Assembly (NCBI GenBank): GCA_041576165.1
Contig: JBFGLM010000007.1
Span: 1-64,000, forward strand
Direction: 5' to 3'
Origin: Acidimicrobiia bacterium
Lineage (GTDB): Bacteria > Actinomycetota > Acidimicrobiia > Spongiisociales > Spongiisociaceae
DNA length: 64,000 nucleotides
Numbering within the stretch: position 1 is the stretch's first letter; each line of letters begins with the position of its first letter. Below, in pieces: positions 1 through 64,000 of the stretch. The position numbers and the translations under genes are program-made. A model generated the notes under the pieces. It had not been told where the DNA came from. It made no database searches and worked only from the letters and a program-made list of their open reading frames with translations.

Positions 1-372
1 GATGTCCAGATCGTCGGGAAGAAACACAACACTGCGGACATGACCCAGTAGGTCGGCCACCCGACCCAGACGCTGGCGGTTGACCTGCGCGCGGCGGCGA
101 CCGCCGCGCGGAATCTCCACTTCGATCAGCACTTCGCTTGCAGCCCGCTCCACCGACCCTCGCACGACCGCCGCGTCCGCCACATCGCGGATGAGAATCG
201 GGTCGGCAGCACCTCGGAACGATTTCAGCGTCGCCAGATAGGCAATCGACTCGATGACGTTGGTCTTACCGCTGGCGTTGGCGCCGACCAGCACGTTGAC
301 GCCGGGATCGGGCTGCCAGTCGAGCTCGATGTATGAGCGAAACTGGCTGAGCGTCAACCACGAGAGGCGCAC
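1..372 (-). CDS. recF: DNA replication/repair protein RecF (5' part, runs off window)
   Basis: Manual translation from GTG at 372: MRLSWLTLSQFRSY...VLVGANASGKTNVIESI (Walker A), immediately downstream of dnaN. Confidence 0.93.
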   Translation of the reverse strand, partial: MRLSWLTLSQFRSYIELDWQPDPGVNVLVGANASGKTNVIESIAYLATLKSFRGAADPILIRDVADAAVVRGSVERAASEVLIEVEIPRGGRRRAQVNRQRLGRVADLLGHVRSVVFLPDDLDI

Positions 373-377
373 GTCGT

Positions 378-1463
378 TCAGACGCGGACCGGCATCAACA
401 GGTACAAGAACTCGTCGTGTCCAACAGAGCGGATCACACTCGGCTTCAAACCGTCGATGACTTCGATCTGGACGTTCTCGCCCTCCATGGCAGAGACACC
501 GTCGGTGAGGTAGCGAGGATTGAATGCGATGAGGACCTCGGGATCAACTCCGGTGAACTCGCCCTCGATGTGCTCCGATTCGCCGCCAACATCCTGGCGC
601 GTCACCGTCACTTCTGCCCCGCCGTCCATCAGGGTCAGGCGGACCGGTATGTGATCTTCCGCCACCAGTGAAGCCCTTCCGAGTGCGTCCAGTAACTGCT
701 CCTTGTTGACGACCACCTTGTTGGGATAGGACTCGGGCAGCAACTGCCGGTAGTTCGGGAACGTCCCCTCGATGAGGCGCAGACTCATCGTCCCTCGATC
801 CGAACCGAACGCGGCCTCCCGACTGTGCAGTGCCACCTGGACCTTGGCCGAGCCGATCGTCCGGCTCAGTTCCCGTAAGCCCCTGGCCGGCACCAGCCCA
901 GTGGCATCGAGCCTGACCCCGGGCAGCTCGCGCATTGCCAACCGGTATGAGTCGGTCGCCACCAGACGAGCCCCGTTCTCGGCGTCCTCGAACAGCACGC
1001 CGGTCAGAATCGGCCGAGCAGCATCCGCTGAGGCACCAACCGTCACCTGGGCGATCGCCGTTGCCAGTTGATCGCCGTCAACGCCGGTCGCTCCAGTCAG
1101 ATCCGGCTCCGTGAGCTCGGGGAAGTCTTCGACCGACAGCTCCCGGAGGCTGAAACGCGGGCCTTTGCCGACGATCTCTACCTCAGCGTCGCTCGAGCCG
1201 ATCGTGACGGCGCCGGGTGGCATCTTGCGTACAGCCTCAGTGACCAGCCGCCCGGGAATGACAAACCGCCCCTCCTCCATCACTTCCACTTCGACGGTGG
1301 TACGAATCGTCATCTCGAGGTCAGTACCGGTGACGGTCAGAGTTCCCGCGCTCACCTCGCACAGGATGCCCTGCAGGATCGGTAATGCCGAGCGGACTCC
1401 AACCCCTCGGTTCGCTCGAGCGAAAACATCAGCGAGGTCGTCTCGATCGGCTCGGATACGCAC
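378..1463 (-). CDS. dnaN: DNA polymerase III beta sliding clamp
   Basis: ATDSYRLA, LIEGTFPNYRQL, IAFNPRYL, C-terminal LLMPVR; between dnaA and recF. Confidence 0.98.
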   Translation of the reverse strand: MRIRADRDDLADVFARANRGVGVRSALPILQGILCEVSAGTLTVTGTDLEMTIRTTVEVEVMEEGRFVIPGRLVTEAVRKMPPGAVTIGSSDAEVEIVGKGPRFSLRELSVEDFPELTEPDLTGATGVDGDQLATAIAQVTVGASADAARPILTGVLFEDAENGARLVATDSYRLAMRELPGVRLDATGLVPARGLRELSRTIGSAKVQVALHSREAAFGSDRGTMSLRLIEGTFPNYRQLLPESYPNKVVVNKEQLLDALGRASLVAEDHIPVRLTLMDGGAEVTVTRQDVGGESEHIEGEFTGVDPEVLIAFNPRYLTDGVSAMEGENVQIEVIDGLKPSVIRSVGHDEFLYLLMPVRV

Positions 1464-1650
1464 AGGTCTTGTTCCCTTCTGAGACTGTTGTAGTTCTATC
1501 TAAATGGAGAAGCAGTAGTAGGGGTTGTGGATTGTGGATGATTCTTGGAAACCCCAGGTCAGCTGTATTTTCGCGCATCAACAGGGCCGTTGAAGGCTTT
1601 CGTTGTTATCCACCACGTGTTTCGGGACCTCGCACTGGGAGTGGACAACT
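1464..1650. other. oriC: oriC unwinding region: DnaA boxes, DnaA-trios, AT-rich stretch
   Basis: dnaA-dnaN intergenic; box-like TGTGGATTG 1526-1534, TGTGGATGA 1533-1541, TTATCCACC 1606-1614, AGTGGACAA 1640-1648; GAG-AAG-CAG-TAG-TAG trios 1507-1521. Confidence 0.9.
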
Positions 1651-3036
1651 TCACGCTTTCCTCAGGTCCTGGGAGAGAGCTGTGACTCGCTCGAACAACT
1701 GTCGGTCGGACTGCATCAGTCGTTTGACCTTTTCGATGGCATGCAAAACCGTCGTGTGATCTCTCCCGCCGAACAGACGGCCAATGCGTGGTAGCGACAG
1801 GTCGGTGAGGTCGCGGCACAGGTACATGGCGGTTTGACGGGCCATGACCAGCGGCTGACGCCGGCTGGGGCCGGCCAACTCCTCTGGGTCGAAGCCGTAG
1901 AGAGTGGCGGTGGCGCCGATGATCTCTTCCGGCGTCGGCGGACGCAGGTCGGCGGCCGGCATCAGATCCCGGAGGACATCACGGGCCATCTCCAGCGTGA
2001 CGGCCTGGCCGGTGAGCGCGGCGTATGCAGTGACTCTGGTGAGTGCCCCCTCTAGCTCCCGGATGTTGTCCGAGACCCGCGCCGCGATGAGCTCCAGCAC
2101 TTCGACCGGCACGGGAGTCGGTGCAAAGTCGGCGTTCTTGCGAAGGATCGCCAGTCGGGTCTCGACGTCCGGCGGCTGGATGTCGGTGAGCAGACCCCAT
2201 TCGAACCGGCTCCGCAGCCTGTCTTCGAGGGTCGAGAGACTCTTGGGATGGCGATCGGAGCTGATCACCATCTGTTTGCCCGACTCGTAGAGGCTGTTGA
2301 AAGTGTGGAAGAACTCCTCGAGGATCTGTTCCTTCCCCTCGAAGAACTGGACGTCGTCCAACAGCAGGACGTCCGTGGTTCGGTAGCGGCCCTTGAACGA
2401 GTCCATGCGCTTGCGGCGGATGCCATCGATGAACTCGTTGAAGAAATTCTCAGACGTCACATATCGAACGGTCTGGCCGGGATCGAGCTCCAACGCGTGC
2501 TGTCCAACTGCGTGGAGCAAATGGGTCTTACCCAGCCCGGCACCCCCATAGATGAACAGCGGGTTGTAGTGGGCGCCGGGTTTCTCGGCTACCGCCATGG
2601 CGGCGGCCCAGGCGAAGCGGTTGGACTGTCCGACGACGAAGTTCTCGAAGGTGTACTTGCCGGTGTTGGGCTGTACCCGGGTGCTGGGGGTGGCCCCGAC
2701 CTCGGGACCGGCCGATTCGTCGGCCGGGATTTCGAAAGGAATCAGATCTACGTCGTCCAAGCCGTCATCCAGCGTACGGGACTCCGCCACCGCATAATCA
2801 ATGTCGACGGGATGGTGCAGCAGTTCGGTCAGGGCCTGACAAATCAGCTCGGCATGTTTGTCCCTGACCCACTGAAGATGGAGGTCGGATGGCGCCGTTA
2901 CCCGAACTGCCGAGCCGCCCAGGTGTTCGAACTCGAGTGCCGACAGCCAGGTTCGCCAGGTAACCGGGCTGACCTTTCCCTCCAGAGTGTCACGTATATG
3001 GGTCCAGTCAGCATCGACTGTCTGCGGTTCCGCCAC
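1651..3036 (-). CDS. dnaA: Chromosomal replication initiator DnaA
   Basis: YNPLFIYGGAGLGKTHLL, LLLDDVQF, RELEGAL, GGRDHTTVLHA; start moved to GTG 3036 (purine-rich SD upstream; ORF-track extension runs over DnaA boxes). Confidence 0.98.
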   Translation of the reverse strand: MAEPQTVDADWTHIRDTLEGKVSPVTWRTWLSALEFEHLGGSAVRVTAPSDLHLQWVRDKHAELICQALTELLHHPVDIDYAVAESRTLDDGLDDVDLIPFEIPADESAGPEVGATPSTRVQPNTGKYTFENFVVGQSNRFAWAAAMAVAEKPGAHYNPLFIYGGAGLGKTHLLHAVGQHALELDPGQTVRYVTSENFFNEFIDGIRRKRMDSFKGRYRTTDVLLLDDVQFFEGKEQILEEFFHTFNSLYESGKQMVISSDRHPKSLSTLEDRLRSRFEWGLLTDIQPPDVETRLAILRKNADFAPTPVPVEVLELIAARVSDNIRELEGALTRVTAYAALTGQAVTLEMARDVLRDLMPAADLRPPTPEEIIGATATLYGFDPEELAGPSRRQPLVMARQTAMYLCRDLTDLSLPRIGRLFGGRDHTTVLHAIEKVKRLMQSDRQLFERVTALSQDLRKA

Positions 3037-3073
3037 CTTCTCTCCCCTCTGAGCCCTGCCCGGCCCAAGAACG

Positions 3074-3254
3074 TAATCCACAAGGCTTTCCACATGTGTG
3101 GATACGTATGCCCCAGGCCTCGGTCCAGCTCGGACACCGATGACCCCTCCAAATTCTGGGAAGTGCAGCCCGACCCCCTCACGGGCCGTGCGAGTGTAGG
3201 TATTGTGGATTTCTCCGATCAAGAGTGCGAAATGCCAGGCTTAATTGTGGTTGT
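3074..3254. promoter_or_regulatory. DnaA-box cluster upstream of dnaA (autoregulation or second half of a bipartite origin)
   Basis: TAATCCACA 3074-3082, CTTTCCACA 3086-3094, TGTGGATAC 3097-3105, TGTGGATTT 3204-3212, weaker TGTGGTTGT 3246-3254. Confidence 0.75.
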
Positions 3255-3485
3255 CGGGGCACGATACGCGCGAACGCCCAGGTGAGTGGCCAACGAGTCG
3301 CGCGGAGAGTCGAGGTTTCGGGCTGGGGAACGAAGCAGCGCCTCCTAACCAAGTTTTCGCGCCCTATGCTTTTTCTTCGCGGCTTGTCGGACCGCCCGGT
3401 TCGACTACGTGGCACCCTTCGCTAGCTTTGACAAAAGTCTTCAAGCCTCCGTAGGCTTTTCGTACCTCGAGTCGAAAGTTCCCCG

Positions 3486-3620
3486 ATGAAACGCACATAT
3501 CAGCCGAATGTGCGGCGACGGAAGCGCAAGCACGGATTCCGGAGTCGCATGCGGACTCGTGCCGGTCGCGCCATCATCAAGCGCCGGCGCGTGAAAGGCC
3601 GCACCCGTCTCACCGCCTGA
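3486..3620 (+). CDS. rpmH: 50S ribosomal protein L34 (44 aa, not in ORF track)
   Basis: [44 protein letters not shown]. Confidence 0.98.
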
Positions 3621-3621
3621 G

Positions 3622-3960
3622 GTCCGGCAGGGCTTCACTCCCCTCAAATCCCGGAATCAGTTCGACCGTGTGTTTGCCGGAGGCCGCAGACGCCGGGTTG
3701 GTGGTCTCACCATCCTGACCGTCGACACGAACGAACCTGTGACAAGGGTGGGTTTGGTGGTAAACCGGCGGGTGGGTAATGCGGTGATGCGGAATCGGGT
3801 GAAGCGCCGGCTGCGGGCGGCCCTGCGGTTGGTGCCTCTCGGTCAGGGGCGCGATCACGTGGTGATCGCCACCTCTGCGGTGGTGACCGTGGACTTCCGC
3901 ACGTTGGTGCGGTGGCTGGATACGGGCTGCGGAGAACAAACGAGCGAAGGCGAACTATGA
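3622..3960 (+). CDS. rnpA: Ribonuclease P protein component (start uncertain)
   Basis: RNR motif [15 protein letters not shown]; the N-terminal helix [11 protein letters not shown] lies mostly upstream of the first canonical start (GTG 3670). Confidence 0.88.
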
Positions 3961-4244
3961 GCAGCGGCAACCGGGACAAAGTGACGGCAACGGCGCCATG
4001 TCCGGACCATCCATCGCCCCCTGCTCGCGTGGTTCTGTGGGCCGTTCGAGGATATCAGCGGGGCATCTCCCCCTCACTTGGAAAAAATTGCCGGTACCTC
4101 CCTACCTGTTCCGCTTACACGGCCCAGGCCATCGCCCGCTTCGGGCTGATCCGCGGCGGATGGCTGGGTTTACGACGGATCGGTCGTTGCCATCCGCTCC
4201 GCGAAGGCGGATACGATCCCGTGCCTGAGCGAGGGGATGGCTGA
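3957..4244 (+). CDS. yidD: Membrane protein insertion efficiency factor YidD
   Basis: [31 protein letters not shown]; ATGA overlap with rnpA. Confidence 0.93.
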
Positions 4245-5089
4245 TGGGCGCCTTGTGGAATGGACTGCTCGAGTTGCTGGCGAGTGTCCTGTCGGTTTTC
4301 TACGACGTCATTCCAAATCTTGGAATTTCAATTATCTTGTTGACGCTGCTCGTGAACGCGCTCGTGTTTCCCCTGACCCTCAAGCAAACACGGTCGACGC
4401 GGGCGATGCAGGTGATCCAGCCGGAGGTCGAGCGCCTTCGCAAGGAGCACAAGGAAGAACCTGAGGTCTTGAACCAGGAGATCATGAAGCTCTACAAGGA
4501 GCGGGGGGTGAATCCGGCCGGCTGTTTCCTCCCGCTGCTGGTACAGATGCCGATCTGGTTCGCCCTGTTCCGGGTACTTCGAGAACCGCTGGAGTTTGTC
4601 CCAGCCGGATCAGGTCTGGCCGATGCCCTGGCCAATGGGTCCCAGGGTTTTCTGGGAATGGACCTGGCCGTGGCACCGTCGGCAGTGCTCAGCGAACAGG
4701 GGTTTGGAGCCGCGATTCCGTACCTGCTACTCGTCGGCGTGGTAGTCGCCACCGGCGTGCTCCAGCAGCGGGTGTCGATGGCGAGCCCCTCCGGCAACTC
4801 GACACCGTCGAATCCGCAGGCAGAGCAGATGCAGCGGATCGGGAAGATCATGCCGTTGTTCTTCGGCGTGATCAGTTATATCTGGCCTGCCGGCCTCAAC
4901 CTGTACTTTGCTACGAGCAACCTGTTCCGCTCGGGCCAAATGGTCCTGATCAATCGGATTGACGGTCCGCCGGGTGCACAGGCTGAGGCCGAACCGGCAC
5001 CCAAAGAGCCGCCCCCGGAATCGGAGAAGCCCAAACCTTCTAGACCGCAGGGTTCGGCCAAGAAGCGTAAGCGGCGCAGGAGGAACTGA
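4244..5089 (+). CDS. yidC: YidC/Oxa1 membrane protein insertase
   Basis: GVNPAGCFLPLLVQMPIWFALF, PAGLNLYFATSN. Confidence 0.95.
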   Translation: MGALWNGLLELLASVLSVFYDVIPNLGISIILLTLLVNALVFPLTLKQTRSTRAMQVIQPEVERLRKEHKEEPEVLNQEIMKLYKERGVNPAGCFLPLLVQMPIWFALFRVLREPLEFVPAGSGLADALANGSQGFLGMDLAVAPSAVLSEQGFGAAIPYLLLVGVVVATGVLQQRVSMASPSGNSTPSNPQAEQMQRIGKIMPLFFGVISYIWPAGLNLYFATSNLFRSGQMVLINRIDGPPGAQAEAEPAPKEPPPESEKPKPSRPQGSAKKRKRRRRN

Positions 5090-5093
5090 CGGC

Positions 5094-6032
5094 GTGGTGG
5101 AATGGATCGAAGTCAAAGGCCCTACGGTCGATCTGGCAGTAGAAGTCGCAATGAGTGAGCTGGGTATCACCGATCGCGAGCTGATCGAAGTAGAGGTGCT
5201 AGAACAGCCGGACAAGGGCTTTCTCGGGATTGGGCGGCGCGACGCGGTGGTCCGCGTCAAGAAGAAGCCCGCTCGCCGACGGCGGCGGGGCCGGGGGGGA
5301 CGGGAGAAGGACGGCGCCCCTCGGTCAGACGGCAAGAGCACGGCCGGCAGCGGACGACGGTCGAGTTCAGACCGGCGGGAACAAGGCGGCGCCAGGTCGA
5401 AAGGGCAACCCCGACCCCGGAGCCAGGGCCAAGGTCGCGATCGCAATCAGGTGGCCAGGTCAAAAGATCAAGGCCGGTCCAAGGGCCGACCCGCGGACAA
5501 AACCGGCAAGGTAGAGGCAGCGCGAGCCAGATCGGAAGCAGAGGACAGCGGCGTGGAAGAGCAACCGACGCGAGAAGTTGATGTACAAGAACAAGCCGAC
5601 GTTGCCCGGGAGTTCCTGCTCGGGCTCTTGGACGTATTCGGCCTGGAGGGAGAGGTGTCGGTCCGGCTGGATGACGATGTGATCCTGGTCGATATCAACG
5701 GCGGGCAAACCGAGGCGCTGATCGGCGATAAGGCTGCGATCATGTATGCCATACACGAGCTGACCCGTACGGTTGTGCAACGGAAGACGATGGCCAACGC
5801 CCGCCTCCGGTTGGACATCGGCGGCTACGCCGAGCGGCGGCGGGAGGCGCTGGGCGTGTATGCGACCCGTCTGGCGGAAAAGGTGCTCGAGGATGGTGGC
5901 GAGATCATGCTCGAACCGATGAACCCTGCCGACCGTAAGGTGGTCCACGACGCCATCACCGATATCGAAGGGGTCCGGACGTTCTCGGAGGGCGACGAGC
6001 CTCGCCGGTCGGTAGTGATCGCGCCGGAGTAG
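5094..6032 (+). CDS. jag: Jag/KhpB (EloR) RNA-binding protein: Jag_N, KH, R3H
   Basis: EVLEQPDKGFLGIG; R3H motif MNPADRKVVHDAI; SD AGGAGG at 5078-5083. Confidence 0.93.
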   Translation: MVEWIEVKGPTVDLAVEVAMSELGITDRELIEVEVLEQPDKGFLGIGRRDAVVRVKKKPARRRRRGRGGREKDGAPRSDGKSTAGSGRRSSSDRREQGGARSKGQPRPRSQGQGRDRNQVARSKDQGRSKGRPADKTGKVEAARARSEAEDSGVEEQPTREVDVQEQADVAREFLLGLLDVFGLEGEVSVRLDDDVILVDINGGQTEALIGDKAAIMYAIHELTRTVVQRKTMANARLRLDIGGYAERRREALGVYATRLAEKVLEDGGEIMLEPMNPADRKVVHDAITDIEGVRTFSEGDEPRRSVVIAPE

Positions 6033-6051
6033 CCGCCGATTCGGCGGCAAG

Positions 6052-6075
6052 AGAATGGGGTCGGCCCCTTCTTTT
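6052..6075 (+). terminator. Probable intrinsic terminator after jag
   Basis: AGAATGGGG-TCGG-CCCCTTCT followed by T run. Confidence 0.55.
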
Positions 6076-6077
6076 GA

Positions 6078-6093
6078 CGTTTCACGTGAAACA
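6078..6093. promoter_or_regulatory. parS: parS centromere site 1
   Basis: CGTTTCACGTGAAACA, one mismatch to TGTTTCACGTGAAACA. Confidence 0.9.
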
Positions 6094-6124
6094 TTGTTTG
6101 GCCGCATGCAACGCAGCAGCCATC

Positions 6125-6751
6125 ATGTTTCACGTGAAACATGACTGTCTCCGGCACTTGATCGAGGGAGGTCTCCCGGCCTTGAACGCCGTCCAGAGTT
6201 CCCAACTGGAGCGGCTGGCAGTCTGGCTCGAAACCGAGGCGGTGGCCGGCGGTGGGATCGGACCGAACGAAGTCGATCGGCTGTGGTCCCGTCACATCTG
6301 TGATTCCCTCGCATTCGCCTTGGTGGCAGAGCCGATTCCCGACCGGGCGGTCGATGTTGGCACTGGTGTCGGCTTGCCCGGGTTGCCGTTGGCCATCCAG
6401 TGGCCCGGTACCAGATGGACGCTGATCGATCGCTCAGGGAGGCGAGCCGAGCTCGCCCGGCGAGCTGTGCGCATCCTCGGGCTGGAGAACGTGGTCGTTT
6501 CGCAGGAGTCACACGCCGATCTCTCGGAGACCTGGCCTTTGGTCGTATCGCGGGCGACGTTGCCGCTCGAGACGGCGGTCGCCGAGTTGGGTCGTCTGGT
6601 GGCGCCGGGCGGACGAGCCATCGTCGCCCTCCGCCGAGGGGCACAAGAGCCGCCTATCCCGCCCGCTCCCTCGCGAATAAAAGTCGAGCTCAACCTTATA
6701 GAAGTACTTGACCCTCCCGCCTGGTTCCTTAAGATTCAACCCTGTGACTGA
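6125..6751 (+). CDS. rsmG: 16S rRNA m7G527 methyltransferase RsmG (start uncertain)
   Basis: LWSRHICDSL, VDVGTGVGLPGLPLAI, VVSRA; position before parA. Confidence 0.9.
   Translation: MFHVKHDCLRHLIEGGLPALNAVQSSQLERLAVWLETEAVAGGGIGPNEVDRLWSRHICDSLAFALVAEPIPDRAVDVGTGVGLPGLPLAIQWPGTRWTLIDRSGRRAELARRAVRILGLENVVVSQESHADLSETWPLVVSRATLPLETAVAELGRLVAPGGRAIVALRRGAQEPPIPPAPSRIKVELNLIEVLDPPAWFLKIQPCD
6126..6141. promoter_or_regulatory. parS: parS centromere site 2
   Basis: Perfect TGTTTCACGTGAAACA inside a 22-bp palindrome 6123-6144. Confidence 0.95.
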
Positions 6752-6755
6752 CCAC

Positions 6756-7529
6756 ATGCGCATCGTGGCCATTGCCAATCAAAAAGGGGGAGTCGGCAAG
6801 TCCACCACGGCTATCAACCTGGGAGCAAGCCTCGCCTTGCAAGGGGATCGAGTGTTGATCGTGGACCTCGACCCGCAGGGGAACGCCACCTCGGGCCTCG
6901 GCATCGATCGCGAACAGGTCGACGTATCGATTTATGATGCGCTTTTAGGTGATAAAACGATGGATGACGTTATTGAAGCGACATCTGTCCGTAATCTGTT
7001 CGTGGCGCCGGCCACAATCGATCTGGCGGGCGCCGAGATCGAGTTGGTGTCGGTGTTCTCCCGGGAGATGCGGTTGGGTCACGCATTGCGGGAGTTGGAT
7101 GACTCGTACGACTTCTGTCTCGTCGACTGTCCTCCCAGTCTGGGCCTGCTGACGGTCAATGCGCTGGCGGCCGCGGATGAGGTACTGATCCCGATCCAGT
7201 GTGAGTATTACGCCCTGGAGGGTGTGAGCCAGCTGCTCAAGAACATCGACCTCGTCAAGCAGAACCTCAACTCGAGGGTGCATGTGGGAGGCGCCATCCT
7301 GACTATGTTCGACGGACGCACCAACCTGTCGGCCGACGTGGCCGCCCAGGTCCGGGAGTTCTTCGGCGACAAAGCGTATCGCACCGTCGTGCCCCGGTCC
7401 GTGCGCCTGTCGGAGGCCCCTTCGTACGGAGAACCGATTGAATCGTTCGATCCCATGAGTCGGGGCGCCATTGCTTACCGGGAGCTGGCCCGGGAGTTCC
7501 GGCGCCGGCATGGACGGGGCGAGCAGTGA
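6756..7529 (+). CDS. parA: Chromosome partition ATPase ParA/Soj
   Basis: ANQKGGVGKSTT, DLDPQGNA, DCPPSLGLLT, QCEYYALEG; alternative GTG start at 6744. Confidence 0.97.
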   Translation: MRIVAIANQKGGVGKSTTAINLGASLALQGDRVLIVDLDPQGNATSGLGIDREQVDVSIYDALLGDKTMDDVIEATSVRNLFVAPATIDLAGAEIELVSVFSREMRLGHALRELDDSYDFCLVDCPPSLGLLTVNALAAADEVLIPIQCEYYALEGVSQLLKNIDLVKQNLNSRVHVGGAILTMFDGRTNLSADVAAQVREFFGDKAYRTVVPRSVRLSEAPSYGEPIESFDPMSRGAIAYRELAREFRRRHGRGEQ

Positions 7530-8380
7530 CCGCCCGGAGGTCAGGGCTGGGCCGCGGGCTGGAAGCCCTCATACCAAAAACAGAGCGCAGCTCCTTCACC
7601 ATGGTTGCGACCGGGGCGGTGCGGCCGAACCCCCATCAGCCGCGGACGGTGTTCGGCGACGAAGCCCTGGAGAGCCTGGCCGCGTCGATCCGGGAGGTCG
7701 GCATCCTGCAGCCCCTGGTCGTGCGAGAAGCGGACGACGATTCCTATGTCTTGATCGCCGGGGAACGCCGCTGGAGAGCCGCGCAGGCGGCCGGCCTGGA
7801 CGAGGTACCCGCCATCGTCCGCCAGGGGGACGAAACGTCGTCACTCACCGAAGCCCTGATCGAGAACATCCAGCGCGAAGACCTGTCGCCGCTGGAGGAA
7901 GCGGCCGCCTACCAGCAGCTGCAGGAAGACTTCGGACTGACGCACGCTGAGATCGGCCAGCGAGTTGGAAAAAGTAGGGCGGCGATCAGCAACTCCCTAC
8001 GCCTTCTCTCGCTCCCGCCCGCCATCCAGGCCCTGATGCGGGAGGGACGCCTGTCAGCGGGCCACTCGCGGGCTCTGCTGGGTCTGGAAGATTTTGCCTA
8101 TGCGATACATGTGGCGGAGAAGGCGGCGGATGAAGGCTGGTCCGTCCGTCAGGTAGAAGATGCCGTGCGGGCTCGGGTCAACGCCGCCGATGAGCCGGCG
8201 CCTCGCCCGAAGCTGACTGAAGTCCGCCCGGCGGCCATCATCGAACTCGAGCAGCGGCTACAAGAGCAATTGGGGGCCCCGGTGAAGATCTCCTACCGGA
8301 ACAACAAGGGCCGGGTCACCATGCGCTTCACGTCGCTGGAGCAGCTGGAGCAGATCTACCGCAGGTTCTTTGGGGCGTAG
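7526..8380 (+). CDS. parB: Chromosome partition protein ParB/Spo0J
   Basis: GLGRGLEALI, IAGERRWRA, ENIQREDL, HTH. Confidence 0.97.
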   Translation: MTARRSGLGRGLEALIPKTERSSFTMVATGAVRPNPHQPRTVFGDEALESLAASIREVGILQPLVVREADDDSYVLIAGERRWRAAQAAGLDEVPAIVRQGDETSSLTEALIENIQREDLSPLEEAAAYQQLQEDFGLTHAEIGQRVGKSRAAISNSLRLLSLPPAIQALMREGRLSAGHSRALLGLEDFAYAIHVAEKAADEGWSVRQVEDAVRARVNAADEPAPRPKLTEVRPAAIIELEQRLQEQLGAPVKISYRNNKGRVTMRFTSLEQLEQIYRRFFGA

Positions 8381-8419
8381 CTGCCGACGCCCGGCGACAA
8401 CCGGCCCACCGCATGACCA

Positions 8420-9397
8420 TCACCCTTGTGCTCTGGTGGACCACTGCTCCCGGAAGAGTCGTTCGAGTGCCTCGATGACCCGCGATCCGCACTCGGCGTC
8501 GAGGCGATCCGTTGCCACCAATACCGCCGGTGCCCGCGTCTCCTTGAGGATGGCGGGAGCCCGGCCGTCGACGGGAAGACCCAACTCCGCAGCCACCACC
8601 ACGGCGAGCGAAGCACCCGCCTCGCTGCGGCTGTGCGGTGAGGCAAAAAAGAACACTCCCTGACCATCGGCGTAGGGCATCTGGAACGAAACCACCAGAT
8701 TGGCTCCGAGTCGGTTGGCGCGACGGGCACGCACGCGCTCGGGGAACGACGTGTCGACACTGCGCGAGAGCACCGGCACGCCGCCGCGCTCCTGCAATGC
8801 GAGGGCCGCGGCCGTGATGGCCTCCCAAGATTTTCCAGTCTCGAGATCGTCCCGGCAGCCGCCATCCAAGAAGATACGAGTGCCGACCAGCGACGTCGGC
8901 AGCTCGCGAAGCCACTGCCGCTCGCGTACGGTCTCACGGCCGGTCTTGTGGGACGCGTGGCTGACGAGGCCCAGCTCTGCTACCAGGACGGGACCGGCGA
9001 TACCGTCCTCGGCCATGCCCCGATTCTCCTGGAATTCGGAAACGGCCCGGCGAGTGTCCGGCCCGAATATGCCGTCGACCTTGCCGGCGTCGAATCCCAG
9101 CGAGTTGAGCCGGCGCTGCAATTCCGCCACGTCGTCGCCCCGCATCATGGGGCGTCGGTGCCATAGCAGTCGATCGCCCAGCCGATAGCTGGCCTCCCAC
9201 AGGGTGCGCCACGTGTCGGGTCCGACGATGCCGTCGGGGGAAAGGCCCCGCTGTTTCTGAAAGGCCGTTACCGCGTCGAAAGTACCCTTGTCGAACTCAC
9301 CCCTGGCGTCGTCGCCGCATTTGAAGCCGAGCGCGAAAAGCCGGTCCTGGATGTCCCGGACGGGCCGCCCTGAATCTCCGTGCCGATACAGCCGCAT
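8420..9397 (-). CDS. cwlM: CwlM-like protein: two peptidoglycan-binding domains plus degenerate amidase_3 domain
   Basis: PG-binding repeats (FQKQRGLSPDGIVGPDTW, VDGIFGPDT); amidase-like ERVRARRANRLGANLVVS and AILKETRAPAV; syntenic between trxA and parB. Confidence 0.8.
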   Translation of the reverse strand: MRLYRHGDSGRPVRDIQDRLFALGFKCGDDARGEFDKGTFDAVTAFQKQRGLSPDGIVGPDTWRTLWEASYRLGDRLLWHRRPMMRGDDVAELQRRLNSLGFDAGKVDGIFGPDTRRAVSEFQENRGMAEDGIAGPVLVAELGLVSHASHKTGRETVRERQWLRELPTSLVGTRIFLDGGCRDDLETGKSWEAITAAALALQERGGVPVLSRSVDTSFPERVRARRANRLGANLVVSFQMPYADGQGVFFFASPHSRSEAGASLAVVVAAELGLPVDGRAPAILKETRAPAVLVATDRLDAECGSRVIEALERLFREQWSTRAQG

Positions 9398-9477
9398 GCG
9401 GGTCCAATCGTCGCAGATTCCAAACGAATTCGCCTTCTTCGAAGTTCCGGAAGCGCATGATCCGCAGGCGCGATGGC

Positions 9478-9508
9478 AAAAAAGGAGAGCCCCGGTAGGG
9501 GCCCTCCG
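9478..9508 (-). terminator. Rho-independent terminator after trxA
   Basis: Minus strand GGAGGGCCCC-TACC-GGGGCTCTCC-TTTTTT. Confidence 0.8.
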
Positions 9509-9528
9509 TGTCAGCGATCAACGGCTGA

Positions 9529-9852
9529 TCAGATGAACTCAGCCAGCTCCGACAGCATGGCGGCTTTGGGCCGGGCACCCACTATCCGCTTCTTCTCCTG
9601 ACCGTTCTGGAAGACGACCATGGTCGGGATGCTCATGACGTCGAACGATGCAGGAGTCTGGGGGTTTTCGTCGATGTTGAGCTTTGCGACCGTGATGCTG
9701 TCCCCGTGCTCCTCGGCTATTTCCTCGAGCACCGGTGCGATCATCTTGCATGGTCCGCACCACTCTGCCCAGAAGTCGACCAGGACCGGATCATCTCCGC
9801 TGATCGCATCGGCAAAGTTGTCGTCTGTGAGTTGTGTCAGGCCTTCAGCCAT
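9529..9852 (-). CDS. trxA: Thioredoxin
   Basis: WAEWCGPCK, SIPT. Confidence 0.97.
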   Translation of the reverse strand: MAEGLTQLTDDNFADAISGDDPVLVDFWAEWCGPCKMIAPVLEEIAEEHGDSITVAKLNIDENPQTPASFDVMSIPTMVVFQNGQEKKRIVGARPKAAMLSELAEFI

Positions 9853-10052
9853 CGGTGCCTCTCTCTGCTTGCTTTCTTTCCTGTCGGTTCACTTACCCAA
9901 ATCTGCGTGGCCCGAACCGCGGCGCCGACCGATCCCGGAGCAGGCCCGATAGTGGCCGACCGACTGCCGGTGACCGGTCTGGTCCGGCCACTCGCTACTG
10001 GCAGGCCGGGCCGAGGCGGCGCTGCTCGACCCAGCGATTTCTCCTATAGGGC

Positions 10053-10078
10053 AACGCATCGGGCGGCTGTAATCTTCC
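10053..10078 (-). promoter_or_regulatory. SigR/SigH-type ECF promoter upstream of trxA
   Basis: GGAAG-N18-GTT on minus strand, close to actinobacterial GGAAY-N18-GTT. Confidence 0.65.
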
Positions 10079-10118
10079 CACGCCGAGTGTCGCTAGCCGG
10101 TATTGGCCCCCGGGTAGC

Positions 10119-11048
10119 TCAGACGCCGTCTTCGTTGGCTTCGAGCCAACGTTCTGCGTCGATCGCAGCCGCACATCCGGTACCGGCGGCCGTCACCGCT
10201 TGACGATACACCTTGTCTGCGACATCGCCTGCCGCAAAGACACCTTCCACCGACGTCCCCGTGCTCCGATCCGGCAAGATGATGTAGCCGGCGTCGTCGA
10301 GTTCCAACTGGCCTTTGAAAAGCTCGGTGGTGGGGGTATGGCCGATCGCCACGAAAACGCCGTCCGCCGAGAATTCGGTTGTCTCCGCCGTATGGGTGTC
10401 CTTGAGCGTGACCCCGGTGACCTCGTCCTGGCCGTGGATCTCCTCGACCACCGAATTCCAGATCACCTCGATCTTCGGGTTGCTCAGGGCTCGCTGGGCC
10501 ATGATCTTCGAGGCTCGGAACTCGTCCCGGCGGTGAACGATCGTGACCTTTGACGCGAACTTGGTGAGAAAGATTGCTTCCTCCATTGCGCTGTCGCCGC
10601 CTCCGACCACCACGAGTTCCTTGTCCCGGAAGAAGAAGCCGTCACAGGTTGCGCAGGCTGAGACACCGCGTCCGGTCAGCCGTTCTTCGCCGGGTACGCC
10701 CAGCCATTTGGCCACGGCCCCGGTGGCGATGATCACCGTCTGGGTGCTGTGCTCATCGGCGTCGACGTAGACCCTGAAGGGCCGGGAAGAGAAATCGACC
10801 GCCGTCACATCGGTTCGCACCAGGCGGGCGCCAAACCGCTCGGCTTGCTTGCGGAACTGTTCCATGAGTTCCGGACCCATGATGCCGTCGGGGAAACCGG
10901 GGTAGTTCTCGACGTCAGTCGTGATCATCAGCTGACCGCCGGCCTGGCTGCCTTCGAAAACGAGCGGGCTGAGGTTGGCCCGCGCCGCATACAGCGCGGC
11001 AGTCAGACCGGCCGGGCCGGACCCGATGATGATGACGTTCTCAGGCAT
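10119..11048 (-). CDS. trxB: Thioredoxin-disulfide reductase
   Basis: [39 protein letters not shown]. Confidence 0.98.
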
Positions 11049-11337
11049 TCGCCTCTCCCGGTATGTTCTTTGCGTTTCGCATCCTCCATACCAACGCGCC
11101 GATCACCACGAATAGTCCGCCGAACGCGGCATAGGCGCCGGTCACGCCGATCGCGATCGCGAGCAGGCGGAACAAGCCAATCAGAATGAAGACAAGAGCC
11201 ACCAGCCCGAGCACCGTTGCGCCGAGCCCGATGCCGACGAGGGTGATGATCCGGGAGAGCCGGTCGACCGTCATCGACCGCACACGCTGCGCAACACTCT
11301 CGAGAAGGTCGGCGAAACGGACTGCAAAGTTCTCCAT
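11041..11337 (-). CDS. Small membrane protein (2 TM), overlapping trxB start
   Basis: Hydrophobic helices; overlap with trxB; TAACCT -10-like hexamer upstream. Confidence 0.75.
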
Positions 11338-11469
11338 GGGGCCCGGAGGTTAGCGGGCCCGCGACCGACCGCTGCCGGTAGTCACGGTGAAGTCCGACGG
11401 AGCGGACGTAGGCCAGGACGCCTCCGGTGGGCGTCTGTCCTGGTCCGGCCCCCCGGCCGGGGAGGAACG

Positions 11470-12414
11470 TCATCGGGTACGGGTCTCTACGACCTCACAT
11501 CCTTCGCGGAGCACGACAACGATGAACGCACCGTCGGGATTCACCAACTCGTAGAACTCGGCCGGCTCTGCCGCTCGGGTATCGCCCGGTTCCTGGTCCC
11601 ATGTGCCGAACCCCGCGGCGGCGAGCGCTTCGGTGTCCGGAGCTTCGGCCAGCGCTGTGTCCACCGCTACGGCGGCGCACTGCGCCCCGACTTGTGCGGC
11701 CCATTCTTCGACCAATTCGAGTGGCAACGGCTCGCTGGGGGACTGCTCTCGGTACGCCAGCAACGCCTCCTCGAGGCGGCCCGTCAGAGGATTGAGGTCG
11801 CCGACCACATTGAACGGCGGCGTCGAAAGACCCGTGAACCCGGGCGCCTCCGCCGCCTCTTCCGCACCGGTGGCATCGGCCATGTCCTGGGCGGCTGCTG
11901 CCATCGTCGTCTCAACCGGCTCTGCCGCCTCGGCGGCCGCTTCGGCCGGTGCCTCGGCTTCGGGCGCACGAAGATTTCCGGCCAGGTCCGAGACCGGGCC
12001 GGTGGTTTCCGACGCGGCGCCGTCGTCCGCTGCAAACGTGTCGGCGCCGTCGTCACCGCCGCCCCCGATGTTGAGGCCGATTCCAACCACCAGAACGAGC
12101 GCGGCGGCTCCCGCCAGTACCGGGAACAACCGTGTGTACCACGGCGCCGAAGCAGGACGTGGCTGGGGCTGAGCCGGGGCCGTGAGGTAGATCGCATCCC
12201 GTACCGAGGCGCGCAGCAGACTCCGCTCGCCGGCGCTCAGCTGGGGTTCGGGAATCGACTGCAGCGACTCGATCGCCATCCGCTGGATCGCGAGCTCCTC
12301 GCGAGCCTCGTCATCGAGAGCTGCTTCCGCCGTAGCCGCCTCCTCTGCGGGCAGCGTGCCTTCGGCGAGCGCCAATATCAGTTCATGATCCAGTTCGTGG
12401 TCAGCCATGCTCAT
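11470..12414 (-). CDS. Putative membrane anti-sigma factor (RsmA-like)
   Basis: Anti-sigma-like N-terminus (LILALAEGTLPAEEA), one TM, Ala/acidic extracellular region; overlaps sigma gene. Confidence 0.75.
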   Translation of the reverse strand: MSMADHELDHELILALAEGTLPAEEAATAEAALDDEAREELAIQRMAIESLQSIPEPQLSAGERSLLRASVRDAIYLTAPAQPQPRPASAPWYTRLFPVLAGAAALVLVVGIGLNIGGGGDDGADTFAADDGAASETTGPVSDLAGNLRAPEAEAPAEAAAEAAEPVETTMAAAAQDMADATGAEEAAEAPGFTGLSTPPFNVVGDLNPLTGRLEEALLAYREQSPSEPLPLELVEEWAAQVGAQCAAVAVDTALAEAPDTEALAAAGFGTWDQEPGDTRAAEPAEFYELVNPDGAFIVVVLREGCEVVETRTR

Positions 12415-12970
12415 CCGTTTGATGTCGGGGAGGGCCGTGAAAGTTCCCGAGGGCGCTGGCGAGCAGCTTTCTCCCTCGAAAAACTCGCGACTTCACCGTT
12501 CCAACCGGCACGCCAATGATGTCGGCCACGTCGCTCAATGCGAGCCCCTCCAGGTCGCTGAGAATGACGGCAGCCTTGAATTCTTCCGGTAGGGCGGCCA
12601 GCGCCCGGGCCACGTCTGGTCGTAGCTCAGCGGCTGCGAGCTGATCCCCCGCGTACACATCCTCGGGCTCAACGTGATCCGGGAGCGCCTCGGCCCGTTT
12701 TCGTTTCGCCTTGCGGGCGAGGTCGTAGCACGTGTTGATCGTGACGCGATAGATCCAGGTGCTGAAAGCCGACTTCCCCTCGAACTGGGCCACTTTGCGA
12801 AACACTGTGATGAAGGTCTCCTGCGTTGCTTCCAGTGCCATTTCGCGGTCGCCCAGCGTCCGCAGGCAGATCGCGAAAACCCGATCCTCGTGGGCGCGCA
12901 TCAGCTCGTCGAAGGCAGCTACGTCGCCTGCGAGGTATCGATCGATGAGAGTCTGGTCAGCAATGCTGAT
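12401..12970 (-). CDS. sigM: ECF sigma factor SigM-like (probable non-canonical start)
   Basis: Region 2 (ATQETFI..FSTWIYRVTINTCYD), region 4 (VPVGTVKSRVFRGR); in-frame ADQTLIDRYLAGDVAAFDEL upstream of ATG 12901; synteny with trxBA. Confidence 0.85.
   Translation of the reverse strand: MSIADQTLIDRYLAGDVAAFDELMRAHEDRVFAICLRTLGDREMALEATQETFITVFRKVAQFEGKSAFSTWIYRVTINTCYDLARKAKRKRAEALPDHVEPEDVYAGDQLAAAELRPDVARALAALPEEFKAAVILSDLEGLALSDVADIIGVPVGTVKSRVFRGRKLLASALGNFHGPPRHQTDEHG
12421..12447 (-). promoter_or_regulatory. Putative SigM-type promoter inside the 3' end of sigM
   Basis: GGAAC-N18-CATC ending 6 nt before the anti-sigma ATG (12414). Confidence 0.5.
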
Positions 12971-12985
12971 CAGTGGACCTCCGGC

Positions 12986-14302
12986 TCAAGGCAGAAAGCG
13001 TACCTCCGTCATCGCGGAGTAATAGCCTTCGTCTTGGGGTGGCAGGCTGGTGAGCCAAACTAGCCAGACACCGCCGCTGCGGTTCGGCAGTTGGACTTGT
13101 TGGACCGTCGCGATCGCGGTGCCGGAAGCGACCTGTTGCCAGCCGTCGACGGTCGCGGGTACCTCCTCTGCCCAGCGTACTGCAAAAAGCGTACCGTCCG
13201 ACATACCCGTGATTTCGATCCGGCTGGGCGTGCCGCGTACCTCGAACGCCACCCCCACCCCGGCTTTGAGCAGCGGCAAAGGGTCGAAATAACGTTCGGT
13301 CCGCCAGGTGGTGTCTCGGTCATCGTCGGTCAGATGGCCCACGTCGGCATCACGTTCGGTGCCGTCCCCAAGCGGGTCGTAGGTGAAGGCGGTGACGACG
13401 TCTACGCCGGCGGCGGGGGCCGGAGATTGCGCAGACTCGGTGGTCGTGGTGGCCGCTTCTGTTGTGGTGACGAACGGCACGGTGGTGGACGGGCTCGGAG
13501 TTGCTGGGAACAACACCGGCGACTCCGGTCCGGCGTCGAGGAGGTTTCCCAGGACCGCGATGCCGACCGCCAGCACCGCCAGAATCGCCACCGGTGTGAG
13601 CCATCGCCACGACCAGGTACGGGTCGGCTCGGGGGGCGCCGAGTAGGGGACAGACCGCAGCCGGTCTGCCAGTTGGTGAGCGTCGATCTCGCCGCGCTGG
13701 GCCGAGCGCAGAACGCGGTCCATCTCCAGCGGCACTCCGTCCAGCATCTGCGACGGCGGCAAGACACCTGCCGGCTGGCCGGTCAACACGGTTTCGAGTG
13801 TTTCGCCCAGCGCCTGGACGTCGGCGGGTGCGGTCCACGTGCTGGCCCGCCGCCCGAAGGCGCCCAGCTTGGCGGGGTGCGCCTTTGCGTACGAGATCGC
13901 CGATGGGTCGATCGAGCCATGTACCACGTGGGCGTCGTGGAGCGCGGCTAGTCCGTCGGCCAGGCCGGCTGCATTTGAGAGGAACTCGGCGATGTCGGGC
14001 CGCTCATCCGCCTGCATTCGATCGGCCAGCGTCACGCCGCCTGCCCATTCCGTCACTGCGTAGGCGCCACCCTCGACGGCGTCTGCGGTATACACCGAGG
14101 CGATGTGGGTGTGAGCCACCCGGGCGGCCGCGCGGTGGTCGGCCAGGAATCGTTCCTGCCGTTTGGGCGAGGTCTCCGCACCGAGGAATCGGATCAGGAC
14201 GGGACGGTCCAGAGACAGGTCGGTCGAGAGCCACTCCTCGATGTCGCCGTCCCGGCCGAGGCGGATTTCCAGCCGGTATCTCTCTGGGAGGGGCGGGGGC
14301 AT
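12986..14302 (-). CDS. Membrane Ser/Thr pseudokinase with extracellular beta domain
   Basis: Kinase-fold remnants RYRLEIRLG, VLIR, HGSIDPSAI, AFG; TM; Thr-rich linker; YDPLGDG..DDDRDTTWRTERY domain. Confidence 0.8.
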   Translation of the reverse strand: MPPPLPERYRLEIRLGRDGDIEEWLSTDLSLDRPVLIRFLGAETSPKRQERFLADHRAAARVAHTHIASVYTADAVEGGAYAVTEWAGGVTLADRMQADERPDIAEFLSNAAGLADGLAALHDAHVVHGSIDPSAISYAKAHPAKLGAFGRRASTWTAPADVQALGETLETVLTGQPAGVLPPSQMLDGVPLEMDRVLRSAQRGEIDAHQLADRLRSVPYSAPPEPTRTWSWRWLTPVAILAVLAVGIAVLGNLLDAGPESPVLFPATPSPSTTVPFVTTTEAATTTTESAQSPAPAAGVDVVTAFTYDPLGDGTERDADVGHLTDDDRDTTWRTERYFDPLPLLKAGVGVAFEVRGTPSRIEITGMSDGTLFAVRWAEEVPATVDGWQQVASGTAIATVQQVQLPNRSGGVWLVWLTSLPPQDEGYYSAMTEVRFLP

Positions 14303-14307
14303 CCGTC

Positions 14308-15141
14308 CTAGGCAGTCCGGTACGCGACGCCGATGACCCCCGGCCCCGCGTGCGTGCCGACAACCGGTCCCAGTTCTGCTGTGAACATGCGGCTTTCATC
14401 CACCATCGGCCGCAGCTGGTCGACCAGACGATCTACTTCGGGTGATGACCCGTGTAACACGGCCAATTCGGCCACCTCCCCGAGCTGGGTCACATGGTCC
14501 ACGATTGCGGCCAAAGCCTTGCCCCGCGTCCGCGCCCGGCCGGCAGCGGCGACGACCCCGTCGGCGAAGGTGATGAGCGGCTTTACGTCGAGCAGACTGC
14601 CGAGGAAGGCCGCTGCGCTGCCGATCCGACCGCCCCGTCGGAGGAACTCGAGGGTGTCCAGTGCCGCAAAGAGGTTGGTATGGGTGCGACAGGCGGTTGC
14701 CGCTGCCTGTACCTGCGCCAGGTCCGCCCCTGCGGCTGCAGCCCGAGCCGCTTCCAGCGCTTGAAAACCCGCCGCCATCGATACCGCTTGGGAGTCGACG
14801 ACGGAGACCGGGATCACGTCGGCCACCTTTTCGGCCGCAATGACGGCGGACTGGTAGGTGCCGCTCAATTGTGACGACAGCGTGACTACGACAGCCCCCG
14901 CCGCGCCCGCCTCGGCGAGGTCGTGGAATGCGTCTCGGAATCGTCCGGCGGCCGGGGCCGCCGTCTCCGGCAGCTCATCGGACCCCGCCAGCCTCGGCCA
15001 GAACGCGGCCCGGTCGAGATTCTCGCCGTCGATGAGCTCCTCGTCCCCGAAGCGGATACTCAGCGGGACGACCGTAACCTGGTGGCGCTCGACGAGTTCG
15101 GCGGGGAGGTCGGCCGATGAGTCGGTGACAATCCGGATCAT
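14308..15141 (-). CDS. DegV/FakB fatty-acid-binding protein
   Basis: IVTDSSADLP, SSQLSGTYQSA, LRRGGRIG, GTHAGPG. Confidence 0.95.
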   Translation of the reverse strand: MIRIVTDSSADLPAELVERHQVTVVPLSIRFGDEELIDGENLDRAAFWPRLAGSDELPETAAPAAGRFRDAFHDLAEAGAAGAVVVTLSSQLSGTYQSAVIAAEKVADVIPVSVVDSQAVSMAAGFQALEAARAAAAGADLAQVQAAATACRTHTNLFAALDTLEFLRRGGRIGSAAAFLGSLLDVKPLITFADGVVAAAGRARTRGKALAAIVDHVTQLGEVAELAVLHGSSPEVDRLVDQLRPMVDESRMFTAELGPVVGTHAGPGVIGVAYRTA

Positions 15142-15205
15142 GGGCGCAGATCGTAGGGCGGCGCAGTCGTGGTTCCAACCAGCCTGCTGCTGTGACCGAG
15201 TCGGC

Positions 15206-15916
15206 TCAATCCGCCCGGAGAACTTCCAGATCGGCGGTCATCTTGCTGAAGCCCTCGGCCTGGTAGAGCGTCGCCGAGGTGTCGTTGTCCGGCTGAGTGT
15301 TGAGCATCATCGTCAGGGCGCCGCGAGTGGCCGCCCAGCTCAGGGCTGTGCGCACCAGCGCGCGCCCCAACCCCAGCCCGCGCCGGGACGGATCGACGGC
15401 AAGACGTTGCAGGTAGCCAGTCGTGCCGCCGACTCCGACGATCGAGAACCCGGTGATGGTCGGCCCCTCATCCGTCACGAGCACCCCGGCCCGGGGCGTC
15501 GCCTCGAAGGCTTCACGAAGCCCAAGCGCATTCATCCTCCAGAGGTTGTCAAAGGAAGCCGCGTCGACTTCGGCCAGGCGCCGCCAGTCGGGATGGGAGA
15601 CCCATTTGACCCTGGCGCCGGGCTGTCCCGAGTTACCGGCCAGGACGCGGCGATAGAGATGCAGGGTCAGGTACGGCTGGAATCCGGCCCGCCGCCACAC
15701 CCGCTGACCGGATCCCAGCAGAGGGGGCGAAGTCACTCCCTCGGCGACAGACTCGACCAGGTGCTCCGTGCACGACTTCAGAAAGGCGGCGCTTCCTCGC
15801 ATGAGCCGCAGGCTGGCGTCGGGGACCTCGTCGTTCCACGGCCGGGCCACCGCTTTGTGCCACCCCTGACGCAACGTGATCCGATCAGGCCAATCGCCCG
15901 AGACGATCATCCGCAT
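15206..15916 (-). CDS. GNAT N-acetyltransferase
   Basis: LQRLAVDPSRRGLGLGRAL, NTQPDNDTSATLYQAEGF. Confidence 0.85.
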   Translation of the reverse strand: MRMIVSGDWPDRITLRQGWHKAVARPWNDEVPDASLRLMRGSAAFLKSCTEHLVESVAEGVTSPPLLGSGQRVWRRAGFQPYLTLHLYRRVLAGNSGQPGARVKWVSHPDWRRLAEVDAASFDNLWRMNALGLREAFEATPRAGVLVTDEGPTITGFSIVGVGGTTGYLQRLAVDPSRRGLGLGRALVRTALSWAATRGALTMMLNTQPDNDTSATLYQAEGFSKMTADLEVLRAD

Positions 15917-16323
15917 AGCGACCGAAGCGCCTCCCGCTGGTTGGGATACCCAAGGCGTGACAGCGCCTCTTCGACGGGAAGCAGCAGCACATGGTCGATC
16001 TCAGGGTCGTGAGTCGCCATGTCCCCGCTCAGGATCCGCATCCGAAAGAAACGCACCTGTTTGTTCACCGTGTCGCCCCGCTGCGAGACGAAGCTGTAGC
16101 GGGACACGTACGGCTGAATGCCCGGGACGGGGACACCCACGCAGCCGGTCTCTTCCTGCACCTCCCGCAGCGCCGCCTGCAGGTCGCTCTCGCCCGCTTC
16201 GATCCGACCTTTCGGGAGCGCAACGACGGGTTCAGCGGTCGGTGAGGCGGTCACGACCAGCGCGACCAATCCCTCGTCGGTGATTGCCACCCCGCCGGCA
16301 GAGTATTCATGGACCAGGGCCAT
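15907..16323 (-). CDS. NUDIX hydrolase (MutT4/Ap4A-hydrolase-like)
   Basis: Nudix box GRIEAGESDLQAALREVQEETG; SAGGV. Confidence 0.92.
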   Translation of the reverse strand: MALVHEYSAGGVAITDEGLVALVVTASPTAEPVVALPKGRIEAGESDLQAALREVQEETGCVGVPVPGIQPYVSRYSFVSQRGDTVNKQVRFFRMRILSGDMATHDPEIDHVLLLPVEEALSRLGYPNQREALRSLCG

Positions 16324-16412
16324 CGAGGCGATGGTAGGGGCGCACCGGACGCAGTCGTGCCGAGCCTGGTCGCAGTTTCGGACCGCCCGGCAGCGTGCCA
16401 GAGTGGCGTCCT

Positions 16413-17420
16413 GTGGACATTCTCCTCGTCACCCACGCCAGCTTTGAGCGACATGACCCCGGGCAGTGGCATCCCGAGCGTCCGGCGCGCCTGGCCGCGG
16501 CCATACGAGGTGTGCACGGAGCCGGGCTGCCCGTTGAGGAGATGGCGGCGCCCCGGGTGGACCGATCGCTGTTGGAGCGATGTCACGACCCGGCCTATGT
16601 GCGGGCTATCGAGCGATTCTGCGCCGCGGGCGGGGGGGCCCTCGATCCGGACACCCACGCGATACCGGAGTCCTGGGAGGCCGCGCTCCGGGCGGCTGGA
16701 GCGGGTCCGGCCGCCATCGACCGGCTCGCCGGGGCCGATTCGACTACTGCATTCCTCGCGGTTCGTCCCCCCGGGCACCATGCCCTTCACGGCCGGGCGA
16801 TGGGTTTCTGCCTGTTCAACAACATCGGTGTGGCCGCCCGCTATCTGGTCGAGGCGGGGCAGCGGGTGGCGATCCTCGATTGGGACGTCCACCACGGCAA
16901 CGGAACCGAAGACAGCTTCGAGGACGAGCCGGACGTGCTCTACGTTTCGCTTCACCAGCATCCGTTCTATCCGGGAACCGGCTGGCTTTCGAGTGTGGGT
17001 ACCGGTACGAGCGCCGGCACCACCGTCAATGTGCCGCTGCCGGCCGGCGCCGCGGGAGACGTGTATCGCGAAGCCGTGCGGGGGATGGTCGTACCCATCA
17101 TCCGGCAATTCGCCCCGGATTGGATTTTGGTGAGCGCCGGCTATGACGCACACGCCGCCGACCCGCTGGCGGAGATCGAGTTGTTCGAGAGCGACTATGC
17201 CTGGATGGCGGCCGCCGTCCACTCGCTCGTGCCCCGGGTGGTGTACTTCCTGGAGGGCGGATACGACCTCGATGCGATCTCCGGGTCGGTCATGGCGACG
17301 TTGCGGGCCGCGGCCGGGATAGCCGTGGACGACGAGCCATCCCGGCCTGTATCCCCGGGTCCGGCGTGGCGGGCGCTCGACGACGCGCGGACCACCGCCG
17401 CAAGATTCTGGGATCTGTGA
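16413..17420 (+). CDS. Zn-dependent histone-deacetylase family protein (acetyl-lysine or acetylpolyamine deacetylase)
   Basis: HPERPARL, RPPGHHA, GFCLFNN, DWDVHHGNGT, SAGYDAH, LEGGY; start GTG 16413 or 16395. Confidence 0.93.
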   Translation: MDILLVTHASFERHDPGQWHPERPARLAAAIRGVHGAGLPVEEMAAPRVDRSLLERCHDPAYVRAIERFCAAGGGALDPDTHAIPESWEAALRAAGAGPAAIDRLAGADSTTAFLAVRPPGHHALHGRAMGFCLFNNIGVAARYLVEAGQRVAILDWDVHHGNGTEDSFEDEPDVLYVSLHQHPFYPGTGWLSSVGTGTSAGTTVNVPLPAGAAGDVYREAVRGMVVPIIRQFAPDWILVSAGYDAHAADPLAEIELFESDYAWMAAAVHSLVPRVVYFLEGGYDLDAISGSVMATLRAAAGIAVDDEPSRPVSPGPAWRALDDARTTAARFWDL

Positions 17421-17488
17421 CTCAACTACACCACACAAAGTGCCGTTATTTCTCCTGAATCTCACGCAAAGTGAAATAGGGAGACGCA

Positions 17489-18568
17489 ATGGCGGCGCCA
17501 CTCGACGAGCTGTTACGCAAGATGAACGAGGTCGACTCATCCGACCTGCACTTGAAAGTGGGGTCGCCGCCGGTTCTGCGGATCAACGGCGAGCTCCACC
17601 CCACCAACCTGTCCGTCCTGACCCCCCAGGACACCGAGGCGTACGCCGAGGGCATCTTCACTCAGCGGGGCGCCAAGGAGTTCCGCGACCTGGGTGAAGC
17701 CGATTTCGCCTACGGCAAGCCGGAGCTGGGTCGATTCCGGGTCAACGTCTTCCGCCAGCGCGGTTCCGTCAGCCTGGTGATGCGGCGGGTCCAAACCGTC
17801 ATGCAGAGCTTCGAGGACCTGGGGTTGCCCTCGGTGCTCGAGAAACTGGCGATGGAGCCCCGAGGGCTGGTGCTGGTCACAGGGCCGACTGGTTCCGGTA
17901 AGACAACGACGCTCGCCGCCATGATCGACTACATGAATGAAAGCCGGTCGTCGAACATCATCACCATCGAGGACCCGATCGAGGTGTTGCACAGCGACAA
18001 GAAATCGATCGTGTCCCAGCGCGAGATCGGTATGGACACCCGCAGTTTTGCTGAGGCGCTCAAGCGGGTCCTGCGCCAGGATCCGGACGTGATTCTGATC
18101 GGTGAGATGCGCGACGGTGAGACCGTCCAAGCCGCCCTGCAAGCGGCCGAGACGGGCCACCTCGTGCTATCCACGTTGCACACCATCGACTCAACAGAGA
18201 CGATCAACCGGATCATTGACTTCTTCCCGCCGTACCAACAGAAGCAAACGCGTTTGCTGCTGGCGGGCGCATTGCGGGGCGTCGTGTCGCAACGCCTGCT
18301 CGAGTCCGCCACTGGGGGCCGGGTGCCGGCGATCGAGGTGATGACGATGAACGGCCGGGTGTTTGATCGGATCGTGGACGAAAAGCAGACCCACAGCCTC
18401 GAGGACGTCATCAAAGAGTCCGAGTTCTATGGCATGCAGACCTTCGATCAGGCCATCCTCAACCTCTTCAAACGCGGCAAGATCACGTTCCAGGCTGCTC
18501 TGGCCAATGCGTCGAACCCCCACGACCTACGGGTGAAGGCGGAACAGGCAGGACTCGTCGCCGCCTGA
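17489..18568 (+). CDS. Type IV pilus retraction ATPase, PilT/PilU family
   Basis: SDLHLKVG, GRFRVNVF, GPTGSGKTT, TIEDPIE, LIGEMRD, GHLVLSTLH, GMQTFDQ. Confidence 0.93.
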   Translation: MAAPLDELLRKMNEVDSSDLHLKVGSPPVLRINGELHPTNLSVLTPQDTEAYAEGIFTQRGAKEFRDLGEADFAYGKPELGRFRVNVFRQRGSVSLVMRRVQTVMQSFEDLGLPSVLEKLAMEPRGLVLVTGPTGSGKTTTLAAMIDYMNESRSSNIITIEDPIEVLHSDKKSIVSQREIGMDTRSFAEALKRVLRQDPDVILIGEMRDGETVQAALQAAETGHLVLSTLHTIDSTETINRIIDFFPPYQQKQTRLLLAGALRGVVSQRLLESATGGRVPAIEVMTMNGRVFDRIVDEKQTHSLEDVIKESEFYGMQTFDQAILNLFKRGKITFQAALANASNPHDLRVKAEQAGLVAA

Positions 18569-18675
18569 GCTGCGGCGCGTCTTCGGTTCGGCGGCGCACC
18601 GGCAGTATCCGCAGCCGCGGCCTGGCCGTTGTGGTCGCCGTCGGGCAGCGGGGACCAGGCCGTATCCTGTCGGCG

Positions 18676-20079
18676 ATGATTCCTGAACGAACCAGGTGGC
18701 TGGCGGAAGGTGCGCTGGCGGAGTTGAGCAACCGTTTCGCCGCGGCAGGGCATCAGCTGTACCTGGTTGGCGGGTCGGTCCGGGACCTGATCTTGGACAG
18801 GATCTCGGATGACCTCGACTACACGACCGACGCCCGGCCGGCCGATATCAAACGGGTGCTGAACGAATGGGCCGACTCTGTCTACACGGTCGGCGAGGCA
18901 TTCGGCACGATCGGTGCCAACCTGGGCGAACACCAGGTTGAGATCACGACCTTCCGCTCCGAGGTCTATCCGGCGGACAGTCGCAAACCGACCGTCGAGT
19001 TCGGCGACTCGATCGAAGCAGATCTCGGCCGGCGCGACTTCACGATCAATGCGATGGCGCTTCAGCTGGATCAGGGCGGTCCCCGCTTGATCGACCCCCA
19101 CAACGGGATGCATGACCTGGTGGGCCAGGTGCTGCGCACGCCGCTCGGCCCCAAGATCTCATTCTCGGAAGATCCCCTCCGCATGCTGCGACTGTTCCGT
19201 TTCGTTTCCCAGCTCGGCTTTCAACCGGGCACAGACGAACTGACTGCGGTCACCGAGATGGCCGACCGGATGCAGATCGTGAGTGCCGAGCGCATCCGGG
19301 ACGAGTTCTCGAAGCTGATCACGGGCGAACACGTTGCGGTCGCCGTCGACCTTCTGGTTCGCTCCGGCCTGGCCGACCAATTCCTACCGGAGATTCCGGC
19401 GCTGTCCATGGAACAAGACCCGCATCAGCGACACAAGGACGTGCTGGCGCACTCGATAGCAGTTACGGAGAAGACGAGTGCCGATCTCGAATTGCGACTT
19501 GCCGCGTTGCTCCACGACATCGGCAAACCCGCAACGCGCTCATACGGGCCGCGCGGAGTCGCATTCCACCATCACGAGGTCGTGGGTGCCCGAATGGCTC
19601 GTCAGCGACTACAAGAACTGCGATATCCCAAACAGGTGGTGACCGACGTTGGAGACCTTGTGTTCCTCCACATGCGGCCGCATACCTTCAAGATGGGCTG
19701 GACCGACTCGGCGGTGCGCCGGTACGTCCGAGATGCCGGGCATTTGCTGGACAAGCTGAACGAGTTGGTTCGCTGCGACGTGACCACCCGCAACGAGCGG
19801 CGGGCGCGCCAGATTCAGCAGCGCCTCGACGAACTCGAGGAGCGGATCGACCAGCTGCGCGAGCAGGAGGAACTCGATGCGTTACGGCCGCCCATCAACG
19901 GCAACGACGTGATGGGATACCTGGGCATCGGCCCCGGCCCCGCAGTGGGAAGTATCCTGCGGCTGCTCCTCGAACACCGGATCGAACACGGTCCGTATGA
20001 TCCGGATGAGGCGTACCGGCTGGTCCGCGAATGGGCGATCTCGGAGGGGATGGACGACCCCGGCCCCGCATCCGCATGA
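18676..20079 (+). CDS. cca: CCA tRNA nucleotidyltransferase with HD domain
   Basis: LVGGSVRD, DLDYTT, RRDFTINAMA, EDPLRMLR, LLHDIGK. Confidence 0.93.
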   Translation: MIPERTRWLAEGALAELSNRFAAAGHQLYLVGGSVRDLILDRISDDLDYTTDARPADIKRVLNEWADSVYTVGEAFGTIGANLGEHQVEITTFRSEVYPADSRKPTVEFGDSIEADLGRRDFTINAMALQLDQGGPRLIDPHNGMHDLVGQVLRTPLGPKISFSEDPLRMLRLFRFVSQLGFQPGTDELTAVTEMADRMQIVSAERIRDEFSKLITGEHVAVAVDLLVRSGLADQFLPEIPALSMEQDPHQRHKDVLAHSIAVTEKTSADLELRLAALLHDIGKPATRSYGPRGVAFHHHEVVGARMARQRLQELRYPKQVVTDVGDLVFLHMRPHTFKMGWTDSAVRRYVRDAGHLLDKLNELVRCDVTTRNERRARQIQQRLDELEERIDQLREQEELDALRPPINGNDVMGYLGIGPGPAVGSILRLLLEHRIEHGPYDPDEAYRLVREWAISEGMDDPGPASA

Positions 20080-21686
20080 GCCGCAGAAGGACCATTCTCG
20101 CAGCCGTGGCCATCCTCGTCGCGGCGGCCGCAGCGGCCGGGGTCGCGTACCTCGGTCTGCGTTCGGCTACTGAGCCCGATCCGGTGGCCCCCGCTGCGGG
20201 CCGCTCATCTGCCGACGCTTCGTCGACGAGTGCGGCCGGCGGAACGCCCGCCACCAGTGCCCCGCCCGTGACGACGCCGCCAGCGGTGTCGGGCGCGGAC
20301 GGGCTGGGGGATCCCCTTTACCCGAACCTGGGAAACGGGGGCTATGACGTGCTGCGCTATCGCCTGGAGCTGGCCTATGACCCGCCGAGCCGATTCCTCG
20401 AGGGCGCGACTGCGATCGAAGCGGTTGCTCAGGAATCGCTGCGGTCCTTCAACCTCGACCTGCGGCTGATGGAGGCCCGGGCCGTGAGGGTGAATGGTGC
20501 GGAGGCGGAGTTCACACAGACGGAGCGGGAACTGACCGTCGTTCCTGCGGCACCGATCGACGTTGGGGATACTTTCGAGGTGGAAGTGACATATGCCGGC
20601 ACTGCCGATCGAGTGCCATCGGCGGCACTGTCGGGCACGATCGGCTGGTTCCCGGGCACCGATGCGTCGTTCGTCATGAGCGAGCCAGATGCCGCATCAT
20701 CGGTCTTCCCCGCCAATGATCATCCGTTGGACAAAGCCGAGTTCGAATTCGCGATCACGGTGCCGGTGGGTTTTGAGGCTGCGGCCAACGGGATCATGGT
20801 GGGGGAACCGGAGCAACTGCCCGACGGCCGGGTGCGGACGACATTCCAGCACGAGTTCCCGATGGCTCCCTACCTGGTGGCGATCGGCATCGCCGACTTC
20901 GACGTCGAGGAATCAGTGTCCGATGCCGGCGTCCCAATTCGCAACTACTTCCAGGAGGACGTCGGTTCGGGTGTGCGGGAGGCGTTTGCCCGTCAGGGCG
21001 AGATGGTGGATTTCTTCTCCGAGTTGTTCGGTCCGTACCCGTTCGAGACGTATGGAGCGCTGGTGATTCCCAGCGGTGCCGGCGCATTCGCCGCGCTCGA
21101 AACACAGACGCTCTCCACCTTCCCCGTGGCGTTCGGTGCCACCTCCTACGACGAGGCCATCGTGGCCCATGAGGTGGTCCACCAGTGGTTTGGCAACAGC
21201 GTCTCGCTCGCCGACTGGGATGACATCTGGCTGAACGAAGGTTTCGCCACTTATGGCGAGTGGCTCTGGACCGCCGAGCAACGAGCGGCGGGCGACGTGT
21301 CCCGGCGGGTGGCCCGGGAGTACGACTTCGTTTCAGGGCGGGAGCTGCTCGAAGGTGGCGCCACCCCCGCGGTCGTCGACGACATCATCGCGGACAATTT
21401 TCCTCCGCCCGGCGATCCTCCAGCCGACAACCTCTTCAACCCAGCCGTGTATCTGCGCGGTGCATTGGTCCTCCATGCGCTCCGCAATGAGATTGGCGAC
21501 GGCGCGTTCTTCTCCGCCCTGCGCTCCTTTGCCGGCGAATTCCAATACGGCAATGCCACCACCGAAGACTTCATCGCCATCGCGGAACGGGAGGGCGGCC
21601 GGGAACTCGACGAATTCTTCGCCGACTGGCTATTCGAAGAAGTGATGCCCCCGATCCCCGAGCTGGGGCTGACGCCGCCCGAATGA
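20076..21686 (+). CDS. Membrane-anchored or secreted M1 family aminopeptidase
   Basis: N-terminal hydrophobic segment; PNLGNGGYDV; HEVVH..WLNEGFATY; YLRGALVLH. Confidence 0.9.
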   Translation: MSRRRTILAAVAILVAAAAAAGVAYLGLRSATEPDPVAPAAGRSSADASSTSAAGGTPATSAPPVTTPPAVSGADGLGDPLYPNLGNGGYDVLRYRLELAYDPPSRFLEGATAIEAVAQESLRSFNLDLRLMEARAVRVNGAEAEFTQTERELTVVPAAPIDVGDTFEVEVTYAGTADRVPSAALSGTIGWFPGTDASFVMSEPDAASSVFPANDHPLDKAEFEFAITVPVGFEAAANGIMVGEPEQLPDGRVRTTFQHEFPMAPYLVAIGIADFDVEESVSDAGVPIRNYFQEDVGSGVREAFARQGEMVDFFSELFGPYPFETYGALVIPSGAGAFAALETQTLSTFPVAFGATSYDEAIVAHEVVHQWFGNSVSLADWDDIWLNEGFATYGEWLWTAEQRAAGDVSRRVAREYDFVSGRELLEGGATPAVVDDIIADNFPPPGDPPADNLFNPAVYLRGALVLHALRNEIGDGAFFSALRSFAGEFQYGNATTEDFIAIAEREGGRELDEFFADWLFEEVMPPIPELGLTPPE

Positions 21687-21696
21687 AGCGGCCCGT

Positions 21697-22341
21697 TTAG
21701 CCGGGGTCCGCGGCCACCGAACGGGCCTCCTGCACTGCACGCCACCGCCGCCGGGTTGCAGCCGTCGCGGTGGCTGCGAAGTACAGGAAACCGAAGGCGA
21801 TCACTCGGTGTGGCTGGCTGATCCATAACCCGCTGCCGGGCAGGTCGGCCGCCAGTCGGGCCGCTTCGTTGATCCCGAATCGCGGGATGGGCAGGAACGT
21901 CGTGGCGGATGCGAAGGCGAGATAGAAAACCGTCGCCATTGCCCACTGGCGCTCGTGCGCCTCGCGGGTGACTTCGGATGGGTCCGGGTCGTAGAACATT
22001 GAAACGAGCCGGTTGAGCACGAGTACCAAGAACGCGATCACCGGCCACCACACCCCGAAGCTCGCCGCCCACGCGGCAGCGAAGAGGAGATAGAAGACGC
22101 CGAAGCCGAGCATCGTCTTGGTCCGGGCGGCGAGGGTGGCACGGGTGGTCCAGGTCCGGCCCATGAAGGCGGCACTGTGGATGATCACGAACTCGAGCAA
22201 CATCACCAGCATGAGATTGCCGATCGGGCGAGCCCAGCGCCCGTCGGGCTCGATCCAGGTGGCCAGATAGGTCGCGGCCAGCGCGCCGTCACCCGCGATC
22301 GACGCTGCGATCAATAGGAGAGGCTGCACCCGTCGGCCCAT
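21697..22341 (-). CDS. Integral membrane protein, unknown function
   Basis: About 6 hydrophobic segments, coding-like composition. Confidence 0.75.
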   Translation of the reverse strand: MGRRVQPLLLIAASIAGDGALAATYLATWIEPDGRWARPIGNLMLVMLLEFVIIHSAAFMGRTWTTRATLAARTKTMLGFGVFYLLFAAAWAASFGVWWPVIAFLVLVLNRLVSMFYDPDPSEVTREAHERQWAMATVFYLAFASATTFLPIPRFGINEAARLAADLPGSGLWISQPHRVIAFGFLYFAATATAATRRRWRAVQEARSVAADPG

Positions 22342-22441
22342 ACCTCGCTATCGGCACGCGCCCGCCAAAGCCGAAGCCACCAGCCGCACGGCGGGCACGT
22401 CTCGGGCGAACGGTCCCAGCGTCGGGCGTAGTCTGCGACCG

Positions 22442-22879
22442 ATGGCACTCGAGATCCATGCCGGACCTGAACTGAGCGACGCGCTCGCACCTCACGCCGG
22501 GGAGGCGCACGGCCTGGTCATTCAGGTCGTAGCGGCCGGAGACGGCTGGAACGAGGTGATGTCGGTTTTGCGTGGCGTCTTCCATCACAGCCGTACGGCC
22601 GCCCAGAACGAGATCCCGATTGTCTACGTCGTCGCCGGCGACGATCTGCTCGGTCGCACCGGACCAGGGGCCGCCATGGTCGCCACCGGGACCCTCTCGG
22701 CGGCGCGCACGCTCGCGGCCGAAGGACGCAAGCAGCGGGTCGCCGCCAACGTGGTCGCACTCGAGAACGACACCGACCTTGCGGAGGCGGCCCGCTGGAT
22801 CGTGGCAGCTCTGCGCGACGGTCCCACCGGCGAGTTGATCCGGCTCGGAGCCGGGCACGTCGGAAAGGCCCTGCCATGA
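22442..22879 (+). CDS. Hypothetical protein resembling a non-catalytic SDR half-domain
   Basis: AARTLAAE..VAANVV..GELIRLG resembles SDR C-terminal half; ATGA overlap with next SDR; leaderless -10. Confidence 0.7.
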   Translation: MALEIHAGPELSDALAPHAGEAHGLVIQVVAAGDGWNEVMSVLRGVFHHSRTAAQNEIPIVYVVAGDDLLGRTGPGAAMVATGTLSAARTLAAEGRKQRVAANVVALENDTDLAEAARWIVAALRDGPTGELIRLGAGHVGKALP

Positions 22880-23583
22880 CCTCCGCCATCGTGACCGGCG
22901 CCGCCGGGGGCCTCGGCGCGGCGATCGGGCACCGGCTCGGGCGCAACGGGCACCGCATAATCGCGGTAGACGTGGCGCCGGCGCTGGCGGATGCAGTGCT
23001 CGGACTCGAAACAGAGGGGATCGACGCAACCCCCGTCCAGGTAGATCTGACGACCATCGAGGGTGTTACGGCGGTGGCCGAGGCTGCCGACGGTGATTGC
23101 TCGGTGCTCGTCAACAATGCCGGCATCACCCGGGATGCCCGCCTGGTCAACATGACCGACGACCAGTTCGAGGCGGTGCTGCAGGTCAACCTCGGAGCTG
23201 CCTACCGGCTGAGCCGGGCGGTCGCCCCCCTGATGCTTGACGGCGGCAGCATCGTGAACATCTCGTCCCGGGCCTACCTCGGCAATTTCGGCCAGTTCAA
23301 CTACTCGATGTCCAAGGGCGCCCTCGTCGGGCTCACCCGGGCGCTGGCCCTCGAGCTGGCGCCCCGGCTGCGGGTCAACGCCGTGGCACCCGGGCTGATT
23401 GCCACCGAAATGTCACTGGCGATCCCAGAGGACATCCGCACCAAGATGGTGGCGAACATCCCGATGGGCCGCATGGGCGAGCCGGCCGAAGTGGCCGAAC
23501 TGGTCTCGTTCCTGGCCGGCCCGGCGTCGTCCTACATCACCGGCCACGTCCACGTCATCGGCGGCGGCCGCAGCCTCACGTGA
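22876..23583 (+). CDS. Short-chain dehydrogenase/reductase (FabG-like)
   Basis: TGAAGGLG, NNAGITRD, YSMSK, VNAVAPG. Confidence 0.93.
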   Translation: MTSAIVTGAAGGLGAAIGHRLGRNGHRIIAVDVAPALADAVLGLETEGIDATPVQVDLTTIEGVTAVAEAADGDCSVLVNNAGITRDARLVNMTDDQFEAVLQVNLGAAYRLSRAVAPLMLDGGSIVNISSRAYLGNFGQFNYSMSKGALVGLTRALALELAPRLRVNAVAPGLIATEMSLAIPEDIRTKMVANIPMGRMGEPAEVAELVSFLAGPASSYITGHVHVIGGGRSLT

Positions 23584-23607
23584 CGATCAGCCGCCGGCCG
23601 CGTCGGT

Positions 23608-24075
23608 TCACGTGATGCGGAGCTCGGCTTTGATCTCGTCGAGCACGGCCTGTTCCTCGGCGCTGACGCGGGCGCCGAGGCCGGCGAAGCCCTCCCGGGC
23701 AGCGTCGGCCACCGCCACCGCGATCTCCCACAGCCAGGCGCGGAAGTCCTCGGCGTCGCGGGCCGGCGCCGCCACGTCGAGGGTGGCAACACCCCGCCGC
23801 AGCCGATCGAGCGCCACCGGCCACTTGGGCTCTCCGAGGGCGTCCGGGGGTTCGCCGGCGCGGTCGACCATCAGCTCCTCGGCGATGCGATAGGCCAGCT
23901 TGCGACGAGCACCACGTTGCATGGCCGCTGCGATAGCGCGCTGCGCCGCCGACATCTCATGCCCGATCCCGATCGGCCCGCTGTGATCACTGTCCATCAC
24001 GGCCGCAATCACCATCCACGGCATCGACCGCAGCTCATCCCACTGTTCGAGCGTGTAGCGCAGTAGGCGAGTCAG
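23608..24075 (-). CDS. Hypothetical protein (probable CTG start)
   Basis: C-terminal AREGFAGLGARVSAEEQAVLDEIK; frame stays open upstream to CTG 24075, 7 nt after SD GAGGGGG. Confidence 0.7.
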   Translation of the reverse strand: MTRLLRYTLEQWDELRSMPWMVIAAVMDSDHSGPIGIGHEMSAAQRAIAAAMQRGARRKLAYRIAEELMVDRAGEPPDALGEPKWPVALDRLRRGVATLDVAAPARDAEDFRAWLWEIAVAVADAAREGFAGLGARVSAEEQAVLDEIKAELRIT

Positions 24076-24150
24076 GGCGAAACCCCCTCGGTTGGCGTCC
24101 GTTTGACCGCATCGTAGGCGGCGGTTTGGCCACGGACCCGATGAACGGCT

Positions 24151-24177
24151 GGGCGCCCGGGACCGTGCCGGGCGCCC
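24151..24177 (-). terminator. GC hairpin after potD
   Basis: GGGCGCCCGG-N7-CCGGGCGCCC, no U tract. Confidence 0.5.
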
Positions 24178-24187
24178 GCCGCATAGG

Positions 24188-25291
24188 TCAGCTGCGCGCC
24201 TCGGCGAACTTGTCCGTGTAGTTGATCTCGAAATCGCCGGTGTCGGTGATTATCTCGAGCCGCTCGCGCAGATCTGGCGCCGGGTAGATCGTTTCGTCCT
24301 CGAGGATCTCATCCAGGATGAACTCCTCGGATGCCGCATTGGGGCTGGCGTAGTAGTTCCAGTTCGTCAACGTCGCGCCGTTTTCCGCGTCCAGCAGGTA
24401 GTCGATGAACGCGTGGGCCGTGCACGGATGCTCAGCATCCTTGGGGACCGCCATGTTGTCGATCCATACCGTCCCGCCCTCTTCCGGGATTACGTACGCC
24501 CAATTGTCGGGATTGTCCGAATCGTCAAAAGCCACGAAGAGGTTGCCCGAGTAGCCATGCGCCACCGCGACTTCTTCATTGACCAACGATTCGTCGTACT
24601 GGTCCGAATCGAAGGTGGCTATGTAGTCCTTGGCCGCGGCGATCAAGTCGGTCGCTTCCTGAAGGTGATCCGGGTCGGTGTCGTTGAGCGAATAGCCCAG
24701 ATACTTCAAGGCCGCACCCATCGTCTCCCGCGGGTCGTTCAGGAGTGACACGCCGCCCGGAAACGATGCAGTCATCGTGGGATCGAAGACCAGCGCCCAG
24801 CTCGGCTCGAAGTCCTCACCCACCACCGACAGGTTGACTCCCAGCCCGGTGGTGCCCCACTGGTACGCCGCGGTGAACTCACCGGTCGGGTCGTAGGGCG
24901 GGTTCACGAAGTCGGCGTCCAGATTGCTGAGGTTGGGAATCGCCTCCTTGTTGAGCGGCGTCAGCAGGCCCTCCTCGATCATGATCGCCACCATGTAGTC
25001 GGACGGCACGATCAGGTCGTAGGTCACTCCCGACTGTATCTGAGCCAGCATCGCCTCGTTCGAGTCGTAGAACGTCTCGACCACGTCCACCCCATACTCC
25101 GCCTCGAACGCGGTTATCAATTCGGGATCCATGTACTCCGACCAGTTGTAGAAGTTGAGGTTGCCGTCAGTTTCGCCGGCGGTGCATGATGCTGCCGCCG
25201 CGTCGCCGCCCCCGTCGTCGCCTCCGCAGGCTGCCGCCACCAAAGCGACGGCCGCCAGTAAGAGTGGTACGCGCCATCTTCTTCTCATCAT
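24188..25291 (-). CDS. potD: Polyamine ABC transporter substrate-binding lipoprotein
   Basis: Lipobox VAAAC; YNWSEYMDP, YDSNEAM, VPSDYM, YQWGTTG, WIDNMAVP. Confidence 0.92.
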   Translation of the reverse strand: MMRRRWRVPLLLAAVALVAAACGGDDGGGDAAAASCTAGETDGNLNFYNWSEYMDPELITAFEAEYGVDVVETFYDSNEAMLAQIQSGVTYDLIVPSDYMVAIMIEEGLLTPLNKEAIPNLSNLDADFVNPPYDPTGEFTAAYQWGTTGLGVNLSVVGEDFEPSWALVFDPTMTASFPGGVSLLNDPRETMGAALKYLGYSLNDTDPDHLQEATDLIAAAKDYIATFDSDQYDESLVNEEVAVAHGYSGNLFVAFDDSDNPDNWAYVIPEEGGTVWIDNMAVPKDAEHPCTAHAFIDYLLDAENGATLTNWNYYASPNAASEEFILDEILEDETIYPAPDLRERLEIITDTGDFEINYTDKFAEARS

Positions 25292-25300
25292 TGCTTCCTC

Positions 25301-26146
25301 CTAGTTCTCCGCAGTGGTTCGCGAGGTCCGCTGCAGGAACAGCGAGATCCCGACCAGCACCATGGATGCCATCAGCATGACCGCGCTCACCGCGTTGATG
25401 AGCGGGGTCACGCCTCTTCTTACGAGACCGAAAACGTAAACCGGCAGCGTCGTGGAACCCGGCCCCGAAACGAAGCTGGTCACTACAACATCGTCCAGCG
25501 AAAGGGTGAGGGCCAGCAGGGCACCTCCCAGCACGCCCGGCATGATGAGCGGCAGAGTGACGTACCGGAAAGCTTGCCAGCGTGTCGCATAGAGGTCGGC
25601 CGCTGCTTCTTCCAGCGAGCTGTCCATCTGCCCCAGGCGGGCACGGACGACGACGGCCACAAACGAGATGTTGAACGCGATGTGGCTGAGGGAGATAGTG
25701 CCGAGGCCGAACGACGGCGCCGCCCCGATCGCCCCTTCCAGCATGGAGAAGGCCTGAGCGAAGAACAGGAGCATCATCACCGCCATCGTGACGTCGGGGA
25801 TGATGATCGGCAGGTAGACCAGCCCGTCGTAGACCCGCTGGCCGCGGAACCGGAACCGTTCCAGCGCCAGGGCCGCCGCGGTGCCCAGCACGGTGGATAT
25901 CACGGTCGACACTGCGGCAACGGTCAGCGAGTTGCGGATGGCTCGCAGCACGTTGTCGTCGCGAAACATCTCGGCGTACCAACGGGTGGACGGTTCGGTC
26001 CAAATGCCCACGTTGTTGTTGGCGTTGAACGAGAAGATGATCAGCACCAGGATCGGTGCGTAGAAGAAGGCGTAGACCAGCCAGGTGTTGGCGGCCAGCA
26101 GTCGCTCGGTCGGGCTGGCCGGCCGGACGCCGGCGGCCGTCGTCAT
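25301..26146 (-). CDS. potC: Polyamine ABC transporter permease
   Basis: LEEAAADL, LSLDDVVVTSFVSGPG. Confidence 0.92.
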   Translation of the reverse strand: MTTAAGVRPASPTERLLAANTWLVYAFFYAPILVLIIFSFNANNNVGIWTEPSTRWYAEMFRDDNVLRAIRNSLTVAAVSTVISTVLGTAAALALERFRFRGQRVYDGLVYLPIIIPDVTMAVMMLLFFAQAFSMLEGAIGAAPSFGLGTISLSHIAFNISFVAVVVRARLGQMDSSLEEAAADLYATRWQAFRYVTLPLIMPGVLGGALLALTLSLDDVVVTSFVSGPGSTTLPVYVFGLVRRGVTPLINAVSAVMLMASMVLVGISLFLQRTSRTTAEN

Positions 26147-27036
26147 AGGTTTCTTGCTCCCGAGCGGAAGTAGACGATGGTGGCGCCCAACATCACCGTC
26201 ATGACCGCGAACGACAGCGCCGACCCGAACGGCTGGTTACGGGCCGCCAAGAACTGGCTGACGATGTAGTCGCCGAGCAATGTCGTGCGGGCACCGCCGA
26301 GAATCGCCGGCGTCACGTACGCGCCCAGGGCAGGGATGAACACCAGGATCGAGCCGGCGATGACCCCCGGGCGGGACAGCGGCCAGGTGACGGTTCGGAA
26401 CGCGGTCCAGCCGTCGGCATACAGATCGCGGGCCGCTTCCACCAGACTCCAGTCCATGCGCTCGAGCGCGGCATACAGCGGCAGCACCATGAACGGCAAG
26501 AAGCCGTAGACGAGTCCGATGAGGACGGCGGTGTTGGTGAAGAGCAGCCGGATGGGCTCGCCGCCCAGCGCCTGGCTGATTTGGGAAACGGGTCCGTCGG
26601 TTCCCAGCAGTAGGCGCCAGGCGTATGTCCGGACGAGGAAGTTCGACCAGAAGGGGATCATCACGAGCACGAGCAGTGCGTTGCGCAGGGCGGGACGCCG
26701 GGTGGCGATGTAGTAGGCGAACGGGTAGGAAACCGCCAAGCAGATCAGCGTCGTCGTCACCGCCAGCGTCAAGGAACGTACTGCGATTTCGGCGACCAGC
26801 GGGTCCCACAGCCGGCGGTACGAGTTGAGGTTCCAGCCGGACAGCCGGGTGAGGCCGGTGGAGCTACGGGTGGCGAACGAGTAGACGAAGACGATCAGCA
26901 GCGGGACTGCAAAGAACAGCATGAGGTAGATCCACGACGGCAGCGCGATGAAGAACCCCCGCCTGGCCTCCGCGGTTCGGGCCGCGGCCTCGAGCTGCGC
27001 GCTGCCGGCCCGGGCGGGAGGAGCGTCGGCCGTCAT
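26143..27036 (-). CDS. potB: Polyamine ABC transporter permease
   Basis: IPFWSNFLVRTYAW, LPFMVLPLY, LVEAARDL. Confidence 0.92.
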   Translation of the reverse strand: MTADAPPARAGSAQLEAAARTAEARRGFFIALPSWIYLMLFFAVPLLIVFVYSFATRSSTGLTRLSGWNLNSYRRLWDPLVAEIAVRSLTLAVTTTLICLAVSYPFAYYIATRRPALRNALLVLVMIPFWSNFLVRTYAWRLLLGTDGPVSQISQALGGEPIRLLFTNTAVLIGLVYGFLPFMVLPLYAALERMDWSLVEAARDLYADGWTAFRTVTWPLSRPGVIAGSILVFIPALGAYVTPAILGGARTTLLGDYIVSQFLAARNQPFGSALSFAVMTVMLGATIVYFRSGARNL

Positions 27037-27037
27037 C

Positions 27038-28102
27038 TCATTCCTCCACCACGGCAGTGGCCGCCGGGTCCCAGGTCACGATGGTCTTGCGACCCACGTC
27101 GTACAGTTCGACACCCGGCCGGTTCTCTTCCTTGGCCTCCATCACGCCGGCCGGTGTGTCGATGTCGTAGTAGAAGACGTCGCCGTGGTAGATACGGCGG
27201 ATCACGGTCCCTTCCAGCCGGTTGAGGCCGTCGGGGATGGTCTCGTGCAGGTCGTAGAGAGCAAACCGCTCGGGCCGGATGGCGACGGTGGCGTACGAGT
27301 CGCGGGGGAGCCCGGTGGGTGCATTCACAACCGGGCCGTTGTGCAACTGTACGGAGTTGTGATCCAGCACGGTGGCCCGCAGCAGGTTGATCTCGCCGAT
27401 GAAATCCGCCACGAACCGGGTGGCCGGCTTCTCGTAGATCTCCTGAGGGGTCCCCACCTGGAGAAGTAGGCCGTCGTTCATCACCCCGATGCGGTCGCTC
27501 ATAGTGAGCGCCTCCTCCTGGTCGTGGGTGACGTAGATGAACGTGATCCCGACCCGTTCCTGCAGGTCTTTCAATTCGACCTGCATGGCCTGGCGCAACT
27601 TGAGGTCCAGCGCCCCGAGCGGCTCATCGAGGAGCAGCACCTCCGGTTCGTTCACCAGCGCCCGGGCCAGGGCCACCCGCTGCTGCTGACCACCCGACAG
27701 TTGACGAGGTTTGGCGTCGGCTCGCTGGCTCAGCTGCACCTGATCCAGGGCCCGCCGGACGCGACCAGAGACCTCGGAACCTGCCACCTTCTGCATCTTC
27801 AACCCAAATGCCACGTTCTCGGCGACGTTCATGTGGGGAAAGAGGGCGTAGGACTGGAAGACGGTGTTGACCGGACGTTGGTTGGGCGGCTCGAGGCCCA
27901 GCTCGGTGCCGTGGATCTCGATCGAACCGGTCGTGGGGAATTCGAACCCGGCGATCATCCGCAGGGTCGTCGTCTTTCCGCACCCGCTGGGTCCGAGCAG
28001 CGAAAAGAACTCGCCGTCTGCGATGGTCAGGTCGAGGGAGCGAACCGCCACGACCTCGCCAAAATGTTTTGAGACGCCGACCAGGCGCACGGCATCGGTC
28101 AT
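27038..28102 (-). CDS. potA: Polyamine ABC transporter ATPase
   Basis: GPSGCGKTT, VFQSYALFPH, LSGGQQQR, LLLDEPLGALD; TOBE-like C-terminus. Confidence 0.94.
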   Translation of the reverse strand: MTDAVRLVGVSKHFGEVVAVRSLDLTIADGEFFSLLGPSGCGKTTTLRMIAGFEFPTTGSIEIHGTELGLEPPNQRPVNTVFQSYALFPHMNVAENVAFGLKMQKVAGSEVSGRVRRALDQVQLSQRADAKPRQLSGGQQQRVALARALVNEPEVLLLDEPLGALDLKLRQAMQVELKDLQERVGITFIYVTHDQEEALTMSDRIGVMNDGLLLQVGTPQEIYEKPATRFVADFIGEINLLRATVLDHNSVQLHNGPVVNAPTGLPRDSYATVAIRPERFALYDLHETIPDGLNRLEGTVIRRIYHGDVFYYDIDTPAGVMEAKEENRPGVELYDVGRKTIVTWDPAATAVVEE

Positions 28103-28725
28103 GCTGCCGCCCCCGGGTTCTCCCACACGATGAGCGCCGCCCAGCCGTCGTTCTTCTCGTCCTCGAGGTATTTCTCGAGGACCCCTCGCACGTCGAACCC
28201 GTTCTCGAGCTGCATGGTCAACGTCGGGTCGTACAGCTCGCCGGCCACGACTTTGTCGCAGTACTCCTGGGCCGTCATGACGTGCTTGTGCTGGTGGAAG
28301 TTGGCGAGATATCCGCCCGCGATGATCCCCTTCTTGCCGTCCTGGACGACGAGCCCCTTACGCAGCTCGTACAAACGACGGCCGATGCCCTGGCGGCGAT
28401 AGTCGGGGTGGACCACGATGTCGGTGCCGTAGTACCAGTCGCCGTCCGGATCATGATTGCCGCACTGGTTCTCGCCGGTGATCCCGATGATCGTGTGCTG
28501 CGGGTGGTCGAAGTCGAAGTCGAGGTAGATCCCGGCGCCCTGCGCGATGACGTTGTCGCCGTCGAGGACGACAAAAAAGCCGTCGGGGAAGACGTCGGCG
28601 TAGGCGAGCATGTCCTCTTCGGACAGCAGCTCGGACGGATCGGCGGTGGGAAAGGCTGATCGCTCCAGAGCGGCGCATCGGGCGGCGAGGTCTTTGGTCA
28701 GGTTGGTGATGGTGTAGTTCTTCAT
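28099..28725 (-). CDS. GNAT N-acetyltransferase
   Basis: YGTDIVVHPDYRRQGIGRRLYELRK, YDPTLTMQLENGF. Confidence 0.88.
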   Translation of the reverse strand: MKNYTITNLTKDLAARCAALERSAFPTADPSELLSEEDMLAYADVFPDGFFVVLDGDNVIAQGAGIYLDFDFDHPQHTIIGITGENQCGNHDPDGDWYYGTDIVVHPDYRRQGIGRRLYELRKGLVVQDGKKGIIAGGYLANFHQHKHVMTAQEYCDKVVAGELYDPTLTMQLENGFDVRGVLEKYLEDEKNDGWAALIVWENPGAAA

Positions 28726-29786
28726 CCCAGCCTCAGGTGTTCGTATTCGTTCAGGTCGGGCCGGCCCCAGACGGCCCAGAAGTCCCCGGAGGCCGGACGC
28801 ATGATGGCCGCGCCGCAGCTCTCGACGTGGTACGGAGGGGCGGAGACCTGACAGACGGTTTCCGATCGGCTGAGGTTCATCAGAGCTTCAGGTGTGACCG
28901 GCGTGGCGCCCATCAGCTCTCGGGCTCGGTCGAGCCGTGCCGCTGAGCTGATGCCCAGCGCCTCTGGCCGTTCCGCTTCGTGCGCTGCTAGCGCTGGGTC
29001 GACCACGTGGTTGGTGTGCACAAACGGCTCATGCTCGACCTTCGTGACCTTTGCGGTCTGGGGCATGGCTTCGATATTCGCGCCGCGCCCTTCCCGGTCC
29101 AGGAGCAGGAAGTTGTGCGCCCCGGCCAGGTCGGCGTCCAGCACACACTTGACCGCGTCGTCGAGATCCGTTTGCTGGAGGACCTTGCGCACTACGAACG
29201 GCCAGGTCACGCCCACCTGACCCTGCCGGGCGGCCAGGTTGTTGATCCCGATGCAGATCCCGGCCTCGTTCATCCCGATCTGACCGACGCAGCCGATGGT
29301 GGTGAACACCAGCGCCGCCGGATCGGAGCCGGACTGGACGTCCAGCATCACGACGTAAGGGGTAGCGGTGTCGTGCATGTCCCAGGTCTGGCCCAACAGG
29401 CCGGCCCCGCCAGCACCGGCAGACGCGGGAACGATGACCGCCGTGCACGTGTCCTCATGCACGTCGACCCCGAAGCGATGGCGGACCACGTCGATGAAAT
29501 CGGTGAAGCCGCCGACGATCACGGCCTCCTCGACCGAGATGCCGCCACCTTCGGCCATACCGTGCATCTCGGCGGCCAGATCCGATGCGTATTGCTCATG
29601 CGCAGGCACCATCTCCGCCGCCAGCGAGATCATCTCGTCGGTCGTCGCGGCATGGGTCGACCATTTCCCCGAACCGGCCAGTGCGATCCGTTCGTCGGTG
29701 TAGCCCCGCAGTTCGTCCGGGAAGGCGGCGCCATGGGTCCGCCCGCGTTCCGCCGGTGAGCCGGCGAGATGGAGCCGGCGAATCAC
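28722..29786 (-). CDS. Peptidase C45 family Ntn acyltransferase/hydrolase
   Basis: ERGRTHG, TCTAV (autoprocessing Cys), GQTWD, GMNEAGICIGINNL, HTNH. Confidence 0.88.
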   Translation of the reverse strand: MIRRLHLAGSPAERGRTHGAAFPDELRGYTDERIALAGSGKWSTHAATTDEMISLAAEMVPAHEQYASDLAAEMHGMAEGGGISVEEAVIVGGFTDFIDVVRHRFGVDVHEDTCTAVIVPASAGAGGAGLLGQTWDMHDTATPYVVMLDVQSGSDPAALVFTTIGCVGQIGMNEAGICIGINNLAARQGQVGVTWPFVVRKVLQQTDLDDAVKCVLDADLAGAHNFLLLDREGRGANIEAMPQTAKVTKVEHEPFVHTNHVVDPALAAHEAERPEALGISSAARLDRARELMGATPVTPEALMNLSRSETVCQVSAPPYHVESCGAAIMRPASGDFWAVWGRPDLNEYEHLRLG

Positions 29787-31135
29787 TGCTGCAACTCCGC
29801 GGCCACCTCCGCGACTGACGCTTCCACCACGTCCATCGCTTCCTCGAGCAGCTCGTCCGAGATGGTGAGCGGGGGCAAGAACCGCACACAATTGGAGTAG
29901 AGGCCGGCCCGGATCGTGATCACGCCACTCGCCACGGTCTTGGCAGTGATAGCCGAAGCCGCCTCCATCCATGGCTCTTTGCCGGCGGGGCTCTTGACGA
30001 TCTCCATCACCAGCATCGAGCCGACGCCCCGCACGTCACCGATCAGTCCCGGATGGGAGGCCTGGATCTTCTCGAGGCGGGTGCGCAGCAGGGCGCCAAC
30101 CTCGGCCGACCGGGCCAGGAACTCGGGGGCCTTGATCAGCTCGATCGCAGCCAGAGCCGCGGCACACGCCAGCGGGTTGTCGGAATATGTACCCCCGAGT
30201 CCCCCGGGGTGGGGGGCGTCCATGATCTCGGCCCGGCCGGTCACCGCCGATAGCGGCATCCCCGCCGCCAACGACTTGGCGGTGGTCACCATGTCCGGGA
30301 CCACGCCGCTGTGCTCGATGGCGAACAGCTTGCCGGTCCGTCCGAACCCGGATTGGATTTCGTCCGCCACGAACACGATGCCGTGCTCGTCGCAGATCTC
30401 ACGCAGGCGGCGCAGCCAGGTATGGGGGGCGGGCAGGAAGCCGGCCTCTCCCTGAACCGGCTCGATCACCAGGGCGGCGACATGGCCCGGCTCGACGATC
30501 GCCGTGAAGCAGTGGTCGAGGCGGGCGATGTGCCAGTCGACGAAGTCGACCTCCGACATCCCGGCTGGGCGGCGGTAGAGGTCGGGGAACGGGAACCGGT
30601 AGACCTCGGGGGAGAACGGCCCGAAGCCCTTCTTGAAGAGGTTGAACTTCGAGGTCATCGCCATCGTGAGGTTGGTGCGGCCGTGGTAGGCCCCGTCGAA
30701 TACGACGACGCCCTGACGGCCGCTGTAAGCCCGGCAGATGTTGATGGCCGTCTCGACCGCTTCGGCACCGGTGTTCATGAGAGTGGTCTTCTTCGGAAAG
30801 TCTCCCGGCGTGATTGCGTTGAGCGTCTCCGCGACCTCCACATAGCTCTCGTACGACGAGACGATGGCGCTCATGTGAATGAGTTGTTTGGCCTGGCTGG
30901 TGATGGCTTCGACGACTGCAGCGGGTGTGTGGCCGACAGCCAGAGCCCCAATCCCGCCTGCCAGGTCGATCAGTCGGTTGCCGTCGACATCGGTCACCAG
31001 CGCGCCATTGGCGGACTGAATGGCGACCGGGGTGAGCTTGGCTGCTCCCGGGGGAGTGGCGGCCTCCCGTCGGGCCACGACTTCGCGGCTGCGCGGTCCG
31101 GGAATGTCGCCGACAATGCGTATGCCAGCCGCCAC
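29783..31135 (-). CDS. gabT: 4-aminobutyrate aminotransferase (class III)
   Basis: DVDGNRLIDLAGGIG, TGAEAVE, YHGRT, EPVQGE, DEIQSGFGRTG, AKSLAAG; SD AGGAGG before GTG 31135. Confidence 0.9.
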   Translation of the reverse strand: MAAGIRIVGDIPGPRSREVVARREAATPPGAAKLTPVAIQSANGALVTDVDGNRLIDLAGGIGALAVGHTPAAVVEAITSQAKQLIHMSAIVSSYESYVEVAETLNAITPGDFPKKTTLMNTGAEAVETAINICRAYSGRQGVVVFDGAYHGRTNLTMAMTSKFNLFKKGFGPFSPEVYRFPFPDLYRRPAGMSEVDFVDWHIARLDHCFTAIVEPGHVAALVIEPVQGEAGFLPAPHTWLRRLREICDEHGIVFVADEIQSGFGRTGKLFAIEHSGVVPDMVTTAKSLAAGMPLSAVTGRAEIMDAPHPGGLGGTYSDNPLACAAALAAIELIKAPEFLARSAEVGALLRTRLEKIQASHPGLIGDVRGVGSMLVMEIVKSPAGKEPWMEAASAITAKTVASGVITIRAGLYSNCVRFLPPLTISDELLEEAMDVVEASVAEVAAELQQ

Positions 31136-31237
31136 AGTTCCTCCTCGCCTGGGCGGCCAAGTATCGCGGGGGTGGGGGTGCGCTGCAACCGATACAGTCG
31201 TGCATCTGGCTGTGGTAACTGATACGCTCGTATACGA

Positions 31238-31738
31238 GTGACTGAACGACCGAATAGTAGGCTCTCCTTTAGCAGTGCTGCTGAATCGAAGGTGACCGCG
31301 CTGGACGAAACGGATAAGGCGATCATCCGCCACCTGCAGGAGGATGGTCGGATGCCCTACACCCGATTGGGACCGCTGGTCGGCCTATCCGCCCCCGCCA
31401 CCCGCCAGCGCGTGCTGCAGCTAGTGGAACGGGGCGCGATGCAGGTCGTTGCCGTCACCGATCCACTGTCGTTGGGGTTCGGTACCCAAGCCATGATCGG
31501 GGTGAAGGCAGCCGGCGTCATCGACGAGGCCGCCGACAAACTGGCCGCGATCGACGAGATCGACTATGTGGTGGTCACCACCGGAAGGTTCGACCTTCTG
31601 TGTGAGGTGGTCTGTGTCGACAACGCCCACCTCCTCGAGATCATGGACCGGGTCCGCTCCCTCGATTCCGTCTCCGACGTCGAAGTCTTCAGCTACGTCA
31701 AGCTGGTCAAACAGACCTATGACTGGGGAGTTGTGTAA
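31238..31738 (+). CDS. Lrp/AsnC transcriptional regulator (start may be 31292)
   Basis: LDETDKAIIRHLQEDGRMPY, YVVVTTGRFDLLCE; divergent from gabT. Confidence 0.93.
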   Translation: MTERPNSRLSFSSAAESKVTALDETDKAIIRHLQEDGRMPYTRLGPLVGLSAPATRQRVLQLVERGAMQVVAVTDPLSLGFGTQAMIGVKAAGVIDEAADKLAAIDEIDYVVVTTGRFDLLCEVVCVDNAHLLEIMDRVRSLDSVSDVEVFSYVKLVKQTYDWGVV

Positions 31739-31777
31739 TGGCCCGGCCCGATCAGGATCGGGCCCGGGGCGAGGGTT

Positions 31778-31802
31778 TCGACGGCGGCGGGGCCGCCGTC
31801 GA
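31778..31802 (+). terminator. Hairpin after Lrp gene
   Basis: TCGACGGCGGC-GGG-GCCGCCGTCGA. Confidence 0.55.
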
Positions 31803-31974
31803 GTGGCGCCACCTTTGGTGGCGTTCGTTTTTTGGTGCGGCCTGGCGGCCGCGTTTTTGTTGCTGGGTCGCACCGCGCAGGTCGCTGCGCCCCAGATTGA
31901 GGGGGACCGCGGAGCGTCTCCCCCTCAAACTCCCCCTTGGGCTCTGTGCCGTGAGGTTCTGCGACGGGTGCCCG

Positions 31975-32052
31975 CTCGCCTGCGGCTTCGCTCGGTTGTC
32001 CGGGTCCGGCTGTGGCTGTGGCTGTCCGGTTCCCCTCGTCTGCGGCTTCGCT
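31975..32052 (+). repeat. 18-bp direct repeat pair in hairpin-rich intergenic DNA (REP-like)
   Basis: CTCGCCTGCGGCTTCGCT 31975-31992 and CTCGTCTGCGGCTTCGCT 32035-32052. Confidence 0.55.
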
Positions 32053-32076
32053 GGCTCCTCCCGCTAACTTCACCGC

Positions 32077-33066
32077 ATGACCGATCCGTTCCACGCATCC
32101 CGTGGCAGCCCCTTCACGTCGCGGGCGTCCTTCTCGGGGGTGCCGGCGCGTTCCTTGGACGACCTGAGGGACGCGGGGGTGGTGATCCTGGGGGCGCCGT
32201 TTGATTGGGGGGCGTCGAACCGGCCGGGTGCGCGGTTCGGGCCGAAGGCGATCCGGGAGGTCGGGTATCTGGGGTTTGACGGGTCACGGCCGCACCTGCC
32301 GACCGGGATCGATGCGCTCAGCACTCTGAACGTGGTCGATGCCGGCGACCTGCTGCTTCCCGTTGGCTACATCGAACAGAGCCTCGATCAGATCGCAGAC
32401 GCAGTGGAAGGGGTGTGCCGGCACGGGGCCATCCCGATCATCCTCGGGGGCGACCACTCCATCACCTTTCCCAACGCCCGGGCGACCGCGGCCGTGCATG
32501 GCGACATTGCCCTCGTTCATTTCGACGCGCACGCCGACACCGGCAACCAGTCCGCCAGTGGGATGCCGCTCAGCCATGGCACACCGATGCGGCGGCTGAT
32601 CGAATCGGGAGCGGTCCCGGGTCACCGGTTCGTCCAGATCGGCCTGCGGGGCTACTGGCCCGATCCCGACACCGTGGCTTGGATGCGGGAACAGGGCATG
32701 CGCAGCTATCTGATGACCGACATCGGTGAGCGGGGTCTGCGCACGGTGGTTGACGAGGCCGTCGACTATGCCACCGACGGCGCCGATGCCGTTTTCCTGT
32801 CGGTCGATATCGACGTGGTCGACCCGGGAATGGCGCCCGCCACCGGCACCCCCGAACCGGGCGGGCTGACCTCGCGCGAATTGCTCGACACCCTGCGCCG
32901 CCTGAGCCGGGAGCTCAACGTAGTGGGCGCCGACGTGGTGGAGGTGGCGCCGCCCTACGACGGGCCGGGCGAGATCACTTCGATGCTGGCCAACCGCGTC
33001 GTTCTCGAGATCCTCAACGGGATGGCCGAGCGCAAGCTCGAGCATCCGGGAGACAACCTCCCCTGA
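32077..33066 (+). CDS. speB: Agmatinase / ureohydrolase
   Basis: RPGARFGP, GGDHSIT, DAHAD, SHGT, SVDIDVVDP, PEPGG. Confidence 0.9.
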   Translation: MTDPFHASRGSPFTSRASFSGVPARSLDDLRDAGVVILGAPFDWGASNRPGARFGPKAIREVGYLGFDGSRPHLPTGIDALSTLNVVDAGDLLLPVGYIEQSLDQIADAVEGVCRHGAIPIILGGDHSITFPNARATAAVHGDIALVHFDAHADTGNQSASGMPLSHGTPMRRLIESGAVPGHRFVQIGLRGYWPDPDTVAWMREQGMRSYLMTDIGERGLRTVVDEAVDYATDGADAVFLSVDIDVVDPGMAPATGTPEPGGLTSRELLDTLRRLSRELNVVGADVVEVAPPYDGPGEITSMLANRVVLEILNGMAERKLEHPGDNLP

Positions 33067-33088
33067 GCGGGCGGAAGGACTTCTCTGA

Positions 33089-33925
33089 ATGACAGCGCTG
33101 CTGGCGACGGCGAGTTCGCTGATCATCGGTGCCTCGGACTTCTTCGGGGGTCTTGCGTCGCGCAAGGCGGCCGCGTTGCGGGTGACGACCTGGGTTCAGG
33201 CGACGTCGTTGCTGACGAGCCTCGCCTTGGTGTGGTTCTTTGTGGCGCCGGTGGTGACCGCGCGAGATCTGGCGGCTGGGGCAGTGGCCGGGATCGCCGG
33301 TTCGCTGGGGCTGGCCATGCTGTATGCAGCCCTCGCCATGGGGCAGATGAGCCGGGTATCGCCGGTGTCGGCGGTCGTTGGCGCTGTGGTCCCGGCCGCC
33401 GTCGAGTGGATTCGAGGCGAGCAGCCGACGCCACCCGTTTTGGTGGGCGGCGTGCTCGCGCTGGTGGCTGTGACGATGGTGACCCGCGAGCACCGCCCCG
33501 ACCCAGCACCGAACTCGGCGATGTCCATGTGGCTGGCCATTCTCGCCGGCACCGGATTTGGTGTGTTCTTCCTCGCGTTCGGTGAGACGAGTGAGGCCGC
33601 CGGCATTTGGCCGGTGGTGGCCGCCAAGGCGACATCGGTGCCGGTGGTCGCCGCGCTGGCGCTGACGATCACCCGTGGCCTCCGGCTGGGCAATGGATCG
33701 GCCGGCTTGGCGGTGGCGGCCGGCATCAGCGAGATGGCTGCCCTGGTTCTGCTGCTGCTGGCCGTGCAGCGCGGCTCGGTGACCGTGGTCGCCGTGATTG
33801 GCGCCCTCTATCCGGTGGCCACCGTGGGGCTCGCCGGGCTGATACTCAAGGAGAAGTTAGAGGCAGTCCAGTGGGCGGGCGTGGCACTGGCCGTCGTCGC
33901 CGTGGCGCTCATCGCCGCCGGCTGA
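33089..33925 (+). CDS. EamA/DMT transporter
   Basis: GASDFFGG, about 10 TM, LYPVATV..LKEKL. Confidence 0.88.
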   Translation: MTALLATASSLIIGASDFFGGLASRKAAALRVTTWVQATSLLTSLALVWFFVAPVVTARDLAAGAVAGIAGSLGLAMLYAALAMGQMSRVSPVSAVVGAVVPAAVEWIRGEQPTPPVLVGGVLALVAVTMVTREHRPDPAPNSAMSMWLAILAGTGFGVFFLAFGETSEAAGIWPVVAAKATSVPVVAALALTITRGLRLGNGSAGLAVAAGISEMAALVLLLLAVQRGSVTVVAVIGALYPVATVGLAGLILKEKLEAVQWAGVALAVVAVALIAAG

Positions 33926-33935
33926 ACCCGACTGC

Positions 33936-34508
33936 TCAGGCGGCAAGAAGGGCGTCGACCGCGGCGTCGGCGGCAGCCAGCAGCCGGGCGACCGGCCACT
34001 GGGCCGGAGCCTCGACAATCGACACGAACACCCCCTGGGCGAAAAGGAACAGCAGGTCGGCCGCTACCGCCGGGTGGGGGTGCCCGCACGCCGCGACCAC
34101 TTGCTCGATCACGTCCCGAACCGCAGCAGCGGTTGACGCGAGGTGCCGGTCCACCTCGTCGTCGCGCCCGCGGGCGGTCAGGAGCGCCACCCAGAACGCA
34201 CATCTGAGCTGCTCGTCGTGATCCCACGTGACAGACGCCCGCATCAGCGCACGTAGCTGCTCCGGCCCGCGGCCAGCCTCCAGGATCTCGGCCAGCTCCT
34301 CAATCCACTCGTCACCCATCTGATCGACCGCATTGACCAGCAGATCTGCCCGGGTGGGCAAATAGTTGGTGATGGCGCTGGTGGAAGCGCCCAGCTCAGC
34401 TGCGACTGAACGCAGCGTGACTGCCGGCAGGCCGTAGCGGGCCGCCACCGCGAACGTGGCCGCTGCAATGTCGCGGCGGCGTTGATCGACATCGACCCGG
34501 ATCGGCAC
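33936..34508 (-). CDS. TetR (BetI-like) regulator
   Basis: VDVDQRRRDIA, VTLRSVAAELGASTSAITNY. Confidence 0.9.
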   Translation of the reverse strand: MPIRVDVDQRRRDIAAATFAVAARYGLPAVTLRSVAAELGASTSAITNYLPTRADLLVNAVDQMGDEWIEELAEILEAGRGPEQLRALMRASVTWDHDEQLRCAFWVALLTARGRDDEVDRHLASTAAAVRDVIEQVVAACGHPHPAVAADLLFLFAQGVFVSIVEAPAQWPVARLLAAADAAVDALLAA

Positions 34509-34511
34509 GAG

Positions 34512-35822
34512 CTAGCCCAACGCCTCGGTGAGCGACTCTTCGAACACCATCAGCGTCGTAGCCACATCCTCATCTGACAGCGACGCATTCAGGAACCACG
34601 GCTCCAGGGCGTCCGGGTTGGGCAGCACACCCCGCCGGATCATCGCCATCGTCAGCTCCTCGTACAGATCGGCATTGTGACCGCCGGCCGAGCGGAAGTC
34701 GGTGGGAGGGGTGGCGCCGAAATAGAAACCGAACATGGCCGGCCGGCCGTGCACGCTGGATTCGACGCCGCGATCGGACAGGATCTTGGCGGCGCCGTCC
34801 AACAAGGTGGTGCCGAGCCGGTCGACGTGGCTCAACGGCTCGCCGGTCATCAACTCCTCGACGGTGGCCCGGGCGGCCGCCGCCGAAATACTGTTGCCGG
34901 AGAACGTTCCGGCCTGAGTGATGCCCTCGCGGCGCCACCCGTCGAGCACCGGGCCTCGTCCGGCGATAGCGGCCACCGGGACGCCGTTACCGAGCGCCTT
35001 GGCGAAGGTTGCCAGATCCGGTACGACTCCGTAGACCTCGGCGGCTCCCCCGACCGCGATGCGGAAGCCGGTCTTGACCTCGTCGAAGATGAGGACCGAC
35101 CCGTATTGGTCGCACAGTTCGCGCAGCCCGGTCAGGAACCCGTCCGCCGGTTCGATCCCCATGGCGTTGCCCAGCATGGGTTCCACCACAACCGCGGCGA
35201 TGCGGGTTCCGTCGTTGGCGAACACCCGCCGGACCGCCTCGAGGTCGTTGTATGGGAGCGTTCGGATGAGGGTGGCGATCATCTCGGGCATTCCCGAGCT
35301 CATCGGGGCCGGTATCGGCCGGTACGGCGAGCCGAGAGCTTCGGGCGGCTCACCGGGCGTGGAGAACATCAAGTAATCGTGGGCGCCGTGGTAGGTCCCT
35401 TCGAATTTCAGAATGACATCTCGGCCGGTGAAGCCGCGGGCCAAGCGGATGGCGTGCATGGTCGCCTCGGTGCCGGTGTTCGTGAACCGCAGCTGCTCCA
35501 CCCACGGCACCGCTTCCTTGACCCGCTCGGCCGCCAGGACCTCCCGTTCCTGGGTGAAGGCGAAGGTCATGCCGTGGGCGGCGGCTTCTGTGACGGCCTC
35601 GGTCACCGCCGGATGGCCGTGGCCCAGGATCACCGGGCCAAAGCCGTTGTGATAGTCGATGTAGCGCTTACCGTCCGAGTCGTAGACGTAGGCGCCCTCG
35701 CCGCGCGACAGCACGATCGTGTCTTCCCGTCCCCAGTAGCGCCATCCGCTGGAGACGCCGTTGACCAGAGCGGCAAATGCTCGGTCGAACCACTCTCTTG
35801 TTTTCGGACCCTGCAAGCTCAT
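34512..35822 (-). CDS. Class III aminotransferase, GSA-aminomutase-like subfamily
   Basis: NTGTEATMHAIRLARGFTGR, FEGTYHG, DEVKTGFR, FAKALGNG; catabolic context argues against true hemL. Confidence 0.85.
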   Translation of the reverse strand: MSLQGPKTREWFDRAFAALVNGVSSGWRYWGREDTIVLSRGEGAYVYDSDGKRYIDYHNGFGPVILGHGHPAVTEAVTEAAAHGMTFAFTQEREVLAAERVKEAVPWVEQLRFTNTGTEATMHAIRLARGFTGRDVILKFEGTYHGAHDYLMFSTPGEPPEALGSPYRPIPAPMSSGMPEMIATLIRTLPYNDLEAVRRVFANDGTRIAAVVVEPMLGNAMGIEPADGFLTGLRELCDQYGSVLIFDEVKTGFRIAVGGAAEVYGVVPDLATFAKALGNGVPVAAIAGRGPVLDGWRREGITQAGTFSGNSISAAAARATVEELMTGEPLSHVDRLGTTLLDGAAKILSDRGVESSVHGRPAMFGFYFGATPPTDFRSAGGHNADLYEELTMAMIRRGVLPNPDALEPWFLNASLSDEDVATTLMVFEESLTEALG

Positions 35823-37225
35823 CTGCTTCCTCCAATCTTGACGATTCGCCACATCAGGTCGGCCCGCCGGGCTGGCCCGTCTCCTTGGTTCTCCACCCGG
35901 TCGGCGGACTGCATGACCAGCAGTCCGGTGTTGATTCCCGCCCAGCGAAGCGGCTCGGGTGGCCAGTGGCGTTGCCGGCGATTCACCCAGGGAAATGACG
36001 TGAGTTCGGTTTGATGCCCGGTGATGAGATCCGCCAGGGTGCGACCGGCGATGTTGGTGGCCGTCACCCCCGACCCGACGTAGCCGCCGGCATAGGCGAG
36101 CCGGCCGGCGCTGTCGATTCCGACCGACGGATGCCAGTCGCGAGGTACACCTAGCACGCCACCCCACCGGTGCGAGATGGGAACCTCGCGTAACTGCGGG
36201 AAGACTTCCAGCAACGCAGTGTGTACCGCATCGAACACCTCGGGGGGGAATCCGGCATTGGGCCGGATACGAGACGCGTAGTCGTACGGGGCGCCGCGGC
36301 CGCCAAACGCAACCCGGCCGTCGGCGGTGCGCTGGCCGTAGACGACGAGATGGCGGAGATCCCCGAACGTCTCCCGGTTGGCCAGCCCGATCTCATTCCA
36401 CAGGTCGTCGGGGATCGGTTCGGTTGCGATCATCAGCGAATACAGCGGGGCCAGGAGCCGTCGCAGCCCGGGCAAGTTGCGGGTGTAGCCCTCGGTGGCC
36501 CGCACCACCATGCCGGCGGTGATGGTGCCGCCGCGGGTGACGACCTGCCCGGCGCCCAATTCGGTGGCCGGGGTCGACTCGAAGATCTGCACCCCTCGGC
36601 TCCCTACGGCGACAGCCAGTCCGTGCACGAGCGTGGCCGGCTGGATGGCGGCGGTGTTCGCCGACCACAGGCCACCCAGCACATCGGCGGCCCGGCCGAT
36701 GTCGCATGCCTCCTGGGCGGTCAGGACCCGGGTGTCGGCCGCGGTCCAGCCGTAGTGATGGGCTTCCTCCGCGTCGGCGCGGGCCCGAGCGAGTTGGCCT
36801 TGATTGCGGAGGAATTCGACGCTGCCAGCTTTGCTGTAGTTGCAGTCGATCCCTTCCTCGGCCGCCACCCGACCGACTTCGTCGACCGCCTCCCGCAATA
36901 CCGCGCCCCATCGCACCGCTGTAGCGTGGTCGGACTGCTGCTCGATTCGGCTCGGCCCGGCCGCGAACCCGTCGTAGCACCACCCACCGTTGCGCCCCGA
37001 GGCGCCGTATCCGACGTGGTGGGCGTCGATGACGGCAATCGAGAGCGCCGGGTCGCGTTCGAGGAGATAATGGGCCGTCCACAATCCGGTGTAGCCGGCG
37101 CCGACGATCGCGACGTCTGTGTCCAGATCTCGGTTCAGCGGCGGCCGGTTGGCAACCTGCTCCGGCAGGTGATCCCACCACAGCGGCCGGCCGGCGGCCG
37201 GCGTCGGGGATGACGAGGAGACCAT
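35819..37225 (-). CDS. FAD-dependent amine oxidoreductase (PuuB/DadA family)
   Basis: GAGYTGLWTA, GASGRNGGW, RATEGYT, GGYVGSGV, WPPEPLRW. Confidence 0.88.
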   Translation of the reverse strand: MVSSSSPTPAAGRPLWWDHLPEQVANRPPLNRDLDTDVAIVGAGYTGLWTAHYLLERDPALSIAVIDAHHVGYGASGRNGGWCYDGFAAGPSRIEQQSDHATAVRWGAVLREAVDEVGRVAAEEGIDCNYSKAGSVEFLRNQGQLARARADAEEAHHYGWTAADTRVLTAQEACDIGRAADVLGGLWSANTAAIQPATLVHGLAVAVGSRGVQIFESTPATELGAGQVVTRGGTITAGMVVRATEGYTRNLPGLRRLLAPLYSLMIATEPIPDDLWNEIGLANRETFGDLRHLVVYGQRTADGRVAFGGRGAPYDYASRIRPNAGFPPEVFDAVHTALLEVFPQLREVPISHRWGGVLGVPRDWHPSVGIDSAGRLAYAGGYVGSGVTATNIAGRTLADLITGHQTELTSFPWVNRRQRHWPPEPLRWAGINTGLLVMQSADRVENQGDGPARRADLMWRIVKIGGSR

Positions 37226-37235
37226 TGGACGATTA

Positions 37236-37263
37236 ATATAACACTGTCATATAACGCTGTTGT
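37236..37263. promoter_or_regulatory. Tandem operator-like sites between divergent oxidoreductase and aldehyde dehydrogenase
   Basis: ATATAACACTGT 37236-37247 and ATATAACGCTGT 37249-37260, each part of an imperfect ATAACA-N-TGTTAT palindrome. Confidence 0.65.
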
Positions 37264-37286
37264 ATCAACTGCGGGAGAGGTTTGCC

Positions 37287-38723
37287 ATGGCCGAAGCCGT
37301 CAAGCTCTACATCGCCGGTGAATGGACCGAAGGCACCGGCACCGAGGTGCATCAGTTGGTGTCCCCGGTCAACGGCGAGCACATCGCCGACATCCCGATC
37401 GCCAGCCGGGACGACGTGGACCGGGCGGTGGCGGCAGCCCGGGCGGCGCAAGACGAGTACCGGCATTGGTCGGCCATCGAACGGGCCGAGCTGAACCATC
37501 GGATCGCAGGTGCGATTGAGCCGCTGATCGAAGAGGTCGCTCGAGTCCAGACCCTTGAGCAGGGCAAGCCCTACCACGAGGAATCGCTGGCCGACGTCGA
37601 CGAGGCCAACAGCTATTTCTCGGAATCGGCGGAGGACGTCAAGAGGCTGGAGGGGGCGGTCATCCCCACCACCGACCGCAACGTGCGCATGTTTACGTTC
37701 CACCGCCCGGTGGGGGTGTGGGCCGCGATCACACCCTGGAACTTCCCGGTGACGATTCCTCTCGAATACGTCGGGCCCGGCCTCGCCACCGGCAACGCCG
37801 TCATTGTGAAGCCGCCGATTCATACCTCATGGGCCCTGCTCAAACTGGCCGAGGCGTTCGACGCCGCCGAGGTACCCAAGGGCCTCATCTCGATCATCCC
37901 CGGCGCGGCCGAGATCGGCGAGATGCTGGTTACCCACGACGGGATCGACGCCATCGGGTTCACCGGTTCGTCTCAGACAGGCAAACGAATCATCTCCCAG
38001 ATGGGGATCAAGCGCTCGATCATGGAGATGTCGGGCAACGGGCCCACCATCGTCACCGCCGACGCCAATGTCGCAGCGGCGGCCGAAGCAGCCGTGTATG
38101 GCACCTACTACAACGCCGGGCAGGTGTGCTGCGCCACCGAACGGGTGATCGTGGTCGAGTCGGTGCACGACGAGCTGGTGGAGCGATCACTCGAGGCGGC
38201 CAAGGTCGTGCACCTCGGCGACCCGTTCGATGAGAAGACCAACATGGGCCCCCTCAACAACGAACCCACCGCCACCAAGATGGACCGGCATATGGCCGAT
38301 GCCCGGGAGCGGGGGGCCGAGGTGCTGCTGGGCGGGGGGCGGGTGGCCGGGTTCCCCACTGACCTCTACTACGACTTCACGATCATTGATCAGGTCCCGG
38401 AGGATGCGGCCGTTGCTCGGGAGGAGTCGTTCGGCCCGGTGATGCCGATCCTGGTTGCGGCCGATGACGAGGAGGCGGTGGCGATTGCCAACCGGACCAA
38501 CCTGGGCCTGCAGGCCGCCGTGTTCACCCGCAGCCTCGACAAGGCGTTCTGGTACACCGACCGGATCCGGTCCGGCACCGTGATCGTCAACGACTCCACC
38601 GACTTCTGGGAGACGTTCCAACCGTTCGGGGGCGCAGCTGGCACCGATACCGGTTGGGGCCGCGGGAAGGTGCCGGAATTCACCGACCTCCAGACCATGG
38701 TGATCAATCTCAACAACGTCTGA
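37287..38723 (+). CDS. NAD(P)-dependent aldehyde dehydrogenase
   Basis: ITPWNFP, FTGSSQTG, EMSGN, NAGQVCC, EESFGP. Confidence 0.94.
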   Translation: MAEAVKLYIAGEWTEGTGTEVHQLVSPVNGEHIADIPIASRDDVDRAVAAARAAQDEYRHWSAIERAELNHRIAGAIEPLIEEVARVQTLEQGKPYHEESLADVDEANSYFSESAEDVKRLEGAVIPTTDRNVRMFTFHRPVGVWAAITPWNFPVTIPLEYVGPGLATGNAVIVKPPIHTSWALLKLAEAFDAAEVPKGLISIIPGAAEIGEMLVTHDGIDAIGFTGSSQTGKRIISQMGIKRSIMEMSGNGPTIVTADANVAAAAEAAVYGTYYNAGQVCCATERVIVVESVHDELVERSLEAAKVVHLGDPFDEKTNMGPLNNEPTATKMDRHMADARERGAEVLLGGGRVAGFPTDLYYDFTIIDQVPEDAAVAREESFGPVMPILVAADDEEAVAIANRTNLGLQAAVFTRSLDKAFWYTDRIRSGTVIVNDSTDFWETFQPFGGAAGTDTGWGRGKVPEFTDLQTMVINLNNV

Positions 38724-38749
38724 GCGAGCAGTTGGCCGGGCGGTGCTGG

Positions 38750-40318
38750 TCACGAGCCCGCGACCAGTTCCCCGTCGACGAACGTCGCGTCAACCGAGAT
38801 CGACCCGATGTCTTTCTCGACGAGAGGATCGGCCGTCGCCACCACCAAGTCGGCCACTTTGCCGGGAGTGATCGAGCCGCTGGTGTCATCGCGGTGGTTG
38901 ACGTAGGCGCTGCCCATAGTGAACCCGTACAGGACCTCCGCGGGCCCGAGCGCTTGATCTGGCAGGAAAGGCTCGTCCTCGGGCGCCTCCTGCCGGGTGA
39001 CCGCCACCGCCATTTGCTCGAACGGGTCGGCCGTGGACACCGGCCAGTCCGACCCGAAGGCCAGGCGGGCTGCGCCGGCGAGCAAATCCCGAAACCGGTA
39101 CTGCCACCCGGTGCGTTCAGGTCCGAGCCGGGGAGCGGTCAGCTGGAGCATGCACGCGTCGTTACACGCCCACAAAGCCTGGGCGTTGGCGACCACCCCC
39201 AACTCGGCAAAGCGGGGGACGTCGGCGTCGTTGATCACTTGAATGTGGGCGATCTGCGGACGTACCCGGGCGGCGTCGGCCGGGTCGCCGGCGGCGACCG
39301 CGTCCAAAGCATCCCTGATCGCCCGGTCGCCGATGGCGTGGAAGTGGGGCTGCACCCCGGCCGCCATGATGGCGGGCACCGCCTCGACCAGGACCTCGGG
39401 CGGGATGAAGGTGAGCCCGACATCGTCGACGGTGCCGGCATAGGGCGCCTGCAGGGCGGCGGTGCCGTTCTCACACACCCCATCAACCATGAGCTTGATG
39501 GCGGTCGGCTGGTAGCGAACAGTCGGCTCGACCGCGCGACGCAGGAGCTCCTCGAGCTGGTCGGTGCCGCGGTGACGATCCCACCACTGCGCCCCCACCA
39601 CCCGGGCGGTCAGGCCGCCATCGGCATCCAGGCGCCGGTACGCCTCGTGGGTGGGCTGCTCGACCCAGGCGTCCTGCCAGGCGGTGATGCCCAGACCCAG
39701 CAGCATTTCCTGCGCTCGCCGGATCCCCTCGACGTGATCGTCGACGGTGTCGCTGGGCGCGTGGCGGCCCACCAGCGCGACCGCCCCTTCCTGCAGGGTG
39801 CCGGACGGGTTTCCGTCCGCGTCGCGTTCGATCCGGCCGTCCGGCGGGTCGGGAGTGGCGGCGGTGACACCGGCCTGCGCCAACGCGCGGGTGTTGACCC
39901 AGGCGGCGTGGCCGTCCCGGCTGTGCAGGAACACCGGCCGGTCGGGAACGACGTGGTCGATCAGCTCGGTCCGGGCCACCCCACCGGGGAATGACTCCAT
40001 CGTCCAGCCGCCGCCCAGGATCCAAGTCTGGTCGGGATGGGTGGCGGCGTAGCGGGCGATGGCGTCGATGTATGCCGCCGGTTCCCCCACGTCGTGAAGG
40101 TCGCAGCGCAGCATGGCCAGCCCGCCGAGGGGCGGATGGATGTGGGCGTCCTGGAACCCGGGCAGGAGGGTACGGCCCGCCAGGTCGTACGGGGTGCCGG
40201 GTGGCGGCGGGCCCGTGCCGACGGCCTCGATCCGGCCTTGATCGACCATGACCCAGTCGGGATCGGAGTGATTCGGATCAAGGCTGTGGATGACCCCGTT
40301 GGTGAATACTGTCGGCAT
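38750..40318 (-). CDS. Amidohydrolase 3 family (YtcJ/NfdA-like)
   Basis: PGFQDAHIH, GHAAWVN, HAIGDRA, IAHIQ, GSDWPV, GKVADLV. Confidence 0.92.
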   Translation of the reverse strand: MPTVFTNGVIHSLDPNHSDPDWVMVDQGRIEAVGTGPPPPGTPYDLAGRTLLPGFQDAHIHPPLGGLAMLRCDLHDVGEPAAYIDAIARYAATHPDQTWILGGGWTMESFPGGVARTELIDHVVPDRPVFLHSRDGHAAWVNTRALAQAGVTAATPDPPDGRIERDADGNPSGTLQEGAVALVGRHAPSDTVDDHVEGIRRAQEMLLGLGITAWQDAWVEQPTHEAYRRLDADGGLTARVVGAQWWDRHRGTDQLEELLRRAVEPTVRYQPTAIKLMVDGVCENGTAALQAPYAGTVDDVGLTFIPPEVLVEAVPAIMAAGVQPHFHAIGDRAIRDALDAVAAGDPADAARVRPQIAHIQVINDADVPRFAELGVVANAQALWACNDACMLQLTAPRLGPERTGWQYRFRDLLAGAARLAFGSDWPVSTADPFEQMAVAVTRQEAPEDEPFLPDQALGPAEVLYGFTMGSAYVNHRDDTSGSITPGKVADLVVATADPLVEKDIGSISVDATFVDGELVAGS

Positions 40319-40439
40319 CGGCCGGAGCGTACTGCTCCGATGGACCGGGCGGCCGGCCGCCACCGGTGCGGCGATGGCGAGCCGGGTACGATCGCCGCAT
40401 CACACACAGCACTGCACAGAAATCGGACATCGAGCTGTC

Positions 40440-42008
40440 GTGACCCCGGCCGAGCTGCTGGCGGCCTTGCAACCGGGCGCACCGCCCGATGTGGACCAGA
40501 GTCGGTGGGACGTGGTAGTCGTGGGCGGCGGCCACAACGGGCTGACCGCCGCCGCCTATCTGGCGCGAGCCGGCAAACGGGTCGTCGTTCTGGAGCGGCG
40601 CGACCGGTTGGGCGGGGCGGCCACCCTCGAGGAAATGTGGCCGGGGTACATCATCTCGCCCTGTGCCTACCTGGCCGGTCTGTTTCACCAGAGGGTCATC
40701 GACGATCTCGATCTCTACGGCCATGGTCTGGAGATCGTCATGGGGGAGGCCACCTACTTCGCCCCGTTCGAGGACGGCCACGCCTTCACGATGTGGAGCG
40801 ACACCGAGCGGACGTTGGAATCGATCCGTTCGTTCGCACCCGCCGAGGTCGACGGCTTCCTCGCCCGCGAGGACGTGCACGACCGGCTGCGAGACGCCCT
40901 GCGGCCGGCGGATGACGCCGACCTCTGGCTGGCGGAGCCGCCCACCCGGGAGGAGATCGAGAAGCGGCTCGGGCACGATTCCGAGCTGATCTCCACGTTG
41001 TTCGAGGACTCCCAGGTGGATCATCTCCGTCGTTACTTGCGGGATGAGCGGATGGTGACGGCCTTCGTGGGACAGGGAATCATCGGCACCAACGCGTCGC
41101 CGTTCGATCCCGGCACCGCCTCGATCGACTATCACCACGCGTCGGGTCGCCAGGAGGGCCAGCCCGGGGAGTGGGGTTTCGTGATGGGAGGCGTGGGGGC
41201 GGTTTCCCATGCGTTGCACATGGCCGCGGTCGAAGCTGGGGCGATGGTGGCAACTGGGGTTCCGGTGGCCGAGATCCGACCGGGCGTGGGCGTCATGCTC
41301 GACAGCGGCGACCTGATCGAGGCGCCAATTGTGGTATCGAACGCCGACCCGGCCCGAACCGTAACCCTGCTGGGAGAGGCCGCGTCACAAGGCCTGCGCG
41401 GGGCGGTCGCGCAGGTCCCACGGGAGAGCGCAACCGTGAAGGTCACGTTCGCTCTCTCGGCGCTGCCCGACTTCGGCTACCCCCACGCCACCCTGGCCCA
41501 GGTGGAGATCGCCCGCAGCGCCGATGCCCTCCACGAATCCTATCTGGCGGCGCAGCGCGGAAAGGTGTCCGACGAACTGTGGTGTGAGCTGTACTTCCAG
41601 ACGCCCTACGACTCGTCGATCGCGCCGCCCGGCAAGCACGTCCTTTCGGCTTTCTGCCAGTACGTGCCGTATCGGTGGGCGGATGGCCGCAGCTGGGACG
41701 AGCATCGGGCAGATGTAGGGGAGCGGGTGGTCCGCTCGATCGAGCGGTTCGCACCCGGATTCGGGGGCCTGGTGGAAGAGATTTGGGTCGACGGTCCACC
41801 CGACATAGAGGCGCGCACCGGTCTCACCGGGGGCCACATCTTCCATGGGGAATGCCTGCCGGCGTATATGTGGGACCGGAGGCTCCCGTACCGGACCGAC
41901 GTGGCGGGCGTGTACCTGTGCGGAGCCGGCACTCATCCAGGCGGCTCGGTCATCGGCGCCAACGGACGGAACGCGGCGCACGCGGTGCTGGCCGATCTCG
42001 GGCAATGA
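40440..42008 (+). CDS. Phytoene-dehydrogenase-like FAD oxidoreductase (PYROXD2-like)
   Basis: GGGHNGLTAAAYLA, GGHIFHGE, GAGTHPGGSVIGANGRNAA. Confidence 0.9.
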   Translation: MTPAELLAALQPGAPPDVDQSRWDVVVVGGGHNGLTAAAYLARAGKRVVVLERRDRLGGAATLEEMWPGYIISPCAYLAGLFHQRVIDDLDLYGHGLEIVMGEATYFAPFEDGHAFTMWSDTERTLESIRSFAPAEVDGFLAREDVHDRLRDALRPADDADLWLAEPPTREEIEKRLGHDSELISTLFEDSQVDHLRRYLRDERMVTAFVGQGIIGTNASPFDPGTASIDYHHASGRQEGQPGEWGFVMGGVGAVSHALHMAAVEAGAMVATGVPVAEIRPGVGVMLDSGDLIEAPIVVSNADPARTVTLLGEAASQGLRGAVAQVPRESATVKVTFALSALPDFGYPHATLAQVEIARSADALHESYLAAQRGKVSDELWCELYFQTPYDSSIAPPGKHVLSAFCQYVPYRWADGRSWDEHRADVGERVVRSIERFAPGFGGLVEEIWVDGPPDIEARTGLTGGHIFHGECLPAYMWDRRLPYRTDVAGVYLCGAGTHPGGSVIGANGRNAAHAVLADLGQ

Positions 42009-42027
42009 CGGGCCGGGCCACGAGGTC

Positions 42028-43386
42028 ATGACGGCACTCCGGACGAGGCTGGCGGCCGGGGTGCTGCTCATCGTCGCCTGTAGTGGGGGAACGCCGTCGC
42101 CGGCGGAACCCGCCCAGCCGGAGCCGACCCAGACGCCGCCAGCTTCGAGCGCAGCCCCGACAACGGCTGTCGCAAACTCCACGCCACCGTCCGCCGCGGT
42201 GGCGGCGCCCGTGGGCGCCGCGACGACCAGCGGCGATCTCAGCGGCAACCGGATTGTCTGGGGATCGGTCGACTTGGGCCAGGCCCCGCTAGTCGTGGCC
42301 CTGGACCGTCCGGCCGCCTGGATAGTGGGGATCCTCGACGGAGCGAGCCCGACCTGGGTTGTAGTGGCCGACGACGGCACGATCGAGGCCTACCGGATGG
42401 AGAACGATTCCGCGATCCGGGCTCCGATTGGCGGTCCGTTGACGTTGCCCCCGGGTGTGCCACCCTTGGTTGTCGCCGATGCAGCCGGGCCGCAGGTGGT
42501 CGATCTGGCAGATGCGGGTCCCGGATTGGATCCTTCGCCGCTCACTGCTCCGGGTCGGGTGGGTGACGAGGTGATCTTCATGGGAACGGACGGTCGGGTG
42601 GTCGCGGGCGGAGTTCCCGTCGAGGGCCCGCCGGCGCTGGCGGATGGCAGGATCGTGACCTCATCGGAGGGACGGGTGGCCTATCTGGCCGAGCCCACCG
42701 GTCGTTTTGGTCACGGCGTGCTGGGCGACTTCGTCGAGTCGGAGTCGATCGTCGTCACCGACCTTGCGCCCCCCGGATCGGTGGATGCAATCCTCGACGC
42801 GCCCGACGACACCGTGTTCGAGGCCATTTCTCCTATGTGGGCTGATGTTGACGGCGACGGCGTCGAGGAGATCGTGGCGACTGCGTCGGACGGGATGTCG
42901 GGCGCCCGCCTCGTGGTGTATGCCGCGGAGGGCGGGATCATGGCGCAGTCCGTTCCGATTGGGCGCGGCAACCGCTGGCTGAACCAACTCGGCGCGGGCC
43001 CGGTCGGGCCCGGCGGCGAGATCGAGATCGTTGAGGTGCGAACTCCGCACATCGGCGGTGAGGTCCGCTGGTACCGGCTGTCGGGTGGCCAGCTGGTGCT
43101 GCAGACGACCGCCCGCACCTACTCCACCCATCGGATCGGGTCGCGCAACCTGGATCAGGGCCTATTCGTCGACACCAACGGTGATGGCCGTCTCGATGTG
43201 CTCGTGCCGACGCAGGACCAAACGGCGCTGGTAGGACTCGCTAGGACCGGCGACGGGGTGGCGGTCACGGCGTCGGTTGAGCTCGGTGCTCGCCTGGTGA
43301 GCAATGTCGCGGCGGTGGGCTACAGAGATGGCGCCGCCGCGCTGGCCGCCGGCACCGCCGACGGCAGCCTGTATATCTGGCCCTGA
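42028..43386 (+). CDS. Lipoprotein with FG-GAP/VCBS-like repeats
   Basis: Lipobox IVAC; RFGHGVLGD; ADVDGDGVEEIV; DTNGDGRLDVLV. Confidence 0.82.
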   Translation: MTALRTRLAAGVLLIVACSGGTPSPAEPAQPEPTQTPPASSAAPTTAVANSTPPSAAVAAPVGAATTSGDLSGNRIVWGSVDLGQAPLVVALDRPAAWIVGILDGASPTWVVVADDGTIEAYRMENDSAIRAPIGGPLTLPPGVPPLVVADAAGPQVVDLADAGPGLDPSPLTAPGRVGDEVIFMGTDGRVVAGGVPVEGPPALADGRIVTSSEGRVAYLAEPTGRFGHGVLGDFVESESIVVTDLAPPGSVDAILDAPDDTVFEAISPMWADVDGDGVEEIVATASDGMSGARLVVYAAEGGIMAQSVPIGRGNRWLNQLGAGPVGPGGEIEIVEVRTPHIGGEVRWYRLSGGQLVLQTTARTYSTHRIGSRNLDQGLFVDTNGDGRLDVLVPTQDQTALVGLARTGDGVAVTASVELGARLVSNVAAVGYRDGAAALAAGTADGSLYIWP

Positions 43387-43393
43387 CCACCGT

Positions 43394-44566
43394 TCAGCCC
43401 TCGACGTGGGACTGGTTGAGGGGCATGAGGAAGAACCACAACGGCCGGGGGATGTCCTCGTCCTGGGCCATGGCTGCCTGGGCGGCGTGCACCACTTTGC
43501 CGGCTTCGGTGTGCTGGTAGATCCAGCTGTCCACCTGGCGGGCGCCCGGGACGTGATCAGCGAGCGACTGGGCCGCCTCTTCGTAATAGGAGCGGACGTC
43601 TAGCGCGGCCGCAAGCACGTCGCCCCCCGGCACCCCGGCCTCTTTGAAGTGGACACCCTCGCCGATGCGGACGAACGCCTCGAGAATCGCCGGAATGTCA
43701 TCGACCGTGCCGGCCCGCCCGACGCTGGTGATCCCGTTGCGTTCGAGCGTTCGGTTGTAGGCCGGCCGGATCCCGTTGGCTTCGTCGATCGCCGGATGCA
43801 GATCGGGATCGAACCTCGGCGGAATCTGGCAGACGAGCGCCTCGTCTGATTGATCTTCCAGAACCTCGGGAAACTCGACGAGCACCGGTCCGGATGGCTC
43901 CTTCAGCAGATCGAGGGCGGCCGTCATGACCCTCTTCTGGTAGTCGGGGTCGTTAGGTTTGCCCAGCGGGCGCCCCAGCGGAAACTCGACGTACAGCGCC
44001 CGGGGCGGGGCGGACCGTTCGATCTGGCCCCGGACCGACGCAATCACGACGGTGGAAAGCCCGGCGCCTTCGAGGATGTGGCCCAGCGTACCGACCGTAC
44101 GCGTGCACAGCGGTCAGACGGGAGTGAGCAACACCACCTCAACGCCGTCGTCCTGGAGGATTTGCGCAGCGGCCGGGCCGGTGTCGAGGCGCATGGTGGC
44201 GAGTGTGTGGTCTCCCTGCGCGCCCATGAACGAGATGTGTTGGTTTGCGACTGAGCCGATTGTGCCCGCGGCGGCCATTTCGTCGAGGCGGTCCATCGGG
44301 ATGACGACGTTGATGTCGCTGTTGAATCCAGACCTGTCAAAGTTCTGGCTGCGATGCGACAGCGTGAGGTGTTTCTCGCCGTGAGGAATCACCGTGAAGC
44401 CCTGGTCCTGGTTCGACCACATGATCACGCCGTCGGTGCGCAGACCCGCGGTCGTGACAATCGCCACCCGGGCGTCGGCCAGCGCCGGGGGCCTGGTGAA
44501 CGCGGTCTCCTCGAACTCGTATACGGGAATGTCGTTGTACGTTGCTCTGACTTTGGCGTCGCTCAT
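43394..44566 (-). CDS. PrdB/GrdB-like selenoprotein (390 aa, Sec151 in a UxxC motif) with C-terminal extension
   Basis: ARVAIVTTAG..DINVVIPMDRL..SFMG..DGVEVVLLTPV-TGA(44114-44116)-PLCTRTVG continues in frame into ORF 43394-44047 (PPRALYVEFPLGRPLG); SECIS-like hairpin follows. Confidence 0.88.
44086..44102 (-). promoter_or_regulatory. Bacterial SECIS-like hairpin
   Basis: GCGUAC-GGUCG-GUACGC starting after an 11-nt spacer 3' of the UGA; loop begins with G. Confidence 0.75.
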
Positions 44567-44620
44567 GGGAGGCGAGCGTAGCGGCTCACCGCTCACGGCC
44601 GCGCAAGATCGAGCAGCGTT

Positions 44621-44647
44621 TGTCACAACCAGGAAGGCTGTCTCGTC
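44621..44647 (+). promoter_or_regulatory. ECF41 target promoter
   Basis: Exact TGTCACA-N16-CGTC upstream of oxidoreductase-sigma operon. Confidence 0.88.
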
Positions 44648-44670
44648 AACTCTGCGTCGAAAGGAGTTGT

Positions 44671-45936
44671 ATGACGACCATCGTCATCGGCGGCGGCCTC
44701 TCAGGCCTGACCGCAGCCAACACCCTGGCGGATCGTGGCGAAACCGTCACCTTGCTCGAAGCACGCAATCGGCTCGGTGGCCGTGCCACCACCGACGAGC
44801 GGGACGGGCACCTGTTCAACCAGGGCCCCCACGCCCTCTATCTGGCCGGCAACGGCCTGCGAATCCTGCGCGAGCTTGGCATCGATCCGCCGGGCGGGGT
44901 ACCGCCCGTCGAGGGCGCGCTGGGCGTCTACGAAGGTCAAATCGTGCGATTGCCGTCCAGTCGCTGGTCCTTGCTGCGGACGCCGCTCCTCGCCGCGAGC
45001 GAGAAGATCGAGCTGGCGAAGATGCTCCTGGCCCTCACCCGGGTTGCGACCAGCCCCCTTGCCGCCATGTCGACACGTGAGTGGTTGGACGCAACCTTGA
45101 GCACGGAACGTCTCCGGCTGCTGGTTGGGGGCATGATCAGTGTTGCCACCTATGCGGCCGATCTCGACGTGCTCTCCGCCGATGTCGGTGTGTCTCAGCT
45201 GCAGCTGGCATTTCACAACGTTCGGTACGTCGATGGAGGATGGGAAACGATCGTGAATGCCCTGGCCGCCCGGGCCCGCACCGCCGGCGTGGACATCCGC
45301 ACCGGATCTGCTGCTTCCTCGGTCGAGCCGGCGCGCGGCGGCGGTTGGGCGGTGGACCTCTCCGATGGCAGATTGAGGGCGGATCAGGTCATCGTTGCGG
45401 CCGCCTCACCGGCCGCGGCGGCGCGCCTGACCGGTTCGGAGGCCCTGCTGGAATCGAGCGGGCGGGTGCAGCCGATTGCTGCCGCGTCTCTGGACGTTGG
45501 ACTACGGGCACTGCCAGTCCCTCGTCGTCGTTTCGCGTACGGTATCGACCGTCCACTGTATTTCTCGGTCCACAACCCGCCGGCCGGTCTCGGCCCGGGA
45601 ATCACGCTCCATGTGACGAAATACCTCAGCTGCGACGGTGAGTCACCAGCGGCTTCGGTGCGTTCCGAACTCGAGGACTTCCTCCAGTTGCTGCAGCCGG
45701 GTTGGCGGAACGTTCTCGACACGGCGCGGTTCCTCCGCCGGATGATGGTGTCCAACGCCATCCCGACCGCCCCCCATGGTGCCGGCGGCCGTCCCGACGT
45801 CGTCGTGCCCGACCGCGCCGGCATCTTCGTGGCAGGCGATTGGGTAGGCCCCGAGGGACATCTCGCCGACGCGGCCATAACATCAGGAAGGCGGGCCGCA
45901 GAGGCCGTGCTCGCCGCGAGACTGGTCCGAGCATGA
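44671..45936 (+). CDS. FAD-dependent oxidoreductase (flavin amine oxidase / phytoene desaturase-like)
   Basis: IGGGLSGLTAA, LGGRA, NQGPHALY, AGDWVGPEGHLADAA; SD AAGGAG. Confidence 0.9.
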   Translation: MTTIVIGGGLSGLTAANTLADRGETVTLLEARNRLGGRATTDERDGHLFNQGPHALYLAGNGLRILRELGIDPPGGVPPVEGALGVYEGQIVRLPSSRWSLLRTPLLAASEKIELAKMLLALTRVATSPLAAMSTREWLDATLSTERLRLLVGGMISVATYAADLDVLSADVGVSQLQLAFHNVRYVDGGWETIVNALAARARTAGVDIRTGSAASSVEPARGGGWAVDLSDGRLRADQVIVAAASPAAAARLTGSEALLESSGRVQPIAAASLDVGLRALPVPRRRFAYGIDRPLYFSVHNPPAGLGPGITLHVTKYLSCDGESPAASVRSELEDFLQLLQPGWRNVLDTARFLRRMMVSNAIPTAPHGAGGRPDVVVPDRAGIFVAGDWVGPEGHLADAAITSGRRAAEAVLAARLVRA

Positions 45937-46817
45937 GCGAGATCTTCGAGGCACACCGGCGCCGGCTGTTCGGTATCGCATACGCCATGCTGGGCCAAGT
46001 CATGGACGCCGAGGACGTTGTCCAGGACGCCTATTTGCGCTGGCAATCGGTGGAACAGACCCGGGTCGAGAACCCGGGCGGCTACCTCACAACCATCACC
46101 ACCCGAATCGCCATCGATCGCCTTCGTTCGGCCCAGAAACGGCGCGAAACATACATCGGGCCGTGGCTCCCGGAGCCAGTCGTGACGGACGCTGATCCCG
46201 CAGATGTCGTGGCCGAAGCCGAGCGGATCTCCTTTGCGTTCCTGACCGCTCTGGAGCGCCTCAACCCGGTGGAGCGGGCCGTGCTGGTGCTGCGGGATGT
46301 GTTCGATCTGGAGTACGCGGACATCGCCGACGTTGTCGACCGGACCCCAGCCAATTGTCGCCAGATTGCGGTCAGGGCGCGGGAGCACGTCGGCGACGCC
46401 GGCCGCTCGTACAAGCCGCCACCGGAACGCGAGCAGGAACTTGTCGCTGCCTTCGTCACCGCCCTGGCGGAGGGAGAGCTGGATCGGCTGATGGACGTGT
46501 TCGCCGCAGATGTGACCCTGTGGTCGGACGGCGGTGGGAAGGCTCGGGCCGCTCGTCACCCGATCTCCGGCGCGCTGAAGGTCGCCCGGTTTCTGCTCGG
46601 GATCCGGAGGAACGCCACGCCCGATGACACGTGGGGATACACCACCGCGAACGGAGACCCCGCCATTGTCGTGGCTCGTGACGGCAAACCCTTCTCGGTC
46701 ATGGTGCTCCAGATGTCCTATGGCGGGATCGTCGCGCTCCGCTCAGTGCTCAACCCGGACAAGCTCGAACATTGGTCCGACGTCGCAGCACCGAACCCCA
46801 TGACGTTCGTGACGTAG
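45933..46817 (+). CDS. sigJ: ECF41 (SigJ-type) sigma factor with SnoaL-like extension
   Basis: AEDVVQDAYLRW, GPWLPEP, SDGGGK, NPDKL. Confidence 0.93.
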   Translation: MSEIFEAHRRRLFGIAYAMLGQVMDAEDVVQDAYLRWQSVEQTRVENPGGYLTTITTRIAIDRLRSAQKRRETYIGPWLPEPVVTDADPADVVAEAERISFAFLTALERLNPVERAVLVLRDVFDLEYADIADVVDRTPANCRQIAVRAREHVGDAGRSYKPPPEREQELVAAFVTALAEGELDRLMDVFAADVTLWSDGGGKARAARHPISGALKVARFLLGIRRNATPDDTWGYTTANGDPAIVVARDGKPFSVMVLQMSYGGIVALRSVLNPDKLEHWSDVAAPNPMTFVT

Positions 46818-46866
46818 CCGTCGGCGTCCGGTCTACGCTTCCACGCAGGCGGCCACGGGGAGCAAC

Positions 46867-48393
46867 ATGCAGACGGGATCCAACGTCAGCACCGTGATCG
46901 AGGGCTGGATCGACCAGCGCGGCCCGGACGCAAGCGTGTTGATCACCGCCGCCGACGAGCACTGGTCGGGGGATCGGCTCCGCACCACCGTCAACCGGGT
47001 TGCCTCGCGGCTGCGCGAACTGGGAGTCCGGCGCGAAGAACGGATCCTCGTCGTGCTCGATGACACCCCGGCGTTTCCCGCCGCATTCCTGGGCTCGATG
47101 CGCATCGGCGCGGTACCGGTGCCGGTCAACTTCCTGGCCCGTCCGGAAGACTTCGGCTATTTCCTGGACGACGCCTACGCGGTGGCGGCCATTGTCGACG
47201 CGGCATTCCTACCGGTGGTTGAGCCCCAGGTCACGTCCCGGCCGAAGGTGCGGCTCATCGTCGCCAACGGAGAGCCGCCCGCCGGCGCTGACAACCTCGA
47301 CGATTTCATGACAGAAGGTAACGCCGATACCGCGCCGGTCGCCACCCACCCCGACGACATGGCCTTCTGGCTGTACTCCTCCGGTTCCACCGGGAAGCCG
47401 AAGGGTGTTGTGCACAGCCACGCCGACGTGGCCCCCACCTGTGAGCTCTACGCCGGACCCACTCTCGGGATCGGAACCAACGACACCGTGTTCTCCAGCA
47501 CGAAGATGTTCCACGCCTATGGACTGGGCAACAACCTGACGTTCCCGCTGTGGTGGGGGGCCACCTCGGTGTACCTGACCGGACGCCCAACCCCGGATGC
47601 GTTGCTAGAGCGGGTTGCCACCCACCGGCCCACTCTGTACTTCTCGGTACCGGCCCTCTACAACGCGATCCTGGCCCACCCCGATTTCGACGCCGCGGAT
47701 TGGTCATCGGTCCGGCTGGGCGTTTCGGCGGCCGAGCCGCTTCCACCCGAGATCTGGCGGCGTTTCCATGACCGGACAGGAATCGAGATCCTCGACGGCG
47801 TCGGCTCCACCGAGATGCTCCACATCTATGCCTCCAACCAAGCCGGCTCGGTGAGGCCGGGCACGTCGGGCATGTCGGTCGCTGGGTACGACCTCGAGAT
47901 TCGCAACCCAGAGGGCGAACTGTGCGCCCCCGGTGAGGCGGGGGAGATGTGGGTACGCGGCCCCAGCGCGCTCAGCTCGTACTGGCATCAGCACGAACGG
48001 ACCCGGGAGAAGCTCCGCGGCGGCTGGTTTCTGACCGGTGACCGGTACCGCCGGGATGGCGACGGGTACTACACGTACGAGGGCCGGGTCGACGACATGA
48101 TGAAGGTGGGCGGCTTGTGGGTGAGCCCGATTGAGATCGAGAACCGGCTCATGGAACACGCCGCAGTTCGCGAAGCGGCCGTCGTCGCGGCTCAGATCGA
48201 AGGCACCTCGCGGATCAAAGCCTTTGTGATCCTCGCTGAAGTCGCAGCCAGGACCGACGCGTTGGTCGGCGAGCTGCAGGAATGGTGCAAGTCGGCGCTC
48301 CTTCGGTACCAGTACCCGCACCAGGTCGAATTTGTCGACGACTTTCCGCGTACGGCTACCGGCAAGATTCAGCGCTTCAAACTGCGCGACTGA
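46867..48393 (+). CDS. Benzoate-CoA ligase family aryl-CoA ligase
   Basis: WLYSSGSTGKPKG, FHAYGLGN, SAAEPLP, DGVGSTEMLH, TATGKIQRFKLR. Confidence 0.9.
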   Translation: MQTGSNVSTVIEGWIDQRGPDASVLITAADEHWSGDRLRTTVNRVASRLRELGVRREERILVVLDDTPAFPAAFLGSMRIGAVPVPVNFLARPEDFGYFLDDAYAVAAIVDAAFLPVVEPQVTSRPKVRLIVANGEPPAGADNLDDFMTEGNADTAPVATHPDDMAFWLYSSGSTGKPKGVVHSHADVAPTCELYAGPTLGIGTNDTVFSSTKMFHAYGLGNNLTFPLWWGATSVYLTGRPTPDALLERVATHRPTLYFSVPALYNAILAHPDFDAADWSSVRLGVSAAEPLPPEIWRRFHDRTGIEILDGVGSTEMLHIYASNQAGSVRPGTSGMSVAGYDLEIRNPEGELCAPGEAGEMWVRGPSALSSYWHQHERTREKLRGGWFLTGDRYRRDGDGYYTYEGRVDDMMKVGGLWVSPIEIENRLMEHAAVREAAVVAAQIEGTSRIKAFVILAEVAARTDALVGELQEWCKSALLRYQYPHQVEFVDDFPRTATGKIQRFKLRD

Positions 48394-48441
48394 CCGTGGG
48401 AGGCGGCGGCAAGGTGCCCGACGCAGAGGGGTGGCAACCGG

Positions 48442-48474
48442 CGAGCGGGGGACCCCGGTCGGGTCCCCCGCTCG
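48442..48474. terminator. 14-bp hairpin between convergent genes
   Basis: CGAGCGGGGGACCC-CGGTC-GGGTCCCCCGCTCG. Confidence 0.7.
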
Positions 48475-48487
48475 AATTCACCGCCAT

Positions 48488-48832
48488 CTAGAGGTACGCG
48501 AGCTCCTGTCCCGCCTGCCCGTACAGGCCGAGCCGACGATCCAATTCTTCGCCGGTGAAGTACATGTGGAAAGCGAAGCCCTCACACACGAACATGGCCT
48601 TGTTCAGCAACACGATGAAGTCATCGCGGCCGGTGATGTCGAACATCACTTCCATATCGCCACGGACAAGGAACATGCCGTCGTTGACCTGCATCAGCAC
48701 CAGGGGCTCAGATACCTTGCCCTCAGCGGCCAGCTTGCCGAAATACGTGCGGAAATCGGCCAGCACCGCCAGCGCCTTTGCCTCGCGGCCGGGATACGGC
48801 TTGAGCCACTTGAAGACCAGCGCGTAGTCCAT
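48488..48832 (-). CDS. Hypothetical protein (114 aa)
   Basis: SD GGGAGGT before ATG 48832; MDYALVFKWLKPYPGREAKAL; coding-like composition. Confidence 0.75.
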   Translation of the reverse strand: MDYALVFKWLKPYPGREAKALAVLADFRTYFGKLAAEGKVSEPLVLMQVNDGMFLVRGDMEVMFDITGRDDFIVLLNKAMFVCEGFAFHMYFTGEELDRRLGLYGQAGQELAYL

Positions 48833-49006
48833 CCGGACCTCCCTTGCGCGGTCGGACCCTCCCGGCATCCTTGTGCGGGTCGACCGCCTTCGGCTAGGGC
48901 CGAAGGGCTCAGCACCGGCCTTTTGAGCCGGTCGGATCATGGAGCGAAGGCGGCAGGTGGGAAAGGACCCGGGAGTAGCGCAACTGGGGCCGTAGCGTGA
49001 TTGGGC

Positions 49007-49693
49007 ATGTTGCGCAGACGACGCCCGGCCGATCCAAACGAGGTCGGGCCGGCACAGACGGTGGGCGACGCCTCGCCTTCTGATGAACTGGTGTCGTTGT
49101 TGGTAGCCAGTGCCGAACCCGTCCTGGACGCGCCGGAGGGGCATCGACGATCGTCGCCGGCCGGGGGTCGTTGCCTCTATGGAGCGGCTGGGAGTCGACG
49201 TCGGCGAATTCCTCGCCGAATACGACCTTGGGCGCGATTACCAGTGGACCATCCGCTGAGCCGGGTAGATCGCACACTCGATGCGGCGTTCGTCCCGCCG
49301 GGCTTGGCCCGGGCGACTGCCGAGATGCTGGGAGCGCTAGCCGACCCGCTCACCGTGCGGCGCCTGGCCCGCTATGCCACCAGGGCGGCTGCCCGGGCGC
49401 GCATGGCGTCCGATGCGCGTCTCGCAAACGCCGCGATGCGTGCCCATGCTGTCCTCATCCACTCACGAGCGCCGGCCGATCGACGCGACGACATGGTGAG
49501 CCTGGTGCCAATTGACGTCGCGGCGCGCGAACACATCGGGGACCGCCACCTGCAAACGCTCACCGATCTGGTACCGGATTCCGACGTCGAGTTCGTACAG
49601 AGCTTCTCCGCTCGCACCGACGTGACACCGGCAGCATTCGGTTGGATCGAGTTGGATGCGCCGCATGGAGTTTGGATAGTCCCAGACCGCTGA
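49007..49693 (+). CDS. Hypothetical protein, possibly with two compensating frameshifts
   Basis: Protein-like N and C termini; middle (about 49140-49256) reads better in the +1 frame. Confidence 0.5.
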   Translation: MLRRRRPADPNEVGPAQTVGDASPSDELVSLLVASAEPVLDAPEGHRRSSPAGGRCLYGAAGSRRRRIPRRIRPWARLPVDHPLSRVDRTLDAAFVPPGLARATAEMLGALADPLTVRRLARYATRAAARARMASDARLANAAMRAHAVLIHSRAPADRRDDMVSLVPIDVAAREHIGDRHLQTLTDLVPDSDVEFVQSFSARTDVTPAAFGWIELDAPHGVWIVPDR

Positions 49694-49842
49694 AACCGGC
49701 ACCGCGTCTCACGCAACCCGGCGCCTGCCCGTTTCATCCATGCCGGCTGCCCGGCGAAACAAACCACCGTCGGGACCGGTTGACCTAGCTGGTAGCGTCG
49801 CCGCCCGGCCGATCGCGCTTCCACACCCAGGAGCTCGCACAT

Positions 49843-50793
49843 ATGGGATCACGGGTCCTGTCGACATCGGTCGGCACCAATCGAGAGGCGTTCCGGCCGT
49901 TGGACTGGGTGCTGTTCGTGTCGATCGCGCTGATCTGGGGTTCGTCGTTCCTGCTGATGGCGATAGGCCTGCAATCGCTTGCGCCAGGACTGATCACCTG
50001 GATGCGGGTCGGATTCGGAGCGGCAATCCTGTCGTTGGTGCCTCGGGCGCGGAAGGCGATCGACTCCGAGGATCGGCCCCGCATCCTCGCCCTCTCGTTC
50101 ATCTGGGTGGCAATTCCTTTCAGCCTGTTCCCGCTGGCCCAGCAGTACATCAACTCGGCGGTCACCGGCATTCTCAACGGCGGTACACCCATCTTCACGG
50201 CCATTGTCGCCACGATCCTCCTGCGCCGGCTGCCGCGTGGTGCCCAGCTGCTCGGATTGTTCGTCGGTTTTGGTGGTGTCGTGCTCGTCAGCCTCGCTCG
50301 CGGCTCGACCGGCACCAATGAAGCGCTCGGCGTCTTTCTCGCCGTCCTCGCCACGGTCTGTTACGGCGTGGCGATCAACATTGCGGCACCCATTCAGCAG
50401 AAATACGGCTCGGTGCCGGTCATGGCCCGCATGCTGGCGCTCGCCGCTATCTGGACCGCTCCCATGGGCCTGGCCGGGCTGCGGTCATCGACTTTCGAAT
50501 GGGGCCCGGTGCTGGCAGTGTCGGCCGCCGGATTCATAGGCACGGGGATCGCGTTCAGCGTCATGGCCACACTGGTTGGACGGGTCGGTTCGACCCGGGC
50601 CTCGTTCAGTACCTACTTGATGCCGGTGGTGGCGACCGTCCTGGGAGTTCTTCTACTCGGTGACAGGATCGTGTCGCTCGAAGTACTGGGCATCGGGTTG
50701 GTGATCGGCGGCGCATTGCTGGCTTCCCGGCGGGAGCGCGGTGAGCCACCGCTACGTGCGGAGAAACCCCGACACATGTCCGCCGGTCGGTGA
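49843..50793 (+). CDS. EamA/DMT transporter
   Basis: LIWGSSFLLM, about 10 TM, TYLMPVVA; SD AGGAG. Confidence 0.9.
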   Translation: MGSRVLSTSVGTNREAFRPLDWVLFVSIALIWGSSFLLMAIGLQSLAPGLITWMRVGFGAAILSLVPRARKAIDSEDRPRILALSFIWVAIPFSLFPLAQQYINSAVTGILNGGTPIFTAIVATILLRRLPRGAQLLGLFVGFGGVVLVSLARGSTGTNEALGVFLAVLATVCYGVAINIAAPIQQKYGSVPVMARMLALAAIWTAPMGLAGLRSSTFEWGPVLAVSAAGFIGTGIAFSVMATLVGRVGSTRASFSTYLMPVVATVLGVLLLGDRIVSLEVLGIGLVIGGALLASRRERGEPPLRAEKPRHMSAGR

Positions 50794-51045
50794 CATCGAC
50801 CGCCGCGCGGATCAGCTCATCCAGCCCGGGCCCCGGCACATGGTTCTGGACCGATCCGCTCCAGCGCGCTCCGACCCTGCTTCGGAGCCGGCCACGGCGG
50901 TTTCGGCTTGAGTGGCCGCAATCGCAGGTCCGGTCTGACGGTTGTTGCGCCCGGCGGAGGCCGGTCTCGAATGTGCGATCATGTCCGGTCATGTCAATCG
51001 GTCGATCCCGACACCAGCTGCGCCCGCCTTGCCCGTGGCGGCCCT

Positions 51046-51933
51046 GTGCGTGAGCCGGCGCACAGGACCGGGATCGCGGCGGCCGCACTCGGGATCGTCT
51101 TGTGGTCGGCAGGCATCATCATGGTGCGGCCGATCCCGATGTCGGGCATTCAGATCGCCTTCTGGCGGGTGTTTCTGGGGGCGGTCGTCTATTGGACGCT
51201 GCTCCGAGTGTCGGGTCGGAAGCTGTCCGGAGACCAGCTTCGGGCCACCGCGCCCGCCGCGATAGCGATCGGACTCGAGATTGCCGTCTTTTTCGTGGCC
51301 TTGAAGATGACAACGGTCGCCAACACTGTGGTCATCGGCGCCCTCCAGCCCATCGTGTTGCTGGCCGTCGCATCGCGCAGGTTTGGCGAACACGTCACCG
51401 GATGGGTGGTCCGGGTGGCAGCGGGAGCGCTCTTCGGGGTGGCGCTGGTGGCGTTCGGTTCTTCGTCGCAGCCGACCTGGAGCCCCACCGGTGACAGCCT
51501 TGCCCTGGTGGCGATGCTGTTGTTCGCCGCATACTTCGCGTTCGCCAAGGCGGCGCGCGCTCGGGTACCGGCGTTCGAGTTCCAGACCGCCGTCTGGATC
51601 GTGGGATCGGTCGTGCTGTTGCCGCTGGCGCTCATCGACGCCGGCGGGCTCCAACTCCCCAGTCCGGCCAATCTGGTCTGGCTGCTGGCGCTGCTGGCGG
51701 TTCCGGGAACCGGGCATCTCCTCGTCAACTGGGCGCACGCCAAGGTGCCGCTCGTCGTGGTCTCCATGCTGACACTGGCCAATCCGGTGCTGGCGACGGC
51801 CGGGGCAGCCGTCTTTCTGGGCGAAGGCGTGGACGGATGGCAAGTGGCGGGTTTCATGTTGGTGCTGGCCGCGTTGGTCGTCACGATCCGGCGCGAGGCC
51901 GAGCTGCGGACACCGGCCGTAGTTCCAACGTGA
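51046..51933 (+). CDS. EamA/DMT transporter (start uncertain)
   Basis: About 10 TM, TTVAN..GALQPI, GHLLVNWAH. Confidence 0.85.
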   Translation: MREPAHRTGIAAAALGIVLWSAGIIMVRPIPMSGIQIAFWRVFLGAVVYWTLLRVSGRKLSGDQLRATAPAAIAIGLEIAVFFVALKMTTVANTVVIGALQPIVLLAVASRRFGEHVTGWVVRVAAGALFGVALVAFGSSSQPTWSPTGDSLALVAMLLFAAYFAFAKAARARVPAFEFQTAVWIVGSVVLLPLALIDAGGLQLPSPANLVWLLALLAVPGTGHLLVNWAHAKVPLVVVSMLTLANPVLATAGAAVFLGEGVDGWQVAGFMLVLAALVVTIRREAELRTPAVVPT

Positions 51934-51941
51934 TCCCCTGT

Positions 51942-51975
51942 TTGCCGAATATGCGCATATGTGTATAGTCATGCA
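51942..51975. promoter_or_regulatory. Tandem ARG boxes upstream of argC
   Basis: TGTATAGTCATGCA 51962-51975 and weaker TTGCCGAATATGCG 20 bp upstream. Confidence 0.7.
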
Positions 51976-51992
51976 GTACAAGGAGGATCCAC

Positions 51993-53003
51993 GTGGGAAC
52001 CGCCGCCGCCATTCTGGGCGCCTCCGGCTATGCCGGAGGTGAACTTGTTCGACTCTTAGACGACCACCCAGCGTTCGACATCACCTTCCTGGGCGCACAC
52101 AGTTCGGCCGGGTCGGCCCTCGGCCAGGTGCACCCGCACCTGCGGGGCGGTCACCGGCGCCTCCAACCTCTCGGCGAGGTTGGAGAGGTCGACGTCGCGT
52201 TTCTGGCTCTTCCGCACGGAGCGTCGTGGGAGGTGGGCGAGCGATTGGCGTCCGATGGTGTCAGGGTCGTGGACCTCGGTAGCGACTACCGGATGGATAC
52301 GGCGGCCCGCTACGAGGCTGCGTATGGTGCCGCCCATCCGCGTCCGGACCGGCTCGGCGACTGGGTGTACGGGCTGCCGGAGCTGGCCGGCATCGATGTA
52401 TCCGGGGCGCAACTCGTGGCATCTCCGGGTTGCTACCCGACTTCGGCGCTGCTGGGGCTGGCCCCGTTGCTGGCTGCCGGAGCGATAGAGCCCGCGGGCA
52501 TCGTGGTCGACTCGATGTCCGGAGTCACCGGCGCGGGCCGGAGCCTCAAGGAGAATCTGTTGTTCGGTGCCGTGGACGAAAACGTCGCCGCCTACGCGGT
52601 CACCACCCATCGCCATCGGCCCGAGATCGAGATGGGGCTTCTGATCGCCTCAGGGATCGACGCCCGGGTCCAGTTCACCCCTCATCTCGTCCCGATGCAG
52701 CGGGGCATTCTCTCGACGTGTTCCGCCCCGGCGGCGGGCGATCCGGTCGATGTCCTCCGGCTGGCGTACCAGGACAGTCCGTTTGTCGACGTGGTCGACG
52801 CCCCACCCCAGACCCGATGGGTGGTCGGATCCAACCGGGCGCTGATCCACGCCCGTGTCGATGATTCGACCGGCCGGGTTGTGGTGCTGGTAGCGATCGA
52901 CAATCTGTTGAAGGGCGCAGCCGGCCAGGCCGTGCAGGCGGCCAATCTGATGTATGGAATCCCGGAAGAGACGGGTCTCCCGATGACCGGTTGGTTGCCG
53001 TGA
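51993..53003 (+). CDS. argC: N-acetyl-gamma-glutamyl-phosphate reductase
   Basis: GASGYAG, SPGCYPT, SGVTGAGR, IDNLLKGAAGQAVQ. Confidence 0.97.
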   Translation: MGTAAAILGASGYAGGELVRLLDDHPAFDITFLGAHSSAGSALGQVHPHLRGGHRRLQPLGEVGEVDVAFLALPHGASWEVGERLASDGVRVVDLGSDYRMDTAARYEAAYGAAHPRPDRLGDWVYGLPELAGIDVSGAQLVASPGCYPTSALLGLAPLLAAGAIEPAGIVVDSMSGVTGAGRSLKENLLFGAVDENVAAYAVTTHRHRPEIEMGLLIASGIDARVQFTPHLVPMQRGILSTCSAPAAGDPVDVLRLAYQDSPFVDVVDAPPQTRWVVGSNRALIHARVDDSTGRVVVLVAIDNLLKGAAGQAVQAANLMYGIPEETGLPMTGWLP

Positions 53004-54160
53004 GCGTCACCGCCGCTCGGGGCTTCCGTGCGACCGGCGTGCACGCGGGCGTGAAACCCGATGGGCGGCTCGACACTGCGCTGGTTACTGCCGATCGTCC
53101 GGTTGCGGCCGCCGCGGTGTTCACGACGTCGCTCACGGCGGCGCCGGTCGTAACGCTGGCTCGCAAGCACCTTGTCAACTCTCTGCTGCAGGCGCTGGTG
53201 ATCAACTCGGGCTGCGCCAACGCAGGTACGGGCGAGGCCGGGCTCGTGTGGGCCGAGCAGATCGCCGGTGCTGCCGCCCGGGCGCTGGGATGCCATACCG
53301 AAGACGTTTTGGTGGCATCGACGGGTCCGATCGGCACGGATCTGCCCGTTGAAGAGATTGTCGCCTCACTGCCGGCGGCGGTGTCCCGCCTCGAGGCAAC
53401 GGCGGACGCGGCCACCCTCGCAGCTCGCAGCATCATGACAACGGACTCGGTCCCGAAAGAAGCGACCGTGGCCGGTGACGGTTACGTGATCGGCGGCATG
53501 TCGAAAGGGGCCGGCATGATCCGGCCGGACATGGCCACCATGCTCGCCTACGTGACGACCGATGCCGTCGTGAACCCGGCGACGTTGCAGGCGGCCCTTT
53601 CTGACGCAGTGGATGTCACCTTCAACTGTCTCAACATCGACGGCTGTCAGTCGACCAACGACATGGTTGTGCTGCTGGCATCGGGGGATTCGGGGACAGA
53701 GCCAGATCCGGCGGCGTTCGCGTCACATCTCACCAGGCTGTGCCGCGATCTGACCTGGCAGATGGCGAAGGATGCCGAGGGGGCAAGTCGGGTCGTGACC
53801 CTCCACATCTCCGGTGCCGACGACCACGCGACTGCCCGCGTGGTGGGTAAAGCGGTGGCGGATTCGGCGCTCGTGCGTTCGTCCTTCTACGGAGGGGACC
53901 CGAACTGGGGACGGATCCTCCAGGCGCTCGGAGTCACAGGGGTGCCTCTCCACCAGGAGGACATTGAAATCGCCTACGAAGGGACGACGGTCACCCAGGG
54001 GGGCGTCGGGATTCCCCACGATGAGGCGGATCTCATGGCACGGCTCGAACAGGGCGACTTTGAGGTCTCGATCGTGGTGGGTATGGGTCACGGCCGGGCC
54101 ACGGTCGTCACCACGGACCTGACACCCGAATATGTCGTCTTCAACGGTGAACGAAGCTGA
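53000..54160 (+). CDS. argJ: Ornithine acetyltransferase ArgJ
   Basis: NSGCANAGTG, IMTTD, KGAGMIRPDMATML, STND, DAEGA. Confidence 0.97.
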   Translation: MSVTAARGFRATGVHAGVKPDGRLDTALVTADRPVAAAAVFTTSLTAAPVVTLARKHLVNSLLQALVINSGCANAGTGEAGLVWAEQIAGAAARALGCHTEDVLVASTGPIGTDLPVEEIVASLPAAVSRLEATADAATLAARSIMTTDSVPKEATVAGDGYVIGGMSKGAGMIRPDMATMLAYVTTDAVVNPATLQAALSDAVDVTFNCLNIDGCQSTNDMVVLLASGDSGTEPDPAAFASHLTRLCRDLTWQMAKDAEGASRVVTLHISGADDHATARVVGKAVADSALVRSSFYGGDPNWGRILQALGVTGVPLHQEDIEIAYEGTTVTQGGVGIPHDEADLMARLEQGDFEVSIVVGMGHGRATVVTTDLTPEYVVFNGERS

Positions 54161-55089
54161 TGGCCACCGGACATACGGCGCCGAGCCCTGGCAAGTCGCG
54201 GATCGCAACGACGATGGGCAAGGCGCGGATCCTCACCGAGGCCATGCCCTACATCAAGCTCTTCAGAGATCAGATCGTCGTCATCAAGTACGGCGGCTCG
54301 GCGATGGTGGACGAGGCGCTGCGGGAGACCTTTGCCGGCGACGTGGCCTTGCTGTCGATCGTGGGCATCAAACCGGTGGTGGTGCACGGCGGGGGGCCTC
54401 ACATCTCCCGCGCAATGGGCCAGCAGGGTGTCGAACCGCAGTGGGTCGACGGTCTTCGCGTGACTGACGCAGAGACCATTCGCGTCGTTCAGAGCACTCT
54501 GGCCGGGGAGATCAACCCGGACATCGTCCGGCTGTTGCAGGGGGCTGGAGCACGGGCGGTCGGCGTGACCGGCATCGACGGCGGTCTGATCACGGCCCGC
54601 CAGCGTGACCCGAAGCTGGGTTTCGTCGGGGACGTCGCCTCGGTGGATCCGAGTCTGATTCGAGCGATGATCGACCAGGGGCTGGTGCCCGTGATAGCGC
54701 CGCTGGCCCGAGGCGAAGACGGGAATGCCTACAACCTGAATGCCGACACCGCGGCCGGGGCGATCGCAGCCGCGTTGGGGGCCAAGAAACTGGTGTACCT
54801 CACCGATGTCGAGGGTCTCTACCGGGATCTCGGCGATGAAGACAGCCTCATCCAGCGCTTGACGCTGGAGGGCCTCAAGGAGCTGGTGGCATCCGGATCG
54901 GTGTCGGCCGGAATGCTGCCCAAGCTGCAGTCAGTGTCGGCGGCCCTCGACGCGGGAGTGGGCCACGCCCATATTCTCGACGGCCGTATCCAGCATGCGT
55001 TGCTGTTGGAGATCTTCACCCCGGAGGGGATCGGCACCATGATCGAACCGGAAACCGAGTTCATGCGCACCATGAGATTGGACGGCTGA
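54160..55089 (+). CDS. argB: Acetylglutamate kinase
   Basis: KYGGSAM, VHGGGP, GLRVTD, NLNADTAA, GMLPK. Confidence 0.97.
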   Translation: MATGHTAPSPGKSRIATTMGKARILTEAMPYIKLFRDQIVVIKYGGSAMVDEALRETFAGDVALLSIVGIKPVVVHGGGPHISRAMGQQGVEPQWVDGLRVTDAETIRVVQSTLAGEINPDIVRLLQGAGARAVGVTGIDGGLITARQRDPKLGFVGDVASVDPSLIRAMIDQGLVPVIAPLARGEDGNAYNLNADTAAGAIAAALGAKKLVYLTDVEGLYRDLGDEDSLIQRLTLEGLKELVASGSVSAGMLPKLQSVSAALDAGVGHAHILDGRIQHALLLEIFTPEGIGTMIEPETEFMRTMRLDG

Positions 55090-55090
55090 C

Positions 55091-56287
55091 ATGGAAGAGA
55101 ACATCGAAAAGGGCCACCCGAATCCGACCGTGGCCGGTGAGGCCGAGTGGGTCATGCAGACCTACAAACGCGTGCCGGTCGTGTTCGTGCGCGGCGACGG
55201 CACGACGCTGTTCGACGACCAGGGCAAGCAGTACCTCGATTTTCTCGGGGGTCTTGCGGTGGTTGGTGTCGGTCATGCCAACACACGGGTCGCAGCCGCA
55301 GTCACCAAACAGATGACCGAACTGGTCCACGTGTCCAACCTCTACTACACCCGTCCCCAGGTCGAGCTGGCGCAGCGCCTGACTCACCTGGCAGGTCTCG
55401 ATCGGGTGTTCTTCGCCAACTGCGGTGCGACGGCGAACGAAACCGCGATCAAGTTGGCCCGGCGCTGGGGGCAGAGGCAGGGCGGCGAGCAGGCATACGA
55501 GATCATCTCGCTCGTTGACTCATTCCACGGGCGGACGCTGGCGGCGCTGGCCGCCACCGGCCAGCCGGCCAAGCAAGCCACCTTCGAGCCACTTCCGCCC
55601 GGGTTCCGGCAGGTGCCGGGCAATGACATTGATGCGCTGGACGCAGCGGTCGGCGATCGGACCGCAGCGGTGATGCTCGAAACCGTCCAGGGGGAGGGTG
55701 GGGTGGTGCCGATGGCAAGCGACTACCTCCACGCCGTACGTGCGCTGTGTGATGAGCGCAATGTGCTGCTCATCTTCGACGACGTGCAGGCCGGCATCGG
55801 CCGCACCGGCACGTGGTTCTCGTGGCAGGCCTTCGGGGTGCAGCCCGACATCGCCACCCTGGCCAAGGCCCTGGCCAACGGGCTGCCGATCGGGGCGTGC
55901 CTGGCCACCCAACGGGCAGCCTCCGCATTCGAATACGGCGACCACGCCACGACCTTCGGCGGCGGTCCCGTCGTGTGTGCAGCAGCGCTGGCCGTGCTCG
56001 ATGAAATCGAGGACCGCGATCTACTCACCAACGTCAAGGACCGGTCCGACCAACTCCACGACGGCTTGCTTGACCTTGCGGGAGTGACCGGCGTCCGCGG
56101 CCGCGGCCTGCTGCTGGCCGCGGTTCTCGACGAGCCCCGGTCGGCAGAAGTGACCCAGGCCGCCCTGGCTGAGGGCCTCGTTGTGAACAACGTCCGCGCG
56201 GACGCAGTGCGGTTCGCCCCGCCTCTGACCGTGACCAGCCAAGAAGTTGACGAGGCCCTCGCCCGGTTCGCCCGCGCCCTCGGCTGA
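55091..56287 (+). CDS. argD: Acetylornithine aminotransferase
   Basis: HVSNLY, SFHGRT, QGEGGV, AKALANGLPIGA; operon position. Confidence 0.95.
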   Translation: MEENIEKGHPNPTVAGEAEWVMQTYKRVPVVFVRGDGTTLFDDQGKQYLDFLGGLAVVGVGHANTRVAAAVTKQMTELVHVSNLYYTRPQVELAQRLTHLAGLDRVFFANCGATANETAIKLARRWGQRQGGEQAYEIISLVDSFHGRTLAALAATGQPAKQATFEPLPPGFRQVPGNDIDALDAAVGDRTAAVMLETVQGEGGVVPMASDYLHAVRALCDERNVLLIFDDVQAGIGRTGTWFSWQAFGVQPDIATLAKALANGLPIGACLATQRAASAFEYGDHATTFGGGPVVCAAALAVLDEIEDRDLLTNVKDRSDQLHDGLLDLAGVTGVRGRGLLLAAVLDEPRSAEVTQAALAEGLVVNNVRADAVRFAPPLTVTSQEVDEALARFARALG

Positions 56288-56330
56288 CCGATTGCGTACC
56301 AGGCCGCCAGTCGCCGGCTCAGCACTGCGG

Positions 56331-56372
56331 CTCTGCTCCAAGACATCGCCGCTGGCGACAGGGGCTTGGAGC
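56331..56372 (+). terminator. Hairpin after argD
   Basis: GCTCCAAG...CTTGGAGC enclosing TCGCC-GCT-GGCGA. Confidence 0.45.
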
Positions 56373-56790
56373 GAAATCATGGTCAATCACGCCTGCGAGA
56401 TAAGACCAAGCCGAGCCGGCCTGCCGGGGGCCGTCGGGCGGGCGGTCGCCAGCGACTAGTCCTTTCGTGTCCGTGGGGAATGGTCATTGAATTCTGGGTC
56501 AGTGAGAACCGATCACACATATAGAAGCGGGCGTTCGTCACTGGAGCCGCGTGTCGCCCGACCCGCCGATCAGATTGAGACCGTGAACGGCACACCGGAC
56601 CCCTGTTCGGTGGTTGCGTTCCGCAGGCGGTCCCGGTCTGTGACCAGTCAAGGGCGCGCAGGCTCCGGACTGCAGTGCATGAAGCTCGTCGCCAGTCGAT
56701 GGCCGAGCTGAGGCCTCACTGCGGTCCGGGCCTCGTGGACCCGCTCCGGGTGTCTCACGTTCGAGCGACCCGCTACGTTCAATCATCGAC

Positions 56791-57252
56791 ATGGCATCGT
56801 TGCCTCCGTTTCAGAACTTGTTAGACCGCCACGCCCTCGACGTTCATCGATTCCTGCGGGGCCTGGTGGGACGTGACGCAGCCGAGGATTGCCTGCAGGA
56901 CGCCCTGCTGTCTGCGCTGCGGGCGTACCCGAACCTACGCCACGCCGACAATCTCAGATCGTGGCTGTTCACGATCGCGCACCGAAAGGGCATCGATCAC
57001 CTGCGGAAGTCGGCTCGGGAAACTCTGACGGCCATGGTGCCGGAGACCGCAGTGAACGACGCCGCGCCTGCCGACCCGGTCTTGTGGCGTCGGGTCGGCG
57101 AACTCCCCGACAAACAGCGAGCCGCGGTAATGCTGCGCTTCGTGGGCGACCTACCGTACGCGGCCATTGCCGACGTGATCGGATGCTCGGAGCCGGCCGC
57201 CCGGCAGAGCGTCCGGGTCGGGCTGGCAACGCTTCGAAAGGATTTGACGTGA
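56791..57252 (+). CDS. ECF sigma factor coupled to Ogt
   Basis: AEDCLQDALLSALRAYP, RSWLFTIAHRK, LPDKQRAAV; stop overlaps ogt start. Confidence 0.9.
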   Translation: MASLPPFQNLLDRHALDVHRFLRGLVGRDAAEDCLQDALLSALRAYPNLRHADNLRSWLFTIAHRKGIDHLRKSARETLTAMVPETAVNDAAPADPVLWRRVGELPDKQRAAVMLRFVGDLPYAAIADVIGCSEPAARQSVRVGLATLRKDLT

Positions 57253-57854
57253 TGCAATTCGAGTTCACCGACGTCGACCGTCACACCCACGATCTCCAGA
57301 TGGAGCGGTTCGCCGCCGCGGCGTTCGGTGAGGATGGACCGGCCAAGCTGGCCTACGCCACGTTCGGGTCGCCGATCGGGACGCTGCTGGCGGCCGTTAC
57401 CCATGGCGGACTGGTGCGGATCGGCTTCGAGAGCGAGGGGACCGATGACGTTCTCGACAGCCTTGCCCGCAAGATCTCTCCGGCGATCGTTGAGCTGCCG
57501 GCCGCGCTCGCCGGGGTGAAAGAACAGCTCGATCTCTACTTCGCAGGATCGCTCCGCACCTTCGATCTACTGGTCGACCGCCGGTTGTTCACGCCTTTCC
57601 AGGAGAAGGTGCTCGCCGCAACATCCTCCATCCCGTGTGGTGAAGTCCTCAGCTACGGGCAGGTGGCCGCCCTGGTCGGGAAGCCCGGTGCCGCGCAGGC
57701 CACCGGCCAGGCGCTCGGCGCCAATCCGATTCCGGTGGTCATTCCCTGTCACCGTGTGGTGGCCGCTGATGGTTCGCTTCATGGATACGGCGGCGGGCTG
57801 GACCGCAAACGATTTCTACTGGAACTCGAACAGGGGGCCGCCCGGCTGTTCTGA
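57249..57854 (+). CDS. ogt: Methylated-DNA--protein-cysteine methyltransferase with N-terminal extension
   Basis: SPIGTLL, FQEKVL, SYGQVA, NPIPVVIPCHRVV, YGGGLDRK. Confidence 0.94.
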   Translation: MMQFEFTDVDRHTHDLQMERFAAAAFGEDGPAKLAYATFGSPIGTLLAAVTHGGLVRIGFESEGTDDVLDSLARKISPAIVELPAALAGVKEQLDLYFAGSLRTFDLLVDRRLFTPFQEKVLAATSSIPCGEVLSYGQVAALVGKPGAAQATGQALGANPIPVVIPCHRVVAADGSLHGYGGGLDRKRFLLELEQGAARLF

Positions 57855-57988
57855 TGACTCCGCCGAGTTTGCGCCTGACCCGCTTGGGTAGGTCGGCCCT
57901 AGATATAGGGTCTTTCCGCTGCGGTTCGAGCTCAGAACCCACGTTACCTTTGGCCCATATGTTGCGGTCGGTGCGACGAAAGGTCGGC

Positions 57989-58456
57989 ATGATGACAACT
58001 GACGATGCTGGTCGGGCATTCGACTTCCTCCAGATCGCCACTGAGGACAGCGGAGCTGAGAACGTCCTCGATGAGTTTGTCGACCTTTTCAACGCCCGCG
58101 ATCTCGATGCGCTGGCATCGCTGGTCTCGGAGGATCTCGACGCCGAGTTCCTGAAGGTGGCGGGTCGGGAGGGTGCCATGCAGGCGCTCGAGAATCTCTT
58201 CATCCGCCAGCCTTTCACCGTCGCCACCCGGGGTGAGCTTGGGCTCGAACCGATTGCCGCCCTCTGGCAACCCACCGGTGAAGACGGGAGCGGCTACGTC
58301 GTGGTGGGGTATCTCGTCTTCGAGTGCTCCGACGAGGACGAACCGCTCATCACCCGGGTTGAGTATTTCGAGGAATTGGAGGACGTGCTGCTGGAAGAGC
58401 CGGACGGCGTGATCGAGGGTCTCGACTGGGACCTCGCCGACCTGGACCGATCGTGA
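57989..58456 (+). CDS. Acidic hypothetical protein (SnoaL/NTF2-like N-terminus)
   Basis: VLDEFVDLFNARDLDALASLVSED; SD GAAAGG. Confidence 0.7.
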   Translation: MMTTDDAGRAFDFLQIATEDSGAENVLDEFVDLFNARDLDALASLVSEDLDAEFLKVAGREGAMQALENLFIRQPFTVATRGELGLEPIAALWQPTGEDGSGYVVVGYLVFECSDEDEPLITRVEYFEELEDVLLEEPDGVIEGLDWDLADLDRS

Positions 58457-58478
58457 CGTGCTGATTCCAGCCGGCTGA

Positions 58479-58949
58479 TCAGACCCCGCGGCCGAGCTTG
58501 ACCAACACCGCGTCGGTGGTCAGCTCGACGCCGACATAGATTCGGTCGGGCGGTTCGGTCAGCCAGGTGGTCACGAGGTCGTCACTGCTCGATTCGTACG
58601 AGACCGGCTGATCGAGCGATTCGGCGTACGCCGCATAGAACCTGATGATCTCGTCGTATCGATCGACCGGATACCGGAGATCCACGAGACGGATGACGCC
58701 GTCATCGGTGCGGCGTTCCATCGAGGCGATCCTGGTCGCTCCGTTGAGAACGGGAACCTCCAGCCCGGGCGGGAGCTCATCAGACACCCTGACGGTGCCG
58801 GTGTCATCTGTCACCGTGTAACCGCCGCCCTCGATGTCGACATGGCCGCCCAGCTCGTCCCCGAGTGCATCTTCCGCGAGACGCTCGGCGGCCGCGCTGC
58901 AACCTGTGCAAACGAGTATCAGCGTCAAGAGCAGAGCGGCCTTCGACAC
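58479..58949 (-). CDS. Hypothetical lipoprotein
   Basis: Signal peptide with CTGC lipobox-like end; leaderless -10 TAGCAT. Confidence 0.72.
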   Translation of the reverse strand: MSKAALLLTLILVCTGCSAAAERLAEDALGDELGGHVDIEGGGYTVTDDTGTVRVSDELPPGLEVPVLNGATRIASMERRTDDGVIRLVDLRYPVDRYDEIIRFYAAYAESLDQPVSYESSSDDLVTTWLTEPPDRIYVGVELTTDAVLVKLGRGV

Positions 58950-58973
58950 GGGGGTATGCTACGGCACCCATCT

Positions 58974-59007
58974 TGCATGATCATACATATCAATGCATAA
59001 TCTTGCA
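58974..59007. promoter_or_regulatory. Tandem ARG boxes over the argR promoter
   Basis: TGCATGATCATACA 58974-58987 and TGCATAATCTTGCA 58994-59007, 20-bp period. Confidence 0.85.
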
Positions 59008-59008
59008 G

Positions 59009-59472
59009 ATGGCAGGAACGGCGGCCCGGCACCGTGCGGTGCGTTCGATTTTGGCTCGCCATGTCGTCGCGAGTCAGGAGGATCTCGTTGGTCACCTCGC
59101 GGCGGATGGTATCGAGGTGACTCAGGCGACCATATCCCGCGACCTGCAGACGCTCGGTGCCATCAAAGCCCGCGACGCCGACGGGCACCTGCGTTACATG
59201 CTCGCCGACGGGTTTCGTCCCGGCGGTGAGGCGGAAGAACTGTTGGCCCGGTCGCTGGCGGAATTCGCGCTGTCAATCAGCTCGAGCGGCAATCTCGTAG
59301 TGGTGAAGACGCCCCCCGGCGCAGCGCACGTCGTGGCGAGCGGTGTAGACGGAGCGGCGCTGACCGGCGTAATGGGCACGGTGGCCGGAGACGACACGCT
59401 GATGATCGTGACCGATGAGGCGATTGGGGGTCGCGCGGTGGCAAAGGAACTCGAACGAATTGGAGCAGGCTG

Positions 59473-59473
<1 letters not shown>
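59009..59473 (+). CDS. argR: Arginine repressor
   Basis: [30 protein letters not shown]. Confidence 0.96.
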
Positions 59474-60675
<1,202 letters not shown>

Positions 60676-60730
60676 GCGGACATCCAACCGACGTTGGCGC
60701 GCCGGTCGACTTCGCCTCGGTGGGGGCAGC

Positions 60731-62083
60731 ATGATGTTGTGGTCGGGTGGCTTTTCGGAGCCGCCCGATGATGTGTTGTGGCGGTTCACGGTGGACCATT
60801 CCGACCGGCGCATGCTTGTCGACGACATTGCCGGATCGCTTGCGCACGTCTCCATGTTGGGCGAGGCGGGGCTGCTCGGCGGCGATGAAGTTGAGCAGAT
60901 AGTCGCGGCGCTCGAGACGATCCGGAACGAAGCGGACTCCGGGATCTTCGAGTATGTGCCCGAAGACGAGGACATTCACAGCGCCGCTGAGCGCCGGCTG
61001 GGAGAGTTGATCGGTCCGCTTGCGGGCAAGCTACACACCGGCCGGTCCCGTAACGATCAGGTCGCGCTCGATCTACGGCTGTACCTGCGCCGCAGTGCCG
61101 AGCAGCGAATTCACCAGCTCCATACCTTCGCAAGGGTGATGGCCGACCGGGCCGAGTCCGTCGGCGAGGCGGTGGTGCCGTCCTACACGCATCTCCAGCA
61201 GGCCCAGGCAGTTCCGCTCGCCCACCATCTGCTCGCGTACGCCTGGATGGCGCTGCGGGATGCGGATCGATTCGGCGATCTGTCGCGGCGGCTCGATGTG
61301 TCGCCCCTCGGGGCCGGGGCGGGCGGTGGCAGCTCGCTGCCCATCGATCCAGATCATGCGGCACGCCTGCTCGGCATGTCGGGGCGGTTCGAGAACTCCA
61401 TGGACGCCGTCGCATCGCGCGACCTCGCCGCCGAGTATGCGTTTTGTTGCGCGCAGGCGATGGTGCACCTGTCCCGGCTGGCGGAGGAGGTCGTCTTGTG
61501 GGCCTCAACTGAGTTCGGCTGGGCAAGCTTCGCCGACCGTTACACGACGGGCAGCTCTGCCATGCCGCAGAAGAAGAACCCCGATATGGCGGAGCTCACC
61601 CGCGGCCGGGCCGCGCCGGTCATCGGCCACCTCACCGCTCTGCTGGCGCTGCAAAAGGGCACGCCCCTGACGTACAACCGGGACTTCCAGGAGGACAAGG
61701 CGGCAGTCTTCGCAGCCGATGATGTGCTGGAGGGTGCACTCGAGGCCATGACGGCCCTGCTGGCCGGCGCCGAGTTTCATCCCCCGCTGCCGGGCGCGGC
61801 CGTGACCGCCTTGGATCTGGCGGAGACGTTGGTCGCTCGAGGCGTTCCGTTCCGCGAAGCCCATCATGCAGTAGGACGTCTGATCGGTCGCCTGGCGGCG
61901 GACGGGCGGGACCTGTCCGACGCCACCGTCACCGATCTGACGGCCGCGGACGCCCGCTTTCAGGAGGCCGACATGGTCCGGACCGATCCGGTCGAATCCG
62001 TACGATCCCGAACAAGCGCTGGTGGCGGCTCCTTCGAAAGCGCCCGCCAACAGATCGCCAACATCCGCCGGCGCCTCGGCTGA
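60731..62083 (+). CDS. argH: Argininosuccinate lyase
   Basis: LHTGRSRNDQV, YTHLQQAQ, GSSAMPQKKNPD, YNRDFQEDK. Confidence 0.97.
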   Translation: MMLWSGGFSEPPDDVLWRFTVDHSDRRMLVDDIAGSLAHVSMLGEAGLLGGDEVEQIVAALETIRNEADSGIFEYVPEDEDIHSAAERRLGELIGPLAGKLHTGRSRNDQVALDLRLYLRRSAEQRIHQLHTFARVMADRAESVGEAVVPSYTHLQQAQAVPLAHHLLAYAWMALRDADRFGDLSRRLDVSPLGAGAGGGSSLPIDPDHAARLLGMSGRFENSMDAVASRDLAAEYAFCCAQAMVHLSRLAEEVVLWASTEFGWASFADRYTTGSSAMPQKKNPDMAELTRGRAAPVIGHLTALLALQKGTPLTYNRDFQEDKAAVFAADDVLEGALEAMTALLAGAEFHPPLPGAAVTALDLAETLVARGVPFREAHHAVGRLIGRLAADGRDLSDATVTDLTAADARFQEADMVRTDPVESVRSRTSAGGGSFESARQQIANIRRRLG

Positions 62084-62315
62084 CCGCCCGAGGGTTTTTC
62101 CCGGTCAGTGGACGTCGGTGCGCGTGGCAGAGCCCTCCGGCGCCGGGTCCTACGCATCGTGACGGCGGGCCCAGATGACCAATCCCGATCCGCCTTCGCT
62201 CCGTATACAGGTGTAGCTCGTAGCCGCCGGGCCGTTACCTGCCCGGGCGCAGTCCGCGCCTTGTTCGGCGCACCCGCGCTGTGGCACTTGCGGGTGAGGA
62301 AGAGGCGCCGAACGC

Positions 62316-62348
62316 GAAATGCCCCGGGGCTCTGCCCCGGGGCATTTC
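62316..62348. terminator. 15-bp hairpin terminator downstream of the molybdo-enzyme gene
   Basis: GAAATGCCCCGGGGC-TCT-GCCCCGGGGCATTTC. Confidence 0.75.
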
Positions 62349-62366
62349 CATTGACCGCCACCGAGA

Positions 62367-64000
62367 TCAGCCGCCGGCTTCCTGGATCGCCTCCACTACT
62401 CGTTCGGGCGTGGCAGGGAGGGTTCGCATCCTCACCCCAAACGGCTCGAGGGCGTCGTCGATCGCGGAGAAGACCGCCGCCGGCGCCATCATCCGGCCGC
62501 CTTCGCCGCCTCCTTTGATGCCGTACGGCGTGTAAGGGGAAGGTGTCTCATGGTGGCCGCAGTTGACCGCCGGCACATCCATCGATGTCGGGATCAGATA
62601 GTTGAGGAACGTGCCGGACTGGAAGTTCCCGTCCGGGTCGTACACGAATTCCTCGTGAATGGCGGAGCCGATCCCCTGTGCCGTGCCGCCGATCATATGG
62701 CCTTCCAGCGACCGGGGATTCACCATCGTCCCGCAATCGTGGACCGCCGCATAGTCGAGGAAGTCGATCTTGCCGGTGTCCGGATCGACCTCGATCGCAC
62801 ACATGTGACAGGCATGGCCCATGAACGGATAAAACACGCCCAGATCCTTGCGGTCGTCCGACGGCATGGTCGTGTATGGATGGTCGAACACCTGCGACGC
62901 CTCCAATCCCGACTCAACATCCTCGGGCAGCGAGTGTTTGAAGAGGTGGGCCATGATGGCCACCTCTCCCAGCGTCTTGCGGGCCTCGGGGCTGCCTCTG
63001 ACCTGGATCCCGTTGTCGACCCATTCCAGGTCTCCGGGATCGGCCTCGAGCAGGTGGGCGGCGATCTCGAACGCCTTCTTTTTGATCTTGACCGAGGCCC
63101 CTTCAATGGCACCGGCAATCATCACCGTGAACCGGCTTCCGCCCGGGCCGGTTGCGGGGAGACCCTGACCCGAACCCGCATAGACCACGTTCACGGAACT
63201 CGGGTCGACGTCGAACTCCTCTGCGATCAACTGCGCCGCCATGGTCTCGGGCGAGTTGCCCCAGAAGGCGCACGAGTAGAGCGTGGCGGTGATGTTGCCC
63301 AACGCGTCGACGTCCAATGTCACGCTCTCGGGCATCGAGGTCACCGGTGCGCCGGGCTCGTCGAACCAGAACCAGAACTCCGTGGCGCTGAACACACTGC
63401 GTTCCTGGCAGGTCACCAGTCCCAGGCCGATATACCGGCCTTCCTCGCGGGCCTTGGCCTTCTCCGCCTGCCAGTAATCCCAGCGTCCCATCTCCAGTGC
63501 CTTGTCCAGGATTGGCTGGTAGTCGCCGGAGTCGTAGACGTTGCCGGTCGGGATGAAGTACGGGAACTCGTCCGGGCCGATGAAGTTCATCCGCCGGATC
63601 TCGCGCCGGTCCATACCCAGCTCGCGAGCCACCAGGTCGACCATCCGCTCCAGCATCCAGTTGTTGACTTCCGACCCGAATCCCCGATATGCCCCTTGCT
63701 GGTTCTTGTTGGTCAGCACGGCCTGAAGCTCGTATTGAACGGCTGCGATCTTGTACGGCCCGGTCACCTGTGCAAGTGCATTGCCGTGGTGGCCGACCCC
63801 GAACTGGATATAGGCCCCGTAGTCCTCAATGGTCCGCAGCCGCAGACCGAGTAGCGTTCCGTCCTTCTTCGCCGCCATCTCGACGTAGTAGATCCGGTCC
63901 GAACCCTGGTGGTCGTTGTTGGACAGGGCGTCGTGGCGATCCTCCATGTACTGGACCGGCGCACCGGTCGCGCGGGAACACATCCCGGCGATGGCGGCCG
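62367..64000 (-). CDS. Xanthine dehydrogenase/CoxL-family molybdopterin large subunit (3' part; frame open to window edge)
   Basis: GAYRGFG, YDSGDY, HDCGTMVNP, GGTAQGIG, IKGGGEGG. Confidence 0.9.
   Translation of the reverse strand, partial: AAIAGMCSRATGAPVQYMEDRHDALSNNDHQGSDRIYYVEMAAKKDGTLLGLRLRTIEDYGAYIQFGVGHHGNALAQVTGPYKIAAVQYELQAVLTNKNQQGAYRGFGSEVNNWMLERMVDLVARELGMDRREIRRMNFIGPDEFPYFIPTGNVYDSGDYQPILDKALEMGRWDYWQAEKAKAREEGRYIGLGLVTCQERSVFSATEFWFWFDEPGAPVTSMPESVTLDVDALGNITATLYSCAFWGNSPETMAAQLIAEEFDVDPSSVNVVYAGSGQGLPATGPGGSRFTVMIAGAIEGASVKIKKKAFEIAAHLLEADPGDLEWVDNGIQVRGSPEARKTLGEVAIMAHLFKHSLPEDVESGLEASQVFDHPYTTMPSDDRKDLGVFYPFMGHACHMCAIEVDPDTGKIDFLDYAAVHDCGTMVNPRSLEGHMIGGTAQGIGSAIHEEFVYDPDGNFQSGTFLNYLIPTSMDVPAVNCGHHETPSPYTPYGIKGGGEGGRMMAPAAVFSAIDDALEPFGVRMRTLPATPERVVEAIQEAGG

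Follow-up and report, generated by a model that had tools for sequence, protein, structure and literature searches.

The minus strand of the window (the whole stretch of 64,000 nucleotides of DNA analyzed here) carries, between a convergent FG-GAP-repeat gene and a divergent gene for a flavoprotein of the amine-oxidase family, a listed open reading frame (44626..44114) that ends ...VVLLTPV-TGA. When this TGA is translated as selenocysteine (Sec, U) and the frame is read from the ATG at 44566, an unbroken frame of 390 residues runs to the stop at 43396-43394. The single 390-aa read-through protein with a U151-x-x-C154 motif described in an earlier note on this DNA is therefore present in the sequence, and its Sec motif reads U151-P-L-C154 (Table 1). 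The start at 44566 agrees with the N-termini of full-length homologues (alignment A1, below), and the GTG listed as the start of the downstream half is codon 175 of the full protein; this half has no start of its own that is common to homologues. The frame that opens at 44671 on the other strand matches FAD/NAD-binding families starting at residue 2-4, and the promoter of the read-through gene presumably lies within the stretch shared by the two divergent genes (44567..44670). Beyond the flavoprotein gene lie an ECF-type sigma factor and a gene of the benzoate-CoA-ligase family. Runs X4, X5, and X6, which come from three studies (possibly including the source study), have contigs that agree with the window at 44116-44114, where the codon is TGA and neither TGC nor TGT; the sole difference listed between the window and these contigs is at 44201. 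Run X8, which consists of short pieces only with 90-95% likeness, was left out, and none of the runs listed for this stretch is an RNA run.

Table 1. Positions of the read-through gene and its features in the window (strand as read; the dot marks a stretch shared by two divergent genes)
Feature	Position	Strand	Basis
CDS of the read-through protein, 390 residues (ATG 44566-44564, with Sec as codon 151)	43397..44566	-	TGA=U translation
Intergenic stretch up to the divergent flavoprotein gene (whose probable ATG is at 44671)	44567..44670	.	ORF layout
PrdB-like alpha/beta core, residues about 28-235, with the UxxC center at the start of helix 152-167	43862..44485	-	TIGR04483, PF07355, model
In-frame UGA, predicted selenocysteine U151	44114..44116	-	TGA in relatives, Cys in homologues, run contigs
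Spacer, 11 nt, CCGCTGTGCAC, holding the Cys154 codon (44107-44105)	44103..44113	-	Sequence
SECIS-like hairpin	44086..44102	-	RNAalifold consensus, pair counts
Family-specific all-helical C-terminal domain, residues 236-390	43397..43861	-	Model, profile search, no Pfam family
Codon of invariant Cys246, the third conserved chalcogen residue	43829..43831	-	Conservation
True stop codon TGA	43394..43396	-	Sequence and translation

A word-indexed search of 5.8 billion proteins returned 388 matches, and the figures that follow are taken from the 120 of these that were listed. They divide into 43 full-length proteins (358-441 aa) and 77 C-terminal halves (214-235 aa). Among the latter is the window's own half of 217 aa, which stands as a separate database protein (P0003, 100% identity), and the 76 further halves bear out the suggestion of the earlier note that annotation pipelines split this gene. 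An alignment of 20 of the 43 listed full-length homologues (A1) places Cys in the U column in 19 sequences and Ser in one, with Cys154 and Cys246 invariant in all 20; Cys246 is invariant in alignment A3 as well. We also scanned GTDB r232, with one genome per species, and obtained 599 pattern matches, 590 of which are confirmed relatives; the best 80 were kept and, together with the window, make up the 81 read-through proteins and loci considered below. Most of these best 80 relatives come from Acidimicrobiia metagenome-assembled genomes, the others being labelled Deltaproteobacteria, Binatia, Acidobacteriota, Myxococcota, and Eremiobacterota, and the carriers, mostly Acidimicrobiia, derive from marine, soil, and sediment metagenomes.

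All 80 of these best relatives (of 590) have TGA at the U column, which, with Cys in 19 of the 20 aligned full-length homologues, agrees with the expectation that this column would hold either Cys or UGA. Compared with the window, the 80 have a mean identity of 59% upstream of the UGA and 51% downstream, and both halves are thus under constraint; Cys154 and Cys246 are each kept in 81 of 81 read-through proteins. The true stops of the 80 relatives are TGA in 46, TAG in 23, and TAA in 11, so that TGA doubles as an ordinary stop in these organisms. In a sample of the class Acidimicrobiia, 40 of 301 genomes match at E≤1e-40 and 40 of the 43 matches contain TGA (without the unpublished genome G212, 39 of 300 and 38 of 41, respectively). 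Non-Sec forms are represented by TGC in loci L104 and L108 and by Gly (GGG) in L109. Neither TAA nor TAG ever occupies the U column among the homologues examined, and the arrangement of two genes separated by such stops, which had been named as an alternative, was not encountered. The two neighboring frames are evidently one real selenoprotein gene that is routinely mis-split. Relatives are encoded at no fewer than 590 places in species-representative genomes, and the same split error therefore extends to hundreds of genomes; the split halves among the 120 listed matches are mostly unnamed or "hypothetical," and no curated NCBIfam model reaches its cut-off.

The 11-nt spacer and the 6-bp hairpin GCGUAC-GGUCG-GUACGC that had been noticed after the UGA are present as described (44113-44086), with the minus-strand parts GCGTAC (arm, 44102-44097), GGTCG (loop, 44096-44092), and GTACGC (arm, 44091-44086). 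With a 6-bp stem and a 5-nt loop, the apical loop begins 17 nt past the UGA, which falls within the range of 16-37 nt stated for the apical loop of bacterial SECIS elements in PMC10778597. The hairpin of the window by itself is not beyond chance: relative to dinucleotide shuffles, the stability of a 76-nt fold corresponds to a z of 0.37 (129 of 200 shuffles equally stable) and that of a 45-nt fold to a z of 0.27 (109 of 200), and single-sequence minimum-free-energy (MFE) folding prefers another helix. What lifts the hairpin above chance is the evidence from relatives, namely the conserved TGA, the stem found by RNAalifold, and pair counts that exceed those of 500 shuffles.

These comparisons used a gap-free alignment of the 60-nt region surrounding the UGA in the window and in each of the 80 loci, in which TGA occupies columns 10-12. 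RNAalifold on the 81 sequences predicts exactly the 6-bp stem (columns 24-29 with 35-40), in which 98.3% of 480 cells are paired versus 92.7% in shuffles, and compensatory changes on both sides are found in three of the six stem pairs. At pair 27/37, CG occurs in 39 sequences and UA in 37; at pair 24/40, GC predominates (73 sequences, with UA in three); and at pair 28/36, 76 sequences have AU and two have GC. None of 500 shuffles reaches the observed values of pairing, compensatory pairs, or covariation score, with the caveat that kin sequences may beat shuffles even when no structure is conserved, and every slid register of the stem scores far worse. Pair 27/37 links the synonymous third position of an Arg codon (CGY) with position 1 of a codon for Thr, Ala, or Val, a coupling that protein constraint alone does not predict. 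The helix preferred by MFE folding (columns 12-21 with 26-36) has 74.8% of its cells paired, equal to shuffles, and was rejected as unconserved; a proposed 3-bp lower stem (columns 19-21 with 43-45) is weak, with pair 19/45 unpaired in 43 of 80. The hairpin lies within coding sequence, and its conservation is perhaps partly protein-driven, loop positions G31-U32 corresponding to a Val codon.

In the three non-Sec forms (two TGC and one GGG), two, four, and three of the six positions are able to pair; this control of three sequences points in the expected direction, that is, to a hairpin that appears degraded where Sec is not used. A scan of 43900-44300 against Rfam at E≤10 returned no match. 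Taken together, the conserved and covarying hairpin is supported as a predicted SECIS element. The minimal SECIS of E. coli fdhF has the same 11-nt spacing and a GGUC-type loop, and it too is a stem-loop inside the coding sequence shortly past the UGA. The two differ in that only the 6-bp stem is supported here, a bulged U is not established, and Rfam gives no match.

The genome that harbors this gene is a bin of 161 contigs (5.1 Mb, 96.5% complete, 7.5% contaminated), and selA, selB, selD, and tRNA-Sec, which the earlier note had proposed to look for, are all present in it. Both selA and selB are found on two contigs each of this 7.5% contaminated bin, selD carries one in-frame TGA and is itself Sec-containing, and there are two tRNA-Sec(UCA) genes. 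The selA gene occurs in 204 of 301 sampled genomes of the class (a count that includes the unpublished G212, G275, and G254). The Sec trait is common in the Acidimicrobiia, and the statement that Sec use is uncommon in Actinobacteria fails for this class. A 2026 preprint reports the Sec trait in Actinomarina.

We next place the protein in the context of the glycine and proline reductases. Membership in the PrdB/GrdB family, as claimed previously, holds up: Pfam PF07355 (GRDB) is matched above its gathering cut-off of 22, at 28.5 bits, by residues 29-148, which align to model positions 223-345 of 347. The best curated match is NCBIfam TIGR04483 (PrdB), whose positions 26-220 of 238 align to residues 28-223 with a score of 118.3 bits. 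This score fails the equivalog cut-off of 300 bits for TIGR04483, as does the score of 36.5 bits for the selenoprotein B subfamily model TIGR01918 (cut-off 65.45 bits), and the GrdF, GrdH, GrdB, and "various selenoprotein B" models all remain below their curated cut-offs. The 217-residue frame after the TGA matches no Pfam family of its own. The protein is thus a PrdB-sized core with about 155 extra residues, and it is no equivalog of any characterized reductase subunit.

With clostridial PrdB, the 26-kDa subunit of D-proline reductase, the protein shares a core that aligns over its whole length, an equivalently placed Sec in a UxxC motif, and a hairpin past the UGA. It differs from clostridial PrdB in being monocistronic, in that PrdA was not found, and in carrying 155 additional residues that form a helical domain and include an invariant Cys. 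GrdB, GrdF, and GrdH (PF07355, TIGR01917/01918, NF040794/5) share with it the C-terminal third of the GRDB model, ending at the Sec residue, whereas the first ≈220 model positions are missing here, the scores of 30-49 bits are far under the cut-offs, and GrdA and GrdE, which belong to those systems, were not found.

The protein has both features by which metagenome surveys define "proline reductase PrdB," a UxxC Sec motif and homology to pfam07355. That family was reported in 2005 as the third most abundant selenoprotein family of the Sargasso Sea, with 42 genes (PMC1088965), and the 2008 GOS survey counted 235 Sec and 110 Cys forms of it under pfam07355 (PMC2398784); the same label has been given to Anaeromyxobacter and Geobacter genes (PMC1794560). 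In ocean metagenomes, PrdB-like proteins are thus among the commonest selenoproteins, and the survey family resembles the present one in its UxxC motif, its pfam07355 homology, its Sec/Cys pairs, and its abundance outside clostridia. The main texts of the two marine surveys give counts for PrdB and nothing on architecture or partners, unlike what is described here for the long form. No description of the long-form architecture was found in the main texts of the literature searched, and the main text of deep-Sep (PMC12013277) mentions neither PrdB nor GrdB. The novelty implied by the earlier note was overstated, since the family was already counted among the selenoproteins in 2005 (PMC1088965). 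This kind of PrdB-like UxxC selenoprotein is therefore long known, and the long-form architecture is a useful refinement that will not surprise a specialist.

An AlphaFold2 model of the whole protein, built on alignment A1, has a pLDDT of 92.3 and a pTM of 0.91. In this predicted structure, U151 is placed between strand 144-148 and helix 152-167, the usual location of a redox center of the CxxC type. A VIA comparison of the whole model gives Z scores of up to 8.3 on residues 27-237, with generic Rossmann- and PBP-like entries at a level rated as common; Foldseek finds nothing in the PDB at E≤0.001 for the whole model, and the best E-value of a PDB sequence search with the A1 profile is 0.78. 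When the C-terminal 155 residues are modelled alone (34 sequences), seven helices are obtained with a pLDDT of 94.3 and a pTM of 0.89. Among solved structures, the best VIA match to this domain has a Z of 4.0, with none of 48161 chains at Z≥5, and the best Foldseek match in the PDB has an E-value of 0.66; such a missing structural match is no proof of a new fold.

HMMER over 1.84 billion cluster representatives detects the C-terminal domain in 193 of them at E≤0.001 (104 at 1e-10 and 11 at 1e-30), always at the C-terminal end of proteins of about 380-420 residues or in fragments, and it is found only in the long-form family. Two longer matches were set aside, P0123 as a tandem-repeat artefact and P0150 as a spurious long frame. 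The extra C-terminal domain with a Cys of its own that had been pointed out is thus a regular part of these proteins: the ALVC246QIP sequence is present, Cys246 is kept in 81 of 81 sequences, and this residue sits in the linker ahead of the helices of the C-terminal domain. The long-form subfamily is set by Sec151, Cys154, and Cys246, by a confidently modelled helical domain for which no solved relative was found, and by the covarying hairpin. These three features are concrete handles for expression and assay and change nothing in principle.

The neighborhoods of the 81 loci are variable. No neighbor family occurs in more than 16 of them, the most frequent being short-chain dehydrogenases/reductases (SDR; 16), acyl-CoA dehydrogenases (15), luciferase-like monooxygenases (11), and AMP-ligases (9, the window included), and we rejected these as partners, as they are common families found in too few loci and variably placed. 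An Asp/Glu-family racemase, two genes away, and two MFS transporters lie near the gene in the loci of three close relatives (L015, L017, and L018). That PrdA/GrdA-type genes are missing from the window, as had been claimed, is consistent with our search, in which PrdA/GrdE and GrdA were found neither among the 10 window ORFs scanned nor among representatives of recurrent neighbor clusters of the 81 loci. PF09338 (PrdA/GrdE) and PF04723 (GrdA) likewise have no match in the 96.5%-complete genome, a result to be read with the fact that the built-in control genomes gave no match either.

On this evidence, we consider it highly probable that one monocistronic gene, on the minus strand at 44566-43397, encodes a selenoprotein of 390 residues, which represents a stand-alone PrdB-like branch of the protein-B family of glycine and proline reductases. 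In the scheme that we propose, SelB with Sec-tRNA(Sec) would bind the predicted hairpin and insert Sec151. The product would consist of an α/β core with U151-P-L-C154 at the N-terminal end of a helix, fused to a helical domain that would supply Cys246 as a third invariant thiol. By analogy with PrdB, the selenolate of Sec151 would attack the substrate, Cys154 would resolve the resulting adduct to a selenenylsulfide, and a dithiol donor such as thioredoxin would re-reduce this selenenylsulfide, possibly via Cys246, which may be a third redox thiol or form part of the substrate site in cis. The protein would act without a PrdA/GrdE pyruvoyl subunit or GrdA.

A more far-reaching reading, which we offer tentatively and regard as rather unlikely as a whole, is that long-form PrdB-like proteins are self-sufficient selenoenzymes. 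The C-terminal domain with Cys246 would then replace the role of PrdA/GrdE or GrdA, in substrate binding or as a third redox thiol. In aerobic Acidimicrobiia, as well as in other phyla of soil and sea, the enzyme would reductively cleave a C-N, C-S, or C-O bond in a metabolite that is amino-acid-like or derived from an aromatic acid. The racemase, the MFS transporters, and the recurring benzoate-CoA-ligase gene are weak hints of an amino-acid-like or aromatic-acid substrate. If true, the self-sufficient reading would assign a biochemical function to a selenoprotein family that is among the most abundant in the environment.

The self-sufficiency of the long form is what the first of four alternatives denies. 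According to it, the protein would do without the classical subunits and would still need an unlinked, unrecognized partner, for instance a protein carrying a carbonyl or pyruvoyl group, or a reductase dedicated to it. PrdB chemistry is described in PMC13188914 as requiring a substrate-activating carbonyl, and the neighborhoods vary, so that linkage of such a partner to the gene is unnecessary. No candidate for the partner has emerged, however, and the fusion of the Cys246 domain to every long-form member suggests a function added in cis; we judge this alternative to be unlikely.

The second alternative, which we think very unlikely, is that the protein belongs, as a subunit, to a canonical reductase of D-proline, glycine, sarcosine, or betaine, with PrdA/GrdE, GrdA, and GrdC/D encoded elsewhere. 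The identity of its best curated matches (PrdB, GrdF, GrdH, and GrdB) would fit this arrangement, as would the JGI name of Cys forms, "D-proline reductase (dithiol) PrdB." The Asp/Glu-type racemase two genes off in L015, L017, and L018 would fit as well, since prd operons contain a racemase. Yet the curated scores lie far under the cut-offs (118 versus 300 and 36.5 versus 65.45), PrdB has no extra C-terminal domain, and no partner gene was recovered among the scanned window ORFs or the recurrent neighbor clusters of the 81 loci. The lack of PF09338 and PF04723 matches in the genome also argues against a canonical system, with the qualification given above for the control genomes.

Two alternatives concern the UGA itself rather than the function of the product. 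That it is a plain stop, between two separate genes or in a nonsense-mutated pseudogene, or else an assembly error, is highly improbable. Gene callers do list the halves separately, and the hairpin of the window is no more stable than shuffles, but TGA is retained in all 80 best relatives with a conserved frame downstream, homologues carry Cys at the U column, the hairpin covaries, three runs agree on the TGA, and the downstream half offers no start shared by homologues, its GTG being an internal codon. A changed genetic code, in which UGA would be read as another amino acid such as Trp or Gly, draws on the Gly (GGG) at the U column of L109 and is next to negligible, given that TGA is the true stop of the window gene and of 46 genes among the 80 relatives, that the full Sec machinery with tRNA-Sec(UCA) is present, and that the replacement residue in homologues is Cys.

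Finally, the single stand-alone selenoprotein gene favored here is accompanied in the same genome by three PrdB-like paralogues (contigs C15, C78, and C3) with 30-35% identity. These short forms share with the long form the TGA at the U column, the U-P-x-C motif, an FPLG-x-P-x-G-x-P motif, and a hairpin at the same offset, with a 7-8-bp stem and a 5-nt loop. Unlike the long form, they lack the helical C-terminal domain and Cys246, and the length of their frames suggests proteins of about 250-300 residues.

Three additional PrdB-like genes are found in the window's own genome (G000, a 161-contig bin), and all three harbor an in-frame TGA in the Sec column, in the context G-U-P-M-C-H-R or V-U-P-V-C-H-Q. 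Each is associated with a 7–8-bp hairpin with a 5-nt loop, at an offset equal to that of the window gene; unlike the window protein, these paralogues lack the helical C-terminal domain (C-domain). The genes on contigs C15 and C78 look like a single gene in two versions, which possibly originate from two strains within the bin.

Features of the Sec machinery, PrdB-like genes and window neighborhood
Feature	Location	Strand	Remark
PrdB-like, L094	G000:C15:12597-16001		
PrdB-like, L097	G000:C78:2548-5919		
PrdB-like, L096	G000:C3:35878-39153		
PrdB-like, L109	G192:C76:4997-6751		
selD, L011	G000:C1:169885-173817		
selA-selB, first copy	L001/L004, contig C24		
selA-selB, second copy	L002/L003, contig C100		
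tRNA-Sec, two copies	C1:33378-33466; C145:1292-1384		
Amine-oxidase/phytoene-desaturase-family flavoprotein	window 44671-45936	+	divergent from selenoprotein gene
ECF-type sigma factor	window 45702-46817	+	regions 2 and 4; follows flavoprotein gene
Benzoate-CoA-ligase family	window 46867-48393	+	TIGR02262, 556.6 bits (cut-off 375.25)
Sizeable ORFs near selenoprotein gene	window 48332-49000; 49001-49693; 38654-39994	+	

The Sec machinery is itself partly doubled in this bin, for which contamination is 7.5%: selA-selB and tRNA-Sec are each present in two copies on separate contigs, reflecting either a true duplication or two organisms that share the bin. The one in-frame TGA within selD marks it as the selenoprotein form.

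One relative, L109, conserves neither Sec nor Cys in the catalytic column, which is occupied by Gly (GGG, codon at nt 748–750; VLTPL-G-PMCTRTV); its genome, G192, also encodes a Sec form. L109 may be a non-catalytic copy or one that works differently. The top-scoring match to the C-domain, a 1624-residue database "protein" (P0123) of 29 identical ≈55-residue repeats, sums weak matches and was rejected as a repeat artefact.

Around the window gene, none of the three sizeable ORFs could be assigned to a Pfam family (E ≤ 1e-5), nor could 48332-49000 and 49001-49693 be placed in an NCBIfam family; with DNA of 65% GC, some may not be genuine genes. The sigma factor carries a long C-terminal extension without an assigned family. 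A benzoate-CoA-ligase-family gene lies less than ≈2.3 kb from the PrdB-like gene in nine loci (the window, L064, L075, L089, L015, L017, L018, L047, and L068) of the 81 that comprise the window and the best 80 of 590 confirmed relatives in species-representative genomes. The two genes are directly divergent in L064, L075, and L089; in L015, L017, and L018, they have between or beside them two genes for MFS transporters and one for a racemase of the Asp/Glu family.
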